From assembly GCA_951406725.2 (NCBI GenBank), contig OX597819.1:48298001-48362000 (forward strand): a stretch of DNA of 64,000 nucleotides, read 5' to 3'. Source of the stretch: Octopus vulgaris (Eukaryota). The translations under genes and the position numbers were made by a program. Below are positions 1 to 64,000 of the stretch, one piece after another. Under the pieces are notes generated by a model, which searched no databases, was not told the DNA's origin, and saw only the letters and a list, made by a program, of their open reading frames with translations. The number at the start of each line of letters is the position of its first letter. Positions within the stretch are counted from its first letter, which is position 1.

Positions 1-858
1 TTATATTAACCAATATTTTTAATAACTGATTCTAGAGTAATTTGGAGATCTAACTGAAAGACACATTGAAAATAGCCAATATTATTTAGTGACAATGGAT
101 TAGTTGTTAACATTTAACACCGTAAGTAACACACCTGTAATACAGGTTCATGTTTATCTAGTGTAAAGTATTAACAAGGTACTGTAATTTACCACGATGG
201 AAAAAAAATATATGTAAATAAGACAACAAACAAGCCATAAAGGCATGTTTATCTCAGTTGCTTAAATCTCTGGAAAGTAAAGATAGAACAAACTTTTTAG
301 ATGAGAGACAAGAGACATAGAATTTAACTAGTTATCAAAAAAAAACCAAAAAACATAGTGAATTACAAAACGAGTCTTCAAGTAAAAGAGAAAGCTCTGA
401 ATTCTTAAAAAACTTAACTCAAACAGCACCAATGATATTAATATAGACTAATTTCATCTTTGATACATTAGTCACACAATATTAGAAACAAGATTACTAC
501 CCAACTTAGAAACAGAAATTAACAAAATGAATTTCTGAAATGTTAAGTGGTAACTAATCTCTTTCACAGATATTAATACCAGAATTTTTCTACTACTTTA
601 TACTTCATTTCAAAATCAGAATTTAATACGTCTAAACATTAAAATACAAAACACCACTAATTCCTTAATGTAAGCAAGCTTTTCTCTTTTTTTAAAAAAA
701 AAAAAAAAAAAAAAGGCTTTCATCCATAAAACATTATCTTATCAATAAGTTCAAATCAACAGCGAGGTCAGCTTTATAGCATTTCAGTCTTGTAACAACT
801 ACAGAAGTTAAGCTGGGTAGATAACAATATTACTTTTTTAACAAGCATACACAACGAT

Positions 859-1237
859 AGGTGTAGGAATGGCTGTGTTGTAAGTAGATTGCTTACGAAC
901 CACAGGGTTCCAGGTTCAGTCCCACTGTGTGGCACCTTGGGCAAGTGTCTTCTACTATAGCCTCGGATCGACCAAAGCTTTGTGAGTGGATTTGGTAGAC
1001 GGAAACTGAAAGAAGCCCATTGTATATGTATATGTGTATGTGTGTGTTTGTCCACCCAACATCGCTTGACAACCGATGCTGGTGTGTTTACATCCCCGTA
1101 ACTAAGCGGTTCGGCAAAAGAGACCGATAGAATAAGTACTAGGCTTACAAAGAATAAGTCCTGGGGTCAATTTGCTCGACTAAAGACAGTGCTTCAGCAT
1201 GGCCACAGTCAAATGACTGAAACAAGTAAAAGAGTAA
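859..1237 (+). mobile_element. tRNA-derived SINE, family 1 (internal (TA)n(TG)n tract, AAAAGAGT tail)
   Basis: A-box-like TGGCTGTG..GTAAG and B-box-like GGTTCAGTCCC head; same body recurs at about 7381, 44368, 45609, 49018, 50546, 59565. Confidence 0.9.
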
Positions 1238-4200
1238 TGTTTCACAAATGAAATTATTCATCACTGGATGAATTAGCTACTGAGTGGACTCAGCATACAA
1301 TTATTATTAAAATAAAAATCCCTCACTGTATGATTTTAGCACAAATGTGTGAGGATCTAACTGTAATTTTGTCATTTCCCCTTGGGATTAAACAGGGTCT
1401 ATAATGAAAAGTGTTCCAGCAATGTATATCTAGAATAACACTGTCTTATACATTCTTCCTTTTTGAAGATGGGTGTGATTTGAGAGAGAATTGGGAGCTA
1501 TTGCTGAGTAACCACACAGAAGTTCCATAGTATACACTGCAGTTCTCTATTATCTATGACGTCACCATAACACTAGAGATATTATTTTATCCTTGTTCTA
1601 TGAAAGCAAGAATCAGGATCCTTTTTTTTTTTTTAAGTAACTGATTTTATATTAAATATTCTTGCTATTGATCAGAGGGAATTGTAAAGAAAGGACTAGA
1701 GTATGGCTTTATGATATTTAATAAACTGAATTACTACACTCACGGAGTGGTTGGCGTTAGGAAGGGCATCCAGCTGTAGAAACACTGCCAGATCAGACTG
1801 GGCCTGGTGCAGCCTTCTGGCTTCCCAGACCCCAGTTGAACCGTCCAACCCATGTCAGCATGGAAAGCGGACGTTAAATGATGATGAATTCAACCCCTAT
1901 CATGGATGATGTTACCTTTCATATCCAGGGAAAAGAATTTTTTAAAATACTATAAGGCCTCTGTTTAACAGGATTGGCCATGTGTCTGGACCTGTATGTA
2001 TAGACTTAGACAAGATTTCTTTTGTGGAAGACTAGTAGCTGCTCATGTATACAACTTTACCCTCTCCATAGCACCAATGTTGTCTAATGACAAGGTTAAA
2101 GATTTATCACAGTCATTGCTGTCGGATCACAAAGAACCAGAAAGAACAAGGTACCTCTATCCCATCCTTGAACAGTTCTTACAATCCAAATCTCAAGATT
2201 GGGGGTTTTGTTTTTCTATTGACCCTGAAGGGGTGTCTACAAAGTTAACTTCAGGAGATTTTAACTCAATGCATACATAAGCAGTTGAAAATATTTATTT
2301 TAATAAATTTGCTAATTCATTACCTTAAAAGAAGTATTAGTATACTAAAATACAGAAGTGTTGGTAGATTAAGCTCAAGTCAAGTCACTTCTTACTAAAG
2401 CAAAAAAAAAAGTTTTAATGGAAATATGATCAAGAGAAGAACCAGTATTATATTGTAAGGTAGATAGTTTACCTTATTGGGGAAACAGCTATGAATTTAA
2501 ACCTATATCTAGTATCATAATGAACCGGACAATGACAAGTCCTATGACTCATTAGATAAGTGGGACATCAGTGAAGATTTCATCTCCATATGAAATATCA
2601 AAGGCATATCAGTCAGCCAGTGCTTAACTCTATAGACAGACAGGAAGAGATGAACTGCCAGCTAACCAATCAAGCATTACTTACGCACTTCTTTTGCTGC
2701 TTCCGCCAGCAAACTATATTTACTACATATATCTATTTACGGCTAGTTCAACTACAGCAATGCAAGAAAAGTGCTTTCACTAGCTACATATTTATTTTTA
2801 TTGCCCAGTCATCTGAAGAAGGAAAACAACCACAACTCTTTTCAGAACTTCCTAAACCCAGTGGCAGGAAGGGACCAAGTTATTCCAACTTGAGACCTGA
2901 CCTGAATGTTTACAACAGAGTTTGCCCTGATAAAGGTGTCCAAGAACCATGATTAAGTCTACCACCCAAAAACAGGAATGACCCCTTCAGTGAGCTTCTA
3001 CAAAGTTTACATCCACCAAAATTTCATTCACTCAAGGTTATGGTAGCGGACTTTTCCTCAAGATGCTGTACAGTGGAATTTAGTGAATACAATTGAGTTG
3101 TGAAGCAAACTTTTTTCTCAAAAAACTGTTCACAAATGATATGAACCACAAGCATTTCAGCTGGTTAAATAATACCCTATTCACTTGACCAGCAGCTGGC
3201 ACTCTAATCATTTTAATTCTATATTTCAAAAATAGAAACAGAATGCTAAATACCAACAGCAAATTGCACTTGATGTAGCTCATTATTTCATTAACATGCC
3301 AAAGAACACACCACTAACTTCAATTTAACATCAAAGATTGATGACTATGTTTCTTTTATCCCTCTTTTGTGAATCAATACATAATGATTTCTTAAATTGG
3401 CACACATTTTGTAGGGTAAAAATATATTGGAATGCATCAATCTCCTAGTATAAGTATTGGCATTTATTTCATTGATACTGGAAGGATGAAAAGTAAAAGT
3501 GATTTGATAGGATTTTAACTCAGAACATGACCAAATGTAACTAAATATGTATTAGCTGTTAAGATCTTAAGTATGATAAACACTAATTTGTGATGGAATA
3601 AAGCAATAGGCTCAGTGACATTAATGGGTTTGTTCTTTCTTTGAAATTAGTGTTTATAATACCTATTATAACTAAACACTAGTATGTAATTTAGTCTGAG
3701 ACTTTTAACATTATTGTCACTCCAATCACCTCTGAATTATTAAAGAATTCTTACACAGGCATATTAAAGAGATTTTACATGAAAAAGATATAGTTGATGT
3801 AATTTATGATTACAAAATAACAGTGAATTGTTTTATCAAACACAATACCAAGAAAAACTGAGTCAGACTGACGAATTGGAGCTCAGCACTATTCATATCC
3901 ACTGCTCTTATAGCTCTGTGTCAGCTATGAATTATTAGTCACTGTATATTCAAGAGCTCACTCACCGATTTGGGTAATTTTTAGAGGATGACCTTTTTCT
4001 TAGTACAGCTATATTTAAACATTCATAATATATAATACCCAAGTATGTAATATATACTTTTATATGTATATGTTTATACATCTAAAAGATCCTGATTCTT
4101 GCTTTTGTAGAACAAGGATCAAATAATATTATTATTATCTCTAGTGTTATGAGGTAATATCTAGACAACAAAAACCTGTAGTGTATACTATAGAAATTAT

Positions 4201-4501
4201 ATGTGGTGGCAAGCAATAGCTACCAATTCATAGAAAGTGATTTAGCTTACATCTGACCTCATTCTAGGTACATGGTATTAATAAGTCAGGAAGATGATAA
4301 AACACAAAGGTCTACTACCCATGCTATGGGACCTGGTGTGAATTATCTCACTTGTCCATGACTTCTAGGTGTTTTTATATCAGGTGTATTGATGCAAAAA
4401 TTTTCTCTCATGCCTACAAATCATAGTCTACCCACAAACTGGCAAAACACATACCTTGTGAATGTGTGTTCATTGTTGACTTTATATATTAATATATTGG
4501 C

Positions 4502-4745
4502 ATATGTAAAAAGAGTCAAGCGAGGCCATTGCCAGTACTGCCTGACTGGCCCCCGTGCCGGTGGCACATAAAAGCACCCACTACACTCTCGGAGTGGTTG
4601 GCGTTAGGAAGGGCATCCAGCTGTAGAAACTCTGCCAGATCAAGACTGGAGCCTGGTGCAGCCATCTGGTTCGCCAGCCCTCAGTCAAACCGTCAAACCT
4701 ATGCTAGCATGGAAAATAGACATTAAACAATGATGATGATGATGA
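4502..4745 (+). mobile_element. SINE family 2, 3' part ((GAT)n tail)
   Basis: GGAGTGGTTGGCGTTAGGAAGGGCATCCAGCTGTAGAAAC core shared with copies at about 1733, 5361, 8503, 23507, 48415, 49182, 57899. Confidence 0.85.
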
Positions 4746-5165
4746 CACACACACACACACAGTTGTGTATATAAATACATATGAAAACAAACATATATAT
4801 ATATACATCTGCATATGTACACACACATAAACATATATACATTATATGCAACAGAAGCTCCACAAAATATAAACCCCCTCAACAAGTAGAAGCCTCATCA
4901 GAAATAGAATCCCAATAACAGTGCATGGTATATATATATATATATATATATATACATACACACACACAACAAAATCAATAAGAAACTAATAACTCCCTAA
5001 ATATGTTTAACCCTACAAGAGCCAGAATCTCCATAGAGAATAACTAGGAAACTATGAAAATGTAAAAGGTTCACAATCAACAACCCACAAAAATAAACAA
5101 GCACATCAGACATATACATCCAATCTTCTGCAGCCTATTGGATGTGTGTGAGTTTGTAAATATGC

Positions 5166-5208
<43 letters not shown>

Positions 5209-5360
5209 AATTGAGATAGGGGTTGTGAGTGCAACCCACCATGGGATAACATATATCCAATATACTGCCAGTAAAGCACCCAACAAAGTTAATACATAAA
5301 TGTTAAGAATAGCGATGCAATTAATTCATTTGTATTTCTCCATTTTCTTATTTTGTATAT

Positions 5361-5780
5361 ATCATCATCATCATCGTTTAGCGTCCGTTTTCCATGCTAG
5401 CAAGGGTTGGACGGTTCTACTGGGGTCTGTGAAGCCAGAAGGCTTCATCAGGCCCAGTCAAATCTGGCAGTGTTTCTACGGCTGGATGCCCTTCCTAACG
5501 CCAACCACTCCGTGAGTGTAGTGGGTGCTTTTTACGTGCCACCCGTACAGGTGCCAGACAGAGCTGGCAAACGGCCACGAACAGATGGTGCTTTTTATGT
5601 GCCACCGGCACAAGGGCCAGGCGAGGCTGGCAACGGACACGAACGGATGGTGCTTTTTACGTGCCACCGGCACGAGGCCAGTCGGGGCGGCTCTGGCAAC
5701 GGTCGCGAAACGGAAGGTTCTCTTACATGCCACCGGCACTGGTAACACATCTGCAATTTCCATTGATCGATTTCGATTCT
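5361..5780 (-). mobile_element. SINE family 2 with internal ~60-bp GTGCCACCGGCA tandem repeats
   Basis: Reverse complement of the family 2 core; (CAT)n tail on +; four internal repeat units. Confidence 0.85.
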
Positions 5781-6426
5781 GATATATATATAAAACCAAA
5801 ATAAGCAACAGGATATCAAGAAGTGATTGCAATACGACCATTTCAAGCGGCTCCGTTTAATTGAATATATATATATACACACACCCACACACACACATTT
5901 CAACAAATGATAACTTCATTTTCATTTGTCTCTAGATACCCATTAGAGATAATGTAGGGAAATAACGTAAGCTCTGAACAATGAAAACTTATCTTAGTGT
6001 TACTAGAAGTTTGAAAACACAGTTGAAGTGCAAAGACATTTTAGGAGAGAGAGGGGTTTCAAACAGATCCACTTATGTGACTTGCCATCGCTGAAATTAG
6101 TGAAGAGTTTGAAGCAGATGAAAAAGTTCAGAATGTCCACATGAAACATTCCAGAAGAACAAAGCATCAATGAGTCCAGCAAAGCAGGAAGAGGTAAACT
6201 AATAAATGTATTGCCAGAGTCATAAAATAGGAATTTCAAAATCAAGTATTCATTGCATTTTGAAGCATTGTCAGTGGGAAGTTATATTCCAAGAATAGTC
6301 CATGTTCTCAATGAAGATGATTGATACTGAAGAGTGAACTTTTGCAAATGGTACTTGTCAAATCATGTAGAAGATGCATACTTTCCAACTAAAGTTGATC
6401 AGAACTATGAGACTACATATAAATTA

Positions 6427-6932
6427 CCGTAAATCCTCGAGTATAATACGCAGGGGATTTTTAGGGAGCTGTACCTCTGAAAAACCTAAACCGTATGTAT
6501 AATATGCACCCCTTCTCTAACTTGAGTTGTGCGTAATTAAGCCAGCAGCACCTAGTCGAACAAACACTTCTGTGCATGCGTAATACAATAATGGTGATGT
6601 TCTTAACTGTTATATGGGAATGTAAATATGTTTGCAAATTGTTTTTGTTACATGTTTTTCTGTGTTCTGAATACTTTTATTTTAATAAATGTTGCTTATT
6701 GCAAGTTATGGATAATTCTTTTATGACTTCATTGCTTTCAGGCTTAGCTTAAGGTATTTTCCCGCCTGACATCACAAAATGCATTTGAATAAATATTGCC
6801 GGACAGCAAATAGAGACTCGGACATTGCTTAGAAAATCTTTTTCATTTTTAACCTCGTATATAGTACGCACTAGGGATTTTGACCTTTAAATTTTTGGGG
6901 AAAAAATGTGGATTATACTCGAGGATTTAAGG
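6427..6932. mobile_element. Non-autonomous Tc1/mariner-superfamily MITE
   Basis: TIRs CCGTAAATCCTCGAGTATAAT / ATTATACTCGAGGATTTAAGG, TA on both sides (6425-6426, 6933-6934), no ORF. Confidence 0.85.
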
Positions 6933-7380
6933 TAAATAACTCAATTAACCACCAGTTACACCTACTGGGCAGCTGAGGATCTGCATTTTATGAAAGAACA
7001 TCATGATAATTTTCCAGGAGTTACATACAATATGGTGCAGCTTATCATCAAAAGGATTAGTTGAATCCTCGTTTTTTGGTGGTACTGTGACTGGTGCCAT
7101 GAACTTGCTGCGACAGTCTGCCATGCCAAGCATTCAAGAGGACTTTGAAGATATGGAGTTTTTTATTTCCAGCAAGATGGAAATTTTGCCAAACAAGCAG
7201 CCATAGTATTGTAAAGGCCTATAATGATGTAATTTTGCCAAATGAGTAGATTAAATGAAGTTTAATAGTATACCCACTACATTCACTGGAACTCACCACT
7301 TGACTTATTGTATGGGAATACTTAAAGTTTGCTGTACAAAAAGTTAACAAATTGAAAACAGCCATTGAATGAGTATTATA

Positions 7381-7875
7381 CTTTTACTTATTTCAGTCAT
7401 TTGATTGCAGCCATGCTGGAGCACTGCCTTTAGTCGAACAAATCAACCCCAGGACTTATTCTTTGTAAGCCTAGTACTTATTCTGTCAGTCTCTTTTGCC
7501 GAGCCGCTAGGTTACGGGGATGTAAACACACCAACATTAGTTGTCAAGCGATAGTGGAGGGGGACAAACACAGACACACAAACATATATATAAGGAGAAT
7601 TCACAAAAAAAAAAAAAAGATGAAGACAGGTGGTGTAGACAACAGACAGAAGTATTAGTATACCGCTCGGGAAGTGAAAAAGTCTAAGATATATATATAT
7701 ATATACACACACAACGGGCTTCTTTCAGTTTACATCTACCAAATCTACCCACAAAGCTTTGGCCAGCCCGAAGCTATAGTAGAAGACACTTGCCCAAGGT
7801 GCCATGCATGGGACTGAACCCAGAACCATGTGGTTGGGAAGCAAGCTTCTTACTGCACAGTCACTCTTGCGCCTA
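7381..7875 (-). mobile_element. SINE family 1, with an unrelated ~90-bp insert in its (TA)n tract
   Basis: Reverse complement of 859-1237; foreign sequence at about 7592-7688. Confidence 0.85.
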
Positions 7876-7979
7876 TGTGCATAGAAAATGAATGAAATAT
7901 TTCTTGATGTTTGTAATGCTATCGCTTCATGTTATCAGGAGTGCCTGAATAGTCATCAGTTTGAAAACAGGTTATCTTT

Positions 7980-8350
7980 ATCTTTTATATGTTTCAGTAA
8001 TTAGACTGCAGCCACGCTGGGGCACCACCTTGAAGAATATTTAGCCAAATGAATTGATCCCAGTACTTAATTTTTTTTTAAAGCCTGGTACTTATTCTAT
8101 CAGTTTCTTTAGCCAAACTAGTAAGCTATGGGGACATAAACATACCAACACCGGTTGTCAAGCAGTGATGGGAACAAACACAGATACACACTTATATACA
8201 ATGGGATTTTTTCAGTTTCCATCTACCAAATCCACTCTCAAGGCTTCTGTTGGCCCAAGGCTATAGTAGAAGACACTTGCCCAAGGTGCCATGCAGTGGG
8301 ACTGAACCCAAAACCATGTGGTTGGAAAGCAAACTTCTCAGCATACAGGT
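7980..8350 (-). mobile_element. SINE family 1, older diverged copy
   Basis: GCTATAGTAGAAGACACTTGCCCAAGGTGCC..GGGACTGAACCC match. Confidence 0.8.
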
Positions 8351-8502
8351 GTTTCCCCCAAAAATTAAATTCTGCCAGTAGATTCCATTGAATTCTGAAA
8401 TTGAAATGTATCATAATAAACACTGAATTTACAATCATTTAATATGAATAGTGCAATGTGCATCTCCAAGATTAGCCTTAGGGCTCATGATATACATATA
8501 CA

Positions 8503-9000
8503 TATCATCATCATTTAAAATCCGCTTTCCATGGGTTGGACGATTTGATTGAGGACTGGCGAACCGGATGGCTGCACCAGGCTCCAATCTTGATCTGACA
8601 GAGTTTCTACAGCTGGATGCCCTTCCTAATGCCAACCACTCCAAGAGTGTAGTGGGTGCTTTTATGTCCCACCCGCACAAGGGCCAGTCAAGTGGTACTG
8701 GCAATGACCTGGCTCGACAGTTTTTTCATGTGCTACCGGCACAAGTGCCAGTAAGGCGACGCTGGTAACGATCACGCTCGAATGGTGCTTTTTACATGCC
8801 ACCAGCACAGAAGCCAGTTAATCGCTCTGGCAATGATCACGCTTGGATGGTGCTCTTAGCGCTCCATTAGCATAGATGCCAGTCATCGAATTTGATTTCG
8901 ATTTCACTTGCCTCAACAGGTCTTCGCAAGCAGAGTTTAGTGTCCAATGAAGGAAAGGTAAGCATAAATGGGCTGGTTACACCCCTGGCATAGGCCATGT
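8503..9000 (-). mobile_element. SINE family 2 with internal tandem repeats
   Basis: Family 2 core plus GTGCCACC(A/G)GCAC repeats. Confidence 0.85.
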
Positions 9001-12000
9001 TAAATATGTATGTATGTAAAGGACCAGAATGGTGGGTGATTAGCAGTTCTCAAGAAGACCTATCCATCTCTATAAGACATTTTGGAAATACAATGTTTAT
9101 ATGAATGCATAAGTGTGTTCTCTCACTCAATTTCCTCCTCAAGATGTCCAAACTACTTATATTTCTGACCGCAGTATTCTGCTACTGCAATTAAAGTTAA
9201 ATGCAAGTAAAACTGCCAACTTCATCACCTCATCAGCAATACCACTTATCTTCCTCACTACCTGGAACCGTTTCACCTGATACCCATATGACATTCTTAG
9301 TACTGTCCACTCTACCCACATTTTACATCAATTATCCTCCTAAGTCATCAAATTATTTTCTTCCACCACAATGTTTCTCCCTATCTCCCTCCACTTGTGC
9401 CTACCTCGCCTATCTCTCCCCATCACACTCTTACAACCCATGCAACCATATATCATCTCTCTCTCATCCTTCCCCTGTCTACTGTATCATTATCGCTATT
9501 TTGCTGCTCTTCAGACCTACCTCTTTCGGCAATGTTAGTCATCTCCTGTATTCTACCTCTGCAACTTGTTTATAGATTAGACCACCCCCACTCATTCCTT
9601 ATCCCCATTCACACCATCCAGCCCTCAATCAGACACAACTCCTACTGTTGTCACCTACTCTCTCCCTATTTTCCCAACTTATATCATCCCTCAACATTTG
9701 TTCTTCCTTATATTCACCCTCTCACCCATTCCCATCCCTCTCACTTCCCCCATACTTCCTTGCAACCTCTACCCACTCCCACACACAATGTTCCCCTGAC
9801 CACACTCACTTCTACTTACCTTGAGGATGTACTGATACCTTGTCACTAATATTTCTATCTCTTTCCAGCTTCAACCAAGCCCACCCCCACTCTTTCTACT
9901 ATAACATAAGTAGTCGTGTAGCTCCTTTTCAACAAGAAACCTGTTTTCTTAGCCACTTCTCTCACACATGAGCCCCTCATCATCCATCCTCTTCTCCAAT
10001 GTATCCCCACTCAGTCAAAAGAGATCTTAGTGTGGTTGCCATTAAGGAGGGTAACCAGCCATACAAACCATGCTAAAGTAGACACTGGGATATGATGCAG
10101 ATTTCAGACCCATCAGATCCTGTTAAACCATCAACCCATGCTGGCATGGAACAGAGAAGATAAATGATGATGGTGGGTAGTCATGTAGCTCTTTTTCAGC
10201 AAGAAACCTATTTCCTCACCCCTCCTTTAGAAACCATACCAAAGCAAACTTAAAAGCTGGTGGAGCCCTCTGGCTTGTCTGTTCTTCTTGAACCATCCAA
10301 CCCATGCCAGCATGGAAAAAAGAACTGATGATGATATATAGAGATAGAATCCAAGACCACATTGTAATAAATTCAAGTCTGTATCCACACAGGCATGCCT
10401 GCACTATATACACACACATTTATATATAATATACATGCTACCTGATCTTCAATGGGTTTTAGGTCACATTTATATTTTCACTTTACAATAGTTCAAAAAC
10501 ATATTTGGCAAGCTGATTTAACCTTTTGATATTATATGGATATATAAAAGAGCCTTTCTAACAACTCTTGTGCCAAAAATAAATAATGACAAAGGGTAGT
10601 CATGTAGCTCCTTTTCAACATGAAACCCGTTTCCCTAGCCACTTCTCTCAGTGTTACAAACTATAAAATTGACCATGCAAGACATTTTTTACAAGAAAGT
10701 GCATACTGTCATAAAACTTTAAACTTTGATCAAGTGTATTCAAATACATTGTTAAACTTGAACAATCTTAATTGAGTAGAGAACTTTACTAACAAACCTT
10801 ATAAAATTAATCAGTAAAGATAATCTTTTAATAAGAAACTATGTATTCTCTGAATACATTAAACTTTGATCAACTGTAGATTATTGAATCAGAACCATTT
10901 AAGGCAATAAACCAATGAAATAGATAACAGTTTACTCAAATAACTTACATTAAATATTAGATTTACTGATAAGGTGTTTAATTTGCAGAATTGTGTATGA
11001 ATGTTGAATCCTAATTGGTATTGGAAATAGTATGTATCTTTCTAAGTTTATCAAGGTGTTTCTCAACCTGGAAAAAAAGTCACATGTGTTCCTAATTTGA
11101 GAAACCATTTAAACAGTTAAAGTATTTTCTATGATTGGACTTCAGTTCAAATAAAATCTTTAGATAAGATGTATACAGGACATATTTCTAAAACATCATG
11201 TACTAGAAACAACTGATAGCAAGCGCAAAGAGAAATGACAGGTGTTTGACCAACTTCTTACCTTGGAACATAACCAAAATTGAAAGGTAAAGTTGAAATG
11301 GTAATCTGTTGAAAATGTAGTTTCACCTACTCTACATGCTAAACTTTAAATTGTTCAATACTGTACTACACTATCATTTACTATGATTCTTTAGTTTAAA
11401 CCTTTCTGCAATGATCACAGTAACTTTCCAACACCCAAGATTGATAAGGTACCAGTAATATGCTGAAATTAGCCATCAATGCCTACAGCACTGTTAAGCT
11501 TCTAAAGAGGGCTCTGATAATATTTACATTTTCTTTTTTACAATAATTCAAAAAAGGCCTTATGTATTATGTAAATATACATGCCTTCAGTGGTTCAACA
11601 ACCCATGGTCAGAGAATTTTACTCACTAGTGCAAGTTATAAATATCAATCATACTTTAATTAGTATTTCTACAATCTAACAATTAATTTCATTGGCTACC
11701 ACCCAAAAATAGTGACAATTGTCAGAAACTTTACTTTTAGGGAAAATTAACACTACTAATTCAAACACTTTAGAAATAAGATATTTCATAAACAAATAAA
11801 TCTGAACATTGATATTTGCTTTAGTATAGATGTGGAATGGAATAGATTAGAAAGTTTTACAGATCAGCTTTGTTTCTGATCTCATGCCATCATCACTCCC
11901 ATGAGACTCAATCTTCTCATTTTGAGTTCATCTACTTCTCAAATTTACTGTGGTCTAATTCTGCCTCCCCAGCCAACTGTTTCACTGCCATACGATATCA

Positions 12001-15000
12001 AACTTTATACAAATCCTCATCTAATGTAGTTTACATAAAGAAACAAAAGAAATCCTCAGCTACTAACAAAGATAATAGTTCCTTTCTAATGTTAATTACA
12101 CCAGCTAGATAACAGAACGTGGGTAGGGTGTCTTAAGCAGTCATTGACTGTTTATGTTACCTCAGAACATCTGGTATACCCAAAATTTCAGCTATCTGTT
12201 AATCTAAATAAATTCCCAACATCTTTGTGTACTTCATGTTTATAGTGACTATACCTGCGTATAGTTGCTACCTGCCCACTTAAAATACAAGCATAAGGAT
12301 ACTTCTTGATGACACTGCTTACCTCTACACTACTGAAATTCTGCAGTTATTTAACAGATATTGCAATAAGAGATTAGCTGTTAGCATATAAATGTACTCA
12401 GGGGCAATCCATTTTGAACTGTTTCAAGACTCCTTTATAGACTGTAATGAGAAAAAGATTTTTTAAGACAGATAGATAGAAGAACCTATATTCCTTTTCA
12501 CATCCTAAGAGATTGGTCTGAACAGCTTTTGTGGGCTAATCATTCCTTTACCTCAAGATTGCACTGCAGAACATGGCCACATGCATATGTATTTCTCTTG
12601 GTTCACAAATCAAAGTTCAGAAATTTAAAAGAAAATCAAAACACTATTCCTTTATATTGACTGTTATAGACATTTCTAGATAAACTTTTTCTTAATATAT
12701 TTTGATAAAAATCTTAATAAATGGTAAAAGAAAGAAAGTAAAAATACAAAGAATATAATTTAGGTTCTTTTTATGCTTATTGAATTTATCCTACTAATTA
12801 CCTATTTAAAACATTAATGAGACAGAAAATAGTTGAGAATAAGTAAGTAACCTTTAAGTAAATCAATTCAGCTTACAAAACAAAAGAAAATTATAAACTG
12901 AAGACAGTAAAACAAAATGCATAAAAACAGAGAATGCAAAAGTATGTGGGTAGGTTATTGACTGAGCAGAGGGTAAGCGCCACCCCCCTCTCCATCTGCA
13001 AGCCGTGACTGTGACCCAGTTTTGATTCCCAGTTGTAGCTATCTCACTTCATTTACCTCATCATTGTTCTCGTTACATTTCATTTCTTTACAATTAAGTG
13101 AACAAATAACCCATTGACAAATAATCATGCTTTTGGAGAACAAGCATTTACGTTCGCTCACACACGACCATGTATATAATGTTGCATTTCAAGAGACCGC
13201 TCACCGGGATCGAGTGGTTTTGCTTAAGTTAGTAGAGTAGATACATGAATTGGTTGGTATGACAAACTCTAGGTAATAACTCGGTGTAGTACTCCTATGT
13301 AAAGCAGGAGAGGTAGCAGTGCAAAGTATACAATATCCTGGCAATATTCCATTTCAAGCATGGCTCTCAGACAGGTACACAGTTAGCTTGCTATTCAGAC
13401 AAGGAGATATTGAAAAAGTGATTCACATGCCAGCAAAAGGTTAAGAGTTACATCACATGAAATAAATACCAGTGAACCAAATCAAGTGAAAAGACTGGAG
13501 GGAGAGAGAGTGAGAAATCACCAACACAAGTTGCACAAGACAAAAAGAGCATTTAACCTTGATGTTACATATTTTGCATTATAAATAACTTCCTGGACAT
13601 TCCACTCAATTCCGCTACCGGGAATAGTCCGGATTTTTTGTTAATGCTAAATACTTTAAGTGTTACAAGTTTCCTTACGGAAGACTATACGCGTTTTGGG
13701 TGGGCGGTTTATAAACGAAAGTCATCTCTCCTACTGTTAAATTCAATTCTTCTAACAACTAAAACTGTGAGAGAAATTGAGAAAGGAAACTCTAAAGACA
13801 AAAGAGAAAAATGAATAGATGTTATCAAATCGAAAAGATGATGTGTGGCTCGTGTTTTGTAACGAGCAATAGACCTTCAAAAAAGGGTCGAATTTTGTTC
13901 AAATATCGTCAAAGAATGAAGCGAGGGAGGAGAGGATGTGATAAAATGAATAGACAAGAATGTTCATAGAGGCATCGAATTAGCGGCATGATAATAAACA
14001 GGAAAAGCAGTCAGGCTTAATAAAAAGGGGGAAAAAAAGGAAAATTTCTCAATGAACAAGGAGCAAATTAAGCTATAATATCGGAATTAGTTTAATAATT
14101 ACCGTTACCGTTTTAGAAAAGAAAAAAATGCACACATTTAATACTGACATGTACATACTACTACTTATTGATACGAACCCCCACATACACACCAATAATA
14201 CAGATTACACACCCTATTTTTCTATGAAAGAAATAAAAGAAAACAACAAAACTAGAGAGAAGATTCGCTGAGAGAATGTAGAAGGGAAGGGAAAGGCGGT
14301 TTCTGGCATACCAGATGACTAACATTAGTTTCTGTCTGCTGTTCTATCATCAGAATTAGCGGCCCCCATAGAGAAGAAGAGAAAAACATCAGTAGAGAAA
14401 ACAGAAAGAAGGAAAGGGTATAACCTAGTGTCAACATCAATTCAAGCAGTTTTATCTCATCTTATATAATAAATATTAATAAACTTTATTTTATTATTTT
14501 AAGTATTCAAATATACAAAAGGAGCGTGGGCAGCCTAGGTTTGTCAACTAAAATACATATCTGACACTTGTGTGAGCACCAAGAATACCACCATCATTCC
14601 AACATGACAATTCTCCTTTTGTACAGTTTCGTTTTCTCCTGTATCTTCTCCCACTTCTGATTACCAGACAAAGAGTTTAAAGTAGTAAATGGTATTGCTG
14701 TTTTCGACGACATCTGAAGACAAATTCATGTGATGAATTTCTCTTTCTCTCTCTCTCTTTTTTTTTTTTTTACAATGCTTCCAACTTCGAGAAAAGACAA
14801 GAGTATAAGAAAACTTCATTCAAACTAAAATATATAAGCTTTTATAAACTAAATTAATAGGTGATAAAAGAATAAATGATGTGAATTCTGATTAACTTAG
14901 ATGTTTTGATTTATAAATATATATAATTTTTAAAAGCCGGCTTTTTTTTTTTTTGATATCTTCATTCAACAATGACTAATATCAATACAACCTTTCTTAG

Positions 15001-15013
15001 AAATACATGCTTA

Positions 15014-15050
<37 letters not shown>

Positions 15051-16498
15051 ATGCATATACATACGCCTTAGAGGTAGTATATAAATATTTGTTTAATAAT
15101 GAAACAAAAAAATTTTTTCCCTAAAAAGGCAAAAACAGAAATATAAAAGAAAAATGTGAAAGAAGTATATAAAAAAAGAAGCCCACACTATTTAATTGGC
15201 AAATGAAATGATCTAACTCTCTCTCCAACGAAAAATGAACGAAACTATTCAAATAGCACTCATCTTACATCTACGTCTGGTGACAGGAGAGAGATAGAGA
15301 AAGATAGAAAGAGAAGATTTCTCTATTTCCCCCTATCTTTCTATACTACTCTAGCAGAATCCGCTGAGGAAGAATTGCCGGTCTTTTTACTGCTACCCAA
15401 AAAAGGTGTGGGGAAAAAAAAACAGCTTGCCGTCTTTAGCAGGCTAAGTAGAAAGAACCCGGGGAGTGGAGTTCTAGAGAGAGAGAAAGAACTAGACTGA
15501 TGCCAAAGATAAAAGTTTAACATTATGTAGAATCTGTTGATATTGTTTCGTTTGTTCCTATCCTTGAGAAAGGCATGAATGAAACAAAACGATACATAGT
15601 TTTCATTCCCTGTCTCTGCAATAAAAGGGAGGCATTATGATGCCTTTTTGAGTGAACGGGTTCCATTAAAATCAACTCGATACGGTTATTAATTATTCAG
15701 TGTTCCATATAAAAATCAAAATTATATTTCTAAAAGTTGCATATCCATACATGTGTGTATGTATTTATATAGATAGATAACTTGCGTGTGTATATGTGCA
15801 TACATGAGATATATATACATACACATATTATACATATATACGTTATAAGGGAGGAGATACACTTGTATAGGTATATACACACACATATACATAAATACAC
15901 ACATATACATATATATGCACATATATAAATACACACACATATATATGAGCATTACAAGAAACATATGTAGTTGCTTAAATGTCAGTATAACCCGATTGAA
16001 GAACAAGAGGATAGAAGATGAAAAACATTTGAAGCAGCAGCAGCAATAGTTTCACCCTAAGTCAGCCTTCATCAAAGGCATTCCAGCCATGACCATTTCA
16101 TCTTTTATTTCAAACCTTTATAAAACAAGGACTATATTATAACGTCTCTTTTCTTTTTAAATGGCAGGGTGTGGTTTTAAGGAGAATTGACTGCTACTTC
16201 TGACAGGTCAAAAGACCATACAAGGTCCTTCCCCCGCCCTCGTAAAAGAGGTTGACGAAATATGTGTGCGGCTTTTTCAAAATCTCTGCATAGTCCAATG
16301 CTAACCCTAACTTAAGTAGGATTTATGATCAAAGAATTTTAGCCATGATCAACCCTCCTTTTATTCAAGCATCGTGTATCTAATACTACGTTATCCAACG
16401 TAGACTTAGATTATATTCTTGCCTTAGATGGTAGGGTGGAATTTAAAGGAAATTCAGAATCTAATTCTTGTAGGTCGAAAGATCACGTAGAGGTTCCC

Positions 16499-16540
<42 letters not shown>

Positions 16541-18306
16541 TCTATGTAGTAGTAGTAGACGTAGTAATAGCATGTGTAACGCAATGTGCAATATTTGTAG
16601 TCCAGTGCGTGTGTATGCACAATGCAGTGCTACCGGCGAGTTGTGTGAGTAATGTTGCTAAGAAGCGCCAACGTAGCGAGACCATATTATAATACACCAA
16701 ACTATCAGAGCACCATGTCATTTATTCACACTCACACTATTCGTGTGTTGAAGCCTACACAGCACTAGTAAAATCTGAAGAAATTGGCAATGTTCTCTGT
16801 CGGCAAATTGTAACAGATAGTTCAAACGGTTAATTCATTTTGATGCCATGAAGAAGACGAGAAGTTCTAACGCTTAGAGCAGAAGAACCCTTCATCACTG
16901 CCGGTTTCTGTTCAGTAAGACACATCAGATTAATAAACCCTTAACATAGCAATTTGACAAGTATTCGCTTGACAGTTTTTTATTTATCATAGATCAATAT
17001 TTATAACGCAATGAACTGTACAATTTATTACAATCATAGATAGCATAGAGATAAAAACTAGTAGCAATAAGTATATAAGTCAAAACAACAACTTTCCCAC
17101 CTTGGAAATCTACACCAATTCAAAGTAGACCCAAATAATCCAAAGAGTCAAGAGATCCCTTAAAAAGGAATTACAGATTGTATGTAGCCAAGAATAAATT
17201 TCCCCACTCTTCCCCCCGCATGACTCAAACTATTCAGAAACTGTAAGGCTGCTATAATAAAGTTGTAGTCATGATCTTTTTCGCTTCAGTTACTTTTATT
17301 GAAACTCCGACCAGATCTTTTTATTCAGTTTTCTACAAGGTGAAACACACACAAAATTCAGACGAGAAAAACGAATATTATTAATTAATCAATCAATTAA
17401 CTACAACCTACCCTTTAAGAGAAGAAAAAAAAACCTACCCACGCATATAGAAAGAAACTTACCTTGTCTAAGCATTTTAACTCCTCTGTGGGATAGACGG
17501 GCTTCGAACACCTTCCACAACGTTTATTCATTTTGCTTCCCCAATTGTCTCTTTCAATAAGATTTTGAATGTGTTTGTGTTTTGTTTTAGGTTGGTAGTC
17601 GTGTTGTTTTTAGTAAGTGTTGCTCCCGTTGCGTGGTGCCCTCCGAAAGGTAACAATACAAATAAATGCAAGCTTCGCTCTACACAACTATATCAAGCAG
17701 TAGTAGTAGTATTAAGTAGTGTAATAAAGCAAGCAGTAGATATGTTGTACTGCTGCTGTTGTTTTAGCGCTAGTATTATTAGTAGATAGCGCAACTGACT
17801 CAACACAACACACATGTAACGCTACATTTCATTGGTTAGATCCACATTCTCTACTAATTCATTTCGACCACCGCCTTCACTTAGAAATCATAACAAATAA
17901 ATAAAAATACTTCTTTTTTTATAATTATTCTTATTAAATTTATCAGCTTAAAATATTTTATCTGTGTTTCTTTTCTAAAACCTCGCTTTTTTTTTAATAT
18001 TCTGAATAAAACAGTTTGTGAAATATTTTTTTTTAAATAGTTATGCTACTAAGAGTTTCGATGTGAAAATCTGACACGCTGAGCGTGCTTTCTGACCTTA
18101 TATGGTAATTGTAAACATATTTATTATTTATGCATTATTCAAAGCGGAAATGTTTCTAATACATTTAATAAAATATTTTAGGAATATAAATAATGAAACA
18201 AGTATTTTATTTTGCAGTTTTAGTTATTCGAAATAATTCAAGCTTTGAATCTGTGAAGTATCTTTTTCCGGTAACATTTTATTCTCTGCGCTTGCGTCCA
18301 ATCCAT

Positions 18307-18318
18307 CTTCCTTTTCCT
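18307..18318 (+). promoter_or_regulatory. RPL23: 5'TOP / TCT-type initiator of RPL23
   Basis: CTTCCTTTTCCT ending 8 nt before the ATG; typical of metazoan ribosomal protein gene starts. Confidence 0.75.
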
Positions 18319-18326
18319 GTTTAAAA

Positions 18327-18339
18327 ATGTCGAAGAGAG
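18327..18339 (+). CDS. RPL23: 60S ribosomal protein L23 (uL14), coding exon 1 (MSKR)
   Basis: ATG TCG AAG AGA G|GTACGT, phase 1. Exons 13+84+129+114+83 = 423 nt = 140 aa plus stop. Confidence 0.96.
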
Positions 18340-19202
18340 GTACGTGTTAAATTTCCTTTAATTATAATCTTTATAAATCGTTGTTTTGAATTGATCTTTT
18401 TATTTTAAATATGTTTAGCTTATTAATTTGTTGTATCTATGAAATATTACATTGATTATTAATCCGATTTTTACTGTTAAAACAAGTTTAAATAATCCGT
18501 GCAAGTTGCTTGGTACGGTGCACGAGGTCTTTGGTTATATTTACTAATTTAAGTCAACTAGATCAACTGAATACTTTGGGTATTTTTACACCTAATTAAT
18601 CGAATAAAATTCTGAATTAAAATTGCTAACGTTGTTCAGAGTGTGTGCAATTAATGACTATTGAAATGTCTCGCGTTGAAATAAAATTTGGCTCGTTTAA
18701 TATATTTGTTAATATATTGAGGAAACCTGTTTAGGTCATCATTTAAAATTACTGAAAAAGTCCAATGCTTCTAAATCAACTGCTAGCTATTATGGATGCG
18801 AGTTTTACTCTTAGAATTATCTGTACACGTGAGCGTGTACATTCATAATGGTATGCATATGTGTACAATATACAATGGAATCCGATGTGTGTCTGATCAT
18901 GTGAAAACTCCTGGTTAATGAAATATTTGTGATCAGTTGAACGGTTTCTACTTAAGAAAACTAATAGATTTTTATGCGTTTGGTTGAGCTTTTGAATGAT
19001 ATAATTTTATCTTGAAGGTAGTGTTTTCATTCTCAAAGGAAATTAGTTTCCGCATCTCCATGTGTTGCTGCATATTCAACGTAAGCTTTAAGATCTTGCT
19101 TCAACTTTGTTCCGCACACTTTTCTTTTTTTAAATTTGTTTTTTACACTCTGTGTTCATTTTTAACTTAGTAGTAACTGGTTTATTTATTTATTCCTTAA
19201 AG

Positions 19203-19286
19203 GACGTGGTGGTACAGCCGGAGGCAAATTCAAAATCTCTCTTGCTCTTCCTGTCGGAGCAGTCATTAACTGCGCTGACAATACCG
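19203..19286 (+). CDS. RPL23: RPL23 coding exon 2 ([28 protein letters not shown])
   Basis: AG|GA...ACCG|GTAAGT; conserved uL14 sequence. Confidence 0.97.
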
Positions 19287-19830
19287 GTAAGTGTCCGTTT
19301 TTATGTTGAACCAACTTGCAACTATAATTTGATTACTCCGTTCACGCCAATGAACAGAAGCTGTTGTTAACGAATGCATATTAAAAGAATAGTTGTTTCA
19401 AATTTTAGCACAAGGCTGGCAATTTTGAGCCGATGGGAAAGTAGATTACATCGACCTCAGTGCTCAACTTTTATTTATATTATGGACCCCATGAGAATGA
19501 AAGACAAAGTCAACTTTGGTTTCTGAGTTTAAATGCCGTCGAAGACGACTTAACGTTTTATACTTTTGGGGTCGGTCAAGAGGTAAGTCTATATAACAGG
19601 CCTACTGTCTTCCCTTGAAATTGCTATCCTTGTGTCAAGATTTGAAACAATAGTAAAACTAATCGATGTTGCGGAAAAGTAATAGAAGTATTAATTTTCC
19701 TGGCGTACCCAATATAGATGACTGTCATTTTGTTGGTAATTGATGTATGGGGTGGGCATGCTTAAAATGTTGATATGTGGGGAGACGTCAATTTCATTGA
19801 TAATCTTCTGTTTTGTCCGTTTATTTGTAG

Positions 19831-19959
19831 GAGCAAAGAACCTGTATGTAATAGCTGTAAGTGGAATTAAAGGACGTTTAAATAGATTACCTGCTGCAGG
19901 ATGTGGGGACATGTTGGTAGCCACAGTAAAGAAAGGCAAACCTGAGTTACGGAAAAAGG
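19831..19959 (+). CDS. RPL23: RPL23 coding exon 3 ([43 protein letters not shown])
   Basis: TTGTAG| acceptor, |GTAGGT donor; within ORF 19740-20039. Confidence 0.98.
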
Positions 19960-20745
19960 GTAGGTTTTGTATTCTCTTGACTAAAATGTGTTTGTTTTCT
20001 TTCTTTCACTCTCTCACTTGGGTCCTACAAGTAGTCTAGCTTTATACTTACGAAATAGTATTAGCTCCTTCCTGGGTCATGTAGGCTCATAGAGCTAGTT
20101 TCCATCGGGTGTATATTTCCCCCCTGGACGCGACGCCAATGTGCTGCAACATTATTCATTTTTTGACACCTGAGTGGACATGGGCAATGTGAAATGAATT
20201 ATTTTGCTCAACACAATGTGTCACCCATTCTGTGAATCAAAACTCACCGCACCAAGTGCTTGACATTGGTTAGGCTCTTGCATGGGTTGGATAAACTCCA
20301 ATAACTGTTCGGGTCAGAACTTGTAACTAGTTCTCTGTTATGGTTGAAGTCCAACTTTGAATCGGTCACTTATATCTTAGTTTGAATGTTGCATGTCTAA
20401 TTGCATTCTACTCACCTTATACCTTGAGAAATCACCCTGTCTTGCAGTCCCTACTGATCAAATTGCGGTTGCTCTGCAGCAAGGGCCTGTTTACCCCTTG
20501 TCTAATGCTGACAGTAGCATGGAAAAAGTAACCAGTGTATGTCGTGTGGTTGGCATTAGAGAGGGCATCTGGCCATAAAAACCATGCCAAAGAAAGACAC
20601 ACCATGAAGTGTGGCTATTGAATGTTTATTCTATAGGGGCAGTGAAAAATAGCTCATAAATTGATATAATTTAATGGTGGAGAGTATTGTATTGCCGCAG
20701 TAAGAATGCACATAATAATCTTGTTCTTATTAATTTCAATTCCAG

Positions 20746-20859
20746 TAATGCCAGCGGTGGTGATTCGGCAACGGAAACCTCTACGGAGAAAAGATGGTGT
20801 TTTTATATACTTTGAAGACAATGCTGGTGTTATTGTCAACAATAAAGGGGAAATGAAAG
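20746..20859 (+). CDS. RPL23: RPL23 coding exon 4 ([38 protein letters not shown])
   Basis: TCCAG| acceptor, |GTAACT donor; [10 protein letters not shown] uL14 signature. Confidence 0.98.
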
Positions 20860-22019
20860 GTAACTTCCTTGTTGCTTCATATGTCTGTTAGAATTTTGTA
20901 TTGTTAACTGTATTAAGTGTTAATATACATTTTCTTTCTTTAAATGTTTCTTTGATCACCTGATACTATTGGTTCGTATGTTAGACGAGGTGTTATTAAA
21001 TGCGGTTTTTTTTTTTCCCCACCCCTCTTTGATTTTCAAAAAAGAGTAAAGTGTTTTTGAAAGTTTGGTTTACTTGTTGCTTATGTTCTGTTCTAAAGTG
21101 ACCCACTCTCTGCCTTGGCAGACTGGTTTGGACAACCGTTTGATTGGTGGCGGTTTTTTGCTTGAATTATGAATGGGTGACTGCCTCTAAAATTTATAGC
21201 ACGGGCTTAGCAAAAATTTTTATTTGAAAGGATTTCTATCCTCTTGGTATGAGGCGCCTTAAGGTTTTTGCCTAAGTCACTGAAGGTGGTTCATGGGGTT
21301 GTGTATTAATGACAAGGGAGGTAATTATATTGGTAAAATTAGGCTGGTGATTTTGTTTAAATATTTCATTGGTGTTTCTCAGTTGATGTCCTCAACAAAA
21401 TTAGCTGGTTCAGAGTGTAAGCTAAGTAACTTGCATGGCTGGGTGTTCAACATTATCATTGTTACAAAATTCTTAGAACTTACTGGCAAGAATGCTAATT
21501 CTGGTACATCATGACCAATTTTACTAGTCCCAATATTTGTAACTAGCTGTACTGACCCCAAATGAGATCTGCAAACAGATCCTTGACTTATTTTAGGTTA
21601 GGATTGTTTTGGAGAATTTGTTGCAATTTCGGTTATTCCCAAAATTTATTTCCAGGTTATAAAAACTATCATGTAAAACAATCGCATTGACGAAAGCTTG
21701 AGAATCCAAATTTTCATGATAGCTGGTCTAGATTTGGCCCAGGATGTTTTTAATTTACTCATGGAGTCGGCCTTTCAATTATAAAAATTATGGTACACAA
21801 AAAATAAAAGTAATAAGAACTTGGGAATCCAAAGTGGTATGATGTGTTGGGCTACAGCCTGTAGGAGTAAAGTTGAAAAGGTGTGACACTCACTCACATT
21901 TATTATATCAGAGAGACTATAAATGGTTGGCCTAAGATGCTGAGGACATCTCGATCGCTTGATTATGTTACTTGTAATATATAAATTATTTAGGTTAATT
22001 TTTTTTTCTTCTCTTTCAG

Positions 22020-22102
22020 GATCAGCCATCACAGGACCAGTTGCTAAAGAATGTGCAGATTTATGGCCCCGTATTGCTTCAAATGCTAGTTCCATTGCTT
22101 AA
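22020..22102 (+). CDS. RPL23: RPL23 coding exon 5 ([27 protein letters not shown])
   Basis: Long pyrimidine tract plus CAG acceptor; TAA at 22100-22102. Confidence 0.98.
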
Positions 22103-22111
22103 AGACACTGT

Positions 22112-22117
22112 AATAAA
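22112..22117 (+). terminator. RPL23: Polyadenylation signal of RPL23
   Basis: AATAAA 9 nt after the stop, followed by a GT/T-rich stretch at about 22134-22152. Confidence 0.8.
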
Positions 22118-25104
22118 TATTTTAAATTGATATTTGTGTGTGTGGTTTTTTTATATAAATATTGAGTTATGGTGAATATGTTCTTCACAGTGATGAATGG
22201 AATTGTTGGATTTTGACTCCTGAAAAATGGCTGGTTAGGTTGATACTGTATTAGTGAAGGTGAAACACACCAGGGACATATGCTTAGCTACCTCTGTCAG
22301 TTGATGAAAGGGTGATTGATACTCTGCATGTGGTAAATTCCACATTGTTTTGTTATGAATGGATCAAGTCGAAATTATGACAGTCCCATTGGAAAGAAGT
22401 ATTCTGTACAAGGAATACATTGTTTGCAATAGAAATAGAAACGAGTAAATGAGATATGCATGTGTTCTTACAAATTCATGACTTTAACCTGTATTCTGAA
22501 AAATTGTTGAATTAGCTAGGTAAAGGAATGGTTTTGTTTGGAAACAAGGCAAAATTGGTTTCTGGTTTAAGCATACTAGTCTAATATTTAACCAGTATAT
22601 TATTGAACGCTTTTTTTTTTTTCAATTCATTCCTTTGCATTGAACCATTAAGCTTATTGTTAATGAAGTTTTGGGCTGGTGTATTAACTTTCTGTTGAAT
22701 AACAGTAAAAATATACAAAGCTAATTCGTATTCAAGGTTTGTGCATTTAACTCCTGCAATGCCATTAAATTTTAACACTACAGATTTTGATCACTATTGC
22801 AAAGATATTGAAATGAAATACTCAACCAAATAAGCCAGTGACAATTTAATTTGAAGATGGAGAAGTCAGAAATGATTTGTCTTGTTTAAACCAGCCAAAA
22901 TATTCTACCTATTTTATGTTCAAACTAGTCAGATATGGTCATTCATAGCTACCTTATTGTGTCATTTTAAAAATAAACAATCACATCATTGAAATCTCAA
23001 AGCCATGAAATGATGCAAGATTAATTTTACATGGTGTGAATATATAAGCTTTACATTTGACAGAATAATCTGAATGCTAAAGGGTTAATAGTGCAATAAT
23101 TTGGGTTGTAATACCAGCTTGAAATATTATCACTTTGTGTAAATAATGTATAGTTGTTGATATATAGATGGAGATAACTTCGAAACCACACCAATGTAGT
23201 AAAAGGTTTAACCATTGGTCATATTTTACAATGTCACAAGGTTGGAAATTGAATTACCTGATGATTTTATTCATATAAGAGGTAGGGATCCAAAGTGCTG
23301 GTAAGATTTTGATCATGAGAACATTTCATTGGTTACAATGAAGACGAAGCAAAATTTGTTTTGCCAGATAATTTGCAACTGATAAGTCAGCTTTTCTTAT
23401 TCAGACTACTCTGTCAAATGTAATATTCACATTGTTTTGAATTAAACCTGCATTGTCTTCTAGGCAAACAGTCACAATGATGCAATAGTTTATTTTTAGA
23501 ATGACGTAAAAATCACCCACTACACTCTTGGAGTTGTTGGTGTTAGGAAGGGCATCAAGCTGTAGAAACCTCGCTAGATCAGATTGGAACCCAGTACAGC
23601 CTTCTGGCTTGCCAGTCCTCGGTCAAACCATCCAACCCATGGAAGGTGGACATTAAGCAATGATGATGATTACTGGGAAGGTGAGTGAGGCCAGTTTGAT
23701 CATAAGACTGGTACAATATTTCAGCCAGTTTAAAGGGTTAAGGACCACATTGTGCAGAGCAACTTATAAATCAAAATACTCTTCGTCTCTAAAAGTAAGA
23801 CATAGATATAGAACACTCCATGTCAAGGGAATATTGGGGTATACAATGTGTTATACAGTATATTGCACTGAGGCCTGATTTGAAGCATATAAAGTTCATA
23901 ATAGAAAAATCTCAAATTTGTTACCTATAATAGAGCAGTATTTTTTTAACCTGAATTGCAGTCTGAAGTTAGTTTAACCAAATTTTCCCCACATCTGAAG
24001 ATGAAAAATGTTGAATAAGAAGGACATCTAGCCATACAAATTATATTGATAATATAAAAAGATGAGATCATTGATCTGCCTAAGAGAGTGGTAACTCCAA
24101 ATATGAACTTTGACCATGTAAACCAGCCAACTAATAATGAAAGAATGAATGTAAAAACAATGACACCATCTGATGTCCATTTTTCCCTGCTTGCATGGAT
24201 CAGTTGGAATTTATGGCAGATTTTCTACAGCTGGATGCCCTTCCTCTGTTGCTAACCATCACCTGTTTCCAAGCAAGGTATTTTCTTATAGCTAAACATG
24301 TTTTTCATGAACAACCTCCACTTGTATGATAATGATGCTCATTTACAATCATCCCATATTGTCTAGATGAGGATACATGCACATATATATATGAGGCATC
24401 TTTTAATTTCCATCTATGATATCCAGTCACAAGGCTCTGGGCAACCCAGAGCTTATAACAAGGCGCTTACCAAAGGTGCCACTCAATGGGACTGAACTCA
24501 AATGTTTTGGAAGGAAGCTTCTTTACAGAACCGTGCTTGTAAGATTACCACTTTTAGCTAAACATCTGAAGACTGAGCTGACAATCATTTGAGCCTCAGA
24601 ATACAGTACCTTGCAGCATTCATACTTTAAACTCCGAGTTCAAGTACTACACAGGTCAACTTTGCTTTTCATCACTTCATGATCTCTCATATTTAGCTAT
24701 ATTAAATGTATGAAGGGTTGTGAAAGTCACTCAGCAACTCTTTCTCCAAAAAGAGAGAAGAGTTATGTAAGACACTAGCAACCTCTTCTCAGAAAAATGG
24801 ATATTCTACTGCTAACTCTCCAAAGACAGACTGATGTGCACATAAACAATGAACAGCTGTTTAATATTTCATTGTAAAAATAAGTATATCTAGTGTTCTA
24901 TGTTTAGTCAAATAAAGAGCATCGTAGTTAAAATGTTTGGAAAGTACTACTGTAGAGACAGCAGTTCACCGACCACATGGTTCCGGGTTTAGTTCAACTG
25001 TGTGGCATTTTGGACAAGTGTCTTCTACTATAGCTTCGGGCCGACCAAAGTCTTGTGAGTGGATTTGGTAGACAGAAACTGAAAGAAGCCCGTCGTATAT
25101 AAAC

Positions 25105-25475
25105 TTAGATATGTTTCGACCAATGATTGGTCCAGGCCATGTCTAACTTAATAGCACCACCTGATAGGATTATTCGAATCCTGTTTAAGTCAAGTTTTGT
25201 TTATGGTCCATTCAAGTAGTGAGTTGTATCCAATTATGGGTGGCTTATCTGGTATTCTTTGAAGGAATCTATCCAGACTCCGTTTAAAGTTGATGGGATC
25301 CTTTTCCTCTTGGATCTCTTTCGGGACAATGTTAAATAGGGCAGGGCCTGATGAGGAAAAGAAATTATGTTGCAGTGTACGTGTATGCTGTGATCTTGAA
25401 TTGGGCAGGGGACGTATAGCCTGTGGTCCCAGTCTTGGATGAACCTTGAAGCTAATGTTCAGGTCGTTTGGGCAA
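25105..25475 (-). mobile_element. 3' fragment of a LINE inserted in the (TA)n tract of a family 1 SINE
   Basis: ORF2 C-terminal-like peptide FFSSSGPALFNIVP..FKRSLDRFLQRIPDKP; SINE halves lie at about 24960-25100 and 25480-25573. Confidence 0.7.
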
Positions 25476-25897
25476 AGTATGTATATATATGTATGTGTGT
25501 GTATAAGTTTGTGTTTTTGTCCCCCCAACATCACTTGACAACCGATGCTGGTGTTTTTAGGTCCCTGTAACTTATGTCTATTCCAGTAGTGCAGTATTAA
25601 AGACAATTGAATCTCAAAATATTTTATTGAATTGTTAGATTCAATAATGTTCTTAACCAAGTGTAATATGCAACATGAATAATGTAATGTTAATTTCATT
25701 TTATGTCACAGAGTAAACAAAACTCATTATCATCAGATCTAACTTCTCAATTCATATATGACCATTGAATTCAACTACATTATATACTTCAGTCAATAGT
25801 ATTGACTGAAGGTTTTTATTGCAACCTTTTTTCCATCTTACCCCAAATTGTTTAAATCATCTTCCTATCATCATAGGGTCCTTCTGAGTGGCTATTC

Positions 25898-26681
25898 GGA
25901 TCTTTTCCTTTTGAACGGCAGATGTCAACACAATTTCTAGTTAACTAAACACTTTTAAACTTCGTATACTGGTAGAATGTGTTTATAAAACATCATTTTC
26001 TCTTGGTTTTATTGAGAAAATTCTATGGTTTGAAAGATATTTCGTCTGAAAATCCGAGCATTTCAGCAATTTTAACCAATCGATTACCACCATTCAACTA
26101 AAATCATTTGCTGCGTCTAAAACTGAGACATCCTGTAACTAACCCTAACCCTGACCCTAAATTTTTTTTTTCTTAATTGTTAAATTAATTTAATTCCATT
26201 GCTCTAGTTTTTTTTACACACGTAACAATTAAGAAAAAAAATATTTAGGGTTAGTTACAGGATGTTGTCTCAGTTTTAGACACAGCAAATGATTTTAGCT
26301 CAAAAGAGAGCATAGGATTGGTTAAAATTCGAAAAATTAAACTACGTTAAACAAACATTGCGTGGAGGCGCAATGGCCCAGTGGTTAGGGCAGCGGACTT
26401 GCGGTCGTAGGATCGCGGTTTCGATTCCCAGACCGGGCGTTGTGTGTGTTTATTGAGCGAAAACACCTAAAAAAGCTCCACGAGGCTCCGGCAGGGGATG
26501 GTGGTGATCCCTGCTGTACTTTCACCACTCTAAAGGCGGTGCTCCAGCATGGCCGCAGTCAAATGACTGAAACAAGTACAAAAAAAAAAAAAAAAAACAA
26601 ATTACAATTTTCTCAAAAAAGCCAAGAGAAAAAAATGTTTAGTTAACTAGAAATTGTCTGCCGTTCAAAAGGAAAAGATCC
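25898..26681. mobile_element. Palindromic MITE, Merlin-like (GG...CC ends)
   Basis: Perfect 24-bp TIR GGATCTTTTCCTTTTGAACGGCAG; flanking direct repeat GCTATTC (25891-25897, 26682-26688); superfamily inferred from termini and TSD. Confidence 0.85.
26363..26597 (+). mobile_element. tRNA-derived SINE (OR-like head) nested in the MITE
   Basis: TGGCCCAGTGG A box, GTTTCGATTCC B box, poly(A) tail; head matches 61591-62101. Confidence 0.85.
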
Positions 26682-26831
26682 GCTATTCCAATCTTTTGGA
26701 CACCACTTGGCAAATGCAGGGGTACTTTCTGGAAAATATATAAACCCAGACTATGATGAAAGGCACAGGAATGGATTTTGCAACCATGTGGTTTGAAGTT
26801 TCATGTCATTTTACAACACTTTAGGCATGTC

Positions 26832-27624
26832 GGAACTTTTCCCTTTGAACGGCAGATCGAGAAATTAATTTTTTGAAACTAAATGCTTTCAAACTTCAGA
26901 TACTGGTAGAATGTGTCATATAAAACATCTTTTACTCTTAGCGTTTTTGAGAAAAGTTTATATTTACAAAATTATTTTGTGTTAAAGTTGTCATATTTCG
27001 GTAATTTCAGCCAATCAATCACATGTATTCAACTGAATAAAATTACTGCCATTGTTTGTCAACAACTATCGGTGATGTATATTTCGTTTGTCACTGTTAT
27101 TTATGACATCGTTTGTGCGTTTGTACTGGTTTTAGAGTTAGGGTTAGAGTTATGGAATAAAATGAAAAATGAAGAAATTGGAGGGGTAGGGGTTTGGGAA
27201 GCAAAAAAGTATTTCCGAAAATAGTAGCTGCAAAACAAGAAGAAACTAAAAGCAGTAGAAATGCTCGAACAACTATGGTGGTGCCATGAAGTAAACATGC
27301 TTCAGGTACACTCATTTATTCATACAAAAGTAAATGAGATGAAATATGTCATGAATAACAGTGACAAACGAAATATACACTGCTGGAAGTTGTTGACAAA
27401 CAACAGCAGTAATTTTATTCAGCTGAATACAGGTCATTGATTGGTTGAAATTACTGAAATACGACAACTTTAACACAAAATAACTTCATAAATATAAACT
27501 TTTCCCAAAAACGCTAAGAGCAAAAGATGTTTTATATGACACTGTCTACCAGTATACCCAAGTTTGAAAGTGTTTAGCTACAAAAAATTATTTTCTAAAT
27601 CTGCCGGTCAAAAGGTAAATATCC
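26832..27624. mobile_element. Second Merlin-like palindromic MITE, related family
   Basis: TIR GGAACTTTTCCCTTTGAACGGCAG / CTGCCGGTCAAAAGGTAAATATCC; exact 8-bp TSD GGCATGTC (26824-26831, 27625-27632); long inverted arms. Confidence 0.88.
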
Positions 27625-27636
27625 GGCATGTCATCT

Positions 27637-30600
27637 ATAATAATAATAATGAAATTATTGTATACAGTGCTCAGGTGCACCACAACTTGTCAGAAAGTGC
27701 ATATAAAGTACATGCAGTAATGTAGAAATGTCTGGAAAGTGAACATGCTTGTGTGTGTATGGAGGGGAGAAAATCAAGTATAGTGTTGGCGAATCTCAGG
27801 AAGCATGGAAATCTTGAAGGATGCAGTGCTCCGACAACTAACAACCGACGCCGGCAGTTTGTTCCACGCTTCAGCAACTCTCAGCGTGAAAAAATGTTTC
27901 CTGAAGTCATGGGAGCTGTGCTGTTTTCTTACTTTGTAAATATGTCCACGGGTGTTAGATGGGTGGAGTTTGAAGAGGTGCTCAGTGTTATTGTTTGTGC
28001 GATGGTTGATAATTTTATGGGTGTCTGCCAGGTCAGCTGCCAGACGTCGGAGTTTCAATGTGTCCATGCCCAGGGAAGTAAGGCGTTCAGGATATGGCAA
28101 ATGCCTGATGGAGGGTATTCTTTTGGTTGCACGTCGCTGAACAGCTTCCAGACGATTGATGTCCTGGGCAAGATAGGGGTTCCAGACTGGTGATGCAAAT
28201 TCCAGGTGAGGTCTTACCATAGCTATATAAAGCCGCAGATAGATAGCCGGAGAGCGGCTCACAAAGGATTTGGTGAGTGATGCCAAGACACCCTCAGCCC
28301 TCTTAACAATTTTGGCGATGTGTTTTGTCCAACGCAAATCACTGTCGACAATAACACCCAGATCACGTTCACTTGAAGACTTTTTGAGACGTGTTGTGGA
28401 GGGAGTAGGTGGACGCTGGGTTTCTCCTCCCAAAATGCATGGTGGTACATTTGTCCACAGCCAGCTTGAGTTGCCAGTCCATGATCCACTGCTGCATTGT
28501 GTCCAGGTCTGCTTGCAATAGAGATCCATAGTGTATAGGATTTGACCTCTTTATTTCGAGGTACAGCTTGATGTCATCTGCATATTTCAGCACTGTGACA
28601 TTCTTTAAGTTGGCATCTATGTCATTAACATATGCAACAAATAAAAGGGGGCCAAGAACAGATCCCTGCGGCACACCAGATGTCATCTCATAGGGCGAAG
28701 AGTGCTGTCCTAGAACTGTGACAACCTCTTTTCGGCCGAAAATAAAGGACTTTAACCAGTCATAGAGTTCGTCTCTTACACCCAACGCAGAAAGCTTCAC
28801 CATAAGTCTTTTGTGTGGCACAGAGTTAAAAGCCTTAGCAAAGTCCAGGTAAACAACATCCACCCAAGATCCGCGATCAGTGATTTGGGTAACATCCTCA
28901 AGAAACTCGATGAGTTGATTACAGCAGCTGGAGTTAGGAATAAATCCGAATAGTGACGGCTGGATGAGGCTGTGAGACTTCCAGAAGGTTTCTCTGATAC
29001 AGGATTCCATCAGTTTGGCGATGCAGCTGGTAAGACTGACGGGCGATAGTTGACAGGCGATGTGCGGTCGCCTTTTTTGAACAGAGGGATGACACTGGCA
29101 GTTTTCCACTGTTCTGGAGTAACACCATTGTCAAGACAGAATTGGAAGAATAGAGAAAGTTGGCTTAGAAGAAAGTACCCACCGTGTTTGAGAAGTAGGT
29201 ATGTAACACCATCGAGACCAGGAGAGGCATAATTGCGTTTATTCTTTAGGTGGCGTTGCAGCATTGCTGGTGTAAATTGCATAGAAGATATAGAGTCCGA
29301 TGTCAGTGGTGATGATGATGGAACATTTTGGTCTTCGACAGTAAAGATACCGGCATAGCATCCAGCAATGATTTCTGCACATTCTTCGGGATTGCCAGTA
29401 ATCTGTCCTGTGTGGGGATTGCGAAGGGGACCAACAGGAGAGTGGGGTCTCTGCTTTGAGTGCACATGCTTCCAGAACCCTTTGCTGTCAGGGTTAGCTG
29501 CAATGCGTTGTTCGAATTCAAGCACTGCCTTTTTTGTCACCTGCTTGAGGTGGTTGGCTGACCTATTGCGCTTTTTCCTGTTGCTCTCTGATTTGTGCAA
29601 TTTGTATTCCCATTCAGCATTACGGCGTTCTTTCCTGGCAAGTCGGACTGCTGCAGTCTCCCAAATTGCACTATTGGGTGGTTTTTTGTGCTTGTGTGGT
29701 ACTGATGCTGCACATATTGAATTCAGAATGTTCTGGAGTATAGTGTCCACATCTCCAGAGGTATAAAATTCGCGCCAGTTCGGGCGTTGCAGCTCAGTAC
29801 AATAAGAGCTCCAGTTTGCTTTATTCCAGTCAAAGCGGGCAATCTGAAGATGGTTGTGTTTTTTGTTACAACCAATCAGAGACAAGTCGGCCATGATCAG
29901 AGTCACCCAAAGGTTCTTCGGTAGTGACACTAATGATTGTTTCAGGAGAAGCGGTAAGTAGCAGATCCAAAGTGTTGTTACCCCTTGTGGGGGAGGTAAC
30001 AACTTGGGACCAATTCGAATTCAGCACCAGTTCAAGGAAATCGTCTGCACTTTGCGGCCAACGGAAGGCCTCCCAGTCAATCTCAGGGAAATTGAAGTCC
30101 CCCGCAACATACACGTGGCTGTTTTCATGGCAGCCGCCCTGAGGATATCAAAAAGCTGTGCGTCTTGCCGATAATTTGGAGGACAGTAAACGACTCCGAG
30201 CAGAAGTGTTGACATGGTCATGTGTACATTGCAGAAAAATACCTCCTACTGAGATTGGTTCAAATCATCACAGGGGATTGCCGATAGACTTGATCAAACA
30301 TAAATCATCACACCCCCTCCATGGCGATTAATGCGGTCTTTGCGGAACAGGTTGTAGCCGGCTATGCTGAAAACTCCATCACAGAGTGCGCCCACGTTTC
30401 CGTGACTGTGATGAAATCTGGGTTGATACTTTTGACGTAGGAGACAAAAAGATGCACCTTGTTACATAAACTACGGGCATTCAAGGACAGCAGTTTATAT
30501 CTGGATTTCAGATGATGATATACAGGGGATGGCTGATTGTTCTTGGTTAGTTTCCCAAGATTTTTGCATTGCCAGTTGTTGTGGGTGTAGTCTGCTCAGT

Positions 30601-30987
30601 CCAACTGGCATCCCTTATCCACGACTCACCAGACTTGACGAATTTCCAGATCTGCCCATCATCGCAGAGGCTAAACTCTCCCGTGGCACAGAGTTGCGAT
30701 TTAGGGAAGCCACGGATCTTATCTTTGGGTGTACATCGGGTGGTAGGCCAGGACGTGTTCTAAAGTTGATAATGTTGTCACGCCAAGCTCTGTCAGCAGC
30801 CAGATGGAATGTCCACGCCTCAGTAGAGCCCGTAAACAACAGCCTGGGTTTGGATCCCGGTCGGCCAAGTCGGGAAGCACTTTTTGGAGGGACACAGCTG
30901 AGATCCCTAGCTGTGTTTCCAATGAATGCCTGCAGATCTGCCGGCACTCCTTCAGTCAACCCATGAACTTTACAGCCCATCCTCATA
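27637..30987 (-). mobile_element. Decayed CR1-like LINE (APE endonuclease plus reverse transcriptase, frameshifted), 5'-truncated
   Basis: VAGDFN and TRGNNTLDL (endonuclease); YLDFAKAF, GVPQGSVLGPLL, KYADD (RT); TRGH..FFTLRV..WNKLP C-terminus; (ATT)n tail; ORF2 split over several frames. Confidence 0.95.
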
Positions 30988-32639
30988 TAAATGACAATCC
31001 TGTATGTATGGTGTGAATTTCATGTTTTAAAATTATCTATATTAATCTTCTATCAAAATATTTTTACCAAATTCATGATTTCCAAAATGAATTGAAACAG
31101 TGTATTTCAAGTGAGGGTCAAGCTGACCAACAGTTAAAGCCAAAGTAGATTTTTTTGTGACAATATATCAAATTTTTTTCATTCAAGCCAAAAGTGAAAT
31201 TTTCTTATAGTATATTTTATCACATTTGATACTCCATAGCATTAATGGATGTTTTCAACAAGTTTAACCTACATTTCTGACAGGATTTTCTGTGCAACTT
31301 GTACAGAACAAATATCATACAAGATATTTTTTCTTCAAATATCATCTAGACAGTTTCCAGCAAAACATACAAGCATACATATATACATGCATACAACAGG
31401 CCTACCAAATCCTAATCACAAGGTATTTATTGTTCAACCCCTAAGGCTGTGAAACAAAGCACCAGACAGAACCAAAGGGATGTAGAAGAAACTTCATAAT
31501 CATGCCATACTTGGCTCTACACTTATTGAGTCAATTACAAGCTTACCAGATGACTACTGTCAGATGAAATTTTTACTCCTCCTTCATGTCTGTTTTTTCA
31601 TGCCAGCATGTATTGAACAGGAAGTGATTGAAGCATGCTGCCCTTCCTTCCAAACTTAAACCTGATTTTCTGGTAAGAGATAATCATATTCCATAGGTCT
31701 TCAGAAGCATAGATTTTTCAGTCATGAAATCAATACCAGAACTGCTTTGCTCAAATAGTAAGACAAAATATCAACATTTCTATATTTAAGAGATGAGGAA
31801 TTATGTACATTTGGTAGATATTTGTCCTCATCTTCTTTGCTGTTAACACACGGCATATGGTGTAGTAGTTAAAAGCGCGGGCTAACCCCAAGATTCTGAA
31901 TTCTATTCTAAGCAGTGACCTGAACAATAACAATAATAATATCGAAAAATAACTTGGGAATGGGAACCCAAGTTCGAAATTTCCCCAAGACACCTGAAAA
32001 AGGCTGAAGGATATATCAGGACAAACTTACAAGCCCACCAGTCGTTTTTCATACTTTTCTTCTAAGTGTACAAACCCGAAATTACTTCAACTTTGAACTA
32101 CAAATGTTTAAACAGAATATCAACCACATCAATCTGGGAAGGTCTACAAAGGCCATGAAGCCGATTCTCTTGTAATACTAATACAATATGAAGGATTCTG
32201 TAACATCAGACACAGTTGTCGTATACATAGAAACCAGAGTTTTAAACTTTTATGTTGACATGGGTTAGAAAGAATTCGAGGTAGGTCTTCTATAGTCAGA
32301 TTGCCATCCTTGACAGCAAATCGCACCTGTCTTTAAAGTAGTATTTCCCCATCGCCAGACCTGTTTATTACAGACGATCAGAAAGGAACATCACTTAAAT
32401 TGAAGTGTTAGACATGGACAACTGTCATGTGACATCAAGACAAGGAGCCTCCACCACCCACTCACAGGTTTCTTAACAACACAACAATTCATATGGCTTT
32501 CAGATAAGAAACTACAATGTCACAAAAATATCTAGTTCACTTGTATCTCCACTATCACTGCAGTTTGTTAGATTTCGTAAGAAGAAAAAAAGAAGAAAAA
32601 CACCAGAAGTATTCATAGCAACTTATTACATATATAACT

Positions 32640-32744
32640 TTATTGCTTTACAACTGTCTTGGGCTTCGATTTGAGTTTGAGTTTTCTATCAACCTTCTGC
32701 TTCTTTTTAAGCTTTTTAAATTCTTGAGTAACAATTCTATTTCT
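32640..32744 (-). CDS. RPL14: 60S ribosomal protein L14 (eL14), coding exon 5 (RNRIVTQEFKKLKKKQKVDRKLKLKSKPKTVVKQ*)
   Basis: Pyrimidine tract plus CAG acceptor; RNRI motif and basic tail; TAA at 32642-32640. Confidence 0.93.
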   Translation of the reverse strand, partial: RNRIVTQEFKKLKKKQKVDRKLKLKSKPKTVVKQ

Positions 32745-32915
32745 CTGAAAAAAGAAAAAAATTTTTTCCATTAATTAAATGGAATAAATTTGACAAATAT
32801 TAAAATACATAGTATTTATTCTAAAAAAGCAAAACAGTGAAATATGAGAAATTTGAAGCACTAACATTTGGCCCATGGCCCTTAGAGAAAGAAATGTATA
32901 AAATAATTATCTTAC

Positions 32916-32969
32916 CGCCTGCTTAGCCCGCATCAGCTTGAATCGGTCAAAATCTGTCATCATTGCTCG
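32916..32969 (-). CDS. RPL14: RPL14 coding exon 4 (RAMMTDFDRFKLMRAKQA)
   Basis: TTTGTAG| and |GTAAGA; TDFDRFK is the eL14 signature. Confidence 0.96.
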
Positions 32970-33080
32970 CTACAAAGAGAAAAAAAAAAGGACATGACCT
33001 TACACTTCACTTCTTCATATGAAAATTACCAGATTTCTAAATGACTTAATAACCATGTATCATATATAACTAATGATTAA

Positions 33081-33298
33081 CCCTTTCGTTACCAACCCAG
33101 CTGAAACCAGCTCTGGCTCTGTAGTACAAATGTCTTGTTACCTAAATTTAGAATTAAAATCTTCCACCAAAACCTTAGTCACAATTTATGTTCCTAACAC
33201 TAGCTTAATAACAACTAAGTTATTTTGCTAAATTCTTTCTTATATTTAAAATTGAAAGAAACACAGAGCATCTCAAAATATATACAGTAATGAAAGGG
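33081..33298. mobile_element. piggyBac-like MITE
   Basis: TTAA|CCCTTTCGTTAC ... GTAATGAAAGGG|TTAA. Confidence 0.85.
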
Positions 33299-33616
33299 TT
33301 AAAGAAAAATTAAAACACTGGCCAATTTGAAAGATAGAAGACTAAATGCATCCTAGCAAAAACTGTTTATAGAGAGAGGGATAAAAACCAATGTTACATC
33401 AACATGATTTTCAAAAAGCCTCATATCCAAATGCTGATTGACATCACTGAGGATCATTTCTGAAAAAATGCACAATTTCAAGACAGTATCTGTTTTGCGC
33501 CACCCTTATTTGTAGACACAAACCCCATATAAAGGAGCCGGAATTTCAAAACCTGTAATTTCAAGATTATCAGTATTTCACACTCCATTAAAGATATTTC
33601 AAATGAATATGACTTC

Positions 33617-33698
33617 ACTAATTAGATTACTCAGGTTTGAAGATCGTCATCACACTGGTTCAGACGGCACTTCCAAATTTCATCACGTTCTAATTAGT
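33617..33698 (-). ncRNA. SNORD49: Box C/D snoRNA, U49/SNORD49 family, copy B1 (all four boxes consensus)
   Basis: C GTGATGA 33686-33680; guide TGGAAGTGCCGT; D' CTGA 33663-33660; C' GTGATGA 33653-33647; D CTGA 33634-33631; 10-bp stem ACTAATTAGA/TCTAATTAGT; sense to host RPL14. Family from recalled human SNORD49A guide AGGAAGTGCCGTCAGA. Confidence 0.9.
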
Positions 33699-34482
33699 TT
33701 TAAATCATATTACAAAATATTTTTAACAGAATCACTTCCATTTCACTACATATGCCAGCAGTTCTCTGTAAACATTAGGTGCAAAATTACAGACGTTCAT
33801 GTGCTTCATATTTCATGTTCTAAAGTTTAACACTAAATTATTATAAGGAAAGCTTTGATAGTAATTATGAAGCAATGGAGATCAAGAAAGGATGGAATGT
33901 AATACTTATAGTGCAAGAGTATTGAAGTATTAATTAGAAATGAAGGAAATACAAACTGATACAAGGGAAGAACCAAGAACATTGTCCTTTCCAATGCTGA
34001 AAATGCCCAAATTAAAATTTGAAAATTTTTGAAAATTCAACTAGGAAGGGGAGAAAATTGTAAAAATGATAGTGTAGAAACTCTAGCAACATTATTTCAT
34101 TCATGAGGTAAGTGTACATACTGGCTTTTTAAATCTTTTTTTTTTTTTGTTAAACATACCATATAGACAAAAGTAATATATTTTTTAACAGAATAACAGG
34201 ATCCATACTTTCATTGACAATGCAAAGTTTTACCCAACAATAATGTGTACCAGATATTACTGAAGTATCATGTCTCAACCTAATATATTTCAATATCAAA
34301 GCTGAACAGATTGGTACCAGCTAAAGCCAAGAACTACAAGGAGGAAACAAATAAAAGTAACTTCATAATAAGTACACCACTTACAAATCTGTGCAATATT
34401 ACTTAGTTACATTTTCGTTGTCAACAACAGTAATCAAGTCAAAGCTATAAAAATAAAAACAAAATACCAAAATGCTAAGAGT

Positions 34483-34550
34483 ATAGACTCAGATTTGAAA
34501 GCGTCTTCCTGAGAATTCAGACGGCACTTCCATGTCTCATCATGTTCTAA
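34483..34550 (-). ncRNA. SNORD49: Box C/D snoRNA, U49 family, copy B2
   Basis: C ATGATGA 34543-34537, TGGAAGTGCCGT-CTGA, degenerate C' AGGAAGA, D CTGA 34492-34489. Confidence 0.82.
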
Positions 34551-35049
34551 TGAAATTTATTTATGCTACACACATAAATGCAGGGAGCATAATTAATATC
34601 AAATAACCATAAGCCTTTAAGAACTGACCAAATAGCTTTCAAGCAACTGTGAAGTCATGCAAGTAAATGCTAACTACCAATTACAGCACAGTGATTTCGT
34701 CTCATTTTACTTCATCTCTAATGTAATTCCTCATCCTCTACACTGTTCATATGCCTTGCTCATAATCTTTGCCACCCAGATATTTTCCTTCAAACCAAAC
34801 CTTCACTTTTGTACCCTTCATTCCCACCCATATTTAATCACCCTGCTCCTGATCTGCAATCTATATCTATTTGTTGAATTTGCTCTGGAATCCCGATCAC
34901 TACCACCTTACCTTTCCCCTGATATTTAGCTACCTATCAGAAAGAAAAAAACAAATTGATAATGGGCTTGACAAACAATTCTAAAATAGCTAGGTACCAC
35001 CCACCCCACTGGACATATACAGGTAGCAAAATTATTTTCTTTGTATACA

Positions 35050-35129
35050 CCAATTAGACACTCAGAGATGAAGATTTGTCTTCTTATGAATTCAGACGGC
35101 ACTTCCATTTCTCATCACGTTCTAATTGG
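35050..35129 (-). ncRNA. SNORD49: Box C/D snoRNA, U49 family, copy B3
   Basis: C GTGATGA 35118-35112, same guide and D', D CTGA 35065-35062, 9-bp stem CCAATTAGA/TCTAATTGG. Confidence 0.85.
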
Positions 35130-35539
35130 GTTTGTGTGTAATTGATGTAGGCGTGGTTAAATGTCCACAGATTGTTTTGTAACCATGTAGCTGTCTTCCA
35201 ATCCTTTCTAAATATCTTGAAGCTAATACAGGGTTGGGATTATATGTTGATAAACCAAAAATATATGCCCGACACTAGATTTAAATCGCTGCAGAAGGGA
35301 GAAAACTCTAGACTCACTAGTTAATTTAATGAAAGTACATTTGTTAACACTGCAAAATTTTAACTAATTTCTAAAAAAATTGGTTTAAATTACTGTGAAA
35401 TTTAGTCAGTAAATGTAAAAATTACATATTAATTCGCTAAATGACATGAAATACCCACCAAATTATACCTTTCTGACGGTAATTTGTGCCAATTATTATA
35501 CCTTTAAAATTACTTATCAGATATTTCTAGTCTTCAATG

Positions 35540-35627
35540 TCAAAATTAATGATATCAGTAAAAAAAATTGTCTTCCTTATCAATCAGACCACTTCCGTAT
35601 TTTTAACATCATGTTCAATAACTTTGA
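35540..35627 (-). ncRNA. Box C/D snoRNA, U49-related variant, copy A1
   Basis: C ATGATGT 35612-35606, ATACGGAAGTGGT-CTGA, AGGAAGA C', D CTGA 35558-35555, flanking inverted repeat. Confidence 0.72.
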
Positions 35628-36142
35628 AACATTGAAGACACTTTTAAATTACAAGAAATCATAGTTAAGCCATATAACAATGTAAACAAAATTATTTGTA
35701 GGTTTTTACCATAATAACATTCTATGCTAATCAATACATATTATAGCAATGAGAGTGCTATTGCCTTTTTCATTCATTAATTATTGTATGACCATCAGCA
35801 ACTTGCAAGCGCCGGATTGTCAGAAATTTTACCCAACAACCATAATACATAGGCTTTACAATGTGTAGCAGATATTACTGGAGCATCATGTCTCAACTAA
35901 TCTAACATTTCAATATCAAAGCTGAACAGAATGGTACCAACTAAAGTCAGGAACTACACCAAGGAGGAGACCAATAAAACCATCTTCATAATGAGTACCT
36001 CAAACATCCACAAATCTGTGCAATATTATTTATATTTTTGTTGTTATAGCAATAAAAATTAACATTTTTATTTTTTTTAAAACCCACCAAAACACTAAAA
36101 GTAGTTTTTATTTAATCCTCTTCAAGCTATTAACCAAAGATG

Positions 36143-36220
36143 CCCTTATAGACTCAGATTTGAAAGCATCTTCCTGAGGGTTCAGACGGCACTTCCATTT
36201 CTCATCATGTTCTAATTGGG
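36143..36220 (-). ncRNA. SNORD49: Box C/D snoRNA, U49 family, copy B4
   Basis: C ATGATGA 36208-36202, guide plus D', D CTGA 36157-36154. Confidence 0.82.
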
Positions 36221-36725
36221 TTTGTGTTTGTGTATAATTAATTGATGCATGTGTAGCTAACAGATTATGTTTCATAACCATGTAGTTCTGTCTCCTATTC
36301 CATTCTTTTCTAAATATCTGGAAACTAACACAGGGTGGGAGTTATAGGCCAAAAAGGGAATTTCAACGCCTAACACTAGATTTACTGATTACTTGTGTAA
36401 AAATCTGTTGTTTTAATGATAACTATCTTTGTTAACACTTTGCAAAATTGTAACCAAAATTAGTTTAAATTACTGTGAAATTTAGTCAGTAAATGTACAA
36501 GTTACATATTAATTCGCTAAATGGCATAAAACACATCAAATTATACGTTTCTGATGGTGATTATTAGACTAAGAATGTTTCAAATTGACACTTATGTTTC
36601 ATGAAAAAATTTCTTCCTTGCAGATATATCTTTATACAAAATCTTTTTCATTGACATTTCTCCCATTGTTTGTGCCAATTATTATACCCTTAAAATTACT
36701 TATCAGATATTTCTAGTCTTCAGTA

Positions 36726-36813
36726 TCAAAATTAATGATATCAGTAAAAAAAATTGTCTTCCTTATCAATCAGACCACTTCCGTATTTTTAACATCATGT
36801 TCAATAACTTTGA
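36726..36813 (-). ncRNA. Box C/D snoRNA, U49-related variant, copy A2
   Basis: C 36798-36792, D 36744-36741; core as in A1. Confidence 0.72.
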
Positions 36814-37325
36814 AACTTTGAAGACACTTTTAAATTACAAGAAATCAGTTAAGCCATATAACAATATAAACAAAATTATTTGTAGGTTTTTACCATAATA
36901 ACATTCTATGCTAATCAATACATATTATAGCAATGAGAGTGCTATTGCCTTTTTCATTCATTAATTATTGTATGACCATCAGCAACTTTCATGCGCCAGA
37001 TTGTCAGAAATTTTACCCAACAACCATAATACATAGGCTTTACAATGTGTAGCAGATATTACTGGAGCATCATGTCTCAACCAATCTAACATTTCAATAT
37101 CAAAGCTGAACAGAATGGTACCAACTAAAGTCAGGAACTACACCAAGGAGGAGACCAATAAAACCATCTTCATAATGAGTACCTCAAACATCCACAAATC
37201 TGTGCAATATTATTTATATTTTTTTGTTATAGCAATAAAAATTAACATTTTTATTTTTTTTAAAACCCACCAAAACACTAAAAGTAGTTTTTATTTAATC
37301 CTCTTCAAGCTATTAACCAAAGATG

Positions 37326-37403
37326 CCCTTATAGACTCAGATTTGAAAGCATCTTCCTGAGGGTTCAGACGGCACTTCCATTTCTCATCATGTTCTAATT
37401 GGG
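37326..37403 (-). ncRNA. SNORD49: Box C/D snoRNA, U49 family, copy B5
   Basis: C 37391-37385, D 37340-37337; core as in B4. Confidence 0.82.
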
Positions 37404-37946
37404 TTTATGTATAATTAATTGCTGCATGTGTAGCTAACAGATTATGTTTCATAACCATGTAGTTCTGTCTCCTATTCCATTCTTTTCTAAATATCTGGAA
37501 ACTAACACAGGGTGGAAGTTATAGACCAAAAATGGAATTTCAACGCCTAACACTAGATTTACTGATTACTTGTGTAAAAATCTGTTATTTTAATGATAAC
37601 TACCTTTGTTAACACTTTGCAAAATTGTAACCAAAATTAGTTTAAATTACTGTGAAATTTAGTCAGTAAATGTACAAGTTACAAATCAATTCGCTAAATG
37701 GCATAAAACACCCACCAAATTATACGTTTCTGATGGTGATTATTAGACTAAGAATGTTTCAAATTGACACTTATGTCTCATGAAAAAATTTCTTCCTTGT
37801 AGATATACCCACTACTTATCTTTAAAATATTTTTTATAATCATCAATACCTAAGATGCAAAATCTTTTACATTGACATTTCTCCCATTGTTTGTGCCAAT
37901 TATTATACCCTTAAAATTACTTATCAGATATTTCTAGTCTTCAGTA

Positions 37947-38034
37947 TCAAAATTAATGATATCAGTAAAAAAAATTGTCTTCCTTATCAATCAGACCACT
38001 TCCGTATTTTTAACATCATGTTCAATAACTTTGA
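37947..38034 (-). ncRNA. Box C/D snoRNA, U49-related variant, copy A3
   Basis: C 38019-38013, D 37965-37962; core as in A1. Confidence 0.72.
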
Positions 38035-38538
38035 AGACACTTTTAAATTACAAGAAATCATAGTTAAGCCATATAACAATGTAAACAAAATTATTTGTAG
38101 GTTTTTACCATAACATTCTATGCTAATCCATACATATTATAGCAATGAGAGTGCTATTGTCTTTTTCATTCATTAATTATTGTATGACCATCAGCAACTT
38201 GCATGCACCGGACTGTCAGAAATTTTACCCAACAACAATAATACATAGGCTTTACAATGTGTAGCAGATATTACAGGAGCATCATGTCTCAACTAATCTA
38301 ACATTTCAATATCAAAGCTGAACAGAATGGCACCAACTAAAGTCAGGAACTACACCAAGGAGGAGACCAATAAAACCATCTTTATAATGAGTACCTCAAA
38401 CATCCACAAATCTGTGCAATATTATTTATATTTTTTTTGTTATAGCAATAAAAATTAACATTTTTATTTTTTTAAAAACCCACCAAAACACTAAAATTAG
38501 TTTTCATTTAATCCTCTTCAAGCTATTAACCAAAGATG

Positions 38539-38616
38539 CCCTTATAGACTCAGATTTGAAAGCATCTTCCTGAGGGTTCAGACGGCACTTCCATTTCTCA
38601 TCATGTTCTAATTGGG
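38539..38616 (-). ncRNA. SNORD49: Box C/D snoRNA, U49 family, copy B6
   Basis: C 38604-38598, D 38553-38550; core as in B4. Confidence 0.82.
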
Positions 38617-39158
38617 TTTATGTATAATTAATTGCTGCATGTGTAGCTAACAGATTATGTTTCATAACCATGTAGTTTTGTCTCCTATTCCATTCTTTTC
38701 TAAATATCTGGAAACTAACACAGGGTGGGAGTTATAGGCCAAAAATGGAATTTCAACGCCTAACACTAGATTTACTGATTACTTGTGTAAAAATCTGTTG
38801 TTTTAATGATACCTACTTTTGTTAACACTTTGCAAAATTGTAACCAAAATTAGTTTAAATTACTGTGAAATTTAGTCAGTAAATGTACAAGTTACATATT
38901 AATTCGCTAAATGGCATAAAAACCCACCAAATTATACGTTTCTGATGGTGATTATTAGACTAAGAATGTTTCAAATTGACACTTATGTTTCATGAAAAAA
39001 TTTCTTCCTTGCAGATATACCCACTACTTATCTTTAAAATATTTTTTATAATCATCAATACCTAAGATGCAAAATCTTTTTCATTAACATTTCTCCCATT
39101 GTTTGTGCCAATTATTATACCCTTAAAATTACTTATCAGATATTTCTAGTCTTCAGTG

Positions 39159-39247
39159 TCAAAATTAATGATATCAGTAAAAAAAATTGTCTTCCTTATC
39201 AATCAGACCACTTCCGTATTTTTAACATCATGTTCAATAATTTTGAA
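39159..39247 (-). ncRNA. Box C/D snoRNA, U49-related variant, copy A4
   Basis: C 39231-39225, D 39177-39174; core as in A1. Confidence 0.72.
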
Positions 39248-39506
39248 ACAATGAAGACTTAGATTACAGGAAATTATATTTAAGCCAAATAACAATGTAA
39301 ACAAAAATATTTGTAGGTTTTTACTATAATAAAATGTTAAAATAATCCATACATATTAAAGCAATGCGGCTCCTATTGTCTTTCTCTGTCTTCAATTGTT
39401 GAATGCATTTGAATTGTTGTATTAACAACTTAGAAAAATACTGACTTCATTACACACGTGCATTCAGTTTTTGATACTTATTTCCCTATTTATACACGAG
39501 TTTCTA

Positions 39507-40004
39507 CAGTAATGCCTCTATATAAGAGTTACTTTATTCCCAGAGACCATTCATAAAGCAGAGAAATAATTTCCCAGAGTAGCAAAGTTATAAATCGTCG
39601 TTTGTTTCCAAAACAAAATATTTTACCTATAAAATTTATAATACTCATAAATAAATTGCAATAAAACAGTAGAATGTAAAGAATATTCTATGTAAAGGGA
39701 ATAACAAGATCATTCATAAAAAAAAAAAATATATTATAATTATTTTCTGAATAACTTCCAGTCGCATTTAACGCGCACACATGATTGCTGATTCACAAAC
39801 ACTCGTAGATGGACTTGTGGATTTCTTTTTAAAAAATAAGTCTACAGTTGTTTGCTGAGACTTATTTCACTATAAATTTCTCAGTAACACACACAGAAGG
39901 ATTTGTTATGATAGTAGAAACTGTTGCACTTCATTCGAAATTTGAATCTTGTGCTTGAAAAGTAGAACTCGTAAATCAAGTCCTTGTAAAGTGAAGCATT
40001 TTTG
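39507..40004. mobile_element. Old Tigger/pogo-like MITE (degenerate)
   Basis: TA|CAGTAATGCCTC ... GAAGCATTTTTG|TA, imperfect TIRs. Confidence 0.45.
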
Positions 40005-40727
40005 TATTGCTAATTACAAAGCATAAGACTAGATTTCAGAGGCAACACTATATTCATATGGTTGGCACTATCATCTAAACCCAGTCATCATGCATGCAAA
40101 ACATAGATATCTTATAACCCAATTTGGATAAACCTCACCACTTTCATCACATCTAAGTATTTTCTAGACTTTCCTCAGCATGCACCACTAATCTGCATGT
40201 CTATACTACTTTAGCTATTTCATTCCATATCAATCAGCTTGACTAGTTTTCAGAAATTATCATAGCATGTTCCATCTAAACACATTAAATCCACATCTTA
40301 TTGCAAACCATTTGATGCCTTTGCCTCACTGAAATAAACACTGAAGCATTTACTAGATTCAATTTAATCAGATGTCGTATATATACAATCACCATTGCTA
40401 TATAGTTTTGGGAATGGAGGTTTATAACTGGAAATAAAATGACTATAAACACTTTGATCCTCTACTTGTACAGAATTACCTACTTTTATTACACACAGAA
40501 AAACAAAGCATCATTTCAACATTTTGAAGAAAATTTATAATGAACATACTTCCAGAAAGATTGAATTCTGTGGATTGATCTTTTTAACACCAACTCATTC
40601 ATTGGTCACTTCTGGTTCTATAATGCTAACCCACTAAAATCTAAAGGATTCCAGGAATGGAATACCAGAGAACACTTCTTGTTTATCTGTTCTGAATGCA
40701 ATGAATTCACAATATATAAAAACAAAC

Positions 40728-40922
40728 CTTTTGTCTTGCCATAATCTTTTGAGCCCATTTCGTCTGAGACCATTTACCAGTTATGTCAGCAGTATCCCAA
40801 GCTCTTTTCACTTCAATGGTTCTTGCAGAGTGTCTGATCTTGATGACAAATCTTGTCAGATGCACACTATTGAAATTGATAGCTTTTCTTAAGACACCAC
40901 TGCATGGTCCATCAATCAAAGC
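40728..40922 (-). CDS. RPL14: RPL14 coding exon 3 (ALIDGPCSGVLRKAINFNSVHLTRFVIKIRHSARTIEVKRAWDTADITGKWSQTKWAQKIMARQK)
   Basis: TAG|GCT...AAG|GTTTG, phase 0; within ORF 40707-40919. Confidence 0.97.
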
Positions 40923-42516
40923 CTATAATTATGAAAACATGGTTAGATAGAAAATTTAAAAAAAAGAAGTTTTCTTTTGACATTCTTTTACTAGCTTCAA
41001 TCCTTAGACTGCAGTCATACTGGGACACCACCTTCAACAGTTCTAGTCAATCATATCAACCCCAGTATTTATTGCAGTCTGGTATTTTATCAATCACTTT
41101 TTGTTAAGCCACTAAGTCAAAGGACATATAAAAAAACACAGGCACACACAAGTCTGATAGATTTTCTTTCTCCATCAAATCTCATTCACAATATATTTAA
41201 CCCAAGGATATAATGGAAGACAACTACCTAAGATGCCAAGCATATATTAGGATAGTACTTAAACTTGACAAATATTAAGGATATACACAAAATATTCAAA
41301 GGTCTGTGTTGTCTCTGTGAATACTCTATCAAAACATAATCTTGTTAACTGATAAAATATTAGACTGAATTGTAAGTAGGGTATCAATATGACCAAAACT
41401 CTTCAAATGGGTGTCTCAGCATCTCTGCAGCCAAATGACTGAAACCAGTAATATAATATGGCTTTTACTATCTGAGTGAAAAAGTAAAAAAAAAAAAAAA
41501 AAACATTGAAAAATCTAAATGAAAGTACATATGCTGCTACAATGTAACTTATGATAATTTTACTTATACAACAAAACTAGTTTGAGGAAGTCTTCATGGG
41601 GGAAAAGATTGCTAAATTTAGCTCCCCTCATTGCATTAGATGGAGGGGAGGTAGTCTCCCTTCAATGCAAGTACTCGATTGTTGCATCAATATGTGCAGA
41701 AAACTGTCTGTTCTTTGCTTTTTCGTGGCTAAATAATTGTGAAACTATTTTGATCTATTATTTTAGTTAGTAAACCAAAATATAATTACACAGGATTGTA
41801 ATGAAATTATCATAGATAGCTTTATTTGGACAAATAATATGAAATATAGTTATACATGTCGATATGTCTCGTGTGAAAAGTGCTGCGCTGCAGTTTCGTC
41901 TGCTGACAATTCACTGTCAACAAACCGTTCACTAGCTGTGCTTTGAAACACAAATGGAATGATAAATCCCTTGAAAAGCATGTTAGGGTTAGCGAGAGGA
42001 AGGACATCCAACTACAAAGCATATATAAAACAAACGTTCACGTAGTTACATGTTATTTCGTAAAAAAATATATAATAGTATTACTGCAATTTTCTAATTA
42101 TTTCGAAGATTATCTATGCAATCGATTGAAATGGAGCACTCTGTAAGCAAAGATACATCAATAAACATATGTAACACGGTTTTAATGTTTTTTCTCCGAA
42201 AGCAAAGATTATATGTGTAAAAATGCATTAGATATTATTAATATCTTGCATAAATTGTATTCCAGTTTACTAATTGAAAATAATAAATCAAACGCATTTT
42301 ACGTTTATCCTTTCACCTGTGTTTTACTCAGTTCACGGTTTCATATCTACAAAATGTCATGGTTTCTTAAATGAATATAAGAAACAAACCAGTATATATA
42401 AATTATTACTGTATAAAACACGCTACTGTGAAAACATTATCTTTTGAGTTTTAGCGCTAATATACCGATAAACTACATTAAACTATCAGATAATTTGCTA
42501 TATTTTGTAGCATTCA

Positions 42517-42609
42517 GTTTCAAAACTAATGATATCAGTAAAGAAAATTGTCTTCCTTATCAATCAGACCACTTCCGTATTTTAACATCATGTTCAATAA
42601 TTTTGAAAC
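42517..42609 (-). ncRNA. Box C/D snoRNA, U49-related variant, copy A5 (RPL14 intron 2)
   Basis: C ATGATGT 42591-42585, ATACGGAAGTGGT-CTGA, D CTGA 42538-42535; stem GTTTCAAAA/TTTTGAAAC; core near-identical to A1-A4 while flanks diverge. Confidence 0.78.
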
Positions 42610-42703
42610 TGCACGAAAACCAATTTTCAGACTACAAAAAGAACATTACAACATGGTATTTTACAAAACCTTGAGTGTTACTTCAGAAAAACTTTTAACT
42701 TAC

Positions 42704-42808
42704 TCTGTTTTGGTCAATAACGTCGATAATGACGCACAATTTCCCAGAATCTACACCTTTCACGATGTAGGCCACGCGACCCACCTCCACGAATTTCCGA
42801 TTGAACAC
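42704..42808 (-). CDS. RPL14: RPL14 coding exon 2 ([35 protein letters not shown])
   Basis: TATAG|GTG...AGA|GTAAGT; FVEVGRV and IDVIDQNR eL14 motifs. Confidence 0.97.
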
Positions 42809-43930
42809 CTATAGAATTAAAAAAAAGAAATGATGCACGTGTAATTTATATTTTCAAACATAGAGCAAGCAATGCAGTATTCATAAAAATTAGAATCCAT
42901 AATTAATAACATTTTCCTGACGACGGCTCATCTTTCAGGATAAAAACATTTCGTATTAACCTTTTACACAATAATTTCACTTCTTATCTTAGATCGTAAC
43001 TGTTTTTTAAAATCCTGGATGCGTGACTGGTTTAAGTTCTAGGATGCATCCGAACTTAGGAACTAGTTAATTAATTTCGGCAGATTTGGATCCTCAAAGA
43101 AAAGTGAGAGGGTTCAGAAGCGAGTCGTTTGAATATATTTTTACCGAAGCATGCCACATAATCAACTTTATATATATATGTATATATTCTTTTTTTTTTT
43201 TTTTTTTTTCAAGAATCTACACATTTTCAGGATTGTAAGCTGTAAATAAAAACTTAACCGCCTGGAAAGATGCGCGTATAGACCCACCCCATCAAATTAT
43301 CAATAAAACTCATTTCATTTTTTCCAAAATACTCTCGATAAATTACAAGTGCAGATCGAGAGGCGATGCTTAAATTCATAAATCTACCTTCATAAAGATC
43401 ATTTGGGGGGGGGGGGGGGTGCCAAAAAAAAAAATTTAGAATATACAATTAAGCAACAACTTTATATGACTTTAAAAAAAAAAAAGCCTTTCACTTGATT
43501 GGTAAGCGAGTGTGGCTGGTAAAAAAAAAAAAAGTTGATAACACGTGGATGATTAAAGCTGAAGGTTTAAAATTAGGATTTTCACATACCATCTTTTTTT
43601 AAACATCAATTTTAAACAAATATTCATGACTTTGGAGAACCATCATATTTACTAACTAGAAATCGCGTGAGAGACAAAAAGGAAATAGTTATTATAAGAT
43701 AAACGTGGTTACAATACATTAGGAAAGATTTCTATCACGCCATGTTGAAATATGATGGGAATAAATTTTACATTTTAAACAATTTCACAAGATTAAAACT
43801 AAGGTTTATATAACAGAATCACGTTCTAAGTTCCCCCAGTTAAAGCCAAAGGAGAAATAAACATAATTTAGAACTCAAATACCATTTTTTAGAGCAGATT
43901 TTAGCGACAGAATAATTTCACATTACTTAC

Positions 43931-43933
43931 CAT
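43931..43933 (-). CDS. RPL14: RPL14 coding exon 1 (ATG only)
   Basis: GCC ATG|GTAAGT, phase 0 into exon 2; total 153 aa. Confidence 0.9.
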
Positions 43934-43951
43934 GGCGTTACCGCTGCGCGT

Positions 43952-43959
43952 AAAGGAAG
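43952..43959 (-). promoter_or_regulatory. RPL14: 5'TOP / TCT-type initiator of RPL14
   Basis: CTTCCTTT on - strand ending 18 nt before the ATG; an NRF1-like GCATGCGCA lies just upstream. Confidence 0.75.
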
Positions 43960-44367
43960 TAGCACTTTGCGCATGCTTATTACTTAGATTTCAAAACGAG
44001 ACTAGACTTAAGGATTAAGTTTTCCTTGCATGATTAAAGAAGAATAACAAGAAGTTTCTCATACATTGCGGGGGGGGGGGATCTTTGTATCCCATGTTAT
44101 TTCTTTTAGTTTTCCTTTTTTTTTTTCATGTTGCAAGAGTGATTATGGACTTAGCTGCGTTTTCTGCTATTAATGACAGTTCGACAACGTGAATATAAAA
44201 TGCATAAAATATTTTATCACGAGCAGGCTGTGATGCACCCCATTTGCAGGATAATATACCACTGCACAAAGTTTATTTGTTTGATTAAAATAATCAATTT
44301 TTTTTCCCATTTCTTTTCCCTTTTTTTTTTTGCGGTAAACATGGGAATGTATATTTGTTAAGGGTTG

Positions 44368-44757
44368 AGGCGCAGGAGTGGTTGTCTGATAAGAAGTTTA
44401 TTTCCCAACCACATGGTTCCAGGTTCAGTCTCACTGCGTGGCATCTTGGACTAGTGTTTTCTACTAATAGGTTCGGGCCGGTCAAGATTTTGATTGGATT
44501 TAGTAAACGGAAACTGAAAGTAGCTGTCCGTATATATGTGTGTGTAGTTGTCTGTGTCCTGCATCACTGCTTGACAACTGTTGTTGGTGTGTCTATGTTC
44601 CTGTAACTTAGCAGTTCGACAAAAGAAATCAATGGAATAAGTACCAAACTTAAAAAATAAAATTATTGAGTTCAATCTATTCGACTAATATTCTTCAAGG
44701 TGGTGCCCCAGTATGGCCGCAGTCAAACACTTGAAACAAGTTAAAGAATAAAAGAAG
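44368..44757 (+). mobile_element. SINE family 1, diverged
   Basis: Full-length match to family 1 body and tail. Confidence 0.85.
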
Positions 44758-45143
44758 AATCAATGATGTAAAGAACTTCTGTGTCTCTCCTGCCAATGGT
44801 TGATTGAAGAGTTTTGTTTAATAAATAGTGGTTGATAGACCATGTATACATTGAAGATCATTTGTGCAAGGGATGGGGTGGGGGATTTTTAAATATAGCT
44901 TTGTTAAATAGAAAAATAAAATGAAGATGAAGATGGTAAGGGAAAGTTTTTATGTTTCCTAAAGTGAAACTATTAAATATAATTCTTTTGACTTTTATTG
45001 GAGCCTGATGCAATCCTCTGGCTTGCCAGATCTTGTTGAACCATCCTACCAATGCCAGCATGGAAAATAGAATTTAAAGCATGTGTGTGTGTGTGTAATA
45101 TATATTATGATTCCATGTAGTTGTAGTAATAACTTCTAATATA

Positions 45144-45767
45144 TGAGGTGGTATCAGAAAGTTCCCAGGCTAGTTATGTTTAATTAAAAAATTACTTATT
45201 TGCCTAAGATTTAACATTATCTCCTTCAAAAGAGTAACCTTGCCCAGCATTCCTGCCACTTTTGGAATCTGGCCTGGAAGTCATTTTCCAGTGAGTCAAG
45301 GACCTTCTGTGATTCAATCTTGATCTCAACAACAGTGTTAAAATGATGACCTTTGAGCTGCATTTTCATTTTGGGGAAAATATAGAAGTCTGCAGGTGCT
45401 AAATCGGGTGAATAGGGCAAGTGCAGACGTGATACCGTGTTGCTTTTGGCAAGAAACCCGCAAGTGTGCATTGTTGTTGTGAAGAATCCAATTCTTTGTG
45501 CACCACAGATCCAGTTGCTTTTGCTGAATTTCCTCCCTCAAATGCTTCAAAACATAGTAGTAGAACTCTCAATTGATGATCCAGCCTGGAGAGACAAATT
45601 CACAATGCACGGAGTGGCTGTATGGTAAGTAGCTTGCTTACCAACCACATGGTTCCGGGTTCAGTCTCATTACTTGACACCTTGGGCAAGTGTCTTCTAC
45701 TATAGCCTCAGGCCGACCAAAGCCTTGTGAGTGGATTTGGTAGACAAAAACTGAAAGAAGCCCGTCG

Positions 45768-45836
<69 letters not shown>

Positions 45837-46386
45837 TTGTGTCTGTGTTTGTCCCCCCAACATTACTTGACAACTGATGCTGGTGTGTTTACGTCCCCGT
45901 AACTTAGCAGTTTGGCAAAAGAGACCGATAGAATAAGTACTAGACTTACAAAGAATAAGTCCTGGGGGTCGATTTGCTCGACTAAAAGGTGGTGCTCCAG
46001 CATAGCCACAGTCAACTGACTGAAACAAGTAAAAGAGTAAAAGAATACTACATTTCTGAGGATGGCACTCATAGCAGGCCTTCCAGAGGGCTCATTGTCT
46101 TCCAGGGTCGTTATTCCTCATTTGAAGCATCCATGCAACTCAGAACATAGCATATGACTCATTGCCTCATCACCGTAAGCTTGCCAGAGCATGCCCAATC
46201 TCTTTGTAGCAGACTTCCCAAGTTTAACACAAAATGTCATGTTGGCTCTTTGATTCTGTCCATGACAAAATTGCTGACTACAGCATACATGCGATCCCAA
46301 ACACACAAATCTCACAACATCCAAAGTAAACACAATGATGTCACTTGGCATCAGAACTAGTCTGAGAACTTTTTGATACCACCTTG
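45144..46386 (-). mobile_element. Decayed mariner transposon with internal deletion, interrupted by a SINE
   Basis: TIRs TGAGGTGGTATCAGAAAGTTCCCAGGCTAGTT / AACTAGTCTGAGAACTTTTTGATACCACCTTG with TA flanks; YSPDLAPADF and QRAN..FCVKLGKSAT..QAYGDEAMS remnants. Confidence 0.92.
45609..46044 (+). mobile_element. SINE family 1, young copy inside the mariner
   Basis: Near-consensus family 1 sequence. Confidence 0.9.
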
Positions 46387-47319
46387 TACTTAATACTTTA
46401 CAGTAAAGCATCAGCTAAGTACAGAGTGTAACATCAATTAGTAAAGAATGATAAAAGAACAGGAGTTACATAAACATTTTCATTAGCTTACAACTGTTCC
46501 TGCTATAAGTAAGCATGCACCAAGCTGAGTACCAGAGTGAAATCTTATATCTGTGGTTCTCAAATAATGTGCAGTTGCATACTAGTGCAACAAAGCAAAT
46601 TCAAAAGTGAATTTTGAACTTTATCAGTGTAATACATATAAATACATACGATGTAGTGCCAGCAATGTGGAAATCACATAATCCTGTTTTACATGAAAAA
46701 AAAGTGCATCTTATATGCAGATGAATATTGTACATATACTCATGACCAATAGCCTATCTGGACATATAAAAGTCCAAACAATGTCCAATGAGCCAATTGT
46801 TGCATTGTTGAGTGTGAGAGTGATGAGATGTTTGTACACACAACTGTTGAACGCCTACACTTCATCTAATAAGATGGTTTCAGTTATGTTAACAATGGAG
46901 TCAGGAAGTTTCCCTTCAATCCCTGACTCATGTCACCAGACATTGAGAAGGTATATACAATTGTAAAACTAAGTCATTCTTGTACATAAGATCCTGTCAT
47001 ACTGTAATGACAGTATTACTCTGAATTCCCATAAACTGTAGCTTGAATATATTTTATAGCAGATGTCATCAATTGATGTTGCAAGAAATTTACATGGATA
47101 GAGCCATCATCCATTAATGCCTAAGTGTCTCCTTCATCAAATGCACCTAAGCATAAGTGACCCTTGTCAATGGGGGAAGCCAAGTCACAAATGGAAAATT
47201 TATACAGTGGTGAAGAAGGCCTTTCTGATTTTCTACATATTGAGCAGGGCCATTTACCTGAGGGGAGATGGGTCCTGTCTGTTTTCTTGCTTAGTAGAAC
47301 CTTAGTCTTTACTAAATTG

Positions 47320-47715
47320 ATCTTAAGGACCTTTGATTCCAGATGTTACTTCCACAACTGGAATGTCTTTTCTAGTTCTGTAAGAAGATCTGCTATAAGA
47401 GCAAGATCATCATGCATGCAACAGTTCTCAGAGTTACTGCTCTTGAATTCCTCTGTTATGGTCTGGAGGATGATGATGAATAGGAGGGAACTGAGAACCG
47501 AACCCTGATGAATGCCTACATCTACACCAAATTCATCACTATATTCATGGTTAACTTTCACTTTACTGACAACACCTCTGTACATGGCTTGAACAGCTTT
47601 CACAAACTGCTCATCTACTCTTAACTTCCTCAGAGCCCACTATATCACACAAAAGGGTACAATGTCAAAAGCTTTTTCTAAGTCAATAAATGCCAAATAC
47701 AATGGTTTATTCTTA
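47320..47715 (-). mobile_element. RTE-clade LINE reverse transcriptase fragment
   Basis: AFIDLEKAFD and VGIHQGSVLSSLLF motifs, degraded ADD region. Confidence 0.8.
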
Positions 47716-48414
47716 TGACACCTAGGGCAAGTGTCTTCTACTATACTCTTTCGGGTTGAATGAGGCCACATAAGTGGATTTGGTAGATGAACACTGAAAG
47801 GATGGGCTTTCTTTCAGTTTTTGTCTACCAAATCCACAAGGTTTTATTAAGCCTAAGGCTATAGTAGAAGGCTCTCGCCCAAGCTGCCACAGAGTGGGAC
47901 TGAATCTGGAAGCATGTGGTTAGGGAGCAAGCTTCTTACCACACAGCCAAACCTGTGCCCATTTCTTTACTTTTTAAAGATATTTATTAGAATTCTTCCT
48001 AGAAAGAATTTGAATAATAATAATATTGTGACATGTTGAACTTTAAAATGATCATGCATATCGTTACTTTTCTGCTTACAGATTGTATCTGCAGTGTGTT
48101 TTAACTCGTTTCTTTCTTTGCTTGAAAACCTTAGCTTTCCAGATAATCACTTATAGATGTTTATTAGTATAACCAAAGGCACCAATAATAAAAGGAAATT
48201 GGGATTCTAATAAAACCATAATAGAACTTTTGATCAGTCTCTTCCTGATATGGATCACTTATTTGGACATGAGTCAAGAAATACATGTTATAGTACAGTG
48301 AACTCAGCATTGAGCTGGGTAACTGGGAGATATGTGGGGAACTATAAATCACTGCATCAGTCCTACAAGGTTCAGTACTTGACCTGTTTCCTACCTTTTT
48401 AGATGACCTTGTGA

Positions 48415-48790
48415 ATCATCATCATCATCATAGTTTAATGTCCGTTTTCCATGCTTGCATGGGTTGGACAGTTCGACTGGGGTCTGGGAAGCCAGGAGGC
48501 TGCATCCGGCTCCAGTCTGATCTGGCAGTGTTTCTACAGCTGGATGCCCTTCCTAATGCCAACCACTCTGTGAGTGTAGTGGGTGATTTTTACATGCCAC
48601 TGGCACAGGGGCCAGAAGAGGCTGGCAAATGGCCATGATTGGTTGGTGCTTTTTACGTGCCACTGGCACGGAAGCCAATTAAGGTGGCACTGGCATCGGC
48701 CACGTTCGGATGGTGCTTTTTACATGCCACCAGCACAGGTATCACAACTACAATTTCCATTTGATTTTAATTTTGATGTTGATGTTTTTG
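48415..48790 (-). mobile_element. SINE family 2
   Basis: Family 2 core, internal repeats, (CAT)n tail. Confidence 0.85.
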
Positions 48791-49017
48791 TGAATGTTTT
48801 ATGAAAATATGTTGTACTCTTAGCTGGTTATTCTTTACTGCTTACACCAAGATCTTGTCAAAATGGAAGCTTAGCTGGATGATTGAAAGTGCTATTTACA
48901 CCAACAAAATTCAAAGTAGTGGTTTTATCAAAAAAAAAGTATATAAAACTTTTTAGCAGCAATTTTAACAACTATATGTTGCTTATAAAAAAAAAACTGG
49001 TTTGAACAGGACATATA

Positions 49018-49599
49018 GGCGCAGGAGTGGCTGTGTGGTAAGTAGCTTGCTAACCAACCACATGGTTCCGGGTTCAGTCCCACTACGTGGCATCTTGGGC
49101 AAGTGTCTTCTGCTATAGCCCTGGGCCAACCAATGCCTTGTGAGTGGATTTGGTAGACGGAAACTGAAAGAAGCCTGTCGTATCATCATCATCGTCGTTT
49201 AACGTCCGTTCTCCATGCTAGCATGGGTTGGACGGTTCGACCGGGGTTCTGGGAAGCCAGAAGGCTGCACCAGGCTCCAGTCTAATCTGGCAATGTTTCT
49301 ACAGCTGGACGCCCTTCCTAACGCCAACCACTCCGTATATATATATATATATGTGTGTGTGTGTGAGTGTGTGTGTGTGTTTGTGTGTCCGTGTTTGTCC
49401 CCCTAGCATTGCTTGACAACCGATGCTGGTGTGTTTATGTCCCCGTTACTTAGCGGTTCGGCAAAAGAGACCGATAGAATAAGTACTGGGCTTACAAAAG
49501 AATAAGTCCCGGGGTCGAGTTGCTCGATTAAAGGCGGTGCTCCAGCATAGCCGCAGTCAAATGACTGAAACAAGTAAAAGAGTAAAAGAGTAAAGAGTA
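49018..49599 (+). mobile_element. SINE family 1 with an antisense family 2 fragment (about 49182-49335) at the start of its (TA)n tract
   Basis: Family 1 halves flank a family 2 3' end. Confidence 0.88.
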
Positions 49600-50545
49600 A
49601 TATCTCCATAAAAAGAAACAAGATTTCTGGGAAGAGTACTTATTTACGAGTTTGAAGCATCATGGAGTATACCCCTGTATCTTAGACAAATGCTTCAGAT
49701 AACATACTCCACCAAGTGTAATCTGTCCAAAAGAAAGTTCCCAGAACCCTCACAGTTGATGGCACAGAGGTTGCACCCATAACTCATCATCGACAGTCTA
49801 CAACTCAGGAGATAGGTCACTACAACAACAGTACAATGCATACAAGCTAAACCCAATAGAACTCAAAGTTATGCTGGCAATAAATAAAGATGATCTTACA
49901 TATGAACTTTCATTTGTTGTGGTGGACACCTCCAGATGAGAAATGGGCTGGTCCACTACTAATAAATAGTGGACTGACACAGTCAGTAATGTCAGTCAGT
50001 GAGGTATGCTGTTCAGGTCAGTCCCGCAGAGACAACGAAATATGTCATCGTAATGTGGGATATAACAGTGGCAACGAGGATTCGTAGTTCACACAGCCAC
50101 TGATGTATAGTAGTGGGACATAACAGTGATGACGAGGATACCTCCCACTGTATAATAGTGTTGTTATAACAGTGGCAACGAGTTTACGAACGCTTGTAGG
50201 AGTATCGAAATGGAAGACCTACAGTCAAGAAAGAAAGTTCAAAAGATTTGAACTCAAACACAGAATTGAACTACACACATTGAAAAATATATATTTAAAA
50301 AAAGGATCCTGAAGAAAAGATGCCTAATAAAACTGGAACTCTACACAGAACTGAACTACAAACAGTTAAAAATAATTCTATGCAGAAGAAAAAATAATAA
50401 TAATGATAAGTCCGTTTGAAGGATTTATAAGTCAAGTTGCTATATTTAGTAGTTCTACTAGTAATAATGTAGACTTGGTACTACCTGTGGCATTTTAAAA
50501 AAAGTGGTTTTGTGGGGAACAAAAAATAATAATAAAAATAATAAT

Positions 50546-50954
50546 AGGTGCAGGAGTGGCTGTGTGGTAAGTAGCTTGCTAACCAACCACATGGTTCAGT
50601 CCCACTGCGTGGCATCTTGGGCAAGTGTCTTCTGCTATAGCCCCAGGCCGACCAATGCTTTGTGAGTGGATTTGGTGGACGGAGGCTGAAAGAAGCCTGT
50701 CGTATATATGTATGTATGTATATGTATGTGTGTGTATATGTTTGTGTGTCTGTGTTTGTCCCGCTAGTATTGCTTGACAACCGATGCTGGTGTGTTTATG
50801 TCCCCGTCACTTAGCGGTTCGGCAAAAGAGACCGATAGAATAAGTACTGGGCTTACAAAGAATAAGTCCCGGAGTCGATCTGCTTGACTAAAGGCGGTGC
50901 TCCAGCATGGTGCAGTCAAATGACTGAAACAAGTAAAAGAGAGAAAGAGAGAGA
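50546..50954 (+). mobile_element. SINE family 1 nested in the LTR element
   Basis: Near-consensus family 1 sequence. Confidence 0.9.
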
Positions 50955-51768
50955 TAAGTTAGTGCGAAGGATTTAATAATTCTGTATGGAGCAAAAAATA
51001 ATTCTGCTTAGAACAAAAAAAAAATGAAAAAGAATTAACAATTTATTTAAAGCGAGTTATACAAGAAGATTTCAAATGTAAGCAGATATTATCTGTTGAA
51101 ATTGAAAACAAACCAGTTGCTAAGAAAGTTAAAATGGACAAAGAAAATGCAAGCCATTTTGTGATTGAGGATACTAAACAAGTCCTCCTTGAAAAGACTC
51201 CAGATAAAATATCGATGGAAGTGACTAGTGAAGAACACGTAGAAAATTCTGAAATTAGAGAATCTGAGTCATCTGTTACAGGAAAAGGTCCTTCTATTGA
51301 AAATGCTTCATTGAGGAATCGTTCTAATGCAAACACTTTAAAAGATAATGTAAGTTTGCAGGTAACCATTCCAGTTTCTGCCGAAAAAAGTGTAACAAAA
51401 GGAAAAGTTGTAGAAATGAAAAATATATTTATATTAAAGCAGTGTAATTTTTGAAAAAAAAAAAATATATATATATATAATTCTGTGTGGAACAAGAAAA
51501 TAATCTAAATAAGAGAAAAATAATTCTGGTCAGAAGAAAAAGAAATGAAGAAAAAAATGTGTTGAAAGAGAAAGATATATATATATATATAATTCTGTGT
51601 GGAACAAGAAAAAATAATCTTGGTTAGAAGAAAAAGTAATGGAAATAAAAAAAAATGTTGTGTTGAAAAAAATCTCGAAGGTGGGAGGTGTTGTGGCAGA
51701 TACCCCAGGTGAGAAGTCTAATAAATAATGGACTGACACAGTCAGTAATGCCAGTCAGCGAAGTACGC

Positions 51769-53425
51769 CTTTGAGTTGCGGTTGGTTATTTATTGGTTGT
51801 TTGACGTCGTTTTGTTGCAGTTGTTCTCCATGGGACTGCCTCGTGTTTAAAAACTGTTAATGTCTTTTGACACATTGTTTGCCTGAACAGGCTTGATTTT
51901 CATGTTGTTCCTTCATTAGGGGTGAATTGTTTGCATTTTGTGTGGGAATTGTGCCTGCACAAAATGACTAGTGATTTGTATGATGTGTTGGAGCTCCTAG
52001 AGAGCATTGACTCGGAGTACGAAAGTGACTCGGAAGAAAGTGTGAAAGATTATGCAGTAGCAGTCAGTAAGTGGCAAAAAAGATACAGCATCATGCCAGA
52101 AGCAGTGGAAACATTTCAACCAATTTTGCAGGGAGATGGAGTAAAAGTGAGATTGACTACCCCCAAAGAAGCCACAGAGGATCGTTTATAGAACACTATC
52201 TCTTGAAACAAAGAAGATAGAGATTGTATCTACCAAAGAAATTGAAAAGGCCTTAAAGCCTATTTTGTTCAAGGTAGCATATATGAAAAGAGGGAAGAAG
52301 TTTGGTACTGTGTAGGTACAATTTGTGTCAGAATATGATGCTAGGGATGATTCCGTGATCACCCTGCAGACAAATGAGCTGACTCTTTTGCCATCATACC
52401 TTGGCAAATGAACCACAAAAATCACAATAGAAGGTTATCCACCTGAAATTAGATCAATGTGGTTTCTGGCAGCTGCTTGCTTCAATATCAAGGAGGAGGT
52501 GATACTGCTGGAGTTTGAGGAGAAAAAAGTGTAGAACTGGTGTGGTGGGAGTCTTTGGGTGACAATTCAAGCCACACCAGTGGAATTGGAGGAAACTCCA
52601 GAATTTATAATTCTGTCAGATGAGACACAACTGAGAGTCTTGGTCCAGAGCAGAATCCTAGGACGTTTTGTGTGTGGGCTGAAGGGACACATAAGGAAAA
52701 CGTTTCCCCAGGTCCTTCAACCTGAAGCACAAGGTAAAAAACAGGATAAACAAAAGGAACAGAAAGAGAAGCCCAATGAGGAAGCTCCAGGTGAGAAGGA
52801 AGGGGAGCAGGAAGAGGTGAAGAAGACAATGGAGAAAGAGAATTGTGTGCCGGAGGAAGCCGGACCGTTCACATCTACTGAGGTAAGTGAAGAGGAATGA
52901 TCAATTGCAGGGAAGAAGAGGAAAAAAAGTTCTCATTCTCTTCCTCCAACAAACACAAAAGCTTAAAAACAAATGCACAAGAACAGATACAAATGCAGAC
53001 AAAAGACAATACAAACGCAGACAGCAAAAAGGAAAAAGATACCCCGCAAAAGAACACTGAATATACAACATGCAGCAAGTACAAAGAGACAAAAGTAAAT
53101 GCACAAGAACAGATACGAATGCAGAGAAAAACATTACAAACACAAACAGCAAAAAAAAGTTATCCCAAACAAGAACACTGAATATACAATACAAGCAACA
53201 CACAGCAAGGACAATGAGACAAAAATAAAAGAACTGCTTAAAACCTTTTTCGAAAAATGTTCAACAACATTATCTGGAGTGTGGTGTTAGAGTTGACATC
53301 ATTCTATCTTTTCATTTATCATTACCATTTTTTACATTCGATTTTATTTTTCCCCACTTTTGTGTTTTGTCTGTCTTTGTGCTGTCCCCTCTATGTTTGA
53401 CCCTGTGTGATTAATAAAGGAATAG
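51769..53425 (+). mobile_element. Decayed retroposon, ORF1-like only, inserted in the 3' LTR
   Basis: Broken ORFs 51922-53290 with zinc-knuckle remnant FVCGLKGHIRKTFP; AATAAA near the end; diverged 17-bp TSD CAGTCAGCGAAGTACGC / CAGTCATCAAGGTATGC. Confidence 0.6.
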
Positions 53426-53600
53426 CAGTCATCAAGGTATGCTGTTTGAGCCAATCCCGCAGAGACAATGAAATATGTTGTCGTAATGTGGGACATAACA
53501 CATTTTTATGCTCATATGCACTCTTTTGATCACCAATACCAAGGACAAGACATTGGAGGAGAGCTTTCTGCATTTGAGTGGAATCAGCTTAGAAAGATGT

Positions 53601-53898
53601 TTGTTCCTTCCCGAGCCATGCCTGGCTCAAAAGGGCTGGTTTCCCGGTTTCCTTCGTGTATAGGTTCCTCACCTGGACAAGATGCCGGTCTGTCGCAGGT
53701 GAGCTGTAAGATGCAGGAGGAAAGAGTGAGAGAAAGTTGTGGTGAAAGAGTCAGCAGAAGTTTGCCATTACCTTATGCCGGAGCCGCGTGGAGCTTAGGT
53801 GCTTTGCTCATAAACACACATTGCCCGGTCTGAGATTCGAACCCACGATCCCTCAACCATGAGTCCACTGCTCTAACCACCAGGCCATGTACCTCCAT
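53601..53898 (-). mobile_element. tRNA-derived SINE (OR-like head, different tail)
   Basis: GGTTCGAATCT B box; 12-bp TSD TTAGAAAGATGT (53589-53600, 53899-53910). Confidence 0.88.
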
Positions 53899-54534
53899 TT
53901 AGAAAGATGTAGGTGCGGATAATTTACACTGTTGCTACTTAGAGTTTCTTATTAAGTACAATGTTTCACATAGTAACCATGGAATGAGACATCAGCTTTT
54001 AGAGGATAATTTCTGTAGGTATGAAATACTGTATCACCTGTTTGTACACCCAAACATATGTGTGTACACACACACATCATCATTTAATGTCCACTTCTCC
54101 ATTCTTGCATGGGCCATATGGAATTTGTTGAGGCAGATTTTCTATGGCTGGATGCCCTTCCTGTTGCCAATGTTTCCCATGATCAGACATGATTTTTCAT
54201 GTAAGAATGGAAATAAGAGTCACTTGTATGATGGAGAAGTTTGCTTACAAGCATCACATGGTGACAAGACAAGAGTAAATACACATATGTATTTATATAT
54301 ATACATACACACACATTTCATTTCTGTCCACGAGATCCCCCTACAAGACTTTGGTTGACTTGGGTTATAGTAGAAGACACTTACCCAAGTAAGGGATGTA
54401 GCCAAGTTCTAAAGTTAGGGGGAGCAAGTACATAAAAGACACTGTGACACACATGAACCAACTTTTAACTCATTGATTATACATTTTATAAAAGTCGCCA
54501 ATTTAAAAAAATTGTTTGGAGGAGTGGTTGCTCC

Positions 54535-56020
54535 CCTGAAGCATGTTTACCATCCATCAATCCATCCATCCATCCAACCATCCATCCATCCATCCATCCA
54601 TCCATCCATCCATCCATCCATCTCACTTATGTTTGTATGAAAAAACGAGTGTATCTGAAGCATGTTTACCATCCATCCATCTATCCAATCGTACATCCAT
54701 CCATCCATCTCACTTATATTTGTATGAATAAACGAGTGTATCTGAAGCATGTTTACCATCAAACCATCCATCCATCCATCCATCCAGCCATCTATCCATC
54801 CATCAATCTCACTTATGTTTGTATGAATAAATGAGTGTATCTGAAGCATGTTTACCATCGATCGATCCATCCATCATTCTATCCATTCATCGATCCATCC
54901 ATCCATCTCACTTATGTTTGTATGAATAAACGAGTGTATCTGAAGCATGTTTACCATCCATCCATCTATCCAATCGTACATCCATCCATCCATCTCACTT
55001 ATATTTGTATGAATAAATGAGTGTATCTGAAGCATGTTTACCATCAAACCATCCATCCATCCATCCATCCAGCCATCTATCCATCCATCAATCTCACTTA
55101 TGTTTGTATGAATAAATGAGTGTATCTGAAGCATGTTTACCATCGATCGATCCATCCATCATTCTATCCATTCATCGATCCATCCATCCATCTCACTTAT
55201 GTTTGTATGAATAAACGAGTGTATCTGAAGCATGTTTACCATCCATCTCACTTATGTTTGTAAGAATAAAAGAGTGTATCTGAAGCATGTTCACCATCCA
55301 TCCATCCACCCATCCATCCATCCATTGATCCATCCATCCATCCATCCATCCAACCATCCATCCATCCATCCATCCATCCATCCATCCATCTCACTTGTTT
55401 TGTATGAATAAACGAGTGTATCTGAAGCATGTTTACCATCCATCAATCCATCCTTCCATCGATCGATCGATCCATCCATCCAATCATACATCTATGCATC
55501 CATCCATCCCTCCATCCATCAATTCATCCATCTTCTTATGCTTGTATGAATAAACGAGTGTATCTGAAGCATGTTTAACTTCCATCCATCCATCCATCCA
55601 ACCATCTGTCCATCCTTCCATCCATCCATCTCACTTATATTTGTATGAATAAACGAGTGTATCTGAAGCATGTTTACCATCCGTCGATCCATCCAACCAT
55701 CTATCCATCCATCCCTCATCCATCCATCCAACCATCCATCCATCCATCTCACTTATATTTGTATGAATAAACGAGTGTATCTGAAGCATGTTTACCATCC
55801 GTCGATCCATCCAACCATCTATCCATCCATCCCTCATCCATCCATCCAACCATCCATCCATCCATTCATTCATCCATCCATCCATCTCACTTATGTTTGT
55901 ATGAATAAATGTGTGTATCTGAAGCATGTTTACCATCGAACCATCCATCCATCCATCAATCTCACTAATATTTGTATGAATAAACAAGTGAATCTGAAAC
56001 ATGTTTACCATCCATCCATC
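54535..56020. repeat. Compound minisatellite: about 15 copies of a ~50-bp core separated by variable (CCAT)n
   Basis: CATCTCACTTATGTTTGTATGAATAAACGAGTGTATCTGAAGCATGTTTAC recurs every 55-140 bp. Confidence 0.95.
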
Positions 56021-56293
56021 CATACCATTCCATCCATCCCTACCATATCATCCATCCATACCTTCCATACCATACCATACCATACCATCCTTCCCATACC
56101 ATCCAACCATCCATGCCATCCATCTATCATTACCATCCATCCCTATAATCCATCCATTTCATCCGTCGAAAGGATGAATGGCAAAGTTGACCTCAGCAGA
56201 ATTTGTACTCAGAACGTAACGGCAGACGAAATACGGTTAAGCATTTTGCCTGGCGTGCTAACGATTCTGCCAGGTCGCCGCCTTTCGCGGAGA

Positions 56294-56348
<55 letters not shown>

Positions 56349-57900
56349 TATATATCTCTCTCTCTATATATATATATATTCTAAATTCAAACAAATTTCT
56401 AACAGGCGTGTTTTTTAAAACTAATAATTACCCATCAATCCCTCCCTCCATCCATCCATCCCATCAATCCATACCATAACATTCATACCATCCATCCATA
56501 CTACATATCCATAGCGTCCATCCATACCATCCCTCCATCCTAGCCATGCATACCATCTATCCATACCATCCGTACAATACCATCCACACCATCCTTCCAT
56601 ACCATACCAACAATCCATACTATACACACCATCCATCGCATACCATCCATCCACACCATCCATCCATACCATCCATCCATACCACGCCATTCATAACATA
56701 CTATCCATACCACCTAAACCACACCACCCATTCATAACATACTATCCATACCACCTAAACCACACCACCCAAACTATACCATTCATGCCATACCATCCAT
56801 CCTTCCCATTCAGCCATACCATCCATATCATCCGCATATACCATACCATCCCTTCACCCATCCATATCATACTATCAATACCATAACATCCATACCATGC
56901 CATACATCCATAACATCCATACCATATCCATCCATTTAAATTCAAACAAATAATTTCTAACAGGCATTTTGTTTTAAAATAGTAATTATCCGTCCATGTA
57001 CATCATCCATAACATACCATCCATCCATAATATACCATCCACACCTTACCCTCCATCCATCCATACCATCCACAACATCAATACCATACCTTCCATCCAC
57101 CCATCCATACCACACCATACCTTCCATAACATCCATCCACACTATATCATACTATGCAAACCATCAATCCATTCATACCATCCATACATCCACCAATCCA
57201 CACCATAACATCCACAACTTACCATCCATACCATACCATTCACCCATACATTCTCATACCATCCATTAATCCATCCCATACCATCCAAACCATACAATCC
57301 ATATCATCCATCCATCCAGCCACCCATCTATTAAATTCAAACAGGCGTTTTTTTAAAACTAATAATTACTCATCAATCCAATCCATCCACACCTTTCCTC
57401 CATACAACATATCCATACCATACCATCCATCCATCCTACCATAACATCCATACCATGCCATCCACACCATCCATTCATACCATACCATCTATTCCATATT
57501 ACCCAAACCACACCACCCATACCATGCCATCCATCCCTCCCATTCATGCAAACCATCCCCCACCCATCCATATCATACCATAACATCCATACCATGCCAT
57601 ACATCCATCTAAATTCAAACAAATAATTTCTAACAGGCATTTTGTTTTAAAATGGTAATTATCCATCCATCAATCCATGCCATACCATACCCTCCATCCA
57701 TCGATACCATTCCGTCCATAACATCCACCCTCTCCATCCATCTAAATTCAAACACAAATAATTTGTATCAGGCATTTTGTTTAAAACTAATAATTATCCA
57801 TCAATCCATTCATACCATACCATACCATCCATTTATCCGTCCACCCATCCACCCACCCTTACATCTTTCAATCCATCCCTCCGACCATCTGTCCATCCAT
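56020..57900. repeat. Degenerate (CCATA)n/(CCAT)n satellite with five copies of a second ~55-bp core, a SINE fragment and (TA)n
   Basis: TAAATTCAAACAAATAATTTCTAACAGGCATTTTGTTTTAAAA at about 56381, 56937, 57332, 57610, 57742. Confidence 0.85.
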
Positions 57901-59564
57901 CCCGCTTTCCATGCTGGCATGGGGTTGGATGATTTGACAGGAGATGGCCAGCGGAAAAGCTGCCCAGGCTCTTTGTTTTGGCATAGTTTCTACGGCTGGG
58001 TGCCTTTCCTAACGCCAACCACATTACAGATTGTATTGGGTGCCTTTTACGCAACACTGGCACAGGTTTTACGTAGTACTGGTACGGGCGCTGTTTACGT
58101 GACACCAGCACACGCGCCTGCAAAATAAGGAATGCTCAGCTAGCGAGGAATTCAGGGGACAAGGACAACCACGCTTTTACTTCGGTTGAAGTGTCTTTTC
58201 AAGCACAGTAAACCGCTAGGAGTCTCGGTCCCCTGTCAATCCCCTCTGTGAGTCCCAACATCTTATGTAAGATAAAATGGTACTCAGCAGTAGAGTTTGT
58301 ATATTTCATTAAAATTTGAAATATCACATTGTTGTTACTAAGAGTTTGCCGTTATCGATGTTCATGAATAGTGGTGACTCTAAAATCTAAGTAACAACAA
58401 TATGCTAAGATGATAATATATTTATGTGCATATGTTTGTGTACAAGGTTTATCAAGGATTATTATCAGCGAACATTCCTCAATCTGAGTTTTAAACCATA
58501 ATCTTCCGGAAGAGAATTTCACGTGGCTAACCGGAAGTCTACGATGGTTCAAGGGTGGTAACTCTTCAACGTTAGGAGTTAATATTATTTTGTTTTCATT
58601 TGACTTTCGGATTTATGCACGTTTTTTAAAAACATTAACGTGGTCTTTTTTTCGATTCATTTACCAAACAAATTCCAATTTGAAGTTTTTACTACTATTT
58701 GCTTTACCGCAAAGATGTCTTTAATGAGATATAGCGCCCGTTCATCACTTGCTGGAGCAATTTTACTACGGATGAAACATGATGAAATGCACCGTAACAG
58801 TAATCATTCCTATGTACGTGACACAAATCAGTCCCCTTTCTATTTAGTAGATTCCTTGTACTTCTGCTACATAAATTGATATATGTGGTGCGAGTGTTTG
58901 TGTGTATTGTGCGTACGTTTTTTTTGTGTGTGTTAGGTTATATCATATTACATTATATATAATTCGATATTAGACATCACAATCGTCAATTTTAAACTGA
59001 AGAAAGAAGACCGAAGTTTAGAAAAACAGCAAATCCATTGACAGTTCTCAAAACACTTAGAAGTTGTTTATCGGGCGACCACCCTCACTCAGGTGCCTGT
59101 CTCGTACTGATGTCTTTTACTGTCTCATACTGGTGTTTGTAATGTCTAATTTGTATTAAAATCGTAGTCGTTAATTTATGTGTTTATTCAGTTTCTTGGA
59201 ATGAATGCTATGTATATTGTTTGTAGTTGTTTAGTCCTAAATTAACTCTGAATAAACAGACCTATGATCAGAAGCAACCCTGCCATGATATCCCGTGTAT
59301 TCCTCTTAAGATGGGCAGTGTGGTTTAAAGGAGACTTGATTTCTTTTTCTAGCGGATGATTGACCACGTAGAGGTTCCCACGTTTGTTCAGTATTTTGAA
59401 GCCGTGTAACAGTAACTACGTCAGGATATTGATTTTTTACACTTTAGTGAAGAAATAGTTTTTTTCTGGTATTCCTACAGATGTGTACCCCCACCGACTT
59501 TGTTACTTCGTAACTTCCAGAAAAATGGATATTTTTAAATGAAAATTTTTTTACGAATATGCTT

Positions 59565-59970
59565 AGGAGTGGCTGTGTGGTAAGTAGCTTGCTTACCAAC
59601 CACATGGTTCCGGGTTCAGTCCCACTGCGTGGCACCTTGGGCAAGTGTCTTCTACTATAGCCTCGGGCCGACCAAAGCCTTGTGAGTGGATTTGGTAGAC
59701 GGAAACTGAAAGAAGCCCGTCGTATATATGTATATATATATATATATATATGTGTGTGTTTGTGTGTCTGTGTTTGTCCCCCTAGCATTGCTTGACAACC
59801 GATGCGGGTGTGTTTATGTCCCCGTTACCTAGCGGTTCGGCAAAAGAGACCGATAGAATAAGTACTGGGCTTACAAAGAATAAGTCCCGGGGTCGAGTTG
59901 CTCGACTAAAGGCGGTGCTCCAGCATGGCTGCAGCCAAAATGGCTGAAACAAGTAAAAGAGTAAGAGTAG
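59565..59970 (+). mobile_element. SINE family 1, young copy
   Basis: Near-consensus sequence. Confidence 0.9.
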
Positions 59971-60014
59971 AGGATGTAAATTCTGATTATATCGGAGTAT
60001 TTGGTAAAAATATT

Positions 60015-60415
60015 TTTCCGAAGTGGGGTGAGGAGTTTCGGGAAATTCACGCGACACGTTTTTCTTTATTCATAACTTTAAGGAAAATAGGTAATATTTA
60101 ATGAGAATTTCTACAAATATATCGGAATTTGATGTGAAAAGTAAAATAATGAGCACACACATACATACTGACACGCATCACAATTTTTTCGAAATTTCGA
60201 GTTTCATTTTCTAGATATATGTGATGTGTGTCAGTATGTATATATATACGAGACCACATGGTAAACATGTTTTTTCATATAATCATAATCTACACATCCT
60301 GAAAGGTATTTATAGAAAATTTCATGAAAGATTACCAATTTTTCTGAAAGTTATGTGTAAAGAAATCCGTCTCGTGTAAATTTCCGGAAACTCTTCAACC
60401 CACCCTCAGAAACAC
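60015..60415. repeat. Long imperfect inverted repeat (foldback/MITE-like)
   Basis: Arms at about 60015-60125 and 60300-60415; inner CATACTGACACGCATCACA / TGTGATGTGTGTCAGTATG. Confidence 0.75.
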
Positions 60416-61001
60416 ATTTTCACAATAAATTTCGATATGATGAGAATCTACATAATCTAAAGCATATAAGTACACAATTTCGTTTATATGTTATTTTTGT
60501 CAAACTACTACATAATTCAATTGTTCGAAGTAAACCATCTAATCATTGACGTTAATATAATATTTTAATGTGAAAGTTTAGGGAGGAATGAAGAGTCATC
60601 ATCATTGGAGGTGACAACAATAGTTCTTTGTGGATAGGAGGAAGATTGTATTGTGAGATACAACACCATATGGAGCACAAGAGAATAGAGAGAGTGAGTG
60701 GCTCTATCAGTGCATGTCATGATAGTATGACCTGTTAGGAAGTCACTGATCCTAGATGTGAGAGACAGGTAGCCCATAAGTGGTTAGTTTTGTGAGGTGA
60801 TTTGCATACCAGACACAGATGAAAGCTTTGCTGATATTGAGGGTGAGAGCCAACAACATAAGAGAATAGATATCAATTTAGTGTGGCTTTATGTAAGTTG
60901 TATAGTTGGTTATTAAAGAGAGAGAGAGAGAGAGATAAGGTATTGAGGAAGGTGGTTTATTAACAACTATCTTCATCACTTTTGTTATATTCTTTTCTAC
61001 T

Positions 61002-61203
61002 CTAGGCACAAGGCCTGAAATTTACGGGGAGGGAGCCAGTCAATTAGCTTGACTCCAGTACGCAACTGGTACTTAATTTATTGACCCTGAAGGATGAAAA
61101 GCAAAGTCAACCTCGGCGGAATTTGAACTCAGAATGTAAAGACAGATGAAATACTGCTAAGCATTTCCCCCAGTGCGGTAAGGTTTCTGCCAGCTCGCCA
61201 CCT
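61002..61203 (-). mobile_element. tRNA-derived SINE, family 3
   Basis: GAGTTCAAATTCC B box on - strand; related copies at about 19400, 56165, 63305, 63561. Confidence 0.8.
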
Positions 61204-61590
61204 TATCACTTCTGTTATATTGAAAGGAAATGTAATAGGATGATAATTGGTAGGGGTTGTCTTCCTTGGGAATGAAACATTGTTGCATGTTTCCAAACTG
61301 GGATACATCCTTTGAGAAAAAGAATGATTGAAAAGTTCAGTGAAAAGAGGGTCTGTCTCTGAGGTGTATTGTTTAAAGTTAAAGCCCCCCCAAAAGGAAA
61401 AAAAATTGTTAGGGTGTGTGGCCATGTTGGTTTGAAAACATTAGTGGTGCTTTATGAACATTTGGCATGTATATGTGCATGGTGGCAAGCCTGGTGGAGT
61501 GAAAGGGGATAGACTTGAAGGAAAATTATCAAGAGTGTACTGTGTAGAACTGAATGCAAGGCAAACAGCAACTGTGGATACTTTATCCAT

Positions 61591-62101
61591 TGTGACCCCC
61601 TTCGGTCATTAATGACCATAGGATTGCTCCTAGAAAGTTACCTTCCAAGGCACAAGTCTGGGCAAGGTTGTTTATGGAAGACTAGTAGTTGCCCATGCAT
61701 ACCAGCTTCTCCTCTCCACGCCACTGATGTTATCCAAGGAAAAGGCAAAGGCTGATATAGCTTGGCACCAGTTATGTTGCAGCTCATTTATTAATGTGCA
61801 AGTGGCTGAGCACTCCACAGACACATGTACCCTTAACGTAGTTCTCAGGGAGATTCAGCGTGACACAGAGTGTGACAAGGCTGGCCCTTTGAAATACAAG
61901 TACAACGAAACAGGAAGAAAGGGTGAGAGAAAGTTGTGGTGAAAGAGTACAGCAGGGTTCACCACCACCCCCTGCCGGAGCCTCGAGGAGCTTTAGGTGT
62001 TTTTGCTCAATAAACACTCACAATGCCTGGTCTGGAGATCAAAACCACAATCCTACGACTGCGAGTCCGCTGTCCTAACCACTGGGCCATTGTACCTCCA
62101 C
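61591..62101 (-). mobile_element. Full-length OR-like tRNA-derived SINE
   Basis: tRNA-like head; 11-bp TSD ACTTTATCCAT (61580-61590, 62102-62112). Confidence 0.9.
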
Positions 62102-63560
62102 ACTTTATCCATAAGAGATCTAGAAAAGCACCATGGTTGAGAAGCTGGTAGAAATCCTTTTGGCAAGGGATCAAAAGGATTGGTTATAGTTTGGGATTTG
62201 GGAGAATTTGAAGGCTGTGTGGTGCAGGGAGGATCCTTTGTAGTTTAGATGATGGTTTGCATATTTTTTTTTATAATGGAAGCGCCTGATTTAGTGTTTA
62301 GGGTGTTGGATATATGATTGTAAGATTGTGGTTTTGATTCCTGGACTTGCTGATACATTGTTGTTCTTGAGCAAACCACTTCATTTCACATTGTTCCAGC
62401 CCATTCTGCTGGTAAAAATGAGTAATCCTGTTCAGAGAGGAATATATATATATATATCCTTGGTCCAAGCCATGTCATCATGGACAGTGGATGTTAGATG
62501 ATGATGCTGATCCTAGACTGAGTGGTGTGTTGTTTTCTTGAGCAAAACACTTCATCTCACTTTGCTCTGTGATCCATTCGACACCCGACACATGACACAC
62601 AGTGCACCTGTTCAGACAATGTTAATTGATGGAGAGAATGAGCTGATGTGTGGCATGAACATTTGGTCACTATAAACAAATCATTTGTGCAAGTCGCTTG
62701 GCAACAGCTGAATGCTCATACGACATCTTCAATGGGAGAGTCCATCATATATATATATATGCCAGAGGAACCGTGATACTACGCACTGGGGTCGATGTAG
62801 TCGACTTAATCCCTTTGTCTGTCCTTGTTTGTCCCCTCTGTGTTTAGCCCCTTGTGGGTAGTAAAGAAATATATATATATATATATATGCCAGAGGAACC
62901 GTGATACTGGTCCTATGCTCCTTATGGAGTAATGTGGATTAACCATGTTTTCTATAACTTTGCTTACGAAAGATTACTTTGCTGTTAGACAGGTTACATC
63001 TTTACAGTTGACTGGTCTGTATTTAGCAAGGTGTGCCAGCTATAAAAACAGCAACTTCAACAATATCCATACGTCCAAAGTCTAAACCATTGAAATAATA
63101 CTGGCATAACAAAAGGGTGTAAAAATAATGCAAACTAGTGAAATAAAACTGTTAAATATATTTGTAATTTGAATTTAATTTATTTTCAATTTTGTAAGAG
63201 ACAACTAGCTTAAATTTTGAACATAACTAAAATTTCTTACAAATTTGACTATGTTGTTAAAAACTGAAAAAGATTGTTATATTCACGTACCATATACTGG
63301 TTTTGAATTTTAGCACAAGCCATGTAGGTTCAGGGGAGGTGGGTAAGTTGATAATATCACCCCAGTGCCCTGAAAGGATGAATGACAAAGACAACTTTGG
63401 TGGAATTTGAACTCAGAATGTAAAGACGGATGAAATGCCACTAATATTTTACCTGGTGTGCTAACAATTTTGCCAGCTCATCATCTTAAAACATTTCATT
63501 GTTACTCAGCCCAACAGGCTGTGTGTCCAAGATATTTGTGTACCAAATATTCTTTTCTTC

Positions 63561-63762
63561 TCTAGGCACAAGGCCTGAAATATTTGGGGAGGGGGCCAGT
63601 TGATTAGATCGACCCCAGTATGCAACTGGTACTTAATTTATCAACCCCAAAAGGATGAAAGGCAAAGTTGACCTCAGTGGAATTTGAACTCAGAATGTGA
63701 AGACAAACGAAATACTGCTAAACATTTCATCCAGCTTGCTAACGTTTTTGCCAACTTGTCAT
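63561..63762 (-). mobile_element. tRNA-derived SINE, family 3
   Basis: Matches 61002-61203. Confidence 0.8.
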
Positions 63763-64000
63763 CTTTCATGAACCAACAAATTCATCAGTCATTAACAATC
63801 TCTCAAATCTATTATACTTCATTTGTACTTTTCTCTTATATTTCTTGCTGACTTTATTTTCTTAACATTTAAAAAAACAAATAAAAACCCTAATAAATTG
63901 TGTGTACAGGCATTGAGGTTAATTTTCCCAAATTTGAACATTTCTATGCGTGTAAATTAATTTTAGTCTGGAAGAAATGGAGTTAATGTGCTTTGTGTAC

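Follow-up and report, generated by a model that had tools for sequence, protein, structure and literature searches.

Within the window, i.e. the whole 64,000-nucleotide stretch of Octopus vulgaris DNA analysed here, the introns of the ribosomal protein gene RPL14 (eL14) contain five copies of a box C/D snoRNA, type A, which judging from its sequence is probably a duplicate of the U49 guide and is predicted to direct methylation of a cytidine in the L1 stalk of 28S rRNA. This reading is built on direct observation of the box layout, the complementarity between guide and rRNA, the rarity of such a match in three kinds of null, where the site lies, and the likeness of type A to one particular U49-type copy, B3.

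All five copies are on the minus strand and span 57-58 nt from C to D (Table 1, where the upper coordinate of each copy is the first base of its C box). Their pattern, ATGATGT-TAAAA(A)TACGGAAGTGGT-CTGA-TTGATA-AGGAAGA-CAATTTT(C/T)TTTA-CTGA, is that of the original prediction, and all four boxes are found in 5/5 copies: C (AUGAUGU), D’ (CUGA), C’ (AGGAAGA, degenerate but with GA and G retained) and D (CUGA). The element is confined to the RPL14 locus in the assembly (5/5 hits); when up to one mismatch is allowed, 10 hits are obtained, the five exact ones and five others without C/D context. Type A reaches the gathering score of no Rfam family.

Beside type A are six U49-type copies (type B), which are the six SNORD49 matches of the Rfam scan (18.8-26.5 bits, below the gathering score of 37). 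The pattern proposed for type B holds exactly for B4-B6; B1 departs from it in its C’ box (GTGATGA) and B3 likewise (AAGAAGA), and B1 and B2 diverge at the 5’ end of the guide. In all six, the D’ guide GGAAGUGCCG fits the U49 site of 28S at 4183, CGG[C]UCUUCC (-15.7 kcal/mol), which corresponds to human Cm4456, plant Cm2880 and fly Cm3412 (PMC11014333 Table S4). The U49 guide word has 33 matches in the genome, 6 of them in the window; among 10 of the other 27 that were examined, none had C/D context. H/ACA snoRNAs considered in other blocks of the repeat unit were dropped (six folds with z between -0.86 and +1.59, no Rfam support).

Table 1 Features of the RPL14 locus, in window coordinates.
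Feature	Position	Strand	Remarks
Host gene start codon	43931..43933	-	GT donor immediately after (sequence)
RPL14 coding exon 2	42704..42808	-	weak Pfam KOW hit; joined to exon 3 in run X9 contig
A5 with 14-bp external stem	42515..42611	-	42611-42598 pairs with 42528-42515
A5, box C to box D	42535..42591	-	sole copy in RPL14 intron 2
A5 C box	42591-42585	-	
A5 D’ guide	42584-42568	-	pairing positions 2-12 = 42569-42579; position 5 = 42572
A5 D’ box	42567-42564	-	
A5 C’ box	42557-42551	-	
A5 D box	42538-42535	-	
RPL14 coding exon 3	40728..40922	-	Pfam Ribosomal_L14e, E 8e-17; X9 contig
RPL14 intron 3	32970-40727	-	contains four A and six B copies
Tandem repeat	35540..39405	.	unit 1.18-1.22 kb; one A and one B per full unit
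A4	39174..39231	-	RPL14 intron 3, first in tandem array
B6, U49/SNORD49-like	38550..38604	-	Rfam SNORD49, 20.3 bits
A3	37962..38019	-	type A copy
B5, U49/SNORD49-like	37337..37391	-	Rfam scan
A2	36741..36798	-	type A copy
B4, U49/SNORD49-like	36154..36208	-	Rfam scan
A1	35555..35612	-	type A copy
B3, U49/SNORD49-like	35062..35118	-	Rfam SNORD49, 26.5 bits; closest to type A 3’ of box D’
B2, U49/SNORD49-like	34489..34543	-	Rfam scan
B1, U49/SNORD49-like	33631..33686	-	Rfam scan; canonical C’ box (GTGATGA)
RPL14 coding exon 4	32916..32969	-	sequence; X9 contig loose end at 40728 runs on into exon 4

The setting is that of a C/D snoRNA: type A and B copies are intronic on the host's own strand, the host is expressed, and an external stem is present. 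A5 folded with its stem gives a z of -4.04, equalled by 1/200 shuffles, and 85.7% of the cells of the stem are paired against 29-57% when it is slid; the five changes seen in the stem are all one-sided. Since all copies are far from the 3’ splice site, the external stem probably aids their release.

A5 and A4 are identical in 56/58 core columns and in only 55/101 and 55/106 flanking positions, where the background median is 0.48-0.49. This agrees with the earlier view that the changed guide is under constraint and not in random decay. The guide of the independently flanked A5 had been called identical to that of the array, which is correct for the pairing stretch; A5 and A4 differ by a single A in the A-run and at a single position of the D-side spacer, both outside that stretch. 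The four other type A copies are one recent tandem repeat, and thus A5 and the array are two independent observations, not five. Gene conversion could also hold A5 and A4 alike. Contigs from related organisms (three close labels, X4, X7 and X8) partly cover A4 and A5, and the A cores are unchanged among the 40 differences listed (132 more exist), in organisms too close to gauge conservation.

Type A is likely a U49 duplicate turned new guide, as had been proposed. With boxes and guide held fixed, 0/3000 and 0/2000 shuffles reach the score of A5 against B3, and type A and B have in common the degenerate C’ region and a GAAC before box C; the flanks alone are weakly alike (p 0.01-0.19 at 5’, 0.3-0.98 at 3’). 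An origin from a copy of U65/snR77, whose guide is similar, would leave the predicted target unchanged. A5 scores 19 against the U65-like gene of this genome (20/2000 shuffles), level with B4-B6, its likeness to the B copies other than B3 (4-22/2000) is no stronger than that, and type A has a weak Rfam match to TtnuCD7 of the U65 family (E 9.7). We regard such an origin as very improbable: B3 scores 28 (0/2000), the GGAAGUG core belongs to U49, and the U65/snR77 guide GGAAUUACCG for the 18S site is absent from type A and present in the U65-like gene, which lies on another contig (C1) with its 18S site intact. The single metagenome scan for outgroup copies returned only a chance match, located within an open reading frame.

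When compared with the genome's own 28S, the type A guide forms 11 unbroken Watson-Crick pairs with GCCA[C]UUCCGUA (positions 2-12, -20.7 kcal/mol), exceeding nine consecutive pairs to a stable RNA and including a Watson-Crick pair at position 5. The site is in the L1 stalk, 440 nt upstream of the U49 site, and is present once in each of the 4/4 28S copies fetched. It is the best ungapped site in 18S/ITS/28S (score 12.9, next 10.2; L001 for 28S with flanks, L005 for 18S with flanks) and also ranks first in duplex energy, the runner-up reaching -15.4 kcal/mol. The fallback suggestion of a new target containing CCACUUCCGUA was therefore the one borne out. The octopus rRNAs are unusually long (18S 2.64 kb, 28S 4.89 kb).

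Type A target scans covered 18S/ITS/28S, U1, U2, U6 and the host pre-mRNA. The rRNA scan yielded the 28S stalk; in U1, U2 and U6 (two copies each) the longest run over position 5 was 4-5 pairs; in the host pre-mRNA it was 6. For the D-side spacer as a second guide, the best sites have 7-8 pairs and differ between A5 and A4, and we claim no target for it.

From the D+5 rule (described, with a 10-bp limit, in excerpts of PMC8053127), the methylated C is predicted to be approximately 28S 3743, equivalent to human 4057. The human-4057 position is absent from the only multi-species methylation table checked, which covers six species (PMC11014333 Table S4), and excerpts of the Babesia and planarian literature contain nothing on the stalk site. 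In yeast, Upf1 probe cleavage at C2496-U2498, adjoining the predicted site, appears in excerpts of PMC5829565. The guide matches the Rfam LSU consensus at 6/11 letters only, suggesting that it is tuned to the octopus lineage's own sequence.

The original prediction had placed the target beside the peptidyl-transferase centre, a 2-nt deletion moving it two bases 3’ within the U49 site. The missing CC before D’ is indeed observed, but deletion is not the whole change, as type A also carries an additional AC on the 5’ side of GGAAG. In the best duplex with the U49 region, position 5 lies opposite the C of CGGCU[C]UUCC (28S 4185), as that shift would have it. Nevertheless, this duplex has a run of five pairs, is mismatched at positions 2 and 4 and has an energy of -8.2 kcal/mol, against -20.7 kcal/mol at the stalk, and 100/104 mapped plant sites have at least nine consecutive pairs (excerpts of PMC8053127). 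We find the two-base shift scarcely credible.

How surprising is the stalk match? Among shuffled guides, at least 11 Watson-Crick pairs over position 5 were obtained in 45/20000 (whole guide) and 29/20000 (last 13 nt). These nulls overstate the surprise, because the two rRNA sites share a chance likeness and the unedited B guides already pair at the stalk (-13 to -16 kcal/mol), where their off-target would be 28S 3741. Edit nulls, the fair ones, yet devised after the data had been seen, gave such a match in 14/3600 random 2-nt deletions plus insertions in the B3 guide, and in 1/1024 equal-sized edits of the Rfam consensus U49 guide, that one being the stalk site. Could type A then be a decayed U49 duplicate whose copies stay similar through tandem duplication and gene conversion, and whose stalk match is fortuitous, arising from a resemblance that the two rRNA sites already had? 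The recent array to which four of the five copies belong would suit such a history, as would the 7-nt core match to the stalk already present in the B guides and the occurrence of CACTTCC twice in the rRNA unit. Against this, equal-sized random edits so seldom reach 11 pairs, and none of the four boxes has been lost, nor has the external stem, although the A5/A4 flanks are near background. Thus, we judge decay to be unlikely.

A guide aimed at the same L1-stalk strand is known. The D’ guide of SNORD75/U75 (RF00612) modifies human 28S C4032, i.e. Cm4054 (excerpts of PMC6856654), three bases 5’ of the C predicted here; the Rfam LSU alignment is ungapped in this region and puts position 5 of type A on model C2503 and that of SNORD75 on C2500. 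Type A might be an old stalk guide, a U75 counterpart that slipped three bases upon a change in the rRNA, its likeness to type B being due to convergence or conversion. Before D’, the two guides share the ending AGUGG-N. Moreover, we found no other guide directed at the U75-equivalent C (28S 3740): there were 0 matches to the guide, 0/30 examined of 95 looser pattern matches had a D’ box, no SNORD75 hit was above the cut-off among the 65 of about 1.5 million first-look candidates that were scored (best 26.6 bits, without a C box), and none of 17 genome matches was to RF00612. However, no A copy has a SNORD75 hit at E up to 10, the host gene is another one, guide positions 7-12 would all need to change, and in PMC11014333 Table S4 only human/mouse and Xenopus have an entry for the U75 site. 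A further argument against this reading is what type A has in common with type B, namely the degenerate C’ region and GAAC before box C, and we consider slippage of a U75 counterpart to be quite unlikely.

Type A would open the strand that closes two stalk helices, and it might serve as a folding chaperone there or on another RNA, or act on mRNA or tRNA, without methylating 28S C3743. Its spacer and C’ box also pair with the U49 region (-12.7 kcal/mol), and so it could bridge two rRNA regions. But that second pairing uses the C’ box, which is normally covered by proteins, and the stalk duplex is in the exact methylation register, with positions 2-12 paired and a Watson-Crick pair at position 5. 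A role of this kind appears improbable.

The more probable reading is methylation of the stalk by a duplicated U49 guide, for which we propose the following path. Lineage-specific substitutions in the stalk may have created CACUUCC, already fitted by the U49 guide core GGAAGUG. In one duplicate, loss of CC and gain of one or two letters would have removed the mismatch at position 4, and the same indels would have shifted the +5 register of the type A guide and lengthened the duplex, the B copies retaining the U49 site. Type A would then leave the intron, with the external stem as its probable aid, assemble with Snu13/Nop56/Nop58/fibrillarin and methylate its target, as expected from the D+5 rule and the known pathway of the family. 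A fuller version is more tentative, and we hold it somewhat less probable than its opposite: that we are looking at a private rRNA mark at its birth, in which stalk changes gave an ancient U49 guide an accidental second site, two small indels sharpened a duplicate for a hinge-side cytidine methylated in no mapped eukaryote, and joint amplification of parent and daughter then produced an intron with ten guide genes. In the octopus/cephalopod literature on snoRNAs and rRNA methylation, none of the papers listed has such a guide in its title or abstract.

The origin of new rRNA methylation sites has mostly been deduced from distant comparisons. Here the parent guide, the daughter guide, the old site and the putative new site are all in one genome, and the imperfect pairing of the parent with the new site offers a plausible stepping stone, which makes the path datable and testable. 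The L1 stalk, to which the predicted site belongs, is a mobile arm dealing with the exiting tRNA; if the prediction is true, a lineage-private mark would sit on the arm by which tRNA is escorted from the ribosome.

That duplicated guides can acquire new targets is already known, and type A would be a clear, traceable and long-range case, neat rather than startling to a specialist. New guides reportedly arose by duplication and guide indels in the work of Barneche et al. in 2001. With SNORD49/U49 (RF00277), type A shares the box layout, the CUGA D’ box and the GGAAGUG core, it lies beside true U49-type copies whose 28S site is intact, and A1 matches the family weakly (12.4 bits, below the gathering score); it differs in that its guide, without CC, misfits the U49 site and that its predicted target is in the L1 stalk. 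Lineage-restricted ribose methylation of the same stalk strand is known from Arabidopsis, where At4gCDbox117/118 guide 25S Um2494 (excerpts of PMC8583080); that site, human 4055 (PMC11014333 Table S4), is two bases 5’ of the predicted C, and no Rfam match links the guides. In chicken, cis-duplication within one host gene, with substitutions and indels in the antisense element, gives snoRNAs new guide functions (excerpts of PMC2653536). In the octopus, by contrast, parent and daughter alternate within a single intron, the proposed jump leads to a distant helix and not to a neighbouring base, and the stepping stone is still visible.

The window holds five type A elements between 35540 and 42609, all on the minus strand, and the pattern originally noted for them is borne out by their box layout. 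Read 5' to 3', each has a C box AUGAUGU, a spacer of 17-18 nt with UACGGAAGUGGU at its end, a D' box CUGA, six letters, a C' box AGGAAGA, twelve letters and a D box CUGA. Six type B elements are interspersed with them and extend past them; all six match SNORD49 (Rfam) weakly, none reaching the Rfam gathering score. A genome-wide search with A5 as query matched the five type A copies alone, and the tandem repeat that includes A1-A4 has a unit of 1.18-1.22 kb.

Type A copies in the window
Copy	Box C position	Strand	Basis	Context
A5	42591	minus	box layout in sequence	RPL14 intron 2
A4	39231	minus	box layout in sequence	tandem repeat
A3	38019	minus	box layout in sequence	tandem repeat
A2	36798	minus	box layout in sequence	tandem repeat
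A1	35612	minus	box layout in sequence	tandem repeat

Type A and B elements lie on the sense strand of the RPL14 gene, whose splice sites are readable in the genomic sequence and whose exon 3 matches Pfam Ribosomal_L14e (E 8e-17). A contig from a sequencing run presumed to be RNA (X9) joins exon 2 to exon 3 and continues from exon 3 into exon 4. Intron 2 contains A5 as its sole copy, with 113 nt separating it from the donor and 1612 nt from the acceptor. The 7.76-kb intron 3 (32970-40727) carries four A copies and six B copies, ten C/D snoRNA genes in all; as exon 3 is seemingly spliced straight to exon 4, their release would need intron-internal cuts or hidden splicing. External stems aid snoRNAs lying far from the branch point. 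That of A5 has 14 bp (fold z -4.04; 1/200 shuffles as good), and across all five copies pairing holds in 60 of 70 cells; five changes are one-sided and none is two-sided.

Several other features were seen in the region. Within 34489-38604, B4-B6 share their 5' flank with B3 (ACACAAACCCAATTAGAAC) and their 3' half and flank with B2, as if a B3-like copy and a B2-like one had undergone unequal crossover when the 1.2-kb unit arose. Intron 3 has one more candidate running from C box to D box (40036-40091, minus strand), with no convincing rRNA match. A block of ~190 nt (~35855-36030, ~34240-34400 and in other repeat units) is more alike between old and recent units than the adjoining spacer; it has no Rfam match and no stable fold. 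By eye, ~27600-30900 on the minus strand looks like a degraded LINE-type element with endonuclease- and reverse-transcriptase-like stretches.

We scanned the type A D' guide against the genome's own 28S (four copies), 18S, U1, U2 and U6. One site stands out in the scanned rRNAs, 28S GCCA[C]UUCCGUA, present once per 28S in all four copies and joined to guide positions 2-12 by 11 Watson-Crick pairs, with a G-U at position 1; in U1, U2 and U6 no match exceeds 5 pairs. Eleven pairs were reached by 45/20000 and 29/20000 shuffled guides in two shuffle runs, and the next best sites have -15.4 (28S and flanks) and -14.0 kcal/mol (18S and flanks). The D+5 rule (PMC8053127) predicts methylation at the bracketed C, 28S ~3743. 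The U49 site (4183), intact in all four copies, lies 440 nt downstream of it. The original prediction had shifted the target by two bases within the U49 helix, but that pairing reaches -8.2 kcal/mol with five consecutive pairs, versus -20.7 kcal/mol at the stalk; it was the alternative it offered, a new target, that held. Mapped plant sites have at least 9 consecutive pairs in 100 of 104 cases (PMC8053127). U49 itself departs from this, having a U-U mismatch at position 6. The type A D'-C' spacer plus C' (42551-42563; same stretch of A1-A4) is also complementary to the 28S U49 region (-12.7 kcal/mol, one bulge); since the C' box itself takes part, this pairing is probably incidental.

The Rfam LSU alignment is ungapped at the target, the predicted C being model position 2503, and position 5 of the SNORD75 consensus falls on C2500. 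SNORD75 targets human C4032, and a primer shows the human stretch to be gapless between the two equivalents (PMC6856654), which places the predicted site at human 4057. Human 4054 is yeast 2492 (PMC11014333 Table S4), and yeast 2496-2498 (human 4058-4060) belong to the L1 stalk, close to helix 76 (PMC5829565); the predicted target is thus a stalk base and not, as first proposed, one beside the peptidyl-transferase centre. Consecutive rows of Table S4 read human 3959, 4042, 4054, 4055, two without human position, and 4196; a site at 4057 is unreported in that table, which covers fly, human (with mouse numbers), yeast, Arabidopsis, Xenopus and Dictyostelium (PMC11014333). In this genome's 28S the base is paired, at the top of a long stalk helix. 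The guide fits 6/11 letters of the Rfam LSU consensus, so its fit is specific to this lineage's rRNA. These rRNAs are very long (18S 2643 nt, 28S 4890 nt), and a ~150-nt insertion lies in the stalk directly 5' of the predicted target.

Derivation of type A from U49-type copies, as originally proposed, is likely from sequence comparison. GAAC precedes box C in 11/11 elements, C' AGGAAGA is common to type A and B2, B4-B6, and 3' of D' type A aligns most closely with B3. With boxes and guide fixed, the A5-B3 score was reached by 0/3000 and 0/2000 shuffles; other B copies gave 4-22/2000, a likeness no better than that to the genome's U65/snR77-like gene (20/2000). The flanks alone support kinship weakly. 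The U65/snR77-like gene, whose 18S site is intact, lies at ~17.35 Mb on another contig (C1), where two copies in inverted orientation are separated by 1.2 kb and one is without the final D box. The guide difference was described in part: type A lacks CC and, compared with type B, also carries an additional AC 5' of GGAAG. Alternatively, type A might be a slipped U75-like guide: both guides end AGUGG-N, and among the genome matches examined there was no separate guide aimed at the U75-equivalent C, yet no type A copy matches SNORD75 and the U75 site is listed for vertebrates only in PMC11014333 Table S4.

Unedited B guides already pair with the stalk at -13.3 to -16.0 kcal/mol, though across a C-C mismatch at position 4; this is near the -15.7 that they reach at the U49 site and makes a path from U49 duplicate to stalk guide likely. 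Their position 5 in the stalk would fall on the human-4055 equivalent, Arabidopsis Um2494, but with that mismatch one position away. On this likely path, rRNA drift would have produced CACUUCC in the stalk, where a U49 guide could pair imperfectly; one duplicate would then have lost CC, removing the mismatch and shifting its register, and insertion of C (or AC) would have lengthened the duplex. In edit nulls, designed once the match was known, exhaustive edits of the B3 guide (2 nt deleted, 2 nt inserted) gave an 11-pair rRNA match in 14/3600 and those of the Rfam consensus U49 guide (2 nt deleted, 1 nt inserted) in 1/1024 (the type A site itself), and with the seven shared letters held fixed 2/256 choices of the other four work. 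Starting from a U49 guide is fairer than shuffling.

The claim that the guide is not decaying at random is supported. The A5 and A4 cores are identical in 56/58 columns, both differences lying off the pairing stretch, and their 90-nt flanks beyond the stem, at 55/101 and 55/106, are near background (median 0.48-0.49, 95th percentile 0.53-0.56); gene conversion could give the same pattern, mimicking constraint.

Box layout, complementarity, site position and conservation pattern are direct observations. By analogy with its family, type A RNA would be excised from the intron, assemble with Snu13, Nop56/58 and fibrillarin, pair with pre-rRNA ahead of stalk-helix closure and direct methyl transfer to C3743. 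Type A is real and probably functional, with what appears to be a lineage-specific guide; we lean, with some confidence, towards the whole reading of a U49-derived guide for predicted methylation of 28S C3743.

Among the titles and abstracts listed, the literature search turned up no work on cephalopod snoRNA guides. In a dispersed repeat family the U49 guide word also occurs, with CAGA after it (7/10 loci read share flanks; C/D context absent). A single metagenome match lies inside a 184-aa frame on an unrelated, gene-dense virus-like contig with, by eye, helicase/RING-like and methyltransferase-like frames. Arabidopsis lists 77Y and U49 genes as neighbours, whereas here the U65/snR77-like gene is not beside U49. 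Guide birth by cis-duplication and indels is a known process. In chicken, new guides arose in this way (PMC2653536), and turnover of snoRNA targets is acknowledged in animals and plants (PMC5122169). Type A would act as a conventional single-guide box C/D snoRNA; it departs from SNORD49 in both score and target and from SNORD75 in both score and nucleotide, and from its sequence is best named a U49-derived guide with a new predicted target.
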